64,000 bases of DNA from Gemmatimonadota bacterium (GCA_040389905.1 JAZJZK010000022.1:1-64000), one strand, 5' to 3'; positions 1-64,000 are shown, counted from the stretch's first letter. Notes: generated by a model from the sequence alone, not told the origin. Numbers and translations are program-made.

Positions 1-53
1 GCGGGTACGCCGGTTTTCGAGACCGGTGCTTTCAACCACTCAGCCACCTGTCC
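1..53 (-). tRNA. tRNA-Ser(CGA), 5' part; 3' end lies outside the window
   Basis: Reverse complement reads GGACAGGTGGCTGAGTGGTTGAAAGCACCGGTCTCGAAAACCGGCGTACCCGC: D-arm, anticodon stem CCGGT/ACCGG with CT-CGA-AA loop, start of long variable arm. Confidence 0.92.
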
Positions 54-66
54 GGAACAGCCAAGT

Positions 67-95
67 AATTTATCCAACGGCGTCTGGAGTGTCAA
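67..95 (-). promoter_or_regulatory. sigma70-type promoter for tRNA-Ser
   Basis: TTGACA (95-90), 17-nt spacer, TAAATT (72-67), just upstream of the tRNA 5' end. Confidence 0.75.
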
Positions 96-564
96 CGAAA
101 TCGCGACGCCGCTTGCTCGCGAAGAATGTCCGCAATACGGCCGCGGCCTCCGTTTCGAGCACACCACCTTTGACCTCCGGACGATGGTTCAGCCGCGGAT
201 GCCGGAGGATGTCGCCGGCGGAACCGGCCATGCCGGCGCGGTCATCCCACGCCCCGAACACGACGCGGTCGAGACGAGCGAGTACGATCGCGCCCGCGCA
301 CATGGCGCAGGGTTCGAGCGTCACGTACATCGTGCATCCCTCCAACCGCCACGAGCCGAGCGCGGCGCTCGCCGCGCGGATGACCAGTGTCTCCGCGTGC
401 GCCGTCGGATCCTGATCGCGGACCGTTCGGTTGTTCGCGCGTGCCAACTCGCGGTCTCCCTGGACCACGATAGCGCCAACCGGCACCTCGCCCGCCTCCG
501 CGGCCAGACGCGCTTCGTCAAGCGCGACGGACATCCATTTTTCGTCGTCGGCGTTTCGATTCAT
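70..564 (-). CDS. tadA: tRNA adenosine(34) deaminase TadA
   Basis: EVPVGA, AHAE and EPCAMCAGA motifs; start set at MNRNADDEKWM. Confidence 0.93.
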   Translation of the reverse strand: MNRNADDEKWMSVALDEARLAAEAGEVPVGAIVVQGDRELARANNRTVRDQDPTAHAETLVIRAASAALGSWRLEGCTMYVTLEPCAMCAGAIVLARLDRVVFGAWDDRAGMAGSAGDILRHPRLNHRPEVKGGVLETEAAAVLRTFFASKRRRDFVDTPDAVG

Positions 565-674
565 TCGAGGTCGCGGAAAGAGCGGAAGTTCAACTGACAA
601 CTGCGGAAGGTGCGGGCCCTTCGCTGCGCTCAAGGGCGACAAAACGGTCGGAAGAAACGGATAAGGCATGACAG

Positions 675-711
675 AAATCCGCGTCATCCGCTAAATCCGC
701 TCAATCCGCGT
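675..711. repeat. Short tandem ATCCGC-core repeats (4 units, ~9-nt period)
   Basis: AAATCCGCGTC-ATCCGCTAA-ATCCGCTCA-ATCCGCGT directly after the clpB stop. Confidence 0.6.
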
Positions 712-3333
712 TCATTCAGTTGCCGTTGCAGTTGAGGGAGGAGACGCCGGCGCCCGCTCGAACACGAGCGTTTGCCCCTCTCCTGCAGTCACCAGCACGC
801 GATCGCCTTCCTGATACTTGCCCTCGAGAATTTGCATCGCCAGCGGATTCTGGATCATCCGCTGAATGGCGCGCTTGAGTGGACGTGCGCCGAACGCCGG
901 ATCGTAGCCCGTCTCCGCAAGGAGCTTCCGTGCTTCGGGCGTCAGCTCGATCGTCAACTTGCGCTCGCCAAGGAGCTTCTCGAAGCGTTCGAGCTGGAGG
1001 CCGACGATGTGCTCGATCTGCTCGGTTCCCAGGGGGCGGAAGACGATGATGTCATCCACGCGATTCAGGAACTCGGGTTTGAAGTGCTGGCGCAACGTGC
1101 TCGTCACTTGTGTCTCGACGAGCGCCCAGTCGCCACCGGCGTGCTCGAGGATGTAATGGCTCCCGATGTTCGACGTCATGATGATGACGGTATTCCGGAA
1201 GTCCACGGTTCTCCCCTGCGAATCGGTCAGGCGACCGTCGTCGAGAATTTGCAACAGGATGTTGAAGACGTCGGGGTGCGCTTTCTCGATTTCATCGAAC
1301 AACACGACGGAATACGCACGACGACGCACCGCCTCCGTGAGCTGCCCGCCTTCCTCATAGCCGACATAGCCCGGTGGGGCGCCGATCAACCGAGCGACGG
1401 CATGCTTCTCCATGTACTCCGACATGTCGATGCGGACCATCGCCGCTTCGTCGTCGAACAAGAACTCCGCGAGAGCCCGCGCTGTTTCCGTCTTTCCCAC
1501 GCCCGTGGGCCCAAGGAAGATGAACGAGCCGATGGGGCGATTCGGGTCCTGAAGACCGGCACGTGAACGGCGAACGGCATTCGCCACGGCGGACACCGCT
1601 TCATCCTGCCCGACGACGCGGTGCGCGAGTTCCTTGTCCAGCTTCGTCAGCCGGTCGCGCTCGCCTTCGAGCATCCGCGTCACCGGAATGCCGGTCCACT
1701 TCGCGACGATCTCAGCGATGTCTTCCGCCCCGACCTCTTCCTTGAGGAACTGCGGCCGGCCGCCCACGCTCGCGAGCTTCGACTCGGCATCCTTCATTGC
1801 GCGCTCGAGCTCCGGAATGCGCCCGTAGCTGATCTCGGCGGCCAGTTGGAGGTCGCCCTTTCGAGACGCCTGCTCCGCTTCGACGCGTGCCTGGTCGATC
1901 TGCTGCTTGATCTTTCCGACGGCGCCGAGCGTCTCCTTTTCCTGTTGCCACTGTGCTTTCATCGCCGAGGACTTCTCCTTCAACTCGGCGAGCTCACGCT
2001 CGATGACTTTGCGGCGCTCGGTGGACGCCGCGTCTTTCTCCTTCTGCAGCGCAGTCCGCTCGATTTCGAGCTGCATCACGCGCCGCTCGACTTCGTCGAT
2101 CTCCTGCGGCATCGAATCGATCTCGATGCGCATGCGCGACGACGCTTCGTCCAGCAGGTCAATGGCCTTGTCGGGCAGGAAGCGGTCGCCGATGTAGCGG
2201 TGCGAGAGCGTCGCGGCCGCGATGACAGCGCCGTCGGTAATGCGCACGCCATGATGCGCCTCATAGCGCTCCTTGAGTCCGCGCAGAATGGCGATGGTGT
2301 TCTCGACCGATGGCTCACCGACGTATACCGGCTGAAAGCGTCGCTCGAGTGCAGCGTCCTTTTCGACATGCAGCCGGTATTCATCGAGCGTTGTGGCGCC
2401 GACGACGCGCAGCTCTCCCCGTGCGAGCATGGGTTTGAGCATCTGGCCTGCGTCCATCGAGCCTTCTGCCTTTCCCGCGCCGACGAGCGTGTGCATCTCG
2501 TCGATGAAGGTGATGAACTTGTCGCTGTCCTCGGTGAGTTCCTTGAGGACGGCCTTGAGGCGTTCCTCGAACTCTCCGCGAAACTTCGCCCCGGCGATGA
2601 GAGAGCCGAGATCGAGCGAGACAAGGCGCTTGTTCTTGAGGCCTTCCGGTACGTCGCCGTTGACGATGCGCTGCGCGAGTCCTTCAACGATGGCCGTCTT
2701 ACCAACGCCGGGTTCGCCGATGAGCACGGGGTTGTTTTTCGTGCGGCGCGAAAGAACCTGGACGACACGACGGATTTCTTCGTCGCGGCCGATGACCGGG
2801 TCCAGCTTGCCCTTCCGCGCGTCTTCGGTGAGATCGCGGGTGTAACGCTGGAGCGCCTGGTACTGATTCTCGGGGTTCTGATCGGTGACGCGGTGGGTGC
2901 CGCGAATGGCCTCGATCGCCTGGAGGAGCGCCTTGTGTGTTCCGCCGAGGGCATTCAGCAGGCTCTTGGTTTCCGTGCCCTTGGTCTCGGCGAGTGCAAG
3001 CAGGACATGTTCCGTGCTGATGTATTCATCGCCGAGCTTCTTGGCTTCCTTCTCAGCCTGATCGAAGACCGCGGTCAGCTCGCGCGACCAGGTCGGCGAC
3101 GCATCACTCTGCTTGGGATAGCGGCCGATCTCACGCGTGAGCGCCTCGCGAATTGCCGCAAGGTTGACCCCGAGCTTTTGAAGCGCCGGTACGACGATGC
3201 TCTCCTCCTGGCCCAGCATGACGAGGAGCAGGTGCGTGTCGTAGACGAGGGGATTGCCGCGACCGCGCGCGTCGGTCAATGCGTCGTTGAGCGCTTCGGT
3301 CGATTTTACGGTGAGCTTGTCTGGATTGATCAT
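712..3333 (-). CDS. clpB: ATP-dependent chaperone ClpB
   Basis: Two AAA+ modules ([16 protein letters not shown]), middle coiled-coil, [15 protein letters not shown]; start MINPDKLT. Confidence 0.97.
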
Positions 3334-3482
3334 GTCCGAATAGTACGAGACGTGAGCGCCGCGGGGTTCACAACCAACGCTTCCCGAAAGGCTGCGGATT
3401 CCGCGATCCGGCTGAATCTGCTCCAATGTTAGCGCTGGGCTGTCAGGAAAGATCCGACGCCTGAACAACAAACCCAGGCTGA

Positions 3483-3516
3483 AGGTGCAGATCCCTCGAC
3501 TTCGCTCGGGGCGACA
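3483..3516. repeat. REP-like element, half copy
   Basis: AGGTGCAGATCCCTCGACTTCGCTCGGG is identical over 28 bp to 32879-32906. Confidence 0.8.
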
Positions 3517-3550
3517 TCCCCAGCGTTTCGCTCGCAACAGTCATGCTGGT

Positions 3551-3586
3551 AAAACAAGAAGCGCCCGGGAAAAGTCCCCGGGCGCC
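3551..3586 (-). terminator. Intrinsic terminator
   Basis: GCGCCCGGG/CCCGGGCGC stem followed on minus strand by TTCTTGTTTT, downstream of gene 3603-4028. Confidence 0.75.
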
Positions 3587-3602
3587 GTGTTCTCGTGTGC
3601 AG

Positions 3603-4028
3603 TTACTTCGCTACGAACATCCTGTTCGCTGAAGGTACGCCATCAACTTTCAAAACGTAGACATACACGCCGGACGCTGCTTCACGTCCTGTACTGCGAA
3701 TCTTTCCATCCCACCGTGCGGTGTACTTCCCGCAGGTCAACTTCAGATTCTCTGTTGGCGTGCCCGGTCCATCGAGGATCGGGATGGCAACCAACTGCGA
3801 CAACACGTTGTAAACCTGTAACGACACTGTGTACTGCCGCGACGCATTCCCATCACACTCTATTCCAAAGGGAATCGTCGTTTCGGGATTGAATGGGTTC
3901 GGGTAGTTCTGCCCGAGAACCCCTGCCTTGCGCGAGGGCTGCGGTGACGTTTGCTGCCCCGCCGCTTGCTTTGCCGGGAGTGCGCAAAGGGCGAGCACAA
4001 GCGCAAGTGCTGCCCAGCGGTGGTACAT
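3603..4028 (-). CDS. Small secreted protein, FlgD Ig-like / T9SS type A sorting-like domain only
   Basis: Signal peptide then LGQNYPNPFNPETTI...VYN...WDG...ASGVYVY. Confidence 0.75.
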   Translation of the reverse strand: MYHRWAALALVLALCALPAKQAAGQQTSPQPSRKAGVLGQNYPNPFNPETTIPFGIECDGNASRQYTVSLQVYNVLSQLVAIPILDGPGTPTENLKLTCGKYTARWDGKIRSTGREAASGVYVYVLKVDGVPSANRMFVAK

Positions 4029-4103
4029 GTGAACTCCGGATGACGAAACAGGATCCTGGTGCTGCTCCTGTGACGGGTGAATGAAGGATGCTGCCGTATA
4101 GCA

Positions 4104-4132
4104 ATAGTACGGCGATTGCTAGCGCGTGTCAA
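4104..4132 (-). promoter_or_regulatory. Near-consensus sigma70 promoter
   Basis: TTGACA (4132-4127), 17 nt, TACTAT (4109-4104). Confidence 0.75.
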
Positions 4133-4159
4133 GACGGCCTCGACTTGAGGTTCGCGCAC

Positions 4160-6013
4160 TCACTTCGAGTGCCGTATGAACCGTCTGCCCTGCCCTGTCC
4201 GCTTCGTATAACCCTCTATATCACAATACTCTAGGAATGGTATCATAAACTTTCTTGTGAAGCCTAGAAGCTCACGAAGTTCCGACGGCGCGTACTCCCG
4301 GTCGTCGGTCATTCCGTCTCGAAGTTTGTCCAGTAAACCGCGGACGACATCGCTTGCATAGTACCGCGCCGACTCAACCACGACGACACGCCGCTCCCGC
4401 GCCAGCCAACGGAGGACGTCCAACACATCGCGCTCAGTCTCCGAAACCAACAACGCCAATTCTTCGACGGTCGGGGGCTCGCTGCCAGCCCGCTCTAATG
4501 CCGTCAGGACGGCGCCGGCAAGCTCCGCCTGATTCGCCGAAAGGGTCGATACGAAGCCCGGAAGGCAGGCCAAACCATTCGTACACACCAGCCGGCCCTC
4601 CGCCGTCAGCGCCGCCAGGAGAGCGTCGGCAACCGCGTCACCGGCACCTGACTTCGAGCGCAACCACTGCAGCGGTGCGCCAGGCTCGAGCGGATGCTCG
4701 CGGTGATAGGCGCCAATACTCGCCAGCAGAGCGTCATCGATCCGCTGCCGAGCACCACCGGATAGATATCGTTGGCCAGCCCGCCAACCGGAGGCGCCGA
4801 GCAGGAGCGAGTCGATATCTGCGGGATGAATCCCGAGCCGAACGGGCAGATCCGCCAGCAGGATTCCCGTCGATCCCGCCTCGTCCGCCATCAATCCGAG
4901 CATCGTGAGTGGACTGCGATCGCCTTCAGGCCACGGGCGGGCGCGCGACGGAGCGGCCGGGTCGACCACCGTACCGCCACCGAGCGTAACGACGGGCGAC
5001 GCCGAGCGAAGGACGAACCGGTCCCCTGCCCTCACGACCACCGGGTCGTCCACGACAATGCGTACTGGAGCGGAGTCTCCGGCCTCGAGCGCATCGGCGC
5101 GTGCGACCATCCGGGCGCCAACATCGTTGGTTCCGATATGCAGCCGGACCTTGGATCGGGGACCAAACGCGGCACCGTGCCCCTCGAGCATCGCTACGTC
5201 AGCGCGGAGCACGCGACTCGGCTTCCACCCGTCTCCCTGAACGAGCACGGCACCGCGAGCGACCTCCGACAGTTCGACACCGGCAAGCGCGACCGCGGCC
5301 CTGTCACCCGCCGTCACGCGTTCCACGGCGCTCCCATGGATCTGGAGACCACGAACACGCACCATCTTGTCACCGGGATACAGGCGCGCCGTACCGTCGC
5401 GCGGAATCGAGCCGGACCACACGGTGCCCGTCACAACCGTCCCGGTGCCTCGTACCGTGAATGCCCGGTCGACGGGCAGACGAAAGAGATCGTCGGCAGC
5501 GCGCGCTGGAACGCCTGCCGCGGCGCGAGCGAGTGCCGCCCTGAGTTCGTCCAATCCCATGCCCGTATGTGCCGATACGCGAACAATCGGTACGTCCGCG
5601 AGCGTCGACATCGCCAGCGTGGCGCGGAGATCCTCTTCGACCAGCTGAAGCCAGTCCTCGTCGGCGAGATCGCACTTGGTGATGGCCGCCACACCATTCC
5701 TGACCCCGAGGATGCTGAGAATGGCGAGGTGCTCACGCGTCTGCGGCATGACGCCGGCGTCTGCGGCAATGGTCAGGAGCGCCAGGTCGATTCCCGTGGC
5801 GCCCGCAACCATGGTGCGCACGAATGCTTCATGGCCGGGCACGTCGATGACGCCGACGGTGCCAACCCCTGCAAGCTCGAGCGGTGCGAACCCAAGGTCG
5901 ATGGTGATGCCTCGTCGCTTTTCCTCGGGCAAACGGTCGGTATCGACGCCGGTCAGCGCGCGGACGAGCGCGGTCTTTCCGTGATCGACATGCCCTGCGG
6001 TGCCGAGGATCAT
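4160..6013 (-). CDS. selB: Selenocysteine-specific elongation factor SelB
   Basis: GTAGHVDHGKT, RGITIDLGF, DVPGHE, C-terminal winged-helix end (TRKFMIPFLEYCD). Confidence 0.95.
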   Translation of the reverse strand: MILGTAGHVDHGKTALVRALTGVDTDRLPEEKRRGITIDLGFAPLELAGVGTVGVIDVPGHEAFVRTMVAGATGIDLALLTIAADAGVMPQTREHLAILSILGVRNGVAAITKCDLADEDWLQLVEEDLRATLAMSTLADVPIVRVSAHTGMGLDELRAALARAAAGVPARAADDLFRLPVDRAFTVRGTGTVVTGTVWSGSIPRDGTARLYPGDKMVRVRGLQIHGSAVERVTAGDRAAVALAGVELSEVARGAVLVQGDGWKPSRVLRADVAMLEGHGAAFGPRSKVRLHIGTNDVGARMVARADALEAGDSAPVRIVVDDPVVVRAGDRFVLRSASPVVTLGGGTVVDPAAPSRARPWPEGDRSPLTMLGLMADEAGSTGILLADLPVRLGIHPADIDSLLLGASGWRAGQRYLSGGARQRIDDALLASIGAYHREHPLEPGAPLQWLRSKSGAGDAVADALLAALTAEGRLVCTNGLACLPGFVSTLSANQAELAGAVLTALERAGSEPPTVEELALLVSETERDVLDVLRWLARERRVVVVESARYYASDVVRGLLDKLRDGMTDDREYAPSELRELLGFTRKFMIPFLEYCDIEGYTKRTGQGRRFIRHSK

Positions 6014-6023
6014 GTCGGTCGCG

Positions 6024-6776
6024 CTACCATCGCTGCTCTTCCCACATTTCCATGGCCCGCAAAGGCCGTCCATCCGTCAGATGCTCGGCGAGGAACTCGC
6101 GCAGCAATCTCTGGTGGGCGCGTGTCTCCGCGTCGCCGAGGGGAAGTCCGGCGTCGCCCGCGAGGTAGCGCCGGAGCGAGTTCCTCGCGTCGGCCGGCAG
6201 CAGGCGGCCTGCGGGTGCCGTGCGTCCGCAGCGATTGCACAGCGCGCCACCGGCGACGTGACTGAATAGCACCCTCGCCTCAGGATCGAGCGGCGCGTGG
6301 CATTCCCCGCACACGTCGAGCGCCGGGGCAAATCCGAGTTCGGCCACGATGCGCCATGCACTCGCGAGCGTTGCCGTGAGCGCTTCGTCGGTCGCCGCAA
6401 TGGCCAGTGCGTCCAACGCATCGGCAACTGCGTCGAACAGACCGCTGTCCGCGGCCTCGCGACCGAAGCGCAGCGTGAGCTCGGCAATGGCCGAGGCTCC
6501 GGCGAAGCGGCCCATGTCCTCGCCGAGTGACGGGCGAGCGCGGACGACGTCGAATCCGCCAAGGGTGTCGAGATCACGGCCGGGCTTGGCGTGGAGTTGC
6601 GCGCTGCCCTGCGCGAACAGGTCCAATGCGCTTCCGAAGCGCCGCGACGCACGTCGCGCTCCCTTGGCGAGCACGCTGCGCACCCCTCCGTCTCGGGTAA
6701 CGAGACGGAGGATGCGGGACGATTCGAGATAGTCGAAGGAATGCAGGACGATCGCGTCGGTGGCGAGAAGGGCCAT
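6024..6776 (-). CDS. recO: DNA repair protein RecO
   Basis: N-terminal OB fold (DAIVL...AKGAR), CxxC...CxxC zinc motif. Confidence 0.9.
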   Translation of the reverse strand: MALLATDAIVLHSFDYLESSRILRLVTRDGGVRSVLAKGARRASRRFGSALDLFAQGSAQLHAKPGRDLDTLGGFDVVRARPSLGEDMGRFAGASAIAELTLRFGREAADSGLFDAVADALDALAIAATDEALTATLASAWRIVAELGFAPALDVCGECHAPLDPEARVLFSHVAGGALCNRCGRTAPAGRLLPADARNSLRRYLAGDAGLPLGDAETRAHQRLLREFLAEHLTDGRPLRAMEMWEEQRW

Positions 6777-6806
6777 GCGCGAAACATAGTTGGGGGCTAC
6801 GACCGA

Positions 6807-7067
6807 CAACTGACGTACCGGGTACGTAGTACAACCACTTACGTACGACGTACTCTGACACGGTACCGTGACTGGCATAGTGACCAAAGAGAGCCCTCGA
6901 CAGCGGTGTCAGGAATAACGACGTTCGCTACTACGGACGGCGTGTGGCGCTGGGTCGATCCGATCGATTGTGTCGATGACTCTCTTTGGATTGGATGCCA
7001 GTCCGGGTACAGGGTCCGCGTACTTCGTACGTATGTGCTTGTACCCGGTACCTTCGTACGTCAGTTG
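6807..7067. repeat. ~260-bp imperfect inverted repeat built of GTAC-core heptamers
   Basis: Paired blocks CAACTGACGTAC/GTACGTCAGTTG, GTACCGGGTAC/GTACCCGGTAC, GACTGGCA/TGCCAGTC, CCAAAGAGAG/CTCTCTTTGG. Confidence 0.8.
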
Positions 7068-7070
7068 CCT

Positions 7071-9059
7071 CTAGAATACGAGCCTCAATCCCGCCAGCAC
7101 TCGCCGCCCTGCGCCGCGGTAGCCCGTCGCCGCAACCGACGCCGCATCGGACCGCGCGAAGTCATAGTTGAAGCCAGCGACATCTGTGTAGCGCACGTCG
7201 AATACATTCTCGACGCGGAGCGTAGCGGTCACCTTCACTCGCTGGTCGGTTGGCAGCACGACCTCACCGGAGAGATCGGCGCGCGTGTATGGCGACAGCG
7301 TCACGTGCTTCACCGAGAAGTCGGGCGCGTAATAGTTGTCTTCCCGTGGTCCGACATGGTGTGCGCGCGCATCGACGCTTCCTCTCGCGCCATGATAGCC
7401 AACGCCAGCGTCGATCGTGTGCATTGGACGGCGAAGCAGGTGCGCACCAGGCGCAAACGCTGCCGTGACCGCCTTGCTTGTGCCTGGATCGATGACTTTC
7501 GTATCGAGATAGGTGACCGCCGCGTCAGCCGTGACCCCAGAACGCGGAAGGGTGCGCGCCTCGAGCTCGATGCCGGACGTCTTCGTGCGCGCCAGGTTGA
7601 AATAGTTCGGGGCGGTCGCGGAGTACTTGTAGTCGATGAGGTCACGAAATGAATTGGCGAAGAAGGTGGCGCCAACAGTCGCGACCGACGCGAGTTCCTG
7701 CTCCAGCCCCACGTCAAAGCTCAGGGCATGCTCCGGCGCGAGGTTCGGATTGCCGATGCTGAACGCGCCGTCGAAGTTTTCGAGAAAGGTGGGCTCCCGA
7801 AACGCGGTGCCGACGCTCGCGCGGATTCGGGTATCGCTCTCGAGGCTCGCAGACGCGGCGGCGCGGTAGGTGAAATAGTCCCCGAAGGTTTCGTTGTGCT
7901 CGAAGCGGCCGCCGGCGGTCAGCGTGTACATGTCGATGGGCGAGTACAGCGCCTGGGCGAACACACCGGAGGTTCGCCGGTTCGCCGTGAAGGCGCTCGG
8001 ACCGTAGTTGCTCTGCGTGGAGCTGTTCTGCCATTGGCGCTCGACCTGCGCGCCGAGTGACAGGTGCAGATCGGAGCGCGCATCGACGTTCAGGCGCAAC
8101 TCACCACTGCGGCGGCGCGAACGATCGGAGGTGCTGAAATAGTACCCGCCCACATCGCCCTTGCTGTCCGCCTGGTCGTCGGTGGCAGCATGGATGTCGT
8201 AGGACGAGAGGGCAAACCGCACTTCCGTGGCCGGCGCGAGCCGATATCCTGCGTCGATGCCGACGGACAGTCGGCCGTCCTTGCGCACCGCGTTGCTGTC
8301 CACGACCTGGCCGGATCCGTCGGTCGGATAGTGGAATTCATTGTCGCTGTACCGCAGCGAGAGACGACCGTCAAAGCCGTTTCGGTGTGTGCCGACGAGC
8401 GCGCTGCCGACGCTCTGCGCGTAGCGACTGTTGAATGCCTGAATGCCGTCGGTGGAGTGCCGCGCGCCACTCAGCGAATAGTTGACATCATCTCCAGCGC
8501 CGCGGACCGACGCGTCTGCGTCATAACTGCCGAAACCGCCGCCACGCGCCGATGATTCGATGTGCGGACGTCCGTCACCGGCGCGCGTAAAGAGCTGCAC
8601 CACGCCCGCCATGGCGTCGGACCCATAGAGCACGCTCGCGGGACCGCGCACGACCTCGATGCGATCGATGTTATCGGTGCTGAGTGTCGAGAAGTCGAAG
8701 GCGCCGCCTGCATCGTTTACGGGAACACCGTCCACGAGCACCTTCACGAACTTGCTTTCTCCACCGCGCATGAAGAGCGACGTCGCGCCACCGAACGAAC
8801 CCGTCTGCACAACGGAGACGCCGGGAACCTGGCGCAGCGCGTCGAGGACCGTCGTGATGCCCTGTTGCCGCAGCTGGTCACCAGTGATGACCGAAACGGA
8901 TGCGGGCGAGCGTCCTGCGGTGAGCGGCGAGCGCGTGGCGGTGATGACGATCGGCGCGGTGCGCGCCGTGTCCCGCGCAATTTGCGCGGAGAGCGCAGCC
9001 GGGACGAGCGCGAGAGCGAGCGAGAAATGGCGTGAGCGTTTCATCTTCCGGTTAACCAT
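7071..9059 (-). CDS. btuB: TonB-dependent receptor, probable cobalamin transporter BtuB (alternative start 9044)
   Basis: Signal peptide, TonB box IVITATR, plug RIEVVRGPASVLYGSDAMAGVV, C-terminal Phe; last gene of riboswitch operon. Confidence 0.8.
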   Translation of the reverse strand: MVNRKMKRSRHFSLALALVPAALSAQIARDTARTAPIVITATRSPLTAGRSPASVSVITGDQLRQQGITTVLDALRQVPGVSVVQTGSFGGATSLFMRGGESKFVKVLVDGVPVNDAGGAFDFSTLSTDNIDRIEVVRGPASVLYGSDAMAGVVQLFTRAGDGRPHIESSARGGGFGSYDADASVRGAGDDVNYSLSGARHSTDGIQAFNSRYAQSVGSALVGTHRNGFDGRLSLRYSDNEFHYPTDGSGQVVDSNAVRKDGRLSVGIDAGYRLAPATEVRFALSSYDIHAATDDQADSKGDVGGYYFSTSDRSRRRSGELRLNVDARSDLHLSLGAQVERQWQNSSTQSNYGPSAFTANRRTSGVFAQALYSPIDMYTLTAGGRFEHNETFGDYFTYRAAASASLESDTRIRASVGTAFREPTFLENFDGAFSIGNPNLAPEHALSFDVGLEQELASVATVGATFFANSFRDLIDYKYSATAPNYFNLARTKTSGIELEARTLPRSGVTADAAVTYLDTKVIDPGTSKAVTAAFAPGAHLLRRPMHTIDAGVGYHGARGSVDARAHHVGPREDNYYAPDFSVKHVTLSPYTRADLSGEVVLPTDQRVKVTATLRVENVFDVRYTDVAGFNYDFARSDAASVAATGYRGAGRRVLAGLRLVF

Positions 9060-9074
9060 GATGGAGGGACAGCA

Positions 9075-9875
9075 CTACGACGCGCGATCGCCGCGAGGGC
9101 GAGCGCGCAAAGGAACAAGGGTGGGGGAGCCGACCGCAGGATCGCGCGTGACGACGAGCGGCCATTCGTACACGCGCTCGAGTGTTGCACCCTGCATCAC
9201 CGCGGCGGGCGTACCTGCCGCCTCCACGCGTCCCCTGTGTAAGAGGATCATGTGTTCGGCGAATCGAGCCACGAGGTTGAGCTGGTGACTGACGAGCAGC
9301 ACCGCCTGTCGCTCGGCAGCAAGCCGGCCGAGCAGTTCGAAGATTGCCATTTCGTGCGCGATGTCGAGAAAGGTCGTCGGTTCATCGAGCACAACGGCGT
9401 CTCCACCCTGTGCGAGCGCACGCGCGAGACGCACCCGCTGCCACTCGCCGCCAGACAGCTCATTGATCGCTCGGTCCGCGAAGCCAGCCGTCTCCGTCAG
9501 CTCGACCGCGCGGTCGACCGCAACACGATCGACATGTGAATGCGAGCGCCAGAGCCCAAGATGCGGATGTCGCCCGAGCGCGATGTACTCACGAACGCGG
9601 AGCGGGAACGCAGGTTCTTCGCGTTGCGTAACGATGGCGACACGCTTCGCGAAGTCCCGCCGGCGCCCAGGTACGAGCGGCGTGGCATCGAGCGCAATAA
9701 CTCCGGACTCGAGCGGCATGCTCCCCACCAGCGCTCGAATGAGTGTGCTCTTGCCGCTGCCATTCGGCCCCACGACCGCGGTAATGCGCCCGCGCTCGGC
9801 GTCGAGGGAGACGCCGTCCAGTGCGGCGAGTCGCTCTCGCGGATAGCGCACCACGACGTCGCGAAAGCTGATCAT
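9075..9875 (-). CDS. Cobalamin/iron-chelate ABC transporter ATPase (BtuD-like)
   Basis: GPNGSGKS, LSGGEWQR, LDEPT. Confidence 0.88.
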   Translation of the reverse strand: MISFRDVVVRYPRERLAALDGVSLDAERGRITAVVGPNGSGKSTLIRALVGSMPLESGVIALDATPLVPGRRRDFAKRVAIVTQREEPAFPLRVREYIALGRHPHLGLWRSHSHVDRVAVDRAVELTETAGFADRAINELSGGEWQRVRLARALAQGGDAVVLDEPTTFLDIAHEMAIFELLGRLAAERQAVLLVSHQLNLVARFAEHMILLHRGRVEAAGTPAAVMQGATLERVYEWPLVVTRDPAVGSPTLVPLRARPRGDRAS

Positions 9876-10843
9876 GCGAGCCGCCTCAGGAGCGCCAGAA
9901 AGAACGGCACTCCGATCAGCGCGGTGACGGCGCCGAGAGGCAGCTCAGCGGGTGGACGCGCGATGCGTGCGACGAGGTCGGCGCAGACGACTAGTGATGC
10001 GCCGGCGAGCGCTGCAGCACCAATGATCGTCCGGTGAGTACGCGCTCCCGCGAGACGGACGAGGTGCGGAACCAGCAAGCCGACGAAGCCCACAAGCCCG
10101 GCAGCGCTCACCGTTCCAGCGGCCAGAAGCGCGCCGGCGACGTACACACCCAGCGTGACGCGCGCGACATCCACCCCTAGGCCCGCCGCGGTGTCATCGC
10201 CGAGTGCAAGCACATCGATGGACCGTGCCAATGCGAGCAGGCCACCGATCCCGATCACGACAAAAACCCCGAGCGAATACACATGCGTCCAGGTGGCCTC
10301 GGCCACGGAGCCCATCATCCACCACAGGGCGCCGCGAACAGTGGATGCATCGGCGTTGGCGAGCGCCACCATGATGACGGAGTTCGCAAATGCGCCCACG
10401 ACCACGCCGGCCATCAGCACCACGCGCGCGTCCCCCTGCCCGCCCGACGCACGTGCGACGAGCATCGTGAGCGCGACGGCGGCGAGCGCGCCGACGAAGC
10501 CCGCAATGGGGATCAGCGCGAATGGCGCGTGCATGACCGTCGCGAGAACAGCGCCGACAGCTGCGCCGCCCGAGACACCGAGGAGATATGGCTCAGCCAG
10601 TTTGTTCCGCGTGGCTCCCTGCAACGCGGCGCCGGACGACCCAAGTCCTGCGCCCACGAGTGCCGCGAGCAGTACGCGCGGCAACCGCAGCGACCGCACG
10701 ACGGTGACCGGCATTGGATCGCCGACTCCAAGTAGTCCGTTGATGACCTCGGCGAACGACAGATGCAGCGTGCCGATCATCACACCAGCGATGATCGCCA
10801 CGACGACCGCGACGACGAGCAGTGCCCAGCGCGAAAGGCGCAC
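9872..10843 (-). CDS. FecCD/BtuC-family ABC permease
   Basis: LRLPRVLLA, RNKLAEPYLLGVSGGA, GFVGLLVPH. Confidence 0.9.
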   Translation of the reverse strand: MRLSRWALLVVAVVVAIIAGVMIGTLHLSFAEVINGLLGVGDPMPVTVVRSLRLPRVLLAALVGAGLGSSGAALQGATRNKLAEPYLLGVSGGAAVGAVLATVMHAPFALIPIAGFVGALAAVALTMLVARASGGQGDARVVLMAGVVVGAFANSVIMVALANADASTVRGALWWMMGSVAEATWTHVYSLGVFVVIGIGGLLALARSIDVLALGDDTAAGLGVDVARVTLGVYVAGALLAAGTVSAAGLVGFVGLLVPHLVRLAGARTHRTIIGAAALAGASLVVCADLVARIARPPAELPLGAVTALIGVPFFLALLRRLA

Positions 10844-10844
10844 G

Positions 10845-11750
10845 TCAGAACTTCACGTCAGGGTGCAACAGACGCGCGATCGACTCCGCGCTGGCGCCCA
10901 CACGGGCGGAGGGTCCGTTGGCGATCGTGGAGTCAATGACGAGCACATGGTTCTGGCGGACTGCGCGCAGTGCCTGCCAGCGCTGATCCGTTGCGGCTCG
11001 CCTCCTCGTGGTGGTGCCGCCGAGGATGAAGTCCGGGTCTCGCTTGAGGAGTTCCTCGAACGCGACGGTCGGAGAAGGCTGTGGCAACTCAGCGAACACG
11101 TTTCTTGCGCCGGCGATCTCGATGAGTTCGTTGAGCCAGCTTCCGCCGCCGACCGACAGCAGTGGTGCATCCCAGAGCGGCCAGAAGACCGTTGGATGCG
11201 GTAGGTTCGCGGTGAGCGCGCGAACCCGCTTGATCGTCGCGGTTACCGAGTCGACGGTGCGGCTGGCGGCGGCGGTGTCGCCGGTGAGTCTCCCGAGCAA
11301 CCGGGTGACGCGGATCATGTCGGCAATGCGGTCGATCTTGTACGACGCCGTCGCAATGCCGCTCGAGCGAAAGCGCTGCGCGGCCGCGCGGTTGTCCGCG
11401 CTTGCGTACAGGAGAATCAGATCCGGGTGCACCGCCAGCACTGCCTCGATGTTCGGACGCAGGCCGGGCCCCAGGTCGGGAACGCTGCGGACCTCCGCGG
11501 GAATCGCGTCGTACGACGTGCGGCCCACGAGTCGAGCGCCGGCCCCGATCGCGTAGACGAGCTCGGTGGTCGTCGGATTGAGCGAGACGATCCGCATGGG
11601 CGCACCACCGACCACGAGCGTATCGCCGAAGTCGTCCGTTACGGGGGTGCTAGCAACGGGCGCCTCGCGCGTGCAGGCAAGCTGGCAAAGGGAGATCGCC
11701 GCGATGACGAGCGCGCTGTAACATTTGCGATAGAAAAGCAAAACGGGCAC
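10845..11750 (-). CDS. Cobalamin-binding periplasmic protein (BtuF-like)
   Basis: DDFG, RIVSLNPTTTE, PNIEAVLA; lipobox-like QLAC. Confidence 0.85.
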   Translation of the reverse strand: MPVLLFYRKCYSALVIAAISLCQLACTREAPVASTPVTDDFGDTLVVGGAPMRIVSLNPTTTELVYAIGAGARLVGRTSYDAIPAEVRSVPDLGPGLRPNIEAVLAVHPDLILLYASADNRAAAQRFRSSGIATASYKIDRIADMIRVTRLLGRLTGDTAAASRTVDSVTATIKRVRALTANLPHPTVFWPLWDAPLLSVGGGSWLNELIEIAGARNVFAELPQPSPTVAFEELLKRDPDFILGGTTTRRRAATDQRWQALRAVRQNHVLVIDSTIANGPSARVGASAESIARLLHPDVKF

Positions 11751-11854
11751 CTCCGGCCGAAGGAGAGTGCCCGTAACGGACGCGAACGCACGAACTGGCG
11801 GAACGCGGACGCCACCAGTCCTCCCCCGAGGACCTGTGAACGTATCGCGGACGA

Positions 11855-12005
11855 AGTCGTCTCCTGGCTCCGGGCCGCGCGTCCCCGCCTTCCCGACAAT
11901 GCGTCAGTGGCGTGTGTGAGGGAGCGCGTGCAAATGCCCGTTACAGTGGCGGGGCCGCACCGGCATTTCACCGGTTTCCGTGTCCCCGTTCGCGTCAGAT
12001 TGTTC
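11855..12005 (-). promoter_or_regulatory. Cobalamin riboswitch (boundaries approximate)
   Basis: Minus strand CGGAAACCGGTGAAATGCCGGTGCGGCCCCGCCACTGTAA ... GCCACTG ... GGGAAGG ... GAGCCAGGAGAC, upstream of btu-like genes. Confidence 0.92.
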
Positions 12006-12012
12006 GGCGAAT

Positions 12013-13188
12013 CTACCCCGCGGTCGTTCGGCGGGCAAGCGCGCTCGTGACACGCAGCTTCAGCGCCGCTCGCTGTGCGTCGTACGTCTCACGATCGAGT
12101 GACGCATCTCCGCCTTCGAAACGTGCGTCGAGCACCGCAATCTCCGCCAGGAGTTCGTCCGCAGTCGAGGGGGTACGCGCGCGCGGATCGGCGTTCTCCG
12201 TATCCCGCCGGCGCAGCGCGCGAAACAATGCGCCTGCCATGAGCACAATCATCACCGCGGCGAGGACGATGAGGACCTTCTTTCGCGTTTCCGCGGTCGC
12301 AGCGGGCACGGTAATGCGAACAGACTCACCCGCCGCAACGTCCTGCGCCAAAAAGCGCTTGAAGGTGCGGCCACCGGTCGTTGCGGCTGCCACGCTGCGG
12401 AGTTCACCACCGGTGACCACCGCGGTGGGTTCCTCCACGAGCACTTCGAGCACGCTCACCGCAGCGGTAATGCCGACGGCCAGCGGAAACGAGGATGACG
12501 GCAGCCGATAGGTATAGCTGATCTGCTTGACGCCAGGACCGAACGGCGAGGTTATCTCGGCGCGCCCTCGCCGCGCGACAATCGCGTCCGCCGCGACGTC
12601 CCCTTGGCCGCCGGCAAAGTTCGTCGCACCCGCCGGGAGTGGGGCGCTCCACACCGCGGCGAGCGAATCAACCCCTAGTACCGTGACGGTCGTGTCGTTC
12701 GACAGTTCCCAGACCTCGACGACGTCCCGATCGCCATCCGGCCGCGGGCCGCTGACGACGATGTGGTGGCCACGCACGCTGAACTCGATGGCATGGCGCG
12801 TCGTGTCGAAGACGGTAATCACGCCGTCGTCGCCGGATGCGGTGAGCTGCCGCAGCGGAGCGGAGAAGTACGCGATGCCCCGGTACACCGCCGCTGCGAA
12901 GAACACCCCCTCGTCGCCCTGGCGCTTCTGGTAGCGGAAGGCGTACCGCCCCGCCGCATCGGTCCTCACGGAGTCCACCGGCCCCGAGCTGTCTTCCGCA
13001 ACGCGATGCAACGTCACCATGATCCCCGGCACGGGGTCCAGTTTCGACTTTCCGGGTGTCTCGACGGTGCCTTTGACGGTCGCTTGCACGAAGCCCTGCG
13101 ACTGCGCTGGCAGCGACGGGAACGCGACGGACGACGCAGTCGCAATTCCGAGTGCGAGGGCGAGGCGTCTACGGATTGAACTTGCCAA
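12013..13188 (-). CDS. Hypothetical exported membrane-anchored protein
   Basis: Long ORF with signal-like N-terminus, beta-rich body, C-terminal TM helix and short helical tail; TTG start tentative. Confidence 0.65.
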   Translation of the reverse strand: MASSIRRRLALALGIATASSVAFPSLPAQSQGFVQATVKGTVETPGKSKLDPVPGIMVTLHRVAEDSSGPVDSVRTDAAGRYAFRYQKRQGDEGVFFAAAVYRGIAYFSAPLRQLTASGDDGVITVFDTTRHAIEFSVRGHHIVVSGPRPDGDRDVVEVWELSNDTTVTVLGVDSLAAVWSAPLPAGATNFAGGQGDVAADAIVARRGRAEITSPFGPGVKQISYTYRLPSSSFPLAVGITAAVSVLEVLVEEPTAVVTGGELRSVAAATTGGRTFKRFLAQDVAAGESVRITVPAATAETRKKVLIVLAAVMIVLMAGALFRALRRRDTENADPRARTPSTADELLAEIAVLDARFEGGDASLDRETYDAQRAALKLRVTSALARRTTAG

Positions 13189-13717
13189 AATCCTCCGGAC
13201 GTAACGCTTCGAGGTAGCGTTTGAGTTGCTCACTCGCGAGTTGTGCATCGGTCAGTCCCTGCGCCGCCACATCGTCAGGTGAGGGCGCGGAGAAGTCTGG
13301 ACCCGGGTCCTCCTCCTGCTCTTCAACCGCTTCTCCATCGACGAGCAGGTCTTCGGACACGAAGATCGGTGCATCCAGCCGAAGGGCAATGGCAATGCAG
13401 TCCGAGGGACGCGCGTCGACGTCCACCATTCCACCGCCGATCCGCAATCGCAGTTCGGCAATGTAGGTTCGGTCCTCGATTCGTGGGATGTTGACCGCCA
13501 CGAGCTCCGCACCGAGTCCCAGGATGAGATTACGGACGAGGTCGTGCGTCATCGGACGCGGGTCTTTCACCTTGTGAATGTGCCTGACGATCGAATCCGT
13601 TTCGACGGGGCCGATCCAGATCGGGAGGAGGCGTGAGCCACCTTTCTCCTGAAGCACGACCACGTTCGAATCCGAGGCGCTGTCGCGTCCGATGCGGGAA
13701 ACGAAGACTTCGACCAT
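13169..13717 (-). CDS. Bifunctional nuclease family protein (DUF151)
   Basis: LLPIWIG, PRPMTHDL, DARPSDCIAIALR. Confidence 0.9.
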   Translation of the reverse strand: MVEVFVSRIGRDSASDSNVVVLQEKGGSRLLPIWIGPVETDSIVRHIHKVKDPRPMTHDLVRNLILGLGAELVAVNIPRIEDRTYIAELRLRIGGGMVDVDARPSDCIAIALRLDAPIFVSEDLLVDGEAVEEQEEDPGPDFSAPSPDDVAAQGLTDAQLASEQLKRYLEALRPEDFGKFNP

Positions 13718-13770
13718 GATGAAGTGTACCGCGATCCGGGCGCGAAAGTCAGCGCCCGGATCCGGTCACG

Positions 13771-14952
13771 TTACTTCTCGGCGCGGGCCGCTTTCTTCAA
13801 TGCCGCAGCCTTGTCCGTGCGCTCCCAACTAAAGAGCGTGCACGCCGTCTTGCCCGAACCAACCTTTTCCGGCGTACGCCCAAAGTGTCCGTACGCGGAC
13901 GTCGCGCTGTAGATCGGCTTGCGCAGATCGAGCGACGTCGTGATGCCTTTCGGCGTGAGATCGAAGTTGGCGTTGACCGCGTCCAGAATGCGCGCCTCGG
14001 GAACGGTCGCCGTGCCAAACGTATCGACGCGCACGGACACGGGTTCAGCAACACCAATGGCGTAGGCGACCTGCACTTCACAGCGCCGGGCAAGGCCAGC
14101 CGCCACGATATTCTTGGCGACCCACCGCGCGGCGTAGCACGCCGAACGGTCCACCTTCGAGGGATCCTTGCCGCTGAATGCGCCGCCGCCATGGCGCCCC
14201 ATTCCGCCATACGTATCAACGATGATCTTGCGGCCAGTCAGCCCGCAATCGCCCTGCGGTCCGCCGATGACGAAACGGCCCGTTGGGTTGATGTGATATT
14301 TGATCTTCTTCTGGCGGAGCTCCTTCGGAATCGACGCTTCGATGACGTCGCTGATAATGGCCTTGCGGAGCTTCGTGTTGTTGATGCCGTCCGCGTGCTG
14401 GGTGCTGATCACCACGGTGTCCACCGCGACCGGCTGGCCATCCTCGTACACGACCGTGACCTGTGACTTGCCGTCGGGGCGCAGCCACTTGAGGTCACCG
14501 CTCTTCCGGCGTTCCGCGAGCGCGCGCGTCAGCTTGTGCGCGAGCATGATGGGCATCGGCATGAGCTCCTCCGTTTCATCGCTCGCATAGCCGAACATCA
14601 TGCCCTGGTCGCCGGCGCCACCCGTGTCCACGCCTTGTCCGATGTCGCGCGATTGCGCGTCGATCGTGCTCATGACCGCGCAGGTGTTGGCATCGAAGCC
14701 GAAGCCGGCGTCGGTGTACCCAATGCGCCGGATGGTATCACGAACGACGTCTGGGAGGTGAACGTATGCGCTCGTCGTGATCTCACCTGCGATGACGGCG
14801 AGGCCCGTTGTCACGAGCGTTTCACAGGCAACGCGCGCGACCGGATCCTTTTCGAGCAGGCAATCCAGGACGGCGTCTGAGATGGCATCCGCGACCTTGT
14901 CGGGATGCCCTTCGGTTACTGATTCGGACGTAAAGAGACTGCGATCATGCAC
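13771..14952 (-). CDS. metK: S-adenosylmethionine synthetase (GTG start 14952 or 14967)
   Basis: [28 protein letters not shown]. Confidence 0.97.
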
Positions 14953-14981
14953 GGCGATGTTCCCCACTATTCGGTTGGAGA

Positions 14982-15017
14982 GGAAGAAAGAAGGCCCGAC
15001 ACCATGCTGCCGGGCCC
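14982..15017 (-). terminator. Terminator-like hairpin between ptsI and metK
   Basis: GGCCCGGCA-GCATGG-TGTCGGGCC followed by TTCTTTCTT on minus strand. Confidence 0.6.
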
Positions 15018-15054
15018 ACTACCGTCAAAGACGACGTTGACGAAAGAAAGCGAG

Positions 15055-16827
15055 TCAGCCCGAGCCCGGCAACCCATCGTAGAGATATGGCGCATCGCCA
15101 ATGGAGTCCCCAAGCCGCCGCGCCAATTCATGGCGCGCCTGCTCGGCCGTCAGTGCGCGAAGTGCCGCGGACGCTGCAAGCTTCGCATGTGCGGCCGTCA
15201 CGCTGCGCACGATGCGTTTCACGAGCGGAACGGATCGCGGCGCGACGCTCATTTGCCGCACCCCGAGGCCGAGCAACGCGAAGGCCATGAGCGGTTGCGA
15301 CGCCATCTCACCACACACCGCCACCTCGATGTCGCCCAGCTCCGCCACCTCCACTGTGCGCTTGATCAAACGGAGCACCGCGGGGTGGAGCGGGGTGAAA
15401 CGCGACGCGAGGTTGGCGGCGCCGCGATCCACCGCCAGCGTGTACTGCACCAGGTCGTTGGTTCCAATGCTGAAGAAGTCCACGTCGTGCGTGAAGGTGT
15501 CGCTCGCGACTGCGGCCGCCGGCGTCTCGATCATGACGCCCAGCGGCACGTCGATCCGGTGATCGACCCCTTTCTCTTTCAACTCCGCCGCGGCCTCTTC
15601 GAGCAGCTTCCGCGCGGCCAATACTTCATCGAGCGTAACGATCAACGGCAGCATGATGCGAAGATCGCCATGCGTCGCTGCGCGAAGCAGTGCGCGGAGC
15701 TGCGTCTTGAACATCTCCGGCTGGTCGAGGCACATGCGGATGGCGCGCCACCCCAGAAACGGATTCGGCTCCGTGGGGAATCCCCCCATCGGGAGCTTGT
15801 CGCCGCCGATGTCGAAGGTGCGAATGACGACGGGCTTGCCCGGAAACGCTTCGAGCACACGACGATATGCTCTGTACTGTTCGTCCTCGTCCGGCATGTT
15901 CGCCCGGCCGACGACAAGAAACTCCGTGCGCATGAGGCCCACACCTTCTGCCCCGCTCCGCGCGGCTGCCTCCGCCTCTTCAGGGATGTCCACGTTGGCG
16001 CGGAGCGTCACGCGCACACCGTCGAGGGTAATCGCTTCGAGCGCCGCGAGATCGGCGAGCGCGGCCTCGGCAATCTCTTCCTCGCGCTGCCGCTCGTGAT
16101 ACCGGTCGATCTCCTCGTCGGTGGGGTTGATCGCAAGCATTCCCGTGCTGCCGTCGAGGACGACCCGTTCACCACCGACGAGCTGCGCTGTCGCCGTACG
16201 AAGGCCCACGACTGCCGGAAGGCCGAGGGAGCGCGCGAGGATCGCCACGTGCGACGTGCGTGTGCCGGCGTCCGTCGCGATGGCCACGATGGAATGCCGC
16301 TCGAGCTGCACCGTCAAGCTCGGCGTCAGGTCATGCGTCACGAGAATCGCGTTCGCTCCCGGAGGCAAGTCGACAGGATCGTGATCGGGTAGGCCGAGCA
16401 GGAGCGAGAGGACTCGAATGTGGATGTCCGTCAGGTCGCCGACGCGCTCGCGCAGCATGGGCGACGAGTGCCTGGCGAAACGCGTCCGCCATTCGAGCAT
16501 GACGAGATCGAAGGCCTTTTCCGCGGCAATATTCTGACGGACCAGGTCCTGGACCCCGCGGGTCAGCTCGCGGTCGTCGAGGATGGACAACTGTACGTCG
16601 AAGATCGCTGCTTCCTCCGGCCCTGCCGTCGACTCCACGCGCGTTCGCAGATGGCGTAAGCGCTCCTTGGCGCGCCGGACGGCTTCGTTCAGCCGCGCGA
16701 GTTCGTCCTGGACATTTTCGTCCGGGATGATGCGCTGCGGCACGTCGGGCACCTCCCACCTGAGCAGGTGGGCGAAGCCAACGACGATGCCCGGCGAGGC
16801 GGGAATTCCCTGTATCTGTCGCTCCAC
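15055..16827 (-). CDS. ptsI: PTS enzyme I
   Basis: GTRTSHVAIL phospho-His, RTFDIGGDK, SIGTNDL, CGEMA. Confidence 0.95.
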   Translation of the reverse strand: MERQIQGIPASPGIVVGFAHLLRWEVPDVPQRIIPDENVQDELARLNEAVRRAKERLRHLRTRVESTAGPEEAAIFDVQLSILDDRELTRGVQDLVRQNIAAEKAFDLVMLEWRTRFARHSSPMLRERVGDLTDIHIRVLSLLLGLPDHDPVDLPPGANAILVTHDLTPSLTVQLERHSIVAIATDAGTRTSHVAILARSLGLPAVVGLRTATAQLVGGERVVLDGSTGMLAINPTDEEIDRYHERQREEEIAEAALADLAALEAITLDGVRVTLRANVDIPEEAEAAARSGAEGVGLMRTEFLVVGRANMPDEDEQYRAYRRVLEAFPGKPVVIRTFDIGGDKLPMGGFPTEPNPFLGWRAIRMCLDQPEMFKTQLRALLRAATHGDLRIMLPLIVTLDEVLAARKLLEEAAAELKEKGVDHRIDVPLGVMIETPAAAVASDTFTHDVDFFSIGTNDLVQYTLAVDRGAANLASRFTPLHPAVLRLIKRTVEVAELGDIEVAVCGEMASQPLMAFALLGLGVRQMSVAPRSVPLVKRIVRSVTAAHAKLAASAALRALTAEQARHELARRLGDSIGDAPYLYDGLPGSG

Positions 16828-17093
16828 TACCGCTCTCCGAACTTGTTCCTGATCAACGCAGCCAATGCTTCGAGCGCCGCGTCCTCGTCGGCCCCCTCGG
16901 CGCGCAGCATCAGTGTCGCACCGCACTCGGCGGCGAGCATCATGACGCCCATGATACTCTTGCCGTTCACCTCCGTATCGTCGCGAATGAGTGTGATCTC
17001 ACTCTGATACTTCGCGGCGAGTTTGACGATTTCTGCCGCCGGCCGCGCATGCAGGCCGTTCTTGTTGAGAATCTGGACGGAGCGTTCGGCCAT
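16827..17093 (-). CDS. ptsH: Phosphocarrier protein HPr
   Basis: GLHARPAA (His15) and NGKSIMG (Ser46); 88 aa at 3' end of listed ORF. Confidence 0.95.
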   Translation of the reverse strand: MAERSVQILNKNGLHARPAAEIVKLAAKYQSEITLIRDDTEVNGKSIMGVMMLAAECGATLMLRAEGADEDAALEALAALIRNKFGER

Positions 17094-17875
17094 CAGCGAG
17101 CCACCGAGACGAGGGCGAAAAGTGCGATGAGCACGAGGGCAAGCTTGTAGCCTTCCACACGCCCGTGGAGCCGGACGAGAACGACAGCGACGCACGCAGC
17201 CATTGCCAGCACAGAGCCAACGAAGGTCACGCGATGACCGAGTAACCCGGCCGCTGTGAGCGGAAGCGCTACACCAGCGACCGCCGCGGCGGCTCGTGCG
17301 ACATGCGTCGGTCCGTGGCGAAGGACCGGATTCGCCAGCGCGGATGCGACGCCGAGCCCGCGCGACCACCCAACGTGCAACCCCCACGCCCGAAGCGCGA
17401 GGTGTCCAGCGTTGTAGAGCAGCAGGAATGTGATAATCAGGTACGACGGCCGCACGCCGAGGCCGAACAGCAGCAGTGCGAGCAGCGAACAGAACGGCAG
17501 CCAGCCCGCCCAGACGAGTCGATCGCCGACGCTGCCAAGTGGTCCGCACAGTGCGGTCCGAAATCTCTCGATGCGATCCGGAGGAACTTCGGAGAGCTCG
17601 GCGCGTGCCAGCGCGCCAACCGCGACCGCCGCGAGATACGGATGCGCATTGAAATAGGCGCTCTGTCGCGTCACCGCCGCCTTGAACGCCGGCCCATGCA
17701 CGCCACCGGGAAGGCCGCGTAACGCCGGCTCGACGCAGAACCCAATGCCGTTGCCCAGGAGCGTCTCGTAGTTCCACGACCCCTGAATGGCGAGCAGCCG
17801 CGTGAAAATATTCACCCAGGTGAGCGTCGAGAGCTTCGGCGCGGGGCGCATGTCGGGAGCGGTTGCGGCGGTCAT
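17093..17875 (-). CDS. PTS mannose-family IID component
   Basis: QGSWNYE, YFNAHPY, GPLGSVGD. Confidence 0.88.
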   Translation of the reverse strand: MTAATAPDMRPAPKLSTLTWVNIFTRLLAIQGSWNYETLLGNGIGFCVEPALRGLPGGVHGPAFKAAVTRQSAYFNAHPYLAAVAVGALARAELSEVPPDRIERFRTALCGPLGSVGDRLVWAGWLPFCSLLALLLFGLGVRPSYLIITFLLLYNAGHLALRAWGLHVGWSRGLGVASALANPVLRHGPTHVARAAAAVAGVALPLTAAGLLGHRVTFVGSVLAMAACVAVVLVRLHGRVEGYKLALVLIALFALVSVAR

Positions 17876-18549
17876 CGGCCCATCAGGATGGCGAAGCCCA
17901 CGACAAGCCCACCGGCGAAATACCAGCGCGCCCCGCGTGCCGAGTGGAAGATCGTCCACGCAGCGGCACCGGCGACGGCGCACGCGAGGCCAACCACGAA
18001 TGCGCGCGACGTCGGCTCGCTGATCGACCACACGCCCTGAATGGCTCGTGCCACAGGGAAAAGCGCCGCGTACGAACCGGCCGTCAACAAGCCCGCCCGA
18101 ATCATGTCGCTGCTCAGCCCCGCGAGTTGAAGCCCGATCACCGCGCCACGCGACCCGGCATCCAGCGCGGGACGCTTCCGCCGCGCGAGCCAGGCGTTCC
18201 AGAGCCGGAGCTGCACGAGCGTCATCCCGCCAATCCAGGCCGTCGCGAGGGCGGCCAGCACACCGATGGTCAGTCCGCCTGCGCTATCGTGGTGCAGCGC
18301 TCCCGCGATTCCTCCCCCGACAACCGCTGCAGAGCCCCATTCCGGATATCGCGATGCGCCGAATGGAAGGGTGGCAAGCGCGATCAATTCAAGCGTCACG
18401 CCGACGAGGATGCCCATGCTCGGCTCCCCGGCGACGGCACCTCCCAGCGTCGCGGCGATGAGCGGCCGCGAAATCATGGCCTGCGGAAAGCAGACGACGT
18501 CGAGCCCGAGAATCGCGCCGAGCATGGCGAGCGGGAGGAGGTCGATCAT
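17872..18549 (-). CDS. PTS mannose-family IIC component
   Basis: Hydrophobic; QAMISRPL, G..LELI; position in cluster. Confidence 0.85.
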   Translation of the reverse strand: MIDLLPLAMLGAILGLDVVCFPQAMISRPLIAATLGGAVAGEPSMGILVGVTLELIALATLPFGASRYPEWGSAAVVGGGIAGALHHDSAGGLTIGVLAALATAWIGGMTLVQLRLWNAWLARRKRPALDAGSRGAVIGLQLAGLSSDMIRAGLLTAGSYAALFPVARAIQGVWSISEPTSRAFVVGLACAVAGAAAWTIFHSARGARWYFAGGLVVGFAILMGR

Positions 18550-19034
18550 GCGCCCTCCCTCGCGGCGAGTAGCTCGGTCAGGGAAACGGCGCGTGCAGCG
18601 GGCACATCCTGCGCGGTTACGACAGCACCCAACTCGGCGAGCTCCCGAAGCGCGTCCTGTTCGTCGGGCGTGAGAAAGACATAGCGGAGATGTTGTGTCC
18701 TGCCGGCCCGATGGTGAATTCCGCCCACATTCACTTCACGGACGCCGCCATTCACCACGAGGTGCTTCATCGTGGAAATGGCACCGGTGAGCAGGATGCC
18801 TGGCCTCGCCTCGGTGCGATATGCATCGAGACGCGGAGCGGCATCAGCGGCGGAATGAAAACGCACCTCCATTTCCGGCGGTACACCCATGCGGTAGAGA
18901 TCCTGTTCCCAGTCACTCGCAGCGACCTCGTCGTCGACGAGCACGATGAACTCCACGTCGAGCGGCTGCCCCCAGCCGACGACCACCTGGCCATGAATCA
19001 GCCTGTCGTCGATTCGGTTCAGCACGAGCGTCAT
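18546..19034 (-). CDS. PTS mannose-family IIB component
   Basis: RIDDRLIHGQV, VNVGG. Confidence 0.92.
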   Translation of the reverse strand: MTLVLNRIDDRLIHGQVVVGWGQPLDVEFIVLVDDEVAASDWEQDLYRMGVPPEMEVRFHSAADAAPRLDAYRTEARPGILLTGAISTMKHLVVNGGVREVNVGGIHHRAGRTQHLRYVFLTPDEQDALRELAELGAVVTAQDVPAARAVSLTELLAAREGA

Positions 19035-19423
19035 GCCGGCGCTCCGTGCACGCTGACGGCGGCGCGGCCCCGTTCCGCCGCCGCGACCGCCGCGAGTCCG
19101 GCGTCCGGGTTGGTCGACAGGACAAAGTCGAGCAACATCGGCAAGTTGGCACCCGCGACCAGCACACCCTCGCCGAGCTCTCGAATCACTCGCCTCGACG
19201 CCATCGTGCAGCTACCTGCCTGCAGGTCGGTGAAGATCACGCGCGCACCGCTTTCGACCAGCGAATCGCGCAGCAGCTTCTGGATATCGTCTCCGCAGAG
19301 GCCACGCACCTGGATGGGCATGAGGAGATTCCCGTGACCGGTGATCTGCTCGACGGCCGACACGAGGCCGGCGGCGAAATCCGCGTGCCCCGCCACGAGC
19401 GCACGTGGAGCCGGTTCACTCAT
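19031..19423 (-). CDS. PTS mannose-family IIA component
   Basis: VAGHADFA, TDLQAGS, AGANLPML. Confidence 0.88.
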   Translation of the reverse strand: MSEPAPRALVAGHADFAAGLVSAVEQITGHGNLLMPIQVRGLCGDDIQKLLRDSLVESGARVIFTDLQAGSCTMASRRVIRELGEGVLVAGANLPMLLDFVLSTNPDAGLAAVAAAERGRAAVSVHGAPA

Positions 19424-20387
19424 GGTCTTCACGGAGATAGCGGTTGATCTCTGCCTTATCGCGCATCTGCTTGATCAAGGCCTCGTTGAATCGCTCGGCG
19501 GGGTCGATGCCGCTCCACTTGAGGAGGTGGTGCATCGCGATGACTTCAGCGACGACAGTGATGTTCTTGCCCGGATTGAGAAGAATCGTGATGCGCGGGA
19601 CCTGGACGCCAAGGATGTCCATCGTCTCGCCATCGAGCCCGGTACGCTCGACCTCGACGCCATGCTGCCACTCCTGAAGCTGAACGACGACTTCGATGCG
19701 CTTTTGCTGCCGCACGGCCCGAATGCCGAAGATCGCCGGAATGTCGACGAGCCCGATGCCACGAATCTCCATGTAATGCTTCTGGAGTTCATTGCCGCGT
19801 CCAATGAGGATATCACCCGCGCGCCGCTTGATAATCACCATGTCATCGGCAACCAACCGATGGCCGCGCTCCACGAGATCGAGCACGCACTCCGACTTGC
19901 CAATGCCGCTCTGCCCCATGAACAGCACGCCGACGCCATAGATGTCCGCGAGCGACCCGTGCATGGTCGTCTGCGGTGCGAAGGCATCCTCGAGCCACGG
20001 CTTCGCCCTGACGTAGAACTCGTTCGTCTTGAGCGCCGAACGAAGGATGGTAACTCCGGCGCTCGTCGCTTCCTCAATCACTTCAGTCGGCAGTTCCAAT
20101 CCCTTCGTCACGAAGAGGCATGGAAAGCTGAACGTGAAGAACTTCCGCAAGTTCTCGCGCCGTGTTTCCGCGTCGAGCGAACGGAGGTAGGTCACCTCCG
20201 TCTCCCCGAAAACCTGCATTCGCTCCGGAGGAAAGCGCGCGACGAAGCCGGCGAGCGCGAGACCTGGGCTCGAGACTTCCGCGGAGGACACGATGCGGCC
20301 GAGCCCGTCCGGCCCGGGAACGAGTTCGAGTTCCAGCAGTTCGCGAAGCTGGACGAACAACTCACCGACGCGGAGTTGCGCGGTCAC
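19416..20387 (-). CDS. hprK: HPr kinase/phosphorylase
   Basis: GQSGIGKSE, HRLVADD, MEIRGIG. Confidence 0.95.
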   Translation of the reverse strand: MTAQLRVGELFVQLRELLELELVPGPDGLGRIVSSAEVSSPGLALAGFVARFPPERMQVFGETEVTYLRSLDAETRRENLRKFFTFSFPCLFVTKGLELPTEVIEEATSAGVTILRSALKTNEFYVRAKPWLEDAFAPQTTMHGSLADIYGVGVLFMGQSGIGKSECVLDLVERGHRLVADDMVIIKRRAGDILIGRGNELQKHYMEIRGIGLVDIPAIFGIRAVRQQKRIEVVVQLQEWQHGVEVERTGLDGETMDILGVQVPRITILLNPGKNITVVAEVIAMHHLLKWSGIDPAERFNEALIKQMRDKAEINRYLREDHE

Positions 20388-21502
20388 GACCGACTCGCGG
20401 CGGAGGCCGTCGCGATCCGCCTGAGATGCTGCTCCGTTTCGTTCGCCGCGCGCTCCCAGGTGAACGTCTCCGAGAACGCGCGCGCCTGAAGCCCAAGGCG
20501 TTCGACGAGCCCGGGGTCGCGGCAGAGCTGCATCATTGCCGCCGCCATTGCCTTCACTTCGCCATGCGGTACGAGGAACCCGCTTTCACCATCACGAACC
20601 GACTCCCTGATACCTGGTGAGTTGGAAGCGACCACCGGCGTGCCACATGCCGCCGCTTCGAGATTCGTGATGCCCCACCCCTCTTTTGGCGAGGCGAACA
20701 CGAGGGCCCATGACCTGCGAAGCAATGCGAGCTTTTCACTCTCGTCGATACGCCCAAGAAACCGCACGCGCTCGCCGAGGTCAAGCGAATCGGCGAGACG
20801 TTGCAGGCCCGGCAGGTAGTCGCCGGCGCCGGCGATGTCGAGTCTCGCCGATTGGTGATTCAACTCGGCAAAGGCGCGAATGACGAGGTGGACGCCCTTG
20901 TACTTCTTCAAGCGACCGAGATAGGAGAAGACGGGCGACGCAGCTCGCGTCCCCGGTAGCGGCGTGTAGCCAACCGTGTCGACCCCTGGGTAAATCACTT
21001 CGACGCTCTGTCGAGGAATACCGCGCTCCGCGAGATCGTCAGCGGTGCTCATGCTGATCGCTTCGAACGGAATGCCGCGGTACGCGCGTCCGAGCGGACG
21101 TTCGGCGAGCCAGACAGCGGCGGCGAGCGGCGCGGCCAGTTCCTGAAACGCAGTGCCACCGAACAAATGCGGAACCAGCGCCATCACGGGCGGTCCACCC
21201 CATCGTGGCGTGTACAGCGGCACCTTGTTCACGTCCTCGACCAGCACGTCGAATGCCTGCGACGCGAGTTCCCGTTGGAAGAACCTGCGCGCGAGAAAGG
21301 GAAACGTGTGCCGAGTGCCAACGCGCGTGACGTCGATGCCGTCGAGCGTCGCGCGCGGCTCGCAACCTGGCCAGCCACCACACAGCAGCGTGATCTCGTG
21401 GCCGCTGTGCGCCAACCGGCCAAAGATCTCGTGCAGATGGATCTCGGCACCGCCGGCCTGCGGGTTGTCCCGATCCTGCCAGTTGACCAGGAGCAGGCGC
21501 AC
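20384..21502 (-). CDS. Glycosyltransferase family 4
   Basis: GGAE, GRLKKYKG, EGWGITNLEAAACG. Confidence 0.88.
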   Translation of the reverse strand: MRLLLVNWQDRDNPQAGGAEIHLHEIFGRLAHSGHEITLLCGGWPGCEPRATLDGIDVTRVGTRHTFPFLARRFFQRELASQAFDVLVEDVNKVPLYTPRWGGPPVMALVPHLFGGTAFQELAAPLAAAVWLAERPLGRAYRGIPFEAISMSTADDLAERGIPRQSVEVIYPGVDTVGYTPLPGTRAASPVFSYLGRLKKYKGVHLVIRAFAELNHQSARLDIAGAGDYLPGLQRLADSLDLGERVRFLGRIDESEKLALLRRSWALVFASPKEGWGITNLEAAACGTPVVASNSPGIRESVRDGESGFLVPHGEVKAMAAAMMQLCRDPGLVERLGLQARAFSETFTWERAANETEQHLRRIATASAASRS

Positions 21503-21924
21503 TACATACGCCCCATTCGCCGCGCGAGCGCATCCAGGACCCCGTTCACGAATTTCGCGCTCGCAGCGCTGCCATATCGTTCGGCAAGCGTGACCGACTC
21601 CTGGATGATCACCTTCGGAGGGGTCACGCCGATCGTCAGTTCGGCCGCGGCGAGGCGAAGCACACAGCGCTCGATCGCACCGATGCGTTCCAGGCGCCAA
21701 TTGGTCGTGACCTCCGCGAGCTGGGCATCCAGCTCACGCCCCTTGCTCGCGACGATGCGGACGATCGGTCCGGCCACCTGTCGCTCCTCTGGGGTGATGG
21801 ACATGTCGTCCCAGACCTGACCCGCGATGCGATCGAGCGCGACCAAGCCGCCACGCATGTCCCACGCATATAACGCCTGCAGCGCACGCGCGCGCGCGCG
21901 CGTTTCAACCCTCGTCCGTGCCAT
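21502..21924 (-). CDS. nusB: Transcription antitermination factor NusB
   Basis: RARARALQALY, WRLERI, FVNGVLD; follows ribH. Confidence 0.9.
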   Translation of the reverse strand: MARTRVETRARARALQALYAWDMRGGLVALDRIAGQVWDDMSITPEERQVAGPIVRIVASKGRELDAQLAEVTTNWRLERIGAIERCVLRLAAAELTIGVTPPKVIIQESVTLAERYGSAASAKFVNGVLDALARRMGRM

Positions 21925-22384
21925 CGAGCCTTTCGAAGAGATCCGACATTTCGAGCGCCGCGATCGCGGCGTCCCACCCTTTGTTCCCGTGCTCACCACC
22001 AGCACGCGCCTCGGCCTGCGCCATGTCGTCCGTCGTCAACAACCCGAAGCCAATCGGGATTTCGTACTCCGTGCTTGCATCGGCAAGTCCGCGCGACGCC
22101 TCGCCGGCGACGAAATCGAAATGCGGCGTGTCGCCGCGAATGACCGCGCCGACCACCACGATTGCATTATACCGCTCCGTTGCCGCGAGGCGACGCGCCG
22201 CGAAGGGAAGTTCCCACGCGCCGGGCACCCAGATGAGATCTACGTCCTCGGGTGCGGCACCGTGGCGAACGAGCGCTTCCATCGCACCGTCAGCCAGTTT
22301 CGTCGTGATCTGGTTGTTGAAGCGCGACGCGAGCACCGCGTATCGCCGACCCTCGCCATTCGGAACGCCGTTGAATTCTGCCAT
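21905..22384 (-). CDS. ribH: Lumazine synthase
   Basis: SRFN, VPGAWELP, IRGDTPHF, GNKG. Confidence 0.95.
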   Translation of the reverse strand: MAEFNGVPNGEGRRYAVLASRFNNQITTKLADGAMEALVRHGAAPEDVDLIWVPGAWELPFAARRLAATERYNAIVVVGAVIRGDTPHFDFVAGEASRGLADASTEYEIPIGFGLLTTDDMAQAEARAGGEHGNKGWDAAIAALEMSDLFERLDGTDEG

Positions 22385-22390
22385 GAGTCT

Positions 22391-23596
22391 CTATGAGGCG
22401 AGCAGGTGGCCCATCTTGTCGCGCTTGGTGCCCATGTAACCCGCATTCTCTTCATTTTCCGGCTGCACGATGGCCACGCGTTCATCGACGCGCAGGCCGT
22501 AGCCTTCCAGGCCAACCATTTTACGCGGGTTATTCGTGATCGGCCGAATCGACCGCAACCCGAGGTCGAGCAAAATCTGCGCACCGATACCGTAGTTTCG
22601 GAGGTCGGGAGCGAAGCCGAGCCGCTCGTTCGCCTCCACGGTGTCCGCACCGGCATCCTGGAGCTCGTACGCCTTCAACTTGTTGAGCAAGCCGATGCCT
22701 CGGCCTTCCTGGTCGAGATAGACGATCACACCGCGCCCTTCTGCCTGGATCATTCGCATTGCCGTCTCGAGCTGCCAACCACAATCGCAGCGCATCGAAT
22801 GAAACACGTCGCCCGTCAGGCACTTCGAGTGCATTCGCACGAGCGTCCGCTCTCCGTCGCCGAGATCCCCATACGTGATCGCGACATGCTCGCGGTCGTC
22901 GACGTCGTTCTTGTAACCGACGACGCGCCAGGTGCCGAAATTCGTCGGCAGCCGTGCTTCGGCGACGCGATGGACGAGGCGCTCGTTCTTCAACCGGTGC
23001 GCCACCAGTTGCGCAACGGTAATGAACGTGAGCCCATGTTCCGCCGCGAACGCCTCGAGTTGCGGGCGTTTTGCCGTGGATCCGTCCTCGTTGAGAATCT
23101 CGCAAATCACGCCTGCCGGGTACACACCGGCGAGCCGCGCGAGATCGACCGCGGCTTCGGTGTGCCCAACGCGCTGCAACACGCCGCCCTCGCGCGCGCG
23201 CAACGGGAACACATGTCCTCCACGACGAAGATCGCCCGCAACCGTGGCGCCATCGACCAGCGTACGAACGGTCGTCGCGCGGTCCTGCGCGCTGATGCCT
23301 GTGCTGACGCCGAAGCGTGGCGAGGCATCCACGCTGACGGTGTACGCGGTGCGGTACTCGTCGAGATTGCTCTCCGCCATTGGTGTGAGGTCGAGCTGGT
23401 CCACGCGTTCGCCCGTTAGAGCGACGCAGATGAGGCCACCGGCACGTTTGATCATGAAGTTGATCGATTCGGCGGTCACGAGACCTGCGGCGCAAATCAG
23501 ATCGCCCTCGTTTTCCCGATCTTCGTCGTCGGCGACGATGATGAGCTTCCCCTTCGCGATGTCCGCGATGGCCTGCTCGACTGTGTTGAATGGCAT
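22391..23596 (-). CDS. ribBA: DHBP synthase / GTP cyclohydrolase II
   Basis: DDEDRENEGD, GHTEA, RMHSKCLTGD..RCDCG. Confidence 0.95.
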   Translation of the reverse strand: MPFNTVEQAIADIAKGKLIIVADDEDRENEGDLICAAGLVTAESINFMIKRAGGLICVALTGERVDQLDLTPMAESNLDEYRTAYTVSVDASPRFGVSTGISAQDRATTVRTLVDGATVAGDLRRGGHVFPLRAREGGVLQRVGHTEAAVDLARLAGVYPAGVICEILNEDGSTAKRPQLEAFAAEHGLTFITVAQLVAHRLKNERLVHRVAEARLPTNFGTWRVVGYKNDVDDREHVAITYGDLGDGERTLVRMHSKCLTGDVFHSMRCDCGWQLETAMRMIQAEGRGVIVYLDQEGRGIGLLNKLKAYELQDAGADTVEANERLGFAPDLRNYGIGAQILLDLGLRSIRPITNNPRKMVGLEGYGLRVDERVAIVQPENEENAGYMGTKRDKMGHLLAS

Positions 23597-23600
23597 GATT

Positions 23601-24200
23601 CTATGGATTCACGAGATATGGTGCGACGAGTTGCCGCACGTATTTGCCGAGCATGTCCGCTTCAACATGCACCCGGTCGCCGACCGCGAGCGTGCCGAGC
23701 GTCGTATGCGACGCGGTGAACTCGATCAGCGATAGTTGAAGAATCCCTGGGGCGGGCAGCGCGTTCACGGTGAGGCTCACGCCGTCGATCGTCACCGAGC
23801 CATGCAGCACCATGAGAGGCACGAGCTCGTTGGGCAACTTCACATCGACGAGCAGGGCATCCGCGAGACGCTCCACCCGGACAACCACGGCGACGTCATC
23901 GACATGACCCTGCACCAGATGCCCCCCAAGACGATCGCCGAGGCGCATCGCGCGCTCGAGGTTGACGCGTCGTCCTTCGGCCCACTCCCCGATCGTGGTA
24001 CGACCGAGCGTGGTGACAACGGCGGCAACGTCGAACCAACCCGCTCCCGACGCACGAACCGTCAGGCACGCACCGTTCAGCGCGACACTCTCGCCGTCGA
24101 CGAGGGAATCGTAGGCGGAGCGAATGCGGAGTTCGCGCCCCGCTTCCGATTGTACGACCCGCTCGACGACGCCAACGTCGTCTACCAATCCGGTGAACAA
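23601..24200 (-). CDS. ribE: Riboflavin synthase alpha chain
   Basis: MFTGLV, NGACLTV, VNLERA, GGHLVQGHVD. Confidence 0.95.
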   Translation of the reverse strand: MFTGLVDDVGVVERVVQSEAGRELRIRSAYDSLVDGESVALNGACLTVRASGAGWFDVAAVVTTLGRTTIGEWAEGRRVNLERAMRLGDRLGGHLVQGHVDDVAVVVRVERLADALLVDVKLPNELVPLMVLHGSVTIDGVSLTVNALPAPGILQLSLIEFTASHTTLGTLAVGDRVHVEADMLGKYVRQLVAPYLVNP

Positions 24201-24221
24201 TTCAAATAGCTCCCGCTCCCG

Positions 24222-25319
24222 TCAGCCGGGCAGCGCATAGACAGACATTTCATCATCGCCGAGGCGTTGCGCGCGCACCAGTCGCCACCGCGGCGCGCCG
24301 GCGATCGACGCCTGTGGCGCACTCGCGAACGCGTTCAGCGCTCCCGCCCCGAGAATCAGTGGTGCCCTGAAGATAATCAGGCGGTCGACCAGCGAGTCCT
24401 GAAGGAGCGTTCCTGCCAACGCGGCCCCTCCCTCGACGAGCAGGGCGTTGATCTCCAGTGAGCGAAGCGCCACGAGCGCGTCGCGAGTGGTTGCGGCATG
24501 AACCACGGTGACGCCGGCGTGCTCCAGCGCCGCCGCATGTGCCGGATCCGGCGCCCAACACACGACGATCGTACGCACGTCGCGCGCGCTCTTCACGAGC
24601 CGCGAGGTCAGCGGAAGGCGCGCCGAGGTATCGAAGACGACTCGCGCGGGCGCACTCCGCGGTGGCGGCTCCTGATCGCGAACCGTGAGGAGCGGATCGT
24701 CCGCGAGTGCGGTACCGATACCGACCGCCACAGCATCTGATCCGGCGCGCAACCGGTGCACGGCTTTCCGCGCCTCCGGGCCAGTCAGCCACCCGGGCTT
24801 CCCCGTCGAGTCCGCGAGCGCCCCGTCGAGCGAAAGTGCCACCTTGAGTTGCACGAACGCCCTGTCGGACGAAAGCGCATGGAAGAACGCCGCATTCAGC
24901 TCGCGCGCCGCTTCGGCCTCACACCCGAGTTCCACCTCGACCCCGCACTCGCGCAATCGATTCGCACCACCACCCGCGACGGTACTCGGGTCAGCCGTTG
25001 CCGCAACCACTCGCGCGATACCCGCCGCGAGGATCGCTTCAGTGCACGGTCCTGTCTGTCCATGATGATTACAGGGCTCGAGCGTAACGTACATCGTGGC
25101 GCCCCGCGCTCGCTCACCGGCAGCACGAAGCGCCTCGACCTCCGCGTGCGCCTCGCCATAGCGTGCATGCCAACCCTCGCCGACGACTTCGCCGTCGCGT
25201 ACGACAACGGCGCCGACCATTGGGTTCGGCGCCGTTTGTCCCCATCCGCGTTCCGCGAGCGCGAGCGCGCGACGCATGAACTCGCCATCCGGCGATGCGA
25301 CGCGCGCTCCCCCGCTCAT
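24222..25319 (-). CDS. ribD: Riboflavin deaminase/reductase RibD
   Basis: PNPMVG, HAE, EPCNHHGQTGPC, LVEGG. Confidence 0.95.
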   Translation of the reverse strand: MSGGARVASPDGEFMRRALALAERGWGQTAPNPMVGAVVVRDGEVVGEGWHARYGEAHAEVEALRAAGERARGATMYVTLEPCNHHGQTGPCTEAILAAGIARVVAATADPSTVAGGGANRLRECGVEVELGCEAEAARELNAAFFHALSSDRAFVQLKVALSLDGALADSTGKPGWLTGPEARKAVHRLRAGSDAVAVGIGTALADDPLLTVRDQEPPPRSAPARVVFDTSARLPLTSRLVKSARDVRTIVVCWAPDPAHAAALEHAGVTVVHAATTRDALVALRSLEINALLVEGGAALAGTLLQDSLVDRLIIFRAPLILGAGALNAFASAPQASIAGAPRWRLVRAQRLGDDEMSVYALPG

Positions 25320-25323
25320 GCGA

Positions 25324-26331
25324 TCACAATCCGAGGCGCAGGCCGAGTGAGAAATACGAGAGCGTACGATCGGCGCGGCCGCCGACGAAGCTGTTGTACG
25401 TATTGATCGCATCGCCACCGCTGGACTGACCGACTTCGCCAACGAGCTTGAACAGCGGAAGATTGAGCGAGACATCCGCGAAGTAGTTGGTGCGCGTGCG
25501 CGACTGCGACGTGCCCGGAATGGTGGAGGTGCCCGACGTCACGCCGGGAATGCCGACGATGTTATTCACCGTGGCCGAGATGTTCGCCGACTGATCGTAT
25601 GTGTCCTGGCCACCGCCGACAACGACACCGAACAGCAGCAGGCTCTTGCTCGCCACGACACGCCAGGCGGTCGTCTTCACGTCGAGGTTGCTGATCGTGA
25701 ACGCGTTGCTGCCCGAGGTCGCGGTGATGGATGTCGTCGGCAGATCGCGCTTCAAGTACGTGACGGCGACGCCAGGCACGACGATCGATTCTTGAAGGAT
25801 GCCGACTTTCGCACCATACCCGATCTGCAGGTTCTGGCTTGGCGTGAGCGTGACGGTGTTCGACGTGAACGTCGGCACATACGCAGCGCTCACCAGCAGA
25901 TCGACGGCGAACACATTAGTGACACCGAGCGGAACTCCGCCGAGGATCCCGATCGCGGCATCTGCCGTGGGCAGTGGCAGGAGTTGATCCTTCGTTTGCA
26001 GGTTGCCGCGCTGCGCTCCCGCGGTGCTCTGCGTGTACTTGTCAACTTCGGGATAGGCGCCCTGCGCCGCATTTGCGCGCAGGCCAATGGAGAAGTGGCC
26101 CAGCCCTCCGAGAGTGGAGCCCTGACCCAGTGTGGCATTGCCACCGGCAAGGATGACGCCGAGTTGCGGTGCAAGGAATTGGTAGATGTCATAGGCCTGC
26201 TGGCAGGCATCCTGCGCAACGCGCTCGCTCTGTGTTCCACTCGGACACGCGGGCGACGTGAGGCCTTGCGCGCCGGCGTTTGCGAGCGCGAACACCGAAA
26301 ATCCCATTGCGACGAGAACCTGTTTCTTCAT
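25324..26331 (-). CDS. Hypothetical exported, probable outer-membrane beta-barrel protein
   Basis: Signal peptide, amphipathic beta strands, C-terminal SLGLRLGL. Confidence 0.65.
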   Translation of the reverse strand: MKKQVLVAMGFSVFALANAGAQGLTSPACPSGTQSERVAQDACQQAYDIYQFLAPQLGVILAGGNATLGQGSTLGGLGHFSIGLRANAAQGAYPEVDKYTQSTAGAQRGNLQTKDQLLPLPTADAAIGILGGVPLGVTNVFAVDLLVSAAYVPTFTSNTVTLTPSQNLQIGYGAKVGILQESIVVPGVAVTYLKRDLPTTSITATSGSNAFTISNLDVKTTAWRVVASKSLLLFGVVVGGGQDTYDQSANISATVNNIVGIPGVTSGTSTIPGTSQSRTRTNYFADVSLNLPLFKLVGEVGQSSGGDAINTYNSFVGGRADRTLSYFSLGLRLGL

Positions 26332-27371
26332 GCGTGCTCCTCTGAAATGCGCACCTGCCCGGTCCCGCGCACCACGCGCCCGATCCGGAAGGATGCAATG
26401 TGACCCGACGCCGCGCTCGCTTCGATTGACGGGGCGCTCGCGTCGTCGGCGATGACGACCATACCTACACCCATGTTGAACGTTCGATACATCTCCGGCC
26501 TCGTGACATCTCCACCCCGCTCGAGCTGTTGAAAGAGATTCGGAATGTCCCAGCTTCCTGCCTGGATGTGCGCGTCAAGAGTATCCGGGAGTGTTCGGCT
26601 CACGTTCCCCGGCAGGCCACCACCCGTAATGTGCGCCATGCCGTGGATTCGCGCCAATACCGGTCGCAGTGCCGCCAGGTAGGAACGGTGGACCCGCAGA
26701 AGCACATCCGCGACGGATGCATTCTCGTCCGGAAAAGGATCTCCCGCTTCGAGTTGCATGCGCTCCCGCACGATCATGCGCGCGAGGGAGTAGCCATTGG
26801 TGTGCAGACCATTGCTCGCGAGTCCGATCAATACGTCGCCCTCCTCGACGCGGTCGGCGCCGAGAATACCGTCTTCCTCGACACAACCGACGATGAAGCC
26901 CGCCAGATCGTAGTCGGGCGGCGTATAGATCCCCGGCATTTCCGCCGTTTCACCGCCGACCAGCGAGCAGCCATTCTCGCGGCATCCCGCCGCAATGCCC
27001 GTGACCACGGACTCGACCACGTCAGGCACCAGGCGCCCCGCCGCGAAGTAGTCGAGGAAGAACAGCGGCACCGCACCCTGTACGAGAATGTCGTTGACAC
27101 AATGATTGACGAGATCATGCCCGACCGTGTCGTGGCGTCCCGCCTCAATCGCGACACGAAGTTTCGTCCCGACGCCATCCGCGCTCGCGACCAGCACGGG
27201 TCGCCGCGCCTCGGCAGGGATGCGAAACATGCCGCCGAAGCCACCGAACGCGCCTCGCGCGCCTGCCGTGAAGGTGGATTCCACCACATCACGGATGCGA
27301 CGCTTGACGGCGTCGGACCGGTCGATGTCCACACCGGACGACGCGTAGTCCAGCCCCCGCTCGTCGCTCAC
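26328..27371 (-). CDS. purM: AIR synthetase
   Basis: YASSGVD, DGVGTK, GGETAEMPG, HITGGG, TFNMGVG. Confidence 0.96.
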   Translation of the reverse strand: MSDERGLDYASSGVDIDRSDAVKRRIRDVVESTFTAGARGAFGGFGGMFRIPAEARRPVLVASADGVGTKLRVAIEAGRHDTVGHDLVNHCVNDILVQGAVPLFFLDYFAAGRLVPDVVESVVTGIAAGCRENGCSLVGGETAEMPGIYTPPDYDLAGFIVGCVEEDGILGADRVEEGDVLIGLASNGLHTNGYSLARMIVRERMQLEAGDPFPDENASVADVLLRVHRSYLAALRPVLARIHGMAHITGGGLPGNVSRTLPDTLDAHIQAGSWDIPNLFQQLERGGDVTRPEMYRTFNMGVGMVVIADDASAPSIEASAASGHIASFRIGRVVRGTGQVRISEEHA

Positions 27372-28291
27372 GACGCCGGCTCCTCCTCATGCTCGAAGGC
27401 GACGAGTTGACGGAATTCCGCAACTCGCGCGACAATATCCGCCCGGCTGATCTCCAGGAGGCGCTGCACCGAGAACTTCTCGACGGCAAACGATCCCATT
27501 GCTGATCCGACGACGACCGCGCGCCGCAGGTTGGCGTCGCTCAGGTCACCCGTCTGCGCCAGGTAGCCCATGAAACCACCGGCGAACGAGTCACCGGCAC
27601 CCGTCGGATCGAACACTGCCTCCAGCGGATACGCTGGCGCGAAGAAAACGCTGCGCTCCTTGAACATGAACGCGCCGTGCTCGCCCTTCTTGATGATGAC
27701 GATCTTGGGGCCGCGCTCCATGATCCATTGCGCCGCCTTCACGAGATTGAAGCAGTCCGTCAGTTGTCGGGCCTCGGCATCATTCAGCGTGATGAGATCG
27801 ACGTGCTTGATCAATTCGACGATGTCCGCGCGCCGGCTCTCGATCCAGAAATTCATCGTATCACAGGCGACCAGCTTCGGGCGCTCGACCTGCTTCAGCA
27901 CGTCGAGTTGCAACCGCGGATCGATGTTCGCGAGGAAAACGAACGGCGCGTTCTTGAACTGGGGCGGAATCTTGGGGCTGAAATGCGAGAACACGCCAAG
28001 GCGCGTCTCGAGCGTTTCGGCGGAATTCAGGTCGTGGCGATACCGACCGCGCCAACGGAACGACTCGCCGCTCACCTGCTCCAGCCCCGCCATGTCGACA
28101 CCGCGCGCCTTCAGCGGCTCGAGCTGGTCCAGCGGATAGTCATCCCCGACGACACCGACGAGTTGCACGGGAGACAACAAGCTTGCCGATGCCGAGAAAA
28201 ACGTCCCCGACCCGCCGATGACGTTGTCGGCCTTTCCAAAGGGCGTTTCTACTGAATCGAGCGCAACCGAGCCGACGACGAGGACAGTCAT
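27368..28291 (-). CDS. PfkB-family carbohydrate/nucleoside kinase
   Basis: GSVALD, GGSG, DPTGAGDSFAGG. Confidence 0.9.
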   Translation of the reverse strand: MTVLVVGSVALDSVETPFGKADNVIGGSGTFFSASASLLSPVQLVGVVGDDYPLDQLEPLKARGVDMAGLEQVSGESFRWRGRYRHDLNSAETLETRLGVFSHFSPKIPPQFKNAPFVFLANIDPRLQLDVLKQVERPKLVACDTMNFWIESRRADIVELIKHVDLITLNDAEARQLTDCFNLVKAAQWIMERGPKIVIIKKGEHGAFMFKERSVFFAPAYPLEAVFDPTGAGDSFAGGFMGYLAQTGDLSDANLRRAVVVGSAMGSFAVEKFSVQRLLEISRADIVARVAEFRQLVAFEHEEEPAS

Positions 28292-28295
28292 TTTT

Positions 28296-28329
28296 CAGGA
28301 GACAGGGGACGGGGGTCAGGGGACAGGAC
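28296..28329. repeat. CAGGGGA-type heptamer tandem
   Basis: CAGGAGA CAGGGGA CGGGGGT CAGGGGA CAGGAC; 15 bp shared with 32762-32776. Confidence 0.6.
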
Positions 28330-28338
28330 GTACCGCAA

Positions 28339-29994
28339 TTACATCCGCTCTGGCGTGCTCACGCCGAGCAAGGTCAGGCCATTCCGCACGACGATCTGCG
28401 CAGCACGCGCCAACATCAGGCGCGCGCGCATCAGTTGCTCGGGTTCGTTCAGGACATGCGCCTTGTGGTACCACAGGTGAATCTGTCCCGCGAGATCGTG
28501 CAGATACGTGGCAATGCGATGCGGCTCGAGCGCGTCGGCGGCATTCGTCACCGTCGCGGGAAAATCGAGCAGCGCCTTCATCAACTGCGTTTCCTCCACG
28601 AGGCTCAGCTGCTCGAAGTCCACACCGTCGGCGGAAATGGACTGCGAATCGATGCCTCCCACGCGAAAGATACCAGCCAATCGCGCGTGGGCCATCTGGA
28701 TGTAATAAACGGGATTCTCCTCGCTCTGCGTCCGCGCCAGGTCGACGTCGAACGACAGCTGCGAGTCACCCTTCCGCATCAGGAAGAAGTAGCGCACGGC
28801 GTCGCGCCCGACGTCATCGATCAGGTCGCGCACGGTTACATAACTGCCAGCGCGTTTCGAGATCTTTACCTCCTCACCGGAGCGCAGCACCGTCACGAGC
28901 TGATGCAGCACGTACTCCGGATAGTCCGCAGGAATCCCGACGCCGAGCGCCTGGAGACCGGCGCGAACGCGCGTCACGGTACTATGGTGATCCGAGCCCT
29001 GCACGTTGATCGCCCGGGTAAAACCACGCTCCCACTTGGTGACGTGATACGCGACGTCGGGCAGGAAGTAGGTGTACGTCCCTCCCTTCGCGGCGCTTTT
29101 CCGCATCACCCGGTCCTGATCGTCGCCAAAATCCGTCGTGCGAAGCCAGAGCGCGCCGTCCTTTTCATAGGTATGGCCACTCGCGACAAGCGCCGCGATG
29201 GTCGCGTCGACTCGGCCGTCTTCGTAAAGGGATGACTCGAGATAGTACGTGTCGAAGGCCACGCCAAAGGCCTGAAGATCGACATCCTGTTCCTTGCGAA
29301 GCTCCTCTACGGCAAAGCGACGCAGCGCATCGAGGTCGTCACCGTTCGCGTCGGCCGGATTCAGCGCAACGTATCGCTCGGCGATTTCCGCGATGTAGGC
29401 ACCGTGGTATCCGCCCTCCGGGATCGCGAATGGCACTCCACCAAGCTCACGGACCCGCGCCTGCGCGCTCAGGGCGAGGTTCTCGATCTGCGTGCCGGCG
29501 TCGTTGTAGTAGAACTCCCTGGAAACGCGCCACCCCGTCCACTCGAGCAGCGAAGCGATTGCGTCCCCAAGTGCTGCCTGGCGGCCGTGGCCGACATGGA
29601 GCGGTCCTGTGGGATTCGCACTGACAAATTCGATGTTGACCGGTTTCCCCGCCCCATCATTCGACCGGCCGTACTGGGCGCCTGATGCCAACAGCGCCGT
29701 GATCCCATTGGCAATCGTACCGGCGTCGAGGCGGAAATTGATGAATCCCGGTCCGGCAATTTCTGCGGAGGCGAGGCCGGCGGCGCGAAAGTCGATCGCG
29801 CTGATCAACTCTTGCGCGAAATCGCGCGGCTTCTTGCCGAGTGACTTGGCGAGCACCATCGCAACGTTGGTCGCCCAGTCGCCAAACGCTGGGTCGCGCG
29901 GCCGCTCGAGCAGCGGTACAAACTCCGGCTGAGCCCCGAGCGAAACTGCGGCGCGTGACAATTCATTCCGGAGCACATCCGTGCCCGCGCTCAC
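28339..29994 (-). CDS. argS: Arginine-tRNA ligase
   Basis: [32 protein letters not shown]-terminal PERM. Confidence 0.96.
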
Positions 29995-30428
29995 TCGCCG
30001 GCGCTCGGCTTCGAAGGCGGAGCCGCCGGCTTGGCTTCCGCCTTGGGTTCGGCCTTTTTCTCGCTGCCGGCGGAAGCCTCGCTCTTGCTGGCCGCAGCAC
30101 CGCCGCCATCAGACGCGGGTGCACTCTTCGACGACTCGCCGCCCTCCTTGGCGCCGCTGTCTTTCGAGCCTCCGTCCTTGGGAGCGGCGTCCTTGCTGGC
30201 CGTCTCGCCGCCGGACGCCGACGGGGGCGCCTCGCCGCGGTGTGCGTTCTTGCCGTAGTCCGTCAGGTAGAAGCCCGATCCCTTGAAGGCAAATCCAGTT
30301 GCTGACATCATCCGTTCCGCCGCCTTCCCACAGGTGGGACAGGCGGCGGCAGACTCAGCCGTACCAATAGATCTGTAGAACTTCTCGAACTCGTGCCCCT
30401 CGGGGCAACGAAACTCGTAAGTTGGCAT
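29991..30428 (-). CDS. FmdB-family zinc ribbon protein
   Basis: [25 protein letters not shown], low-complexity tail. Confidence 0.88.
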
Positions 30429-30564
30429 CGATATGAGACTTAGGCTATTCCAGCGCGACTCAGAAGATTAGCCAGCGCGTCAGTCGGGAACAAGGTCACA
30501 AATGTGATGGACCGCGGGCGTTGCGGCCGTGGCCGTCAGCTCGAGCGAAGTCCACGCACTGGTG

Positions 30565-31095
30565 TCAATGCGTGAAGAACGACAACCCGGCAGAGAGGGA
30601 CAACTCGCTATGCGCGCCCGATCCGGAACTCGCGGTGGACGTGACCGTCGCTTCGAATCTGCTGGCGAGACGATTGGACATCGGAATCTTCGCGCCCAGT
30701 CCCGCTCCTACACGGAGATTCGTCGTCGAGTTGCTGGTGGACGAACTCGACACACTCGACGTGCCAAATCCGACAAAGGGCCGGACATACGTTCGCGACG
30801 CTGTCCGGTCGGCACTGAAATGGAATAGCGCCCCGACGTCGAGAATGAGGATCGTCGCACTGCTCGACCCCACTTTGGAGAGCTCGAGTGAGCCCGCTGG
30901 TTCGATTGACACCGAAGGTGAATTTTCGAACCCGATGCGGATCCTGGACGCGGGCAACGCGAATCCGGTCCGGTGCGGCGAATCGAGTGATGTGGACAGC
31001 GTCGCGTCCATTCCGAGTTCGACCGGGGCGCCCTGCTGCGCGAGTACAGGTGCGGAGAGGGCAACCAGCATCGCAGTTGTGGCCAGATAACGCAT
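30565..31095 (-). CDS. Small outer-membrane beta-barrel protein
   Basis: Signal peptide (VLA-Q), alternating beta pattern, ends AGLSFFTH. Confidence 0.65.
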   Translation of the reverse strand: MRYLATTAMLVALSAPVLAQQGAPVELGMDATLSTSLDSPHRTGFALPASRIRIGFENSPSVSIEPAGSLELSKVGSSSATILILDVGALFHFSADRTASRTYVRPFVGFGTSSVSSSSTSNSTTNLRVGAGLGAKIPMSNRLASRFEATVTSTASSGSGAHSELSLSAGLSFFTH

Positions 31096-31142
31096 GAGTC
31101 TCCCGGCGAAGGTTAGAAGTCCCGCGCGACGTGCGGATGTGC

Positions 31143-32735
<1,593 letters not shown>

Positions 32736-32749
32736 AGCCTGAAGTTATT

Positions 32750-32776
32750 CAGGGGACAGGCGTCAGGGGACAGGAC
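32750..32776. repeat. CAGGGGA-type heptamer tandem
   Basis: CAGGGGA CAGGCGT CAGGGGA CAGGAC. Confidence 0.6.
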
Positions 32777-32822
32777 CTGCACGTCTGTGACCGAAGGCCC
32801 GGCACGTGTGCCATTCCACGAT

Positions 32823-32912
32823 TGTCACCCCGAGTGAGCGAAGCGAATCGAGGGGTCTGCACCTCGTACACAGGCGGCAGGTGCAGATCCCTCGACTTCG
32901 CTCGGGATGACA
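32823..32912. repeat. REP-like inverted doublet (full copy)
   Basis: TGTCACCCCGAG...TCGAGGGGTCTGCACCT, spacer, AGGTGCAGATCCCTCGA...CTCGGGATGACA. Confidence 0.85.
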
Positions 32913-32935
32913 TGCAAGGCCATGCGCCGCAGCAG

Positions 32936-33964
32936 CTACGCTCCGACGAGCTCCGAGTGATGCGCGTACGTCAGCGTGGCGAGGTCGGTGTCGCGCTTGC
33001 TGCCGATGAAGAGCGGCGTGCGCTGATGCAACTCGGAAGGGTTGATGTCGAGAATGCGGCGCACGCCGTCCGTCGCGCCGCCGCCCGCCTGCTCGCAGAT
33101 GAAGGCCAACGGGTTCGCTTCATACAGCAAACGCAGCTTGCCCACCGTCGCCTTGTTGTTCGACGGATAGCAGAATACGCCGCCGCCGAGGAGGTTCCGA
33201 TGGAAATCGGCAACCAGTGAGCCGACGTAACGGACACTGAGCGGCTTCCGATCGCCCTCCAGCCCGCGATACTTCCGCATCAACTGTTTCGTCGCTTCGT
33301 CCCACGAGCCTTCGTACGAGTCATTCACGGACAGATAGCGGCCCTCATCGGGTATTCGGATATTCGGGTGCGAGAGCAGGAATTCGCCGATCGAGGGGTC
33401 GAGCGTAAAGCCATGCACACCCTGCCCCGTGGTGTAGACGAGCATCGTGCTCGACCCATAGATCACATAGCCCGACGCCACCTGGCGCCGGCCGGGCTGG
33501 AGCATGTCCTCCATCTCGCCCTGCCGTCCGCGCGTGATCTTCTGCACCACGCTGAAGATGGTCCCGACCGGCACATTGACGTCGATATTCGATGAACCGT
33601 CGAGCGGATCGAACAGCAGGCAATACTTACCTGTGCGAAACCCCTCCGGGATCTGGATGATGTCAGGTTCCTCCTCGGACGCCATGGCGCAGAGGCGCCC
33701 ACCATGATCCATCGCCTTGATGATGGTGTCATTGGCAAAGACGTCGAGCTTCTGCTGGATTTCGCCCTGCACGTTCGAGTTGTCCGTGGAACCGAGAATG
33801 TCGGCGAGCCCGGCTCGGCGCACCTTGTTCGCGATCATCTTCGCCGCCAACGCCATGTCGTACAGGATGCCGGAGAGCTCGCCCGTCGCCTCCGGGTGCA
33901 TCCGCTCCTGCTCGATGATGAACCGCTCGATCGTGACGACCGACGTCGCTGTGTGTTGAACCAC
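32936..33964 (-). CDS. fbp: Class 1 fructose-1,6-bisphosphatase
   Basis: KLDV, SEE, FDPLDGSSN, RYVGSLVAD, GKLRLLYE. Confidence 0.96.
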   Translation of the reverse strand: MVQHTATSVVTIERFIIEQERMHPEATGELSGILYDMALAAKMIANKVRRAGLADILGSTDNSNVQGEIQQKLDVFANDTIIKAMDHGGRLCAMASEEEPDIIQIPEGFRTGKYCLLFDPLDGSSNIDVNVPVGTIFSVVQKITRGRQGEMEDMLQPGRRQVASGYVIYGSSTMLVYTTGQGVHGFTLDPSIGEFLLSHPNIRIPDEGRYLSVNDSYEGSWDEATKQLMRKYRGLEGDRKPLSVRYVGSLVADFHRNLLGGGVFCYPSNNKATVGKLRLLYEANPLAFICEQAGGGATDGVRRILDINPSELHQRTPLFIGSKRDTDLATLTYAHHSELVGA

Positions 33965-33973
33965 AGGCTGCCT

Positions 33974-34363
33974 CTACGCGGTGGAGTGAGCGCTCAGCCT
34001 ACGCGCCGCGAAAGTGCGCGCCTCGGCTTCATACGGATTGTCGGCGTAACCGTGTCGAATGCTTCGCCACAGGTAGCGCAGCGGAAACAGGGAATCTGCC
34101 TGAAACTGACGGACATGTGCGAGTTCGTGCAAGAGCAGTTCCGGATCGTGCACCGCATGTGTGGCGACGCACACCGTTCGCCACAGCGTGATGCCCGAGA
34201 CCGACGCCGCACCCAGGCACCATCCGCCGATGCGGAGCATCGCCCCTCCCCTGCGCCAGCGCGCCTGCGCGAGCTCGGGGAACTGCGACAACAACTCCGC
34301 TGAAAGTGCGAAGCGGTCACCGAATAGCCAAGTCTGAAACGACGCGAAGATTCGAGTATTCAT
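33974..34363 (-). CDS. Small HExxH protein (DUF4157-like)
   Basis: [24 protein letters not shown]. Confidence 0.7.
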
Positions 34364-36576
34364 CTGGTGACTTGTCGCTGAACATTCCACTGCTGTCCGT
34401 TCGCCGACACGCCTATCGCGTCGGGTCGGAAACGGAGCACAACAGTTCCGAGCTGGTCGGTACGTAATATCTCGGCGCCGGCCTCGCGCAACGCCTCCAT
34501 GATTTGTGCTGAGGGATGACCATATGCATTGTGCGCGCCGACGCTCACAAGGGCGATTCGCGGTCGTACTGCGTCGAGAAATGCCGGCGTTGTACTCGTC
34601 GAGCTGCCATGATGGCCCACTTTCAACACGTCCGCCGTGAGTGCCTCGCGCGAATGAGCCAGAAGCCAGTCTTCTTCGGCAGCTTCCGCGTCGCCCGTAA
34701 ACAGCACGTGTGCGCCACCGATGCGTGCGACGAGCACGCTGCTCGCGAGATTCGCGTCGGTGAGAGCCGCCGTCCACGCGGAATCGGGAGCAAGAGCAGT
34801 CAGGACGATATCGTCGACGACCAGTGAATCGCCAGGACGCACGCGTTGCCACGGCATCCGTCTCTCGCGCGCAGCGGCAAGCGCAGCAACGTACGGGGCG
34901 CTCGTACCGACGTACCCCGGATCGAGAAAGCGCGCCGGCCGCAGCATCGTAAACAGCGACGCCGCGCCCCCCACATGATCGGAGTGTGGGTGCGAAAGCA
35001 CGAACAACGCAACGTCTCCACCCCGGTGGGCGAGGTACGGCACGACGGTGCTCTTGCCGGCGTCACCGCCAATCCAGCTCCTGCCGGCATCGATGACGAT
35101 CCATCGCCCGCGCGACGTCCGCAACGCAATGGCGTCTCCCTGCCCCACGTCGATCATGTGGAGCTCCGGCACACCATGGTGCGGCACGAGCGGCTCGATG
35201 ATCAGCGCGCTCATCGCACCCAACGCGACAACGAGCGCGCGACCACTGTTTTTCGTAACGCACGCGACGACGATGGCAATCGATGTAACGCCAGCGGCGA
35301 CCGCCCCAGCGGCCGTTGGAAGGACGAGAGGAGCGGCGCCGGGAACTACGTCCGCGGCGCGCGCGATCCCGTCGAACGCAAGGAGCAATGCGTGTGCGGC
35401 GTCGGCGGAGAAGTTTTCGACGGGCGCGATTGGGACGATCACGGCGAGGAACAACACGGGTTGGAGTAGCCCCATGATCGGATCGGCCAGCAGGTTACTC
35501 AGAGGCCCCAATAGGGAGACACGACCAAAGGTCCACGCCACCAGTGGCGCGGTTACGAGTGTGGCGACGATGCTGATCAGCGCAGACGCTGCGAGGCTGC
35601 GACGCGCACCCTTCCATCGCTTCGGGATCGTGCGCTTCGACAACGCGCCTCCGGCAATGAGTGCCGCCGTCCCGGCAACGCTGAGTTGCCAGCCGAGGTC
35701 GAGGGCGGTGCGCGGATCGATGAGTGGTGCGGCCGCACCCAGTGCGAGTATCGCCCACGGCGACGTCGGACGCTGAAGGACGCGCGTCATGAGCAACGCG
35801 CCAAGCATCACGGCGGCGCGTACGGCCGGAGGCGGCGCACCGATTGCCATGACATATCCCGCGAGAATGATGAGCGTGGCAAGTCGTGCCGGCGTTCGCG
35901 GCAAACGGAGAATGGACGCGAGGAGTTCCAGTGCCAGCGCGATAATTCCGACGTGCAGTCCTGAGACGCTGATCATGTGCACGAGCCCGGAGCGAGCGAA
36001 CCGGTCACGCTGTTCGGGAGGAATACCGCTCATGTCACCGATGACCAGCGCGCGCGCCATGGCGGCATCGCTGCGAAAAATCCGATCGATACGTCGCGCG
36101 GTGGCCGCTCGAAGCATGGAAAGAAGTTCCCCGCGCGTCACGGCGGTGATCGTGGCGTCCTCGATGAACAGTCCTCGTTCGTCCGTGGTCGCGCGACCTC
36201 GAACGACGCCGCGCTCGCCCGCGCTCGCATGTCCGTCTGCCACAATCACCATCGCTCGGGCCGAACACCCGTCGGCAGCTACGTGGGCCTTTGCCGCGCC
36301 GCGCGACGCGTCCGTGTCGAAACTCGCGATCCATTCGTGACGCCGCGCCAACCGCGCACCACACGTGGCATCATGCGACGTAACGGCGACGGCGATAAGC
36401 GTCGCCGCCGCGGCGATCGCACCAACGGACGCCGACGCGCGCCGACCGGTGGCGAACAATGCGAGTGTGGCGACAAGCGTGGCCGCACACAACGCGAGCT
36501 GCGCGCTCGAACCGACGCTCAACGCGACGATGAGCGCCGCGGCATAGGTCAGGGTAGTCCAGGCGACGAGCGGCAC
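34360..36576 (-). CDS. comEC: DNA uptake channel ComEC/Rec2
   Basis: [17 protein letters not shown] domain DVGQGD, SHPHSDH, HHGS. Confidence 0.92.
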
Positions 36577-36643
36577 TGCGCAAAGAAGCGACTTCCTTGC
36601 GTCGGCGCGTCACCGAATTCGTGCCGAGCGTGGCGTTTTCCTG

Positions 36644-37978
36644 CTAACCCGCCATTGGGAGTGGCTGGCGCTCGCGGACGATGCTACCGGTGAACGTCGA
36701 TCCGGTCGTCCCGGTCAGCTCGACCGTGAAGTACTTCCCCAGCATGGTCGAATCTCCCGGTACGAGTACCGTTTTGAAATCGCGCGTGCGAGACATCAGC
36801 ATGGCTTCCCCACGCTTGGCCTCGCGTTCCACGAGCACCTCGTGCCGAGTTCCGAGCAATCCAAGGTTGCGCTGGCGCGTCGCCGATCGAACCGTCTCGA
36901 CGAGCCGCTGCAAACGCTCTCCAGCGACGTCGGCGGGTACCGAGAGCTCGGACGGAAGCCGCGTCGCAGGCGTGCCGTCGCGCGGCGAGAAAATGAAGGT
37001 GAACGCGTCGGAGAATCCAACCGTACGTACCGCGCTCAATGTCTCGTCGAACTCCTCGTCGGTCTCTCCCGGAAATCCAACGATGATATCGGTCGTGAGC
37101 GTTACGCCAGGAATGGCTTTGCGAATCCGCTCGACACACTCGAGGTATCCCTCGCGCGTGTAGCGACGCAACATTCGCTTGAGCGTGCGCGATGACCCAC
37201 TCTGCATCGGCAAGTGAACGTGCTCGCAGACCGTGGGCACTTCGGCCATTGCCGCAATGACGCGCTCACTGAAGTCATTCGGGTGCGGACTCGTGTACCG
37301 CACCCGGCGAATGCCCGGCACCGTGCCGACAGCGCGAAGCAAGTCGGCAAAGTCGTGCACGCCATCGTTGTACGAGTTCACCGTCTGTCCGAGCAGCACG
37401 ACTTCGCTCATTCCGTCAGCGACGACACCGTGCGTCTCACGCACGACGTCCTCGAGACGCCTGCTGCGTTCGGAGCCGCGCGTCGTCGGCACGATGCAAT
37501 ACGTACAGCGATAATCGCATCCGCGTTGCACCGGGATCCACGCCTTCACCTTGTCGAAGCGGCGCGGCGTAAAATCCTCGTAGTGCTCTTCGAGATCGAA
37601 CGTGGTGTTGATGGCAATGTCGCCGCGACGGGCACCATCGACCAGCTGCGGCAGGGCGCGATAGCCATCTGGCCCAACCACCAGCGATACGTGCTTCGCC
37701 TTTTCGAGCAGCTGTGGCCCGAGTCGCTGGGCCATGCAGCCGGTCACGCCCATGATCGAGTCCTTCGTCATGTGGCGTTTCAGTTCACCAAGCCGGCCGA
37801 TCACTCGCTGCTCGGCGTGATCGCGAATGGCGCAGGTGTTGAGCAGGATGACGTCGGCACCGTCCGGCTTATCGACGCTTTCGTAGCCGGCGCTCGCGAG
37901 CCGCCCGAGCATGAGCTCGGAGTCGCTCACGTTCATCTGGCAGCCGTACGTCTCGATGTACACGGTCGGTTTCGACAT
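36644..37978 (-). CDS. miaB: tRNA methylthiotransferase MiaB
   Basis: TYGCQMN, NTCAIR, GCMAQ, CDYRCTYC, TRAM domain. Confidence 0.95.
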   Translation of the reverse strand: MSKPTVYIETYGCQMNVSDSELMLGRLASAGYESVDKPDGADVILLNTCAIRDHAEQRVIGRLGELKRHMTKDSIMGVTGCMAQRLGPQLLEKAKHVSLVVGPDGYRALPQLVDGARRGDIAINTTFDLEEHYEDFTPRRFDKVKAWIPVQRGCDYRCTYCIVPTTRGSERSRRLEDVVRETHGVVADGMSEVVLLGQTVNSYNDGVHDFADLLRAVGTVPGIRRVRYTSPHPNDFSERVIAAMAEVPTVCEHVHLPMQSGSSRTLKRMLRRYTREGYLECVERIRKAIPGVTLTTDIIVGFPGETDEEFDETLSAVRTVGFSDAFTFIFSPRDGTPATRLPSELSVPADVAGERLQRLVETVRSATRQRNLGLLGTRHEVLVEREAKRGEAMLMSRTRDFKTVLVPGDSTMLGKYFTVELTGTTGSTFTGSIVRERQPLPMAG

Positions 37979-37987
37979 GCTCGTAAT

Positions 37988-39175
37988 CTACCCGCCGATT
38001 GGGACGGACGCGGATGGCGGGTGCTCCGGAAGCCAGAAGTGAAACGCACTCCCGACCATATCGCCACCGCTCTTTACCCAGATGCGACCACCATGCGCTT
38101 CGACGACGAGCTTGCAGAAGGCCAGGCCGAGGCCGGAGCTCCGCACGCGCGGGATGTGCGGCGTCTTCACCTGCTCGAACTTCCGGAAGATGAGCTCGTG
38201 ATACTCGGCCGGAATGCCCACGCCGTTGTCCGCCACCGTGAACAGGGTGCCGCCATTTTCCTTGCGCGCGCCCAGCGTCAGCGTCACGGCACGCGCCGAG
38301 TGCGTGAGCGAATTCTGCACGAGGTTGCCGAAGACGCGCTTGAGCAAGGCCTGGTCTGCCTCGATCACGGGTGCATCGTCGGCGACGTCTAGCAGGACCG
38401 TCGCGTGCTCCTGCTGCGCGCGAATGTCCCAGTCGCGGCGGACCTCAGCGAGAATCGTCGCAGGGGGCGTCAGGGTCAGATCGAGCGCGAGCCGAGTCTC
38501 CTCGAGGCGCGCGACTTCGAGCAGATCCTCGATCAGGCCGAGCAGATCCTCCGCGCGCGCTTCGGCATCGCCCAACGCTGACCGCTGTTCGGCGGTGAGC
38601 GTCCCGAAGTCCCCATCGATGAGCATTTCCATCGCGCCGATGATGGACGTGAGCGGCGACTTCAGGTCGTGGACAATCATCTTCATCAGGTCGTCGCGAA
38701 CCTTCTCGAGCTCCTTCTGCTTCCGCAGACTTTCCTCGAGCGCATCCGTCGCCGCCTTGAGCTTGAGCAGCGAGCGGACGCGCGCGCCGAGCACCAAGCG
38801 ATTGTGCGGCTTCGTCAGGAAATCATCGCCACCCGCTTCGATCGCCTTCACCCGGTCGGTCGTGTCGTTCAGCGCCGTAACGAAGATGACCGGAATACGC
38901 GCCGTCCTCGAGTCACGCTTGATGCGACGACAGACCTCGAATCCGGTGGACCGATCGTCCACGCCGAGGTCGCCGGCGGGCATCGACACATCGAGGATGC
39001 AAAGATCCGGAAGCTTCTCGAAGCAGGTCTGGAGCGCCGAGGGGCCGTCAGAGGCCGCGATCGCGCGAAAGCCGAGAACGTGGAGTTGATCGAAGAGAAG
39101 CTCCACGTTCGCGGGAACGTCGTCCGCCACGAGAATGATCGGCGCATCAGCCGGTGGTGGAACGAGTCCAGTCAT
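37988..39175 (-). CDS. Cytoplasmic hybrid receiver/histidine kinase
   Basis: VADD, LDVSMP, KP; HDLKSPL, DNGVGI, GLGL. Confidence 0.9.
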   Translation of the reverse strand: MTGLVPPPADAPIILVADDVPANVELLFDQLHVLGFRAIAASDGPSALQTCFEKLPDLCILDVSMPAGDLGVDDRSTGFEVCRRIKRDSRTARIPVIFVTALNDTTDRVKAIEAGGDDFLTKPHNRLVLGARVRSLLKLKAATDALEESLRKQKELEKVRDDLMKMIVHDLKSPLTSIIGAMEMLIDGDFGTLTAEQRSALGDAEARAEDLLGLIEDLLEVARLEETRLALDLTLTPPATILAEVRRDWDIRAQQEHATVLLDVADDAPVIEADQALLKRVFGNLVQNSLTHSARAVTLTLGARKENGGTLFTVADNGVGIPAEYHELIFRKFEQVKTPHIPRVRSSGLGLAFCKLVVEAHGGRIWVKSGGDMVGSAFHFWLPEHPPSASVPIGG

Positions 39176-39181
39176 GTCGGT

Positions 39182-40318
39182 TCAGGGGCGAACGGTGACG
39201 CCGATGCTGAGCGTAAACGCAGTTTCCGACAGGTTTGCGCCGGCCTTTCGCGTGGCGCGGATGCCGGCAATGTCGAACGCGGCACGGCCACGCGCCATGA
39301 GCGTGCCCGCGCCGAAGGAGTAGCTGTCCTCACTCACGCTTGTCGACGCCAGGCCGAATGGGAGCGTTCGGCTCCGCATGCCGGCGCGCAATTGCACCGG
39401 GTTCTGACCGAGGTGCGGCCCGAGAATATCGGCGCCGAAGCTCGTGTCCCAGCCATCGGTGATGTGCACATTGGACGAGCCGAGCAGGTTCATGCGCGAC
39501 CAGGTGTCCTTCGCGCGCCGAGCGGCGATCGTCGTGCCCTTGATGCCGGTGTACGCCGCGCTGAAGGCGAGCCGGTCAGGCACGTGCGCATTCGAAATCG
39601 TGGTATCTCCGCGCTTGATGGAGAGCGGGCCACCACGCCGGTACGATCCGGTGATGGAAAAGGCCTTTCCGGAGACTTCCACGCCGGTGGAGAATGCCTT
39701 CCCAGTGTAGCCGACCGTTGCGGTGTCGACGAGCGCCGCGAAGCGCGAGCTGTCGTCGAACACCTGGCTCGTCGAGACGCGGTTGTCACCCGTGACGGCG
39801 TGCGCAGCCGCGCCAACCTTGAGCCAGCTGCGCGGGTTCCAGGCGAGCGCGACCCGCACATCGCCAATGGCGCCATCACTCTTGAAGCGGTTCGTGGTGG
39901 CGAGCGACGTATCACCGATGGATGCGTTGCTCCGCGTCGTCGTCTCGAAGCTCCGCTCGAGAAGATTCGAGAGGCTGAGGCCGAGCATCACCGTCGGCGT
40001 CACTGGAAACGCCGCGACCACGAGCGGATATCGCGCAACGGAACTCTTCTCCGACACGGCGCCGATGTGCAGCGTGCGATACTCGGGCTCCGCCTGGAAA
40101 TACAGCGCCGAGCCACCGAAGTACGAAATCACCGCGGGGTTGGTCGCGGAGAGCGGGTCGATGTCCCCCATCGCACCGCCGGTGCCGAGCGAACGCGTGC
40201 TGAGTTGTCCGCTCGGATATCCGAAACCGAGCTGCGAGATGGTACCCTGTGCGCAGAGCGGCGTGGCAGAGACCAACGCGGCCAGCAGATAGCGGGTTGT
40301 CGTAGTGCGCATCATCAC
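39182..40318 (-). CDS. Hypothetical outer-membrane barrel protein (FadL-like N-terminal pattern)
   Basis: Signal peptide, RSLGTGG...NPA motif, beta-strand pattern. Confidence 0.6.
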   Translation of the reverse strand: MMMRTTTTRYLLAALVSATPLCAQGTISQLGFGYPSGQLSTRSLGTGGAMGDIDPLSATNPAVISYFGGSALYFQAEPEYRTLHIGAVSEKSSVARYPLVVAAFPVTPTVMLGLSLSNLLERSFETTTRSNASIGDTSLATTNRFKSDGAIGDVRVALAWNPRSWLKVGAAAHAVTGDNRVSTSQVFDDSSRFAALVDTATVGYTGKAFSTGVEVSGKAFSITGSYRRGGPLSIKRGDTTISNAHVPDRLAFSAAYTGIKGTTIAARRAKDTWSRMNLLGSSNVHITDGWDTSFGADILGPHLGQNPVQLRAGMRSRTLPFGLASTSVSEDSYSFGAGTLMARGRAAFDIAGIRATRKAGANLSETAFTLSIGVTVRP

Positions 40319-41598
40319 GGAATTCCAAAGCCGCGACGCGGCACGTAGGTGAGGCGAAGGCGCGGGCGGAGTGCCGCCAATCCCTCGATGGACGTGAAGC
40401 TCAACTCGCCCGCCACCGCACCCTCTTCCGCGGGTCGAAGGACGATCGATCGAGAGGTGTTCTTCTCACCCACGGCTTTCCAGAAGCGCACGAGATTCAC
40501 CAGCTCGATGCTCTTGGTCCCACTGCCTGTCGGGACGAAGCGCACCGAATCGACGCCGTATGCCGTCGGGCTGCCCATGAAGGAGAGCGCGGTCGTCACG
40601 TCAGTGACGGACGGCGACGCCAGAATAGGGTGCGTGAAGATCGTCAGCGTGTCATTGGTGCGCCCAGTGGAGCGGCCTGGCACCTGATTCAGCAGCAGCG
40701 AGGCGCGGATCACCTGCACCGAATCGCTGAGCGTCGACGGCAAATCGAATTTCAGATACGCGCGCGCACCGGCGATACCGCCGATCACGAAGGTCCCTGG
40801 CGGCGGTGGCGGCAGCGCGCCCTTCACGACAACGGGGTACACGGCGAGCGTCGCCTGGATGTACTCGTTGTCCGTAGGCGTGAGCGACGTCAGGAACACG
40901 GTGTCGGGTTTGACGCTCGTATCGGCCGACACCCTGAAGCGAAGGCGTGGCGAGAACGAGGACGCGATCATCTTGAGCCGCGCCGATCCGGTGGAGCTCG
41001 ACACCCGCAGCCCGATCCGAAGGTTCAAGGTGTCCTTGATCTTCGCGAACACCTTGTCGTTGTTCAGCGTCAGGCGGACGGTATCCTTGAAATCGCCCTT
41101 CTGGAACGTCTGCGAACCGATCAAGCGGTCAGCGCGGAACAGCGGAATCAGCGTCGACGGCAGTGTGTCGTTCGCCGTCGTGTCCACGTCGAATGCGTCG
41201 ATCGTCAGGGGAAAGGTGGGCGCGGACGCCAGCGTGTCGACGACGAAAAGCATCGTCGTACTATCGACCATGCGGATGAGGCTGTCCGCCAACGTGACCG
41301 GGAATGGGTAGATCGCCGGCAACGTATCGAACCGCGTGACCACGCGCACATCGGCCGTATCGCCTTTGTCGAGCATCGACAGGTCGCGGCTCTCGCCCAG
41401 ACGAGGGTAGCCGAACAGCGACGAATCGAGGACGACGGCGCCGAGGAGCGTCGTGTCGCGCAACGTTCCGCTCTCATCGGAGCAGAGCGACGGACACCCA
41501 GCACTCACGGCGACGTTCTCGCTACACCCGCCGAGCAATCCTATGAACAGGAACGCCGCGAAGGCGATCCGGAGAATCCGGTCAGACACTACGTACAC
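40315..41598 (-). CDS. Hypothetical lipoprotein
   Basis: Lipobox LLGGC; 427-aa ORF overlapping the next gene's start. Confidence 0.65.
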   Translation of the reverse strand: MYVVSDRILRIAFAAFLFIGLLGGCSENVAVSAGCPSLCSDESGTLRDTTLLGAVVLDSSLFGYPRLGESRDLSMLDKGDTADVRVVTRFDTLPAIYPFPVTLADSLIRMVDSTTMLFVVDTLASAPTFPLTIDAFDVDTTANDTLPSTLIPLFRADRLIGSQTFQKGDFKDTVRLTLNNDKVFAKIKDTLNLRIGLRVSSSTGSARLKMIASSFSPRLRFRVSADTSVKPDTVFLTSLTPTDNEYIQATLAVYPVVVKGALPPPPPGTFVIGGIAGARAYLKFDLPSTLSDSVQVIRASLLLNQVPGRSTGRTNDTLTIFTHPILASPSVTDVTTALSFMGSPTAYGVDSVRFVPTGSGTKSIELVNLVRFWKAVGEKNTSRSIVLRPAEEGAVAGELSFTSIEGLAALRPRLRLTYVPRRGFGIP

Positions 41599-41622
41599 TC
41601 CATCCGTAAACGTCGAGGCGCA

Positions 41623-42060
41623 TCAGCGGCGCCCAAGTGACGTGGGGGTAAAAGCCTGGGGAAGAAGGTCCGAGATGGACCACTGCTGCTCCGCGCCCTT
41701 CGTCGTAATGCTGAGAACGACGAGTTGCGGCGCGAACTCGACCAGTACCTGCCGACAGATCCCGCATGGCGGAGTCGGCGATTCCGCTTCGGTGGCGATC
41801 GCGATCGCCGTGAATTCCCGCGTGCCGCGCACGATCGCCGCCGACACTGCGGCTCGCTCCGCACAGATCCCGGCAGGATACGACGCGTTCTCGACATTAC
41901 AGCCAATCGAAATCGAGCCATCCAAACCCAGCACCGCCGCGCCGACACGAAAGTTCGAATACGGCGCGTAGGCGTGACGCATGGCCGCCACCGCGTGCTC
42001 TCGAAGATTGGCAAGGTCCAGCGGCGTGGACCTGGCAATTCTCACGGCGCGCGCACTCAT
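41623..42060 (-). CDS. cdd: Cytidine deaminase
   Basis: AYAPYSNF, NVENASY, CAE, PCGICRQ. Confidence 0.95.
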   Translation of the reverse strand: MSARAVRIARSTPLDLANLREHAVAAMRHAYAPYSNFRVGAAVLGLDGSISIGCNVENASYPAGICAERAAVSAAIVRGTREFTAIAIATEAESPTPPCGICRQVLVEFAPQLVVLSITTKGAEQQWSISDLLPQAFTPTSLGRR

Positions 42061-43229
42061 GCTCCGCGCTCCAGTTCAGGCAGAAAAGAGGTTCCGCGCC
42101 CGCGAAAACCGACGTGAAGCCACTCGCCGACCGTTGCCCCCAGGTCGGAGAACGTTGGGCGGACGCCCAGCGCGAGCGGCCGAACCGCTGCCCCGCAGAC
42201 GAGCAAGGGCACGCGCTCGCGCGCGTGATCGCTCGAGCCCGTTGTCGGGTCGTTGCCGTGGTCCGCGGTAATGAACAGCAGATCGTCCTCTCGAAGAGCG
42301 GCGCGAATGGCCGGTAAAGCGTCATCGAACTGGCGCAGCGCGCCCTCAAAACCGGCCACGTCGCCGCGGTGACCGTATAGCGTGTCGAAATCTACAAGGT
42401 TGGCGAACAGCAACCCACCCTGCGTGCCCGCGAGCCACTCCAGGATCGCCCGAATGCCCTCGGCGTTGTCCGCCGTGTGGCGCGCGGTCAAGGAACGTCC
42501 CGCAAACAAGTCGTCCACTTTGCCAACCCCTGCCCGGTGGACCCCTGCTCCAGCCAGCGCGTCAAGCAGCGTCTCTCCGGGTGGAGCAATGGAGAGATCG
42601 CGCCTGTTCTTGGTTCGGACGTACGTACCCTCCTCGCCGACGAATGGCCTCGCAATCACTCGAGAGACATCGTGCGGTGCAACCAACTGCGCGCGCGCGA
42701 TCTCGCAGGCGCGATACAACTCGGCCAGCGGAATCACCGCCTCGTTCGCGGCCACCTGAAAGACCGAGTCCGCCGACGTATACACGATCCATTTTCCGGT
42801 CCGCGCATGCTCGGCGCCAAATCGCTCGATGATCTCCGTCCCACTGGCGGCCACGTTCCCGAGGACGCCCCGCCCCGTTTCTCTCTCGAAGGCCTCGAGT
42901 ACCTCAGAGGGGAACCCATTGGGGTACGTCGGAAAGGGTTTCGCGAGATGGAGTCCTGCAATCTCCCAGTGGCCGGTTGTGCTGTCCTTTCCCGCCGACG
43001 CCGGATTCATCATTCCCCACGCGCCCGCCGGAGCTACCGCCGGTTCCACCCCTTCAAGTGGCGCGATGTTCCCGAGGCCGATCGCCTGAAGATTCGGCAG
43101 AAGCAACCCGCCCCGCACACGGGCGATATTCCCGAGGGTATCACTGCCGACATCGCCATAGGCCGCCGCGTCGTCCGCTGCCCCGATCCCGACGCCATCC
43201 AGCACCAGGATGACTGCGCGATTCCTCAT
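42057..43229 (-). CDS. deoB: Phosphopentomutase
   Basis: LDGVGIG, GKDSTTGHWE, YTSADS, RVIARPF, TADHGNDP. Confidence 0.95.
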   Translation of the reverse strand: MRNRAVILVLDGVGIGAADDAAAYGDVGSDTLGNIARVRGGLLLPNLQAIGLGNIAPLEGVEPAVAPAGAWGMMNPASAGKDSTTGHWEIAGLHLAKPFPTYPNGFPSEVLEAFERETGRGVLGNVAASGTEIIERFGAEHARTGKWIVYTSADSVFQVAANEAVIPLAELYRACEIARAQLVAPHDVSRVIARPFVGEEGTYVRTKNRRDLSIAPPGETLLDALAGAGVHRAGVGKVDDLFAGRSLTARHTADNAEGIRAILEWLAGTQGGLLFANLVDFDTLYGHRGDVAGFEGALRQFDDALPAIRAALREDDLLFITADHGNDPTTGSSDHARERVPLLVCGAAVRPLALGVRPTFSDLGATVGEWLHVGFRGRGTSFLPELERGA

Positions 43230-44308
43230 GCCGGTAACTCCGGGGCTTCCTGGCCGACGTACCGGCGGGGCAAACGAAGGCGAAGCCCTGTGAGGACTTC
43301 GTAGGCGGACACGTCGCTTCGCTGGGCGAGTTCGCTCACGGTGATGACGTCGCCCCCGTCGCGGCCGAGCAGCGTGACAAGATCGCCTAATTCGGCTTCC
43401 ACATCAGTCACGTCCAGCATCGTCATGTCCATGGTCACTCGGCCCGCCACGGGAATGCGCTGTCCCCGTAACAGCACCTCGCCCCCGTTGCTGAGCGATC
43501 GGCGATATCCGTCGGCATACCCCACCGGCACCGTGGCGATCCTCCGAGCGCCCGCGGCACGCCACGTCGCATCGTAGCCCACCGATTCCCCGTCGTTTAC
43601 GGTGCGCATCTCGACGATTCGCGCTCGCATGCTGGCGACTGGCTCGGGGACAAGCGCGCCTCCCTCGATGGACGATACGCCATAGAGAAAGATGCCGGGG
43701 CGGCACAGGGTCCATGGCGACGGTGCACGCATCTCAATTGCCGCGCTGTTTTCGACGTGGACGACTGGCGGACGCTCGGGGAGTTGGGCCAGCGCCTCCG
43801 CGAACCGTCGCTCCTGCACCGCTCGGCTGTCGTCGGTGAGTTCAGCGGAGTGGAAATGGGTGAACACGCCTGCCGGCGCCGAACGCTCGAACAGCAATCT
43901 ATTTTCCAGAACTTGCGTCCAGAGCATGCCCGCCCGAGACATTCCGGTGTCGATCTGGAGTTGCCAGGGTCGCCCCGTCCTCGCCCACGATTCGATGACG
44001 GCAGGATCGCCAAGGGCTGGCGTCAGGTCGGCGCGCCGCAGCGCGTCGATTTCGTTGCGGAGAATCGGGGTGAACACGACAATCGGCCGGCCGATGCCAC
44101 CGCGGCGTAGATCCTCGCCCTCGGCCACCGTCGCGACGCCAAATCCCCACGGATCGAGCGCATCGAGTGCCAAGGCGGCGCGAAGCCCTCCGAGGCCGTA
44201 GCCGTCCGCCATGACCATCGGCAAGATCGGCGCGCCCGCCAGGGCACCGATGGCGGCGCCGTTGCGGCACAAAGCGCCCAAGTCAACCTCGACCCAGGCG
44301 CGTGTCAT
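43226..44308 (-). CDS. alr: Alanine racemase homolog lacking the PLP lysine (Met33)
   Basis: WVEVDL, PMVMADGYG (canonical VKADxYG), DTGMSR, RPGI, VGY, GYADG, GRVTMD. Confidence 0.88.
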   Translation of the reverse strand: MTRAWVEVDLGALCRNGAAIGALAGAPILPMVMADGYGLGGLRAALALDALDPWGFGVATVAEGEDLRRGGIGRPIVVFTPILRNEIDALRRADLTPALGDPAVIESWARTGRPWQLQIDTGMSRAGMLWTQVLENRLLFERSAPAGVFTHFHSAELTDDSRAVQERRFAEALAQLPERPPVVHVENSAAIEMRAPSPWTLCRPGIFLYGVSSIEGGALVPEPVASMRARIVEMRTVNDGESVGYDATWRAAGARRIATVPVGYADGYRRSLSNGGEVLLRGQRIPVAGRVTMDMTMLDVTDVEAELGDLVTLLGRDGGDVITVSELAQRSDVSAYEVLTGLRLRLPRRYVGQEAPELPA

Positions 44309-44310
44309 CT

Positions 44311-44334
44311 GACGGCGCGAGTAGCTATCATGTG
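44311..44334 (+). repeat. Imperfect direct repeat, left boundary of epimerase/murF-alr cassette
   Basis: GACGGCGCGAGTAGCTATCATGTG matches 48090-48113 at 20/24, last 11 bp identical. Confidence 0.65.
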
Positions 44335-44422
44335 GAGACTAAAGAAGATAGGAGCACCGCCAGGTCGGTGCAACCGAGGTGGTGGGCGTTCTTCGACGCC
44401 GACGATGGGCAAAATGGTTGCC

Positions 44423-45520
44423 TCAGTGCACGAGCGCGCAGCCGTGGCCGAGGAGTCCGTCAGGGATCGATATCGTCGGCCCTTCATAGACCATTCCACC
44501 GGCAATCGGCCCCGGGCGCATGAAGAACGGCGTGTCGAGATCTACATACCGAATCGTCTCGGGATAACGCATGGCAAGAGCTGCCGAGACCGTCATGCTC
44601 AGCCGTGTCTCTACCATGCCACCGATCATGCAGACCATACCACGATCAGCCGCTCGCTCGATTGCCACCACTGTGGGCCCCAGACCCATCTTCATGGTCT
44701 TGAAGTTCACGGACCGCAGTGACGGAAACTGACAGATCGCGTCGAGGTCCTCCACCGACTTCAGGGATTCGTCGAGGCAGATCAGCACGTCAGTGGACTC
44801 CTGAAGCGTGGCCAGGTCTCTCAGCGACTCACGCGACAGCGGCTGCTCGAGCAGGGGAATCGCAATGCCAGCGGATGCCAGCGACGCCAACAACTCGCGC
44901 GCCGTCGCCAAATCGTACGCGCAATTAGCGTCCAACACGATCTCGAGTGAGGGAAACGCGCCGTGAATGCTGACCAGAAGGTCGACGTCCTCGCGAAGTG
45001 CTCGGCCGCCGATCTTCACTTTCAATGTCGTGAAACCCTTCGAGACGACGTCCGCCACGAAGCCGAGCGCCTGATCGACCGGCCCGACGGGCAGGGTGAT
45101 GTCACTCGTTATCGTGCGGCACTGCGGTGGCATCCAGTCGAGCACGGACATGCCCTGTGAGCGCAACCGGGCATCGAGGACGGCCAGCTCCAATCCGCAC
45201 TGCGCCGCCGGCGCATGCGGAAATGCGCCCAGCACGCGAGTGCTTTCGACGTAATTCAAGCGCTCCGCGGGCGTGAGCGTCGCCGTCGTGCGCTCGAATT
45301 CGCGGAGTATTTCGATCGTCGAATCGACGGTTTCACCTGAGACGGCGGGAAAGGGTGCGCTTTCGCCGATGCCGACGGTGCCATCACTCAATGTCGCAGT
45401 GGTGATGACGGCGAGCGCCGTGGCCATGCCGCCACCGGCGATGGCAAATGGCATGATCAGATCGTGCTCGATGATCTCGAACGCTACCGCGGAAAGGCCA
45501 AGCTCCTCAGTCGATGACAC
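44423..45520 (-). CDS. Enolase-superfamily dipeptide epimerase (L-Ala-D/L-Glu epimerase-like)
   Basis: KVKIG, DANC, EQP, DES, NFKTMK, GGMVE, DLD. Confidence 0.88.
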   Translation of the reverse strand: MSSTEELGLSAVAFEIIEHDLIMPFAIAGGGMATALAVITTATLSDGTVGIGESAPFPAVSGETVDSTIEILREFERTTATLTPAERLNYVESTRVLGAFPHAPAAQCGLELAVLDARLRSQGMSVLDWMPPQCRTITSDITLPVGPVDQALGFVADVVSKGFTTLKVKIGGRALREDVDLLVSIHGAFPSLEIVLDANCAYDLATARELLASLASAGIAIPLLEQPLSRESLRDLATLQESTDVLICLDESLKSVEDLDAICQFPSLRSVNFKTMKMGLGPTVVAIERAADRGMVCMIGGMVETRLSMTVSAALAMRYPETIRYVDLDTPFFMRPGPIAGGMVYEGPTISIPDGLLGHGCALVH

Positions 45521-45523
45521 AGT

Positions 45524-48022
45524 TCAATGTCTCACGAAAATGCGTTGAACCCGGGGACCGAGCCGGGAGATGACTTCGTACGGAATGGTCTGCATCGCCT
45601 CTGCCACGTGTTCGATGGACTGCGACGACCGGCCGCGCGCGCCGAAGACGAGGACATCATATCCCACCTCGGCCTCAGGACACTCGCTGAGGTCGATGAC
45701 CATCGAATCCATCGAGATTCTGCCGACCACGGCACATCGTCGCCCATTGATGACGACCGAGCCATGTGCGGCGAAGGAACGAAAAACACCGTCGTAATAC
45801 CCGAGCTGCACGACGCCCACCGTGAGCTCCCGATCCGCCTGGAAGGTTCCTCCGTAGCCCACGCGGTCTCCTGGCCGTAGGACGCGCCGGTCGATGAGCC
45901 GGCTCACGAGTGTCAGCGACGGAACCAATGGGACCGCGCGACAATCTAGCGAGGGAGCGATGCCGAGCAGCGCCAGGCCGACGCGCACCATTTCCATGGC
46001 GTGCCCGGGAAACCGAATGATGCCCGCACTTGCCAGCGCGTGGCGAGGCGGGATCGTTGCGCCGGCTGCCTCGGCGGCGCTGATCGTCTGGTCGAACAGT
46101 GCGAGTTGGCCTCGCGTGAAGTCGTCCATCGATTGCTCATCCGCACTTGCGAGGTGCGTCATGATTCCGGCAACCGGAACATTGGCGCGTTGGAGCGCAA
46201 GAAGCGCGGACGGCGTGATGTCGGGTGCGAGTCCCGTACGATGCATTCCCGTGTCGACCTCGAGATGCACATTCGCAACTCGGTCTGGAGACGCGAGAAC
46301 CGCGCGTAGTAATTCCTCGCTGTGCACACAGGGCGTCAGGTGTGCGATACGCGCCTTGTCGAGTTCGTCCGGCGTGGCCAACAACACGAGGATCGGACGA
46401 GAAACGCCCGACCGTCGAAGGGCGACGCCCTCATCTGTATGCGACACGGCGAACTGGTCGACACCAGCGGCGGCGAGATGGCGCGCGAGCTCGGTTGCGT
46501 CTGCGCCGTACGCGCTCGCCTTTACCACGGCCATGATCTGCGCGCCCGGACAGCGGTGTCGCACCATCGCGAGGTTGATCTCGATAGCGCCGACGTCGAT
46601 GTAGAGCCTCGTCGGCGCCATCGCTTCGAACAGTTCCTTCGCGATGCCATCGATCATCTGGCCTCGCCCCGTAAAGAGCGCGACGACATCTCCAGCGCGC
46701 ACCTCTCCGATGAGCGCGGCCCCAAGCGCACCCGCGTCGTGGAAGACGTGAAGCTCGGCCGCGGACTTCGAGTCGGCCATGATGTCGGCCGCCCGTCCTG
46801 CCGTCATGTAGATCGACGCCGTCTGCTGCGCGACAAGGTCTCGCAGCGTGAGGAGCGTATTCTCCGACAACGCGTGTACCGCCTCGTTGAGCACGAGGTA
46901 GATTCGGCCATTCCCTCCGGCCGTTGCCACCGCATCCGCGATCGCGACGCGCCACGCCATCGCATCGTCCACGACCGCGCAACGCAGGAAGTGCACGCCC
47001 TTCGGCGATTTCCACGTCTGCAGGTCGAGCGACGTCGGGCTGTAGGATTGTGAGCGGGGAGCGTGCGCGAGAATCGTCGCGGCCGCCGCGGCAAGGGCGA
47101 CATCGTCGGCCAACCACGATGAGGAGGTGGCCACTTCGATCCGGGATGTGGTCGCGTCAGGGGAGCGAACGAGCACACTCATGATGTCGGAGCCAATCCG
47201 CTCGATTCGCTCGACGGGCCACCGGGCGGTGCGTGGTTGCTCCAGAGACGTCCCCGTCGGCAGGAAACGCGCGAGGTTCGTGGCGGGGTCACCGCAGACC
47301 ACTTTCCCGTTCGGCGGTAGGTGACGCGCGAGTTCGGAGAGTTCCGCGGCGTACCGCTCCATGCTGCCGAAGCGGTGCTGAAATCGGCTTCCGACGTTCG
47401 TCACGACGAGGCTCGTCGGGCGCACCATATCCGCATGCCGCGCCATTTCCCCCATTTCCGTCGCGGCAATCTCGATGACGGCATAATCCGCCTCGGGAGG
47501 ACACGAGAGCAGCGACAGGGGAACACCAATCTGACTGTTGAAGCTACCCGGGCTGCCGTAGCAAAAGCCCGATTCACCGAGGAACGACACGAGTGCGTCC
47601 TTCGTACTCGTCTTGCCGACGGAGCCGGCCACGGCGATGACCTCGCAGCGGAGTTGCAGCCGGTACCAGCGGGCGAGGTCTTGCAGGGCGGTCAACGAGT
47701 TGTCGACGCGCACGAGAGCGCGTCCATCCGCATTGCCCGACCACGTTTGCTCGACGATCGCGCAACTTGCTCCGCGATCGAGCGCATCTAAAACCCATTG
47801 ATGGCCGTCGCGCTTGCCATGCAGCGCGAAGAAGATGGTGCCTCGCTCCACGAGACTCGAGTGAATGGCAACGCGACGCGGGCCGAGGTCGACGTCCGCG
47901 TCGATGTCGCTCGCTGCGACAATGTCTCCGTGCACAACCGTCGCCAAGTCGCGCAGCGTCAACCGAATCGCAGACGCCGCATCCGCCTGACGAATTCCCG
48001 TTCTCACGTTGTCCGCGCGCAT
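45524..48022 (-). CDS. MurF-like ligase / alanine racemase fusion
   Basis: N-half AGSVGKTSTK, SFNSQIGVP; C-half AVVKASAYG, DTGMHR, VGYGG, GRISMD, TIPYE. Confidence 0.88.
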   Translation of the reverse strand: MRADNVRTGIRQADAASAIRLTLRDLATVVHGDIVAASDIDADVDLGPRRVAIHSSLVERGTIFFALHGKRDGHQWVLDALDRGASCAIVEQTWSGNADGRALVRVDNSLTALQDLARWYRLQLRCEVIAVAGSVGKTSTKDALVSFLGESGFCYGSPGSFNSQIGVPLSLLSCPPEADYAVIEIAATEMGEMARHADMVRPTSLVVTNVGSRFQHRFGSMERYAAELSELARHLPPNGKVVCGDPATNLARFLPTGTSLEQPRTARWPVERIERIGSDIMSVLVRSPDATTSRIEVATSSSWLADDVALAAAAATILAHAPRSQSYSPTSLDLQTWKSPKGVHFLRCAVVDDAMAWRVAIADAVATAGGNGRIYLVLNEAVHALSENTLLTLRDLVAQQTASIYMTAGRAADIMADSKSAAELHVFHDAGALGAALIGEVRAGDVVALFTGRGQMIDGIAKELFEAMAPTRLYIDVGAIEINLAMVRHRCPGAQIMAVVKASAYGADATELARHLAAAGVDQFAVSHTDEGVALRRSGVSRPILVLLATPDELDKARIAHLTPCVHSEELLRAVLASPDRVANVHLEVDTGMHRTGLAPDITPSALLALQRANVPVAGIMTHLASADEQSMDDFTRGQLALFDQTISAAEAAGATIPPRHALASAGIIRFPGHAMEMVRVGLALLGIAPSLDCRAVPLVPSLTLVSRLIDRRVLRPGDRVGYGGTFQADRELTVGVVQLGYYDGVFRSFAAHGSVVINGRRCAVVGRISMDSMVIDLSECPEAEVGYDVLVFGARGRSSQSIEHVAEAMQTIPYEVISRLGPRVQRIFVRH

Positions 48023-48089
48023 CGCGAATTCATCGACTGGGCGGCGGCCGACGCCGCAGCGTTCCGGCGCCTCACGCGCAATGTTCCTT

Positions 48090-48113
48090 GGCGGCGCAAC
48101 TCGCTATCATGTG
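48090..48113 (+). repeat. Imperfect direct repeat, right boundary (contains a TATCAT -10-like box upstream of mazG)
   Basis: GGCGGCGCAACTCGCTATCATGTG. Confidence 0.65.
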
Positions 48114-48146
48114 CACACGCAACAGCATACGAGGCTACCGAGAGCG

Positions 48147-48914
48147 ATGCAACCGAAGCCGGGACTGGCGGATACGCTGGCACTAATGAAGGATCTTCGC
48201 CTGCGCTGCGAGTGGGATGCGGCGCAGACGCACGAGTCGCTGCGCCCGTATCTGATTGAGGAGGCGTATGAGGTCGACGATGCCATCCGCTCGGGTGACG
48301 ACCGCTTGCTCCGCGAAGAGTTGGGGGACCTGCTCCTTCAGGTGCTGTTCCACAGCGTCGTCGCGGAGGAGCGTGGTGCGTTTGATTTCGCGGACGTCGC
48401 AGAGGGGTTCCTCGCCAAGATGAAGTCACGTCACCCGCACCTGTACGAGGGTGGCGAGCGCCAGAGCTGGGAAGGCATGAAGGCGAAGAAACGGGACAGC
48501 ATCGTCGACGGCCTGCCTGCGGAACTCCCTGCCTTGCATCGTGCGTTCCGTCTTCAGGATCGGGCGGCGGGCGTCGGCTTCGACTGGCCTGATGCGGTAG
48601 GGCCCGCCGCGAAAGTGGAGGAAGAGCTCGCTGAAGTCCGTGCCGAGGTGGACCGTGGGGCGAAAGCCTCTGGCAATGGGGTGCCGGACCCGCTGCTCGA
48701 GGACGAACTCGGCGATCTCCTCTTTTCCGTGGTCAACCTGTGCCGGAAGCTCGGTGTGCACCCGTCACTGGCGCTGGATAAGGCGAATGTGAAGTTTGCT
48801 ACGCGATTTCAGGGGATCGAAGCGCTCGCCAAATCAAGGGGAATTGATGTGAAGACGGCCGGCCTCGACGTCCTCGACACGCTCTGGGACGAGGTAAAAA
48901 AGTCGCCGCTTTAG
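48147..48914 (+). CDS. mazG: Nucleoside triphosphate pyrophosphohydrolase MazG
   Basis: WDAAQT, EEAYE, EELGDLL, RHPH, GFDW, second ELGDLLF. Confidence 0.93.
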   Translation: MQPKPGLADTLALMKDLRLRCEWDAAQTHESLRPYLIEEAYEVDDAIRSGDDRLLREELGDLLLQVLFHSVVAEERGAFDFADVAEGFLAKMKSRHPHLYEGGERQSWEGMKAKKRDSIVDGLPAELPALHRAFRLQDRAAGVGFDWPDAVGPAAKVEEELAEVRAEVDRGAKASGNGVPDPLLEDELGDLLFSVVNLCRKLGVHPSLALDKANVKFATRFQGIEALAKSRGIDVKTAGLDVLDTLWDEVKKSPL

Positions 48915-49020
48915 GAGCGGATTGAACGAATACACCGGAAACTACCGGATCAAAAACAGCCAACACATTCAAATTGAGTGATCTGGCTGTTTCCGGTGCA
49001 TCCGTTCAATCCGTTCCTAA
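48911..49020. repeat. 32-bp inverted repeat between convergent mazG and asnS
   Basis: TTAGGAGCGGATTGAACGAATACACCGGAAAC vs GTTTCCGGTGCATCCGTTCAATCCGTTCCTAA (29/32). Confidence 0.8.
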
Positions 49021-49070
49021 ATCCGTTGCGAATGTGAGCGGTGATTGAGCTGACGCCGGTCGAGGCAAGT

Positions 49071-50375
49071 CTACGGCCGCAGCCGATGCATCATCCTCGG
49101 AAATGCGATCACTTCCCGGATATGCTGCAGTCCACAGATCCACGCGACCGTCCGCTCCAATCCGAGCCCGAATCCGGCATGCGTGAACGTCCCGTAGCGC
49201 CGAAGGTCCAGATACCAGTTGTACGCTTCCATCGGTAGCCCTTCGTGCTGGATCCGCGCCACGAGCTTGTCGTAGTCATCCTCGCGCTGTGACCCGCCGA
49301 TGATCTCTCCGTACCCTTCTGGCGCCAGGCAGTCATTGCAGAGGACAGTGCGCGGGTCGTCCGGGTTTTCCTTCATGTAGAAGGCCTTGGCCTCCTTCGG
49401 GTAATTCATCACGAACACCGGGCGATCATACTCCGCGACGATCAGCGCCTCGTCCTCTGCGCCGAGGTCCTCGCCCCATTGTGTCGTGCTGCCCTTTGAC
49501 TGGATGAGCGCTACGGCATCGGTGTAATCCAGGCGAACGAAGGGCGCCATTACGGTCTCGAGCTTTGTAACGTCGCGCTCCAATTCCTTGAGTTCGACCT
49601 GCCGGCGTTCGAGGACGCGTTGGACCAGGTACGAAACGAAATCCTCCTGGAGCCGCATGTTCGCCGCCGAGTCGTTCCATGCGACTTCCGGCTCGATCAT
49701 CCAGAATTCGGTGAGGTGCCGCCGCGTCTTGGATTTCTCCGCGCGAAATGTCGGGCCGAAGGTGTAGATCTTTCCGAATGCCGCCGCCGCGGCCTCGCCA
49801 TAGAGCTGGCCGGTTTGTGCCAGGTAGGCATTGCCTTCGTCGAAGTACTCGGTCGCGAACAGGCCGGAACGCTCGCCGATGGCCGCCGTCAGGATCGGCG
49901 TATCGACCCTCAGGAATCCGCGCTCGTAAAAGAAGTCATGAATTGCTTGCTCGATTTCGTTACGAATCACGGCAATCGCCCGCTGACGCGGTGAGCGCAG
50001 CCAGAAGTGACGATTGTCGAGGAGGAAGTCGATGCCGTGCTCCTTCGGTTGAATCGGGTAATCCACCGGGCTCACGCCAATGATCTCGAGGTCCGTCACG
50101 CCAATCTCGAAGCCACCGGGCGCACGGGGCTCCGCGCGAGCCTCACCGGTGATCGCGACCGATGTCTCCGTCGTCAGCTGTGCGAAGCGCTCCCAGACCT
50201 CGATGGGTAGCTGGTTCTTCACGAACACGGTCTGGCAGACCCCTGTTCCGTCGCGGAGGACGGCAAACGCGATCTTCCCTGAGGAACGGACGTGCGTGAC
50301 CCAGGCACGAACGGTCACGGTGGTTCCAGCGTGCGCAGCAAGCTCGGAGATACGGAGAAACGGAGCGGAGGACAT
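49071..50375 (-). CDS. asnS: Asparagine-tRNA ligase
   Basis: YLAQTGQLY, FGPTFRAEKSKTRRHLTEFWMIEPE, GEIIGGSQRE, GLGLER. Confidence 0.96.
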   Translation of the reverse strand: MSSAPFLRISELAAHAGTTVTVRAWVTHVRSSGKIAFAVLRDGTGVCQTVFVKNQLPIEVWERFAQLTTETSVAITGEARAEPRAPGGFEIGVTDLEIIGVSPVDYPIQPKEHGIDFLLDNRHFWLRSPRQRAIAVIRNEIEQAIHDFFYERGFLRVDTPILTAAIGERSGLFATEYFDEGNAYLAQTGQLYGEAAAAAFGKIYTFGPTFRAEKSKTRRHLTEFWMIEPEVAWNDSAANMRLQEDFVSYLVQRVLERRQVELKELERDVTKLETVMAPFVRLDYTDAVALIQSKGSTTQWGEDLGAEDEALIVAEYDRPVFVMNYPKEAKAFYMKENPDDPRTVLCNDCLAPEGYGEIIGGSQREDDYDKLVARIQHEGLPMEAYNWYLDLRRYGTFTHAGFGLGLERTVAWICGLQHIREVIAFPRMMHRLRP

Positions 50376-50570
50376 GTGGTCGGGGGCGTGTCAGTGGCGC
50401 GGGAACGGCGTTGCGCCTAGAATCCGAGGAGGCAGCCCGCGCCACGAGCAGTGAGCGAGGCGCCTCCATGGCTGAACATCCAATGCTACACGTCGGCTGC
50501 AGCGCAGCAAAGGCCCGTCCGGCTAGGCTTTTGCTACGAGTTGTCGCCAATCCACCTGCTCGCGAACCAC

Positions 50571-52073
50571 ATGACATTGCGCGCGAGGCTCGCCCTCAGC
50601 CTCGTAATCATCGCCGGAGTCCTCATCGTGCCACTCCTCGTGGCGCGAAACTCCATCGTGCGCCTGCACAGTGATGTGCGCGATTTGCGCGAGGGGGAGT
50701 TCCAGGCATCCCTCGTATTGGGGCGCCTGCGCGATGCGCTGGCGGATGTTCGCGCTCGCGAAGTGGCACTCAGCGTGGTGAAGTCCGACACCGTGCTTGC
50801 GCAGCTCGACGGCGCCCTTCGTCGGGCGTCGGCGCTTGCCGATTCCCTCAGGCGCTACAAGCTCAAGCCGACGAGCGACCGGATCACCGGCGATCTCGCG
50901 GTGGTAGCGCCGGCCGTCGACAGCGAGTACTCGCTGATCCGCGCTGATGCGCTGAACGCCGCTGACTCCCTTTCCACGAGTACCATCGCTCCGAGCCTTC
51001 GCGATGCCGATCACGCCATCGTGCAGGCCGAAGCGCAGCTCCGAGACCGTACGACGGACCGGGTCACGGCCGCTGAAGAAGCACTTGGCGACGTCGAGGA
51101 TATTTCGGTCGCCGCGTTGTCAATCGCGCTGTTGCTTGCCACGATCATCGCGCTCTGGCTGACGCGCTCCATTAGCGCGCCGGTCCACGCCCTCGAACGA
51201 GGGATGGAGGCCGTCGCCGGCGGCGAACTCAGCCATGAACTCAAGTTCGACGTCGAGCGGAAGGACGAATTCGGGCGTCTCGCGGTCAGCTTTCGGGAAA
51301 TGACACGCCAGTTGCGTGACCTCGATAAGCTCCGGGCGGAATTCGTCTCCATCGCGTCACACGAACTCAAGACGCCGATCAACGTCATTCTCGGGTACCT
51401 CCAGCTGATGCAGGAGGGCGTGTACGGTCAGCTTACCGAGAAACAGTTGCCCGTCACCAAGACCATCGAGAACCAGGCGCGCACGCTCGCACGACTCGCC
51501 TCCCAGCTGCTCGACGTCAGCCGGTTCGAGGCCGGTGGCGGCCGCATCGAACCGCGCCCCATCCGGCTGTATTCCATGCTGGACGATCTCGAGCGGACGT
51601 TCCATGTCCTCGCCGTTCAGCGTGGCGTAGACTTTCGTGTCTCCCGCATGGACGCTCTTCCGGAAGAAGTCGTCTGGGACCCGGAACGCATCAACGAGGT
51701 GACGGGTAACCTGCTGTCCAACGCCTTCAAGTTCACGCCGTCCGGAGGCACCGTGGAGCTGACGGCCGGACCGCTTGAGAACGGAGTGTGCATAGAGGTC
51801 AAGGACAGCGGCGCGGGCATTGCCGCTGACCAGTTGCCGCACGTGTTCGAAAAGTTCTACCAAGCCAACAACCAGAAATCGGCGTCCGCCAAGGGCACCG
51901 GCCTCGGACTCGCCATCGCCAAGGAGATCGTGGAAGCGCACCAGGGAAAGATCACTGTGACGAGCGAAGTTGGAGCAGGCACGACCTTCCTGCTGAAGTT
52001 GCCGCGCGCGGTCGTCAACCGGCGCAGAACTGGTGGCTTCCGGCTCATTGCGCCCGCGGACATTCCGAAATGA
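50571..52073 (+). CDS. HAMP-domain membrane sensor histidine kinase
   Basis: Two TM helices, HAMP (DEFGRLA), SHELKTP, NLLSNA, GTGLGL. Confidence 0.92.
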   Translation: MTLRARLALSLVIIAGVLIVPLLVARNSIVRLHSDVRDLREGEFQASLVLGRLRDALADVRAREVALSVVKSDTVLAQLDGALRRASALADSLRRYKLKPTSDRITGDLAVVAPAVDSEYSLIRADALNAADSLSTSTIAPSLRDADHAIVQAEAQLRDRTTDRVTAAEEALGDVEDISVAALSIALLLATIIALWLTRSISAPVHALERGMEAVAGGELSHELKFDVERKDEFGRLAVSFREMTRQLRDLDKLRAEFVSIASHELKTPINVILGYLQLMQEGVYGQLTEKQLPVTKTIENQARTLARLASQLLDVSRFEAGGGRIEPRPIRLYSMLDDLERTFHVLAVQRGVDFRVSRMDALPEEVVWDPERINEVTGNLLSNAFKFTPSGGTVELTAGPLENGVCIEVKDSGAGIAADQLPHVFEKFYQANNQKSASAKGTGLGLAIAKEIVEAHQGKITVTSEVGAGTTFLLKLPRAVVNRRRTGGFRLIAPADIPK

Positions 52074-52621
52074 ACCGAGACACGCTGCGGCTGCTCTCGC
52101 TTGCCCTGCTCTGCTCGTCGTTGTCGGCGTGCCGCGGGGCGCAAACGCACTTCACGGAATCTGCCCCGTCACCGCAGGCCGAGTTCGTCACGATGTTGAC
52201 GCAGGCATCCGACGAGGCGATCGCTGGTCGCCACGCTGCAGCGGACCGACTGCTGGCAGACTACACGACGCGCTTTCCTGCGAGTGCCGATGCCGTAGAG
52301 GCGATGTACTGGCGCGCGTTGTACAAGGTCGATCCTGCGAATCAGTCCGCGTCGCCGCGCGAAGCAATCGTCCTGTTGGACGGCTACTTGATGTCCTCGA
52401 CCGCCGCGCACCGCTCCGAGGCGGTAACCCTCAAGCGACTGGCGGCCGCGCTCGACGCCCGCGTCGCACCGCAACCGGCTGGCCCGGTCCGCGTCGATCC
52501 CGCACCCCCGGGCGACAAAGCGAAGGACGACGAAATCGCACGATTGAAGGACGAGCTTGCCAAGGCGAACGCCGAACTCGAGCGGATCAAGCGACGGTTG
52601 GCGCAGCCGACCAAACCGTAA
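52070..52621 (+). CDS. Helical lipoprotein with C-terminal coiled coil
   Basis: Lipobox LSAC; ATGA overlap with the kinase; EIARLKDELAKANAELERIK. Confidence 0.75.
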   Translation: MNRDTLRLLSLALLCSSLSACRGAQTHFTESAPSPQAEFVTMLTQASDEAIAGRHAAADRLLADYTTRFPASADAVEAMYWRALYKVDPANQSASPREAIVLLDGYLMSSTAAHRSEAVTLKRLAAALDARVAPQPAGPVRVDPAPPGDKAKDDEIARLKDELAKANAELERIKRRLAQPTKP

Positions 52622-52650
52622 CGGCGTGGGTGCAGGCCGTTCGCCCGCAC

Positions 52651-54741
52651 CTATCCCACTCTAAACAACTCGAGAGATCGCGCGTACCGTTCGCCCATCA
52701 CTCGCTTGAGCGCCGCGTGCTGAGGCGTGGTGAGTTCCGGATCCACGGCAAGCAGCCGATCGGCGGCTTCGCGTGCGAGCTCGTTGAGACGCTCGTCGCG
52801 CAGCGGGTCAGCCACGCGAAAGGTGGGAATACCGCTCTGCCGCTCGCCGAAGAGATCACCCATGCCGCGCAGTTGCAGATCCGCGCGCGCGATCTCGAAA
52901 CCATCCTCGCTGCCGACGAACACGTCCAGCCGTTGCTTGGTTTCTGGACTGACGCCACCCAGAAGAATGCAGTACGAGGATTCCGCGCCACGGCCGACAC
53001 GGCCACGCAACTGATGCAGCTGCGAGAGTCCGAATCGCTCCGGGTGCTCGATCAGCATCACGGTGGCATTTGGTACATCGATTCCTACTTCGATAACCGT
53101 CGTGGCGACGAGCACGTCGATCACGCCATCGCGAAAACGGCGCATGACGTCGTCCTTCTCATCGGCGGGCAGGCGGCCATGTAGCAACGCAACGCGCTTG
53201 TCCTTGAAGGGCCCCGTCGACAGTAACTCGAACATCGTCGTCGCCGCCTTGAGATCCGTCTTCTCCGATTCATCGATCACGGGATAGACGACATACGCCT
53301 GGCGTCCAAGCCCAAGCTCTCGATTCACAAAATCCATGACGCGCTCGCGCGCAGACTCTGGCCGCAGCGCGGTGGTGATGGGCTGTCGCCCTGGCGGCCG
53401 CTCGTCGAGCACGGAAAGATCGAGATCTCCGTACAGAGTCAACGCGAGCGATCGCGGGATTGGCGTTGCGGTCATCAAGAGGACATCCGGCGCCTCACCT
53501 TTGGCGCCAAGCGCCTTCCGCTGTTCCACGCCGAAGCGATGCTGCTCATCCACGACCGCGAGGCCAAGGTTCGAGAACTCCGTCGCCTGTTGCACCAGTG
53601 CGTGCGTCCCCACGACCAGCGACGGCGTCGCCTCCGCCAAGCGTGACGCCACCTCACGACGTGCTTTCGCCTTGAGACTGCCGGTCATGAGAATCGGCTC
53701 AATACCGAGGGGCGCCAACATCGTGGACATCGACCGAAAGTGCTGCTCGGCGAGGAGTTCCGTGGGCGCCATGATCGCGGCCTGATAGCCATTCTCGATG
53801 GCCAGCATCGCGGCGAAGAGCGCGACGACCGTCTTGCCGCTGCCGACATCGCCCTGCAAGAGGCGCTGCATCCGGCGATCGCTGCACATGTCGGCGAAGA
53901 TCTCGCGAAGGACGCGCCCCTGTGCTGCGGTGAGCTGAAACGGGAGCGCCTCGCGGAGTCGCGTCGTCAATTCTCGGCGGTTGGCGAACTGGATGCCACG
54001 CCGAACGACACGCGATAGCGCCTTGGCGCGCTGATGCAGCAGGTGGACGAACAGCAGTTCCTCGAACGCGAGCCGTGCCCGCCCTTCATGCGCTTCCGCC
54101 AGTGACGCGGGCCGATGCACCATGCGAAGCGCGTCGCCGATTGAGGGTACCGCCGCGGCCGAAAGTACTTCGCGCGGCAGATACTCCGTCACCAAAGGCA
54201 GCAGTTGCTCGAGATGCGCATCGATGATGTTGCGTATGATCTTGAACGACAGCCCCTCGGTCGCTGAATACACGGAGAGCACGCGGCCTTGGGCCGTGCC
54301 CTCTTCATCGGCGCCAAGGTTGATGAACTCGCGCGGAACGAGCTGACGACCATGGAAAAAGCGAACGGAGCCCGAGACCAGCAGCACATCGCCCTTGTCG
54401 ATCGTCCGATCCAGAAAGGACTGGCCCGGCCACGCGACTTCGATCATGCCCGTGTCGTCCTTGAGAACCGCCTGAAAGATCCTCAACCCCTTCCGCGTCG
54501 GCAGAACGCCCTTGGAGACCACTCGGCCGATGATGGTGCCCTGCATTCCTGTTTCGAGCCGGGAAATCGGCGAGACGGTGCTCGCGTCCTCATAGCGATG
54601 GGGAATGTGATACAGGAGGTCGCCTGCCGTCTGAACGCCCAACCGCCGGAGCGCCTCGGCGCGCCCCGGCCCGACACCCTTGAGGTAGGTGACCGGCGTG
54701 TCGAGCCGAAGTCGCGGTTGCCGCACGGGTTCGCGACTCAC
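52651..54741 (-). CDS. recG: ATP-dependent DNA helicase RecG
   Basis: QGDVGSGKT, DEQH, TATPIPR, QLRGRVGR. Confidence 0.96.
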   Translation of the reverse strand: MSREPVRQPRLRLDTPVTYLKGVGPGRAEALRRLGVQTAGDLLYHIPHRYEDASTVSPISRLETGMQGTIIGRVVSKGVLPTRKGLRIFQAVLKDDTGMIEVAWPGQSFLDRTIDKGDVLLVSGSVRFFHGRQLVPREFINLGADEEGTAQGRVLSVYSATEGLSFKIIRNIIDAHLEQLLPLVTEYLPREVLSAAAVPSIGDALRMVHRPASLAEAHEGRARLAFEELLFVHLLHQRAKALSRVVRRGIQFANRRELTTRLREALPFQLTAAQGRVLREIFADMCSDRRMQRLLQGDVGSGKTVVALFAAMLAIENGYQAAIMAPTELLAEQHFRSMSTMLAPLGIEPILMTGSLKAKARREVASRLAEATPSLVVGTHALVQQATEFSNLGLAVVDEQHRFGVEQRKALGAKGEAPDVLLMTATPIPRSLALTLYGDLDLSVLDERPPGRQPITTALRPESARERVMDFVNRELGLGRQAYVVYPVIDESEKTDLKAATTMFELLSTGPFKDKRVALLHGRLPADEKDDVMRRFRDGVIDVLVATTVIEVGIDVPNATVMLIEHPERFGLSQLHQLRGRVGRGAESSYCILLGGVSPETKQRLDVFVGSEDGFEIARADLQLRGMGDLFGERQSGIPTFRVADPLRDERLNELAREAADRLLAVDPELTTPQHAALKRVMGERYARSLELFRVG

Positions 54742-55670
54742 TCTCCGCCGAGTAGCTCCCGCGCGAATACGGTCGCGTCGAACGGTGCGAGATCGCCGCT
54801 CGATTCGCCGGTGCCGAGGAACTTGACGGGGACGTCAATCGCCTCGTGGACCGCGATGACGACGCCTCCGCGCGCAGTACCATCGAGCTTCGTCAGCACC
54901 AACCCGGACACCGGGACGGCGGAAGAAAACGTCTTCGCCTGCTGCACGGCGTTCTGCCCGATAGTGGCGTCGAGCACGAGCAGCGTTTCGTGCGGCGCCG
55001 AAGGCAACCGCTTGGTAATGACGCGAGCGACTTTCTTGAGCTCAGTCATGAGCCCTTCACTCGTGTGGAGACGACCCGCGGTGTCGATGATGAGGACGTC
55101 GGCACCACGCGCGATCGCGGCGTCGATTGCATCGAAGGCGACGGCGGCCGGATCGGCGCCAGGCAGGGCGGAAATGAAATCTGCGCCAGTGCGCTCTGCC
55201 CAGACACGAAGCTGGTCGATCGCCCCCGCCCTGAAGGTGTCGCCCGCCGCGACGATGACCTTTTTTCCCTCAGCCTTGAACCGCGCCGAGAGCTTGCCGA
55301 TGAAGGTGGTCTTCCCCGCTCCGTTCACGCCGACGATGAGAATGACCGTTGGACCTTCCGTCGCGCGCTGAAGGTCGGTGGCACTGTTGCCGGCGCAGAG
55401 TGCCGCAACCACGCCTTCCTCGAGGACAGCGAGAAACTCCCCCTGCGACTTCAACAGTCCACGCTGAGCACGACGCTCCACTTCGGCCACGAGCTTGAGC
55501 GTGGTGGGAACCCCGAAATCCGCCTCAAGGAGTAGCTCCTCCAGTTTTTCCAGCGACCCTGCCGACACGCCGCCGCGCGCCAGCACGGCGACGTCGGTGA
55601 GCGCGACGTCTTTTATTCGTTGCCAGAGCGACCGTTTAGGAACGTCGCCGGTTTTCTTCAGAATGCGCAT
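54738..55670 (-). CDS. ftsY: SRP receptor FtsY (NG domain only)
   Basis: GVNGAGKTT, DTFRAGA, DTAGR, TKLDG. Confidence 0.95.
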   Translation of the reverse strand: MRILKKTGDVPKRSLWQRIKDVALTDVAVLARGGVSAGSLEKLEELLLEADFGVPTTLKLVAEVERRAQRGLLKSQGEFLAVLEEGVVAALCAGNSATDLQRATEGPTVILIVGVNGAGKTTFIGKLSARFKAEGKKVIVAAGDTFRAGAIDQLRVWAERTGADFISALPGADPAAVAFDAIDAAIARGADVLIIDTAGRLHTSEGLMTELKKVARVITKRLPSAPHETLLVLDATIGQNAVQQAKTFSSAVPVSGLVLTKLDGTARGGVVIAVHEAIDVPVKFLGTGESSGDLAPFDATVFARELLGGE

Positions 55671-55685
55671 GACGAAAGTTAATGG

Positions 55686-55722
55686 CGAAACGACAATGGG
55701 AGCCCGTTATGGGCTCCCATTG
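55686..55722 (-). terminator. Strong hairpin / probable terminator after the M14 peptidase
   Basis: CAATGGGAGCCC-loop-GGGCTCCCATTG 12-bp stem, weak T tract on minus strand. Confidence 0.65.
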
Positions 55723-55752
55723 CGTATCAGTTCCTTGCGGAGCGAACCCTTT

Positions 55753-55780
55753 TGTCACCCCGAGCGAGCTCGGGATGACA
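55753..55780. repeat. REP-like element, collapsed copy
   Basis: TGTCACCCCGAGCGAGCTCGGGATGACA. Confidence 0.8.
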
Positions 55781-55786
55781 TCGATA

Positions 55787-58700
55787 TCACTTTCCGTTCG
55801 CGCTCAGGTCGTTCCAGTTCATGATGGTGTTGAAGCCCATGATGAAGGTGCCCTGCGTCTGCCACCGCCAGAAGGGACGGATCGTGAACATCACCACGTG
55901 ACCCTTTCCGATCGGTGAATCAATGACGTTGGGGCGGTTCGACAAATTTTGGCCCCCCTCGAGCACGCCCGACAGCAGCATGTCGCGCGGGCTCGCCGGC
56001 CACGACATCACGACGCGCGGCTTCATGTCGCCGAGAGTACGAGACTGTGGGCCAGCCGCACCACCGCCAAAGCCACCACCGCCGCCACGACCACCGAACA
56101 GGTCAGCCGTGGACGCTTCGGCTGCGGCGACCGGCCACTGCTGGTTGGGGTCCCACACCGAGTGCTCGACCCATGTGGCCATCGGCTGTGTATTCTGGTA
56201 CACGCTCGCGGCGCCACCACCGCCGCCGCCACCGCGACCGCCGCCGCCACCGAATCCACCACCGGCCGCAGCGCTGCCCGGCCTGGTCGTGTCCAGCTTG
56301 CTCACGGGGGCGGCGTTGGCTGGAGCCTGCGGTACTCCCGCATCGAGCAACGTTCCCCCGCTGAAGTACACAGGGAGCTGATTGACGGAATACCCGTACG
56401 CAATCGGGCTGCTCGCGTCATTGATGACGCCGCGGAGAATCGTTCCGCGGTTGACGAGGCCTGGAGCCGCCGTGGTACGAAGACCGGGTGTCAGGTTATA
56501 CGTCGGGAAAATGGCGGATGTGCCGCCCTCGGTCACGAGCGTACCACCCGCCTGCACGAACTCATAGAGCATCTTGAGCCCGTCCTCTCCAAGCCCGCCA
56601 CGCGTATCCGCAGTGGAGTCCGGAAAGCCAAGAGCCGGATAGTCCTTCGTGCTCTTGTACGGAATCGGCGCGCCGGACGTGGGCGCCGGCTGACCGACGG
56701 CCCCACCATGCGGCCAGAGGATGACGTCGAACTTGGTCTTCAGCGAGCCCATGGTGCGGACCGCGTTCTCACCGAAGTAGTTGTACGGAATCTTGTAGTA
56801 GTCGAGCGCCGCACGGACCCACCCCTCGTCCTGCGTGTTGCTCCAGCTGTGGATGTAGCCGATGCGCGGGATATCGAGGTCGTGCGACTTGACCGTCGGC
56901 GCCGCGTCCACTGCCCACCCGGAAAGCCCGAGCTCCTTGAGCACCGGCTCCAGCTGGCCCCTGTTAGCGCGCGCGATGATGAACGAGCCCGCGCCAAACT
57001 TGTGACCGGCGGCTTCGAACGCCGCTTCCGCTGCGCTCATCTTCGTGCTGGCAAGGCGATAGCGAAGCGCGACCATGTTGTTGTCGCCGGTGTGCTCGAC
57101 AATCACGGTGTTGCCGGTGCCCGCGATCCCTCCGGAGGACATCACGTGTCCGCTCACCGGCGACATCGACGCCGTAAGCAGCGCCGGATCCTTGATCGTA
57201 TGCAAGATGATGTTGCGCATCATCTGGTACGTCCACCCCGTGTCATCGTACGGCGACGGGTTGGTGGTCGGATAGTTCTGGATCGAGAAGTACATGTCGG
57301 CGATCGTGCGAAGCGGCTGGTCTCCCCGAACGATCCAATCACCCTTCTTCACCTCGACGTCGCCGATCTTCATATCGGCGTTCGCGACGTGGAATTCGAG
57401 GCCTTGGTCAATGAGTTCGTTGACCGCCTCCGCAGCGTTCGCCTTGGCGCGCTGTTCCGCGGGAATGACCCAGCCCTTGGTCGGTCCGACTACGCCCTTC
57501 TTGATCGCGTTCTTGTTCTTGATCCAGTAGTTCTCGAGGAAACGATCCCGCTCTTTGCCGGTGTTCCAGAGGGCAAAGAGAACGGCGGATTCCTGGATGT
57601 TCGTGTTCGCGCGCGAGCCCCACCGGATATCGTTCGGCGTGGGATTCGGGCGGAACCACTCACGGCTCTGGTTGTAGTTCGTGCCACCGAGGATTCGCGT
57701 GAGCTGGCTGTCGTCGCCGGTTGCTGCGTTGGCACCGCCACCACCACCGCGACCGCCGCGTCCACCACCACCGCCGCCACGACCGCCGCGACCGCCTGCC
57801 GCGCTATCGGCGGGAGGCGTTGCTCCACCTGCTGGTGCTGCTGCCGGCGGCGCACCGCCACCACCACGCCCAGCCGCGACCACGCCATCACAGCCGCTGC
57901 CGAAGCTCTGTACCTCGTAGAACCGTCCAATCGCGTTGTGCGAATGCACGAGGAAGAACATGTAGTTGGGAACCCACCCGTCGTAGAACCCGTAGGTCCA
58001 CACGCCCGGAACCCCCTGCTTCGTCATTTCCATGACGTCGTTCTCGGCCATCCACCACCACTCGTTGATCGTGATGGGGTCGAGCTCCTCGTTGTATGGT
58101 CCCGTTCCCGTGGACGCATACAGGAGCGTCTGCGCTTCATGCAGATCGTGCAGGATCGTCGGGTGCCAATCGTTGGCCGCCTTGCGGATATTCTGCGTCA
58201 GCTTGAGGAACTGTCCCATGCCGTCGCGATTGTTGTCGTGCGCGACGTACTTGCCCCAGTACGGCGTGGGAAGCTGAAGTCCGGTCCGCTGACGGAAGCA
58301 CGCGCCATCGACGATCTTGTCACGACCGTCGGTTTCGATGACCGGCGTGATGAAGGTGAGGACGTTCTTGCGAATGCCCTGGATCATCGGGGATTCATCC
58401 ACGACGAGGCGATAGGCAAGCTCCATGAGCATTTCCGGGCCGCCCGTTTCCGTGGAGTGCATGCCACTCGCGAGGTAGTACACGGGCTTGCCGAGCGACG
58501 AAATGATCTGCCGCGCACGCGCTTCGGTCGTCTTGCGAGGATCGGCAAGCTCCGCCAGATAGCCGCGGTACTTCTCGAGGTTCGCGATCGCTTCCTCGTC
58601 ACCGACGATGAGCATGATCATGTCACGCCCCTCTTCCGACTTGCCGATGTTGAAGAGCTTCGAGCGCGTGGGCGCCGCGTCGGCGACGGCCTTGAAGTAA

Positions 58701-58993
58701 CGGTTGATGTCGGCAACCTTGGTGAGATACCCAGGCATACCGATGATGTGGTTGATGCCCGGGAACTTGAGCGGCGTTGGCACCTTATCCGAGTACGGCA
58801 AGTAGTCGACGAGGTACGTCGAGATGCGGGGATCGGTGAGATGCTGCTTGATCAGCCGTGTGTACTCCTCGTCCTGCCTCTGAGCCGTCTGTGCTGATGC
58901 GGCTGGTCCAGCGCCAGTGATTGCGGCGGTGACCAGCGCGGACCAGACGAGCCGGCGCATCGATCCTGTCATGCGCGACATCCTTTCTCCCAT
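55787..58993 (-). CDS. Secreted M14-family zinc carboxypeptidase with Gly/Arg-rich inserts
   Basis: Signal peptide, IGKSEEGR, HSTE, DNNRD, HDLHE. Confidence 0.85.
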   Translation of the reverse strand: MGERMSRMTGSMRRLVWSALVTAAITGAGPAASAQTAQRQDEEYTRLIKQHLTDPRISTYLVDYLPYSDKVPTPLKFPGINHIIGMPGYLTKVADINRYFKAVADAAPTRSKLFNIGKSEEGRDMIMLIVGDEEAIANLEKYRGYLAELADPRKTTEARARQIISSLGKPVYYLASGMHSTETGGPEMLMELAYRLVVDESPMIQGIRKNVLTFITPVIETDGRDKIVDGACFRQRTGLQLPTPYWGKYVAHDNNRDGMGQFLKLTQNIRKAANDWHPTILHDLHEAQTLLYASTGTGPYNEELDPITINEWWWMAENDVMEMTKQGVPGVWTYGFYDGWVPNYMFFLVHSHNAIGRFYEVQSFGSGCDGVVAAGRGGGGAPPAAAPAGGATPPADSAAGGRGGRGGGGGGRGGRGGGGGANAATGDDSQLTRILGGTNYNQSREWFRPNPTPNDIRWGSRANTNIQESAVLFALWNTGKERDRFLENYWIKNKNAIKKGVVGPTKGWVIPAEQRAKANAAEAVNELIDQGLEFHVANADMKIGDVEVKKGDWIVRGDQPLRTIADMYFSIQNYPTTNPSPYDDTGWTYQMMRNIILHTIKDPALLTASMSPVSGHVMSSGGIAGTGNTVIVEHTGDNNMVALRYRLASTKMSAAEAAFEAAGHKFGAGSFIIARANRGQLEPVLKELGLSGWAVDAAPTVKSHDLDIPRIGYIHSWSNTQDEGWVRAALDYYKIPYNYFGENAVRTMGSLKTKFDVILWPHGGAVGQPAPTSGAPIPYKSTKDYPALGFPDSTADTRGGLGEDGLKMLYEFVQAGGTLVTEGGTSAIFPTYNLTPGLRTTAAPGLVNRGTILRGVINDASSPIAYGYSVNQLPVYFSGGTLLDAGVPQAPANAAPVSKLDTTRPGSAAAGGGFGGGGGRGGGGGGGAASVYQNTQPMATWVEHSVWDPNQQWPVAAAEASTADLFGGRGGGGGFGGGAAGPQSRTLGDMKPRVVMSWPASPRDMLLSGVLEGGQNLSNRPNVIDSPIGKGHVVMFTIRPFWRWQTQGTFIMGFNTIMNWNDLSANGK

Positions 58994-59151
58994 GGTGGTG
59001 GATACTCCTGTAGCGGGGCGTCCGCTCGACTAACTGCGACGCCTGAACGATAGTACGCGCTGGTCTCTCATTTCGTGGATTGGTACTGCGACGCTACCGC
59101 CCAATGTGCGTCGGATCTCGAGCGGCCGCGAGTCAGCTGATAACGAGGAAT

Positions 59152-59403
59152 GGGGGCGAGGGCCCGACCTCGGGTCAACCGCGGGCCTGGGCGCGGGCGG
59201 GGGCCAGGGCTTGGGCTCGGGCTTACCTTCAGGCTGGAGGCTTGGGATCGGGCCTGGGCAGGGGCCGCTGGTTGACTCCTCAGAGATGACTTCGCCCTTG
59301 CTCTTGCCCGGGCTTGAGCCCCGGCCTGCAGGTAAGCCCCTGCCCAAGCCCTAGCCCGGGCCCGCGGCCAAGCCCGCGGTTGGCCCGGCTCGAGCCCCGG
59401 CCC
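59152..59403. repeat. ~250-bp imperfect inverted repeat of GGGCnn hexamer units
   Basis: CAACCGCGGGC/GCCCGCGGTTG, AGGGCTTGGGC/GCCCAAGCCCT, GGGCTTACCTTCAGGC/GCCTGCAGGTAAGCCC. Confidence 0.8.
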
Positions 59404-59404
59404 G

Positions 59405-59442
59405 AAACAAACAGGCCCCTCGCTCACGAGGGGCCTGTTTGT
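59405..59442 (-). terminator. Intrinsic terminator of the TonB receptor gene
   Basis: ACAAACAGGCCCCTCG-CTCA-CGAGGGGCCTGTTTGT with T-rich tails. Confidence 0.8.
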
Positions 59443-59463
59443 GTACCAGCCGTCGACGAGCCT

Positions 59464-61923
59464 CTACGGGAAGCCGGGCCCCGACTGCTGCTGCTGCTCG
59501 ACCTGTCTCACGCGCGGAACCTGTCCAAAGTTGTACTGAACCCCGAGGAACACGCCGCGAACTCCCGCCGTCCGCTCGGTGATCTGGTAGACGTTGTCGT
59601 CACCCGTGCTGATCCTGAACCGGTTCGTGCTGAACGGATCCAGGACTCTCACGAGAACTGCAAGATTGTCGCCGTCGACCTTCTTGCGGACGGTGAAGTT
59701 CACATTCGTGACCGCTGCGAACTCTCCACGCTCGATCTTCATCGGTGCGCGGTACTGGTAGTTGCCCTGCACCATCAGCGTCGGCGTGAGGTTGGACGTC
59801 ACGCTCATGCGGCCCATCCACGCGATCGCGTTCGAGCCGACACTGGAGAGCGAGCCGCCGTCGGTTACCATCTTGAAGATGTTGAACCCCGACAGGACAC
59901 TCAGCTTCGGTGAGTAGCGGAACTGGCCATTCACGTCCGCACCCCACGAATTGCTCGTCGCAAGATTCTGGAAGCTGATGGATGTCACGTTCCGGCCGTC
60001 GATCATGTCGTCCGTATCGATGATGACGCGGATGATGTTGGTCGTATGCCGGAAGAAGGGCGACAGCTGGAACGTTCCGTACTGGCCATTCTTCACGAGA
60101 CCGAGCTCGAGCGCGTCGGTGTATTCCGGATCCAACTTCGGGTTGCCGAGGAACACGTTCTGGACGTCGAAGAACGTGGGGAACGGATTCAACTCCTGCG
60201 TCCCTGGCCGGCGAATACGGCGCGAGTAGCTCGACTTGAGCTGAAGGCCATCATTCACATTGTACATCACGATGCCGCTCGGGAAGACGCTGGCGTACTG
60301 ATAGGGATAGTTGCTGGCGCTTCCAGCGAGCTTGAAATCGCGGCTCGCCAGCTCGCCGCGCAGGCCCCCCTGAAGCTCGAACTTGCCCGCGCCCTGACTC
60401 AGCACGCCGTACACCGCGTTGACTTCTTCGTCGAACTCGAGCCCGTTGCTCAGGTCGCTCCGAACCCAGACGTTGGTACCGAGCGGATCCTTCAGGACGT
60501 TGTAGTCGCGGTCGAGCCAGCGCGTCGTGCTCTTGAAGCCTGTCTCCAACTTGGTGCGCGCAGCGAGCGTGCGCGTGTAGTCCAGCTGCGCATTGAAGGA
60601 CTTCGACACCGCCTCCGTGATATCCCGCTCACCTTCGAGCTTCGGTGAGGACAACGACGACGAGAGCGGCGCCTGGCGCCACAACATCGTCTCGTCATCG
60701 TCGTCGCCACGATTGAAGCGAACCTCGGCGTTCACCTCGTGCTTACGCGGCTCGAAGGTGCGCTTGAACGCGAGGCTGTAGTCCACCATCCAGCCCGTTG
60801 CGCCCGTATTGCGGAGGCGATCGTATCGGTCGAGCAACGTCCGCGCGCTATTCAATTCGGAGTACGCCATGAGCGTCGCGTCGGACGACCGGCGGCGATT
60901 GAACGAGAAGACGTTCGACACCACGTCGCGAGGATTCAGCTTGTAGTCGACGTTGAGACTCGCGTTGTGGCCGGCGTTCCCATTCAACGTGGAGATGTCC
61001 TGGTCGGTGAACGAAAGCGGCACCAGCGCCGCGCCGAGCTTCTGCCGGTCGTTGATGCCGATGACGTTCCGATCTTCGGCGTTGAATCCGTAGGTCGTGA
61101 ACGTGGACAGGTTGCCCGCCTGGTAGCCGACGTTACCCGACGTCCCGTACCGCTGCTTGTTCGCAGCGTTCGCATTCACGCCACCGCTGAAGCCGAGGTC
61201 GACGTTCTGCTTCATCACGATATTGATGATGCCCGCCATGCCTTCTGGATCGTACTTGGCAGACGGATTCGGCACGACTTCCACACGATCGAGCACATTC
61301 GCGGGCAGCGACTTGAGGTATGCAGCGAGCTGCGTGCCCCGAATCGGTGACGGGCGGCCGTTGATCTGGATGGCGACATTCTCGTTGCCGCGCAGGCTGA
61401 CCTTTCCATCAGCGTCAACGGCGACGGACGGAACGTTCTCGAGGACGTCACTGGCATTCGATGCGCCAGGCGCCACGTCCTTCGCGCGATACGTGTTGCG
61501 ATCGGGTTCGATCGTGGCCGCCGCTGCCTCTTCGACGACGTTCACGCTGCCGAGCGTCACCGCGAAGCGAGACAGCCGCAGAACGCCAACGTTGGCGATC
61601 GGCGCGCTATCGGTGATGGCGAAATCTCGAACGACGGGCGTGTAGCCGAGCGCTGCCACGCGCAGTGAATAGCGGCCGGGGCGTAGGCCAGGCGCGCGGA
61701 AGGTACCAGCGGGGGTGGCGATTGCTCCGGCGACGAGCGACGAATCTCGCTTGCTACGAATGGTTGCGGACGCACGCGCGAGCGGCATGCTGTCCTTGGC
61801 GTCGAGCACAGTTCCGCGAAGCTCGCCCGGTCCGGACGGCGGCGGAGTGACAGGTCTTCCCTGCGCGGACGCGAGTTGCGTGGCGGCGAACAGGAAGGCG
61901 ATGGCGAACAGGTGGCGTCTCAC
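59464..61923 (-). CDS. TonB-dependent receptor with N-terminal carboxypeptidase-regulatory-like domain
   Basis: Signal peptide, LENVPSV, DRVEVVPNPSAKYDPEGMAGIINI plug, barrel; GTG start tentative. Confidence 0.85.
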   Translation of the reverse strand: MRRHLFAIAFLFAATQLASAQGRPVTPPPSGPGELRGTVLDAKDSMPLARASATIRSKRDSSLVAGAIATPAGTFRAPGLRPGRYSLRVAALGYTPVVRDFAITDSAPIANVGVLRLSRFAVTLGSVNVVEEAAAATIEPDRNTYRAKDVAPGASNASDVLENVPSVAVDADGKVSLRGNENVAIQINGRPSPIRGTQLAAYLKSLPANVLDRVEVVPNPSAKYDPEGMAGIINIVMKQNVDLGFSGGVNANAANKQRYGTSGNVGYQAGNLSTFTTYGFNAEDRNVIGINDRQKLGAALVPLSFTDQDISTLNGNAGHNASLNVDYKLNPRDVVSNVFSFNRRRSSDATLMAYSELNSARTLLDRYDRLRNTGATGWMVDYSLAFKRTFEPRKHEVNAEVRFNRGDDDDETMLWRQAPLSSSLSSPKLEGERDITEAVSKSFNAQLDYTRTLAARTKLETGFKSTTRWLDRDYNVLKDPLGTNVWVRSDLSNGLEFDEEVNAVYGVLSQGAGKFELQGGLRGELASRDFKLAGSASNYPYQYASVFPSGIVMYNVNDGLQLKSSYSRRIRRPGTQELNPFPTFFDVQNVFLGNPKLDPEYTDALELGLVKNGQYGTFQLSPFFRHTTNIIRVIIDTDDMIDGRNVTSISFQNLATSNSWGADVNGQFRYSPKLSVLSGFNIFKMVTDGGSLSSVGSNAIAWMGRMSVTSNLTPTLMVQGNYQYRAPMKIERGEFAAVTNVNFTVRKKVDGDNLAVLVRVLDPFSTNRFRISTGDDNVYQITERTAGVRGVFLGVQYNFGQVPRVRQVEQQQQSGPGFP

Positions 61924-62084
61924 AGGTGGGGTTCCAAGAGGAAGTGGAGAAACCGGATCGGCGTACGCGATTGCGCGTATTCGTTCCGGTATCCAGTACG
62001 AGACTTCCCCTATGGAGTTTCGACTTTTTTTCAACTAAGAGACTGTGTCATTTCGACTACGAAAACTCACAGTTCTCTAACGGT

Positions 62085-62699
62085 TTACTGTGTCACTTCG
62101 ACGACAGCGGCGCCTCGCGTCGCATCAGCCAACGCGGAAATGAGCGCAGTGATTTCCGTTCGCGGAACGAGAAGGCGATACTGCACATTCGCTTCATATT
62201 TCTCGTCCATGATCTCTGCGCGTATTGCGTCGAACTGTTGTTGCGCGACAGTGACGCTGGCATAGTCGATCGTCACGCGTACCTCGACGACGTCGACCTT
62301 CTCTCGGAGCGGAAGCGATTCGAACGCGAGCTTCACCATGCCGCCATAGGCCTTGACGAGTCCACCCGTTCCGAGCTTGGTACCGCCGTAGTAGCGCGTG
62401 ACGACCGCGACGACCTCCCCAACACCGCTGTGCAACAGAACCGTCAGCATCGGCCTGCCGGCGGTGCCGTGCGGCTCGCCATCGTCGCTCATCCCGACCT
62501 GATTGGTATTGCCTGGCGGACCTGCCGCGAAGGCCTAGCAGTTGTGCGTCGCGTCCGCAAACTCGCGCCCGATTTCCCGCACGAACGCCTGAGCCTCGGC
62601 AGCCGTAGTGCATCGTTCGATGGTGCAGCAGAAACGGCTGCGTTCGATGGTCTGTTCCACCCGATGCCGCGCTGCAGGGATGGGATATCGACTGTCCAT
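62085..62699 (-). pseudogene. yigZ: YigZ/IMPACT-family gene interrupted by in-frame TAG at codon 55
   Basis: MDSRY...IERSRF...ATHNC*AF...SDDGEPHGTAG...TRYYGGTKLGTGGLVKAY in one frame. Confidence 0.8.
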
Positions 62700-62757
62700 G
62701 TCGTTCCGGCCGAGGGGATTTGGTGGTAAGCTGTCAGCGTAGTGAAAGACTCGCGAT

Positions 62758-62786
62758 TGTCACCCCGAGCGGCGCTCGGGATGACA
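62758..62786. repeat. REP-like element, collapsed copy
   Basis: TGTCACCCCGAGCGGCGCTCGGGATGACA. Confidence 0.8.
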
Positions 62787-62843
62787 TCCATAAGGTGCTT
62801 CCAGACGACAGTTCTGGAACGCAACAAGGTATCAAGGAGATTC

Positions 62844-64000
62844 ATGCGTCGGATGAATTCTGGAATGATCGGAGCTGTCTCGCTGGCAATCATCGGTTGC
62901 GCCGGAAGCACCACGCAGATGCCGGCCTCCGCGTCGTCCGAGGACGCGGTTCTCGCGAAGGCACGCGGCATCCACGACCGTGTGATGACGGCCGACACCC
63001 ACGTCGATATCGATGCTGGTGCGTTTCGCGTCGGTGAACTGAACTACGGCCAGCGACTGAGTTCCCAGGTCGACTTGACCAAAATGGAGGCGGGCGGCCT
63101 CGACGCGGTGTTCGTCTCCATCTACGTCGGTCAGGGCGCGCTCGACTCGGCGGGCTTTGCGCGCGCGTACGCCACGGACACGGCGAAGTTCAACGCCGTG
63201 CATACGCTTGCCGAGAAGATTGCTCCCTCTCGGATCGCGATCGCGTACACTGCTGACGACGCGCGGCGAATCTACGCCAGCGGCAAGAAGGTCGCGTTCA
63301 TGGGCGTCGAGAACGGCTATGGAATTGCCAACGACATCACGCGAGTGAAGGAGTTCTACGATCGCGGCGCGCGGTACATGTCACTCGCCCACAATGGCCA
63401 CAGCCAGCTGTCCGATTCGAACACCGGTGAAGCCACCAACGATTGGATGTGGCACGGATTGTCGCCACTCGGCAAGCAGGTGATCGCCGAAATGAATCGG
63501 CTTGGCATCATGATCGACGTGTCGCATCCGTCGAAGGAGTCGATGATGCAGGCCATCGCGATGTCGAAGGCCCCGATCATGGCGTCGCACTCCGGAGTGC
63601 GCGCACTCTGCAACGTCTCGCGCAACCTCGACGACGAGCAGCTGAAGGCGATGGCGAAGAATGGCGGTGTGGTCCAGATGGTCGCCTTTCGCAGCTATGT
63701 GAAGTGTGACCCTGCCTCGACAACCGCGCGCACCCAGGCGATTGCGGCACTGAACACCGAATTCGGCCTCACCGTGCCGACCGGTCGTGGTGGAGGTGCC
63801 GGCGGCCGAGGTGCGGGCGGAGGCGGCGGTGGGCGTGGTGGACCTGTCGCTGGCGCACCGGGAATGGCGTGTGGTGCTCCCGCTGCTGGTGGCGGACGCG
63901 CAGGCGGCACCGCGGCGGCGCTCGACTCGCTCGTGGCTGCGCTACCGCCGGGGCGCCGGCAACAGTACCTCGACAAGCAGCGCGCGATCAACGAGAAGTA
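62844..64000 (+). CDS. Membrane dipeptidase (M19) lipoprotein, runs off window end
   Basis: Translated by eye (absent from ORF track): RBS AAGGAG, MRRMNSG..AIIGC, DTHVD, GVENG, SLAHNG, DVSH, ASHS. Confidence 0.88.
   Translation, partial: MRRMNSGMIGAVSLAIIGCAGSTTQMPASASSEDAVLAKARGIHDRVMTADTHVDIDAGAFRVGELNYGQRLSSQVDLTKMEAGGLDAVFVSIYVGQGALDSAGFARAYATDTAKFNAVHTLAEKIAPSRIAIAYTADDARRIYASGKKVAFMGVENGYGIANDITRVKEFYDRGARYMSLAHNGHSQLSDSNTGEATNDWMWHGLSPLGKQVIAEMNRLGIMIDVSHPSKESMMQAIAMSKAPIMASHSGVRALCNVSRNLDDEQLKAMAKNGGVVQMVAFRSYVKCDPASTTARTQAIAALNTEFGLTVPTGRGGGAGGRGAGGGGGGRGGPVAGAPGMACGAPAAGGGRAGGTAAALDSLVAALPPGRRQQYLDKQRAINEK

Follow-up and report, generated by a model that had tools for sequence, protein, structure and literature searches.

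An alanine racemase gene, alr, that has lost its catalytic lysine was found beside an inserted pair of genes in a 64,000-nt stretch of Gemmatimonadota DNA (GCA_040389905.1 JAZJZK010000022.1:1-64000; hereafter the window). The locus is probably a case of xenologous displacement of alr caught midway, in which the foreign pair, seated in a duplicated promoter region, took over D-Ala synthesis. In xenologous gene displacement, a housekeeping gene of the host gives way, in its own locus or close by, to a homologue of foreign origin. Read in this way, the locus captures the moment at which a foreign homologue of 31% identity takes over from a gene essential for the cell wall, and the end state of the replacement is visible in three other genomes of two phyla. 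The locus also bears on the question, raised in the available part of PMC13726279, of what the MurF' region does and how such fusions spread. Moreover, it points to a gene cluster of Actinomycetota, including cultured Dactylosporangium, that combines an epimerase, a tandem double Ddl and a MurF'-Alr fusion.

Gene order of the locus

The features of the locus are as follows (window positions).

41623..42060, minus strand: cdd, cytidine deaminase (native operon)
42057..43229, minus strand: deoB, phosphopentomutase (native); its ATG overlaps the stop codon of the resident alr (ATGA)
43226..44308, minus strand: resident alr; frame intact, K33M at codon 44210-44212, also A21G, R23L and S244G; predicted to be inactive
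44309..44379, no strand: left copy of the duplicated alr/mazG promoter region; in it, the start codon of mazG has degenerated to GTG
44423..45520, minus strand: MLE-subgroup enolase-family enzyme, predicted dipeptide epimerase
45524..48022, minus strand: MurF'-Alr fusion of 832 aa; degenerate MurF-like region (about 1-465) and intact Alr domain
48088..48158, no strand: right copy of the duplicated promoter region
48147..48914, plus strand: mazG (native); in relatives, alr lies directly divergent from it

Thus, cdd, deoB, the resident alr, the enolase-family gene and the fusion all lie on the minus strand, followed by mazG on the plus strand. The gene order cdd-deoB-alr given by the original prediction was borne out, with the resident alr at 43226-44308(-), and the enolase-superfamily gene (44423-45520(-)) indeed begins 3 nt past the fusion stop codon. 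The source genome is a single metagenome-assembled genome, 84.6% complete, and the named homologues of its resident Alr belong to Gemmatimonadaceae/Gemmatimonadales.

Two neighbouring features were also observed. Downstream of cdd, at 39182-41598, there are two genes (378 and 427 aa) with no Pfam match; their products are predicted to be exported, one is lipoprotein-like by eye, and fragments show conservation beside cdd in Gemmatimonas. Between the convergent mazG and asnS genes lies a hairpin (48910-49021) with 43-nt arms that are 86% complementary (fold z -10). One arm matches 85 sites, spread over 33 contigs and for the most part paired in inverted orientation, pointing to a dispersed REP/MITE-like family, and a short blastn search saw none at the same site in 39 relatives.

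Insertion into a duplicated promoter region

Is the gene pair native to this site? In relatives, mazG is divergent from alr in 28/29 loci, and the 29th lacks the 5′ end of alr. Same-genus genomes have alr directly divergent from mazG with a spacer of 59 nt in 38/39 and 96 nt in 1/39 (a set that leaves out G012, which the following 54-genome tally includes); the spacer is about 570 nt in one same-order locus. The fusion was not found in the 54 genus genomes searched, where the best match was 35% and confined to the Alr domain, or in the 400 phylum genomes searched. The epimerase was not found in 300 family genomes searched at E 1e-45. The 3.7-kb pair of fusion and epimerase genes is an insertion between alr and mazG. 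The synteny comparison thus upholds the inserted cassette of the original prediction, and relatives are without the cassette at this site, so that it is not a fixture of the lineage. Separately, one same-genus genome has a second, unrelated Alr (L033, G019:C474:9777-10886), which is 35-37% identical to both window proteins, and an intact native alr.

The composition of the cassette (GC, GC3 0.755, codon use, tetranucleotides) is host-like and bears no foreign mark. A transposon or an integrative element, with its mobility gene, terminal inverted repeats and short exact target duplication, does not fit, since the insert consists of two genes only, with no mobility gene, and its flanks are a diverged 71-nt promoter duplication. 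The 24-bp direct repeat that had been predicted to bracket the pair does bracket it, but it is not exact (20/24, 44311-44334 vs 48090-48113; best core 19/22). Its ungapped score is 21, far above chance (8.5±1.5), and none of 600 random pairs from the genome reached it; the repeat was not among the 20 largest repeat families listed and was found by script. Each flank proved to be a copy of the entire 59-nt spacer together with about 12 nt of mazG, and the two agree at 48/71 positions. Since the repeat is part of this 71-nt duplication of the alr/mazG intergenic region and the first mazG codons, it is not a target-site duplication. Compared with the genus consensus, the left copy keeps 34/37 conserved and 17/34 variable positions, and the right copy 33/37 and 18/34, respectively. 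At the same positions, relatives share a mean of 55±5 of 71 pairwise, and 6% of 703 pairs share 48 or fewer. The two copies have thus diverged about as relatives have; therefore, either the duplication took place long ago or a relative contributed one of the copies.

Both copies retain the arrangement of a plus-strand TATCAT and a minus-strand TTGCA-17-TATxxT. In the left copy, the minus-strand boxes TTGCAC-17-TATCTT (44373-44345) face the resident alr; they lie below the scan threshold and are recognized by conservation. In the right copy, the native alr-facing boxes TTGCAT-17-TATGCT (48152-48124), also recognized by conservation, now point toward the fusion, and a plus-strand TATCAT (48105-48110) lies ahead of mazG. 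Scanning both copies for promoters gave a single hit, the plus-strand GTGTCA-18-TATCAT (44302-44331) of the left copy, and nothing in the right copy. No terminator was found at either flank. The fusion may be transcribed from the captured alr-facing boxes of the right copy, while the left copy would drive alr-deoB-cdd. It was also observed that the mazG-facing match at 44302-44331 now runs antisense into the epimerase gene, and that the copy ahead of mazG has no GTGTCA -35 box.

Decay of the resident alr

The original prediction had reported a Met at the PLP-lysine position of the resident alr, and codon 33 (44210-44212) is indeed ATG. This codon is AAG in 39/39 same-genus orthologues, and Lys33 is present in 119/119 closest homologues (the best 119 of 2935). 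Against the same best 119 of 2935, the resident Alr has four changes at strictly invariant columns (A21G, R23L, K33M and S244G), while the others have two at most. The signal is weaker in the 39-genome set, where the resident alr has 3 private changes and the others have 0-3; deoB and mazG of the same genome have 0. By mean dN, alr ranks 35/40 and the comparison genes 7/36 and 6/37, and the relative-rate counts do not agree with one another (11 vs 1 against L190, 9 vs 11 against L012). As Lys39 and Tyr265 are described as the catalytic bases of Alr in the available part of PMC8142540, the resident protein, with Met33, lacks the PLP-binding catalytic lysine of an alanine racemase. Judging from the sequence, the resident alr seems to be inactive and mildly decayed. 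Its open frame may be favoured by the ATGA overlap with deoB; this overlap and the position ahead of deoB-cdd would be what keeps it open.

No other Alr or Dat was evident in the genome, although another source of D-Ala could be unassembled because the genome is 84.6% complete. The other PF01168 matches of the genome are an aldolase-like protein and a 238-codon frame, which by its size may be YggS-like. Both class-IV aminotransferases are IlvE. The native murF, murI and ddl genes are present.

The MurF'-Alr fusion

The 832-aa fusion (45524-48022(-)) retains VVKASAYG (K501) and VGYGG (Y723), as had been noticed in the original prediction. Its Alr domain scores 298.8 bits with TIGR00492 (cut-off 168) and keeps all racemase residues (K501, R595, H623, R680, Y723, D772 and Y815). 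Of these, K501, Y723 and Y815, the equivalents of Lys39, Tyr265 and Tyr354, are invariant or nearly so in 15 sequences. A structure model of the fusion (pLDDT 79) gave TM values of 0.80-0.89 to Alr structures of fold-type III. The Alr domain is 31% identical to the resident Alr, and its best structural and sequence match is VanTG (31%). A VanT-like serine racemase was nevertheless rejected: there is no membrane N-domain, the VanT profile score is far below the cut-off, and Y815 aligns with VanT Asn696/Alr Tyr354, a position where Tyr marks alanine specificity according to the available part of PMC4542195. The fusion would racemize L- to D-alanine with PLP via K501/Y723, supplying the host's own Ddl and MurF. 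Racemization of L/D-Ala was demonstrated for the Phocaeicola dorei homologue (PMC13726279, in its available part).

The MurF-like half retains the P-loop GxxGKT (AGSVGKTSTK) and the Mg-binding Glu (E184). Compared with the genome's own MurF, it has lost the His, GxHN, Arg, DxYN, LGxMxELG and KGSRG motifs. Such motifs have known functional roles in MurF ligases. Their loss extends throughout the subfamily and largely to the sister clade as well. No PF02875 (Mur_ligase_C) match was found in this half, and TIGR01143 gives 175 bits against a cut-off of 288.6. An active MurF ligase was rejected in view of the lost motifs and the absent Mur_ligase_C domain. The fusion also misses the cut-off of the bifunctional MurF/Alr family PRK11930 (477.2 vs 804 bits). 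Its architecture is that of a type 3 MurF'-Alr, namely a MurF-like N-region fused to Alr in a genome with a separate murF. Across the subfamily, Glu stands where carbamyl-lysine is canonical, and LASAG takes the place of the canonical NS motif. In the P. dorei enzyme, which has been shown to be an alanine racemase, the MurF' region modulates activity (PMC13726279, in its available part), and the MurF' half in the window may likewise be a non-ligating modulator.

The epimerase

The second inserted gene encodes a protein with K167-x-K169, D197, E225, D250, K274 and D327-x-D329. These residues place it in the MLE subgroup, with a Lys at the end of beta2 and another at the end of beta6, three ligands for the metal, and the DxD motif. 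DxD is a marker of the dipeptide epimerase family. At the position of YkfB Arg24, the glutamate-binding arginine, the protein has Gly30, with no arginine at or beside it, and it falls below every NCBIfam cut-off (best 134 vs 500 bits; also 69 vs 343). An L-Ala-D/L-Glu epimerase was therefore rejected. The analogy with Ala-Glu epimerases in the original prediction is weak: the Arg24 equivalent is absent here, while a separate epimerase of the genome has an arginine in the loop (FIIARG) and is nearest to DgcA, though under the cut-off. The closest solved structures, 3IK4, 3S5S and 3U9I, have the F-x-I-A-x-G loop and the GGMVE motif in common with the cassette enzyme. Lukk et al. in 2012 reportedly found that these three prefer aromatic or hydrophobic dipeptides. 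By analogy with those results, the specificity is probably non-glutamate, perhaps for hydrophobic Ala-Xaa. Dipeptide epimerase specificities are diverse (PMC13338154, in its available part). The enzyme would serve salvage by inverting the C-terminal residue in small dipeptides other than those with glutamate, probably hydrophobic Ala-Xaa, and may be optional cargo.

A subfamily shared with Actinomycetota

The subfamily to which the fusion belongs is rare. Seventeen homologues of the fusion, with 44-64% identity, stand above all others. In a 77-row tree, the window's fusion falls in a 22-row clade (SH-aLRT 100) with copies of Acidimicrobiia and of the Gemmatimonas type. The sister of this clade has 32 rows, in which every named member belongs to Actinomycetota, and the Bacteroidota-type outgroup is far. 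The closest relatives of the fusion are Acidimicrobiia, Gemmatimonas and further Actinomycetota, and not the Bacteroidota for which the original prediction cited such fusions. Within the clade, the window's fusion sits in a weakly placed fork, and its grouping with the Gemmatimonas copies was not rejected (AU p 0.27).

Fusion loci of relatives were found by an alignment-based search of genome contigs; a single-protein scan gave none. Among the 149 loci retrieved, 11 close-clade loci include the fusion end and downstream DNA. The epimerase gene directly follows the fusion in 5/11 and is missing there in 6/11; the five epimerases are 56-60% identical, with a TGATG overlap in 5/5. Five further fusion/epimerase protein pairs may come from shared genomes, which is an indirect sign. 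Thus, the two genes do occur together elsewhere, as the original prediction required. Of the 78 loci clustered, 32 hold an ORF from a cluster identified as a tandem double D-Ala-D-Ala ligase (about 800 aa), in a few cases via antisense ORFs. None of the 32 is a close-clade locus, and an epimerase is nearby in 9. No double Ddl was found in the window's cassette or in the 11 close loci. The cassette epimerases form a 27-row clade that is sister (support 96, long branch) to the Ddl-linked epimerases, and the fusion and epimerase trees are parallel. From these results I infer an ancestral cluster of epimerase, double Ddl and MurF'-Alr, from which the subfamily lost the Ddl and sometimes the epimerase.

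Some neighbourhoods deserve mention for their own sake. The Actinomycetota cluster with MurF'-Alr and the double D-Ala-D-Ala ligase in tandem, about 800 aa long (L044:6986-13511, L127:1666-8232, L054:7001-14792 and L101:6935-13265) often includes a dipeptide epimerase, an Lrp/AsnC regulator and a class I aminotransferase, and is found in cultured Dactylosporangium. The Gemmatimonas-type fusions (L116:1715-7677, L118:5092-11079 and L043:5149-8535) lie after two creatininase-family genes, have no epimerase, and precede an amidohydrolase-3 gene that is D-aminoacylase-like by reading.

Loss of native alr in other carriers

Native alr was not found in 4/4 other close-subfamily carriers checked (G665, G666, G667 and G787, all metagenome-assembled), and it is missing from its conserved site in three. 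The Gemmatimonas sp. G665 is the only carrier among 87 genomes of its genus. Its deoB and mazG genes lie 520 nt apart on one contig, and no alr remnant was found in the gap by tblastn, blastn or nhmmer; in contrast, an alr match was obtained in 78/80 of its congeners. Among 121 genomes of the Ilumatobacteraceae family, there are two carriers, G667 and G787. In both of them nnr abuts tsaE, while the non-carriers G837 and G790 have nnr-alr-tsaE. Long open frames near alr in G837 and G790 were considered as fusions and proved to be the native alr. G787 has the Alr domain alone (L248:5680-6840), with no MurF' match upstream, and a suspect contig of its assembly carries another tsaE. The search of G666 gave no Alr besides the fusion; tsaE was not found, so the native alr site was not located. 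The sister-clade carriers G668 and G669 keep both genes. The cassette-type epimerase is absent in at least two of the carriers with a deleted native alr (G665 and G667). Together with the insertion seen in synteny and the decay of the resident gene, the loss of native alr in other carriers supports the acquired module displacing the native racemase that had been predicted.

Alternative explanations

Is the displacement adaptive? The pattern does not reveal an advantage, because carriers that lost the incoming gene are invisible, and neutral reciprocal loss accounts for it as well as selection does. A bolder proposal is that the subfamily is a mobile racemase module, cut from the actinobacterial epimerase, double-Ddl and MurF'-Alr cluster, that in two phyla has actively ousted the host alr time and again owing to some superiority. 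MurF' would sense a wall precursor or ATP and tune D-Ala output, or the enzyme would tolerate racemase inhibitors of the soil such as D-cycloserine, or it would couple Ala-dipeptide salvage; the takeover in the window would have proceeded by duplicating and capturing the host promoter. This is possible but doubtful.

The pair may instead be an accessory salvage cassette for the catabolism of dipeptides or D-amino acids, with K33M a recent strain-level change tolerated by redundancy. The promoter copies have diverged like species of the genus (48/71 vs a mean of 55±5); therefore, both racemases must have long coexisted with the resident frame open. In addition, the link of fusion and epimerase is old, as the parallel trees and the TGATG overlap in 5/5 loci indicate, and one sample is known. 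K33M may be strain-level, because DNA of the locus is known from one run, probably the source. However, the resident alr has four invariant-site changes, not one, and three other carriers have a deleted native alr, the cassette-type epimerase being absent from at least two of them (G665 and G667). The salvage explanation thus seems unlikely; it differs from displacement mainly in cause, not in outcome.

The second possibility raised by the original prediction was a module for a non-canonical D-amino-acid peptide. In such a peptide or cell-wall module, a D-amino acid other than alanine would be ligated by the MurF-like half or produced by the racemase, and the epimerase would edit the product. 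The sister clade lies beside the tandem double Ddl in 32/78 loci, with the sister epimerase nearby in 9, the best match of the Alr domain is VanTG (31%), and Glu replaces carbamyl-lysine and LASAG the NS motif. These are points in its favour, but Y815 is the alanine-specificity marker and the VanT score is far under the cut-off. The His, GxHN, Arg, DxYN and ELG motifs seen in the native MurF are gone from MurF', the double Ddl is absent from the window's cassette and the 11 close loci, and G787 has an Alr domain with no MurF' match upstream. Such a module is therefore quite improbable.

An artefact, with Met33 a consensus error or the junctions chimeric, is very improbable: although there is just one metagenome-assembled genome, minor alleles are lost from contigs and no one Logan contig covers the entire stretch, two Logan contigs of run X1 have 0 differences over 42000-47601 (depth 12.9) and 47579-49200 (depth 12.5), each crosses one cassette junction at equal depth, K33M is accompanied by further conserved-site changes, and the flanking copies are 32% diverged and thus no misassembly. 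X1 is probably the source run, so that this second assembly, which also has Met33, is not independent; X1 is the sole run with DNA of the locus. Runs X2 and X3 gave short unrelated matches only, and among the runs listed there was no RNA dataset with the locus. Met33 is thus no obvious assembly slip.

Comparison with known systems

The preferred reading, displacement of alr by the foreign pair, assembles parts that are already known, and the chemistry itself, alanine racemization and dipeptide epimerization, is probably ordinary. The supplement of PMC13726279 already lists Gemmatimonadaceae and Actinomycetota homologues, and thus the presence of the fusion in these phyla is known; the main text, in its available part, is silent on them and mentions no epimerase or Ddl linkage. 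No description of the subfamily, of its epimerase/double-Ddl linkage or of native alr being lost repeatedly was found in the literature searched, which covered few subscription papers.

The closest characterized system is the type 3 MurF'-Alr of P. dorei (PMC13726279, in its available part; NCBIfam PRK11930/NF008897). The two are alike in architecture and length (832 aa here vs 821 aa) and have in common the catalytic Lys and Tyr, the Tyr354 equivalent, a separate true murF and a diverged MurF region. In contrast, the fusion in the window is 27-31% identical to the named Bacteroidota homologues, belongs to a separate clade with a more degraded MurF', and is patchy in two phyla. In Bacteroidota, Alr domains track host taxonomy (PMC13726279, in its available part), whereas the domain here is foreign and replaces a resident. 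The VanT serine racemase, as described in the available part of PMC4542195, is a two-part racemase too and the top structural match, but the fusion here has no membrane domain, has Tyr and not Asn696, and has no van genes nearby. The epimerase shares KxK, three metal ligands, the second Lys and DxD with the dipeptide epimerases YkfB, YcjG and DgcA, while the Arg24 of YkfB has no arginine counterpart in it. As in known xenologous displacement in situ, a foreign homologue supplants the native gene. The present case differs from plain displacement in that both genes are present and the divergent promoter is duplicated, with boxes on each side.
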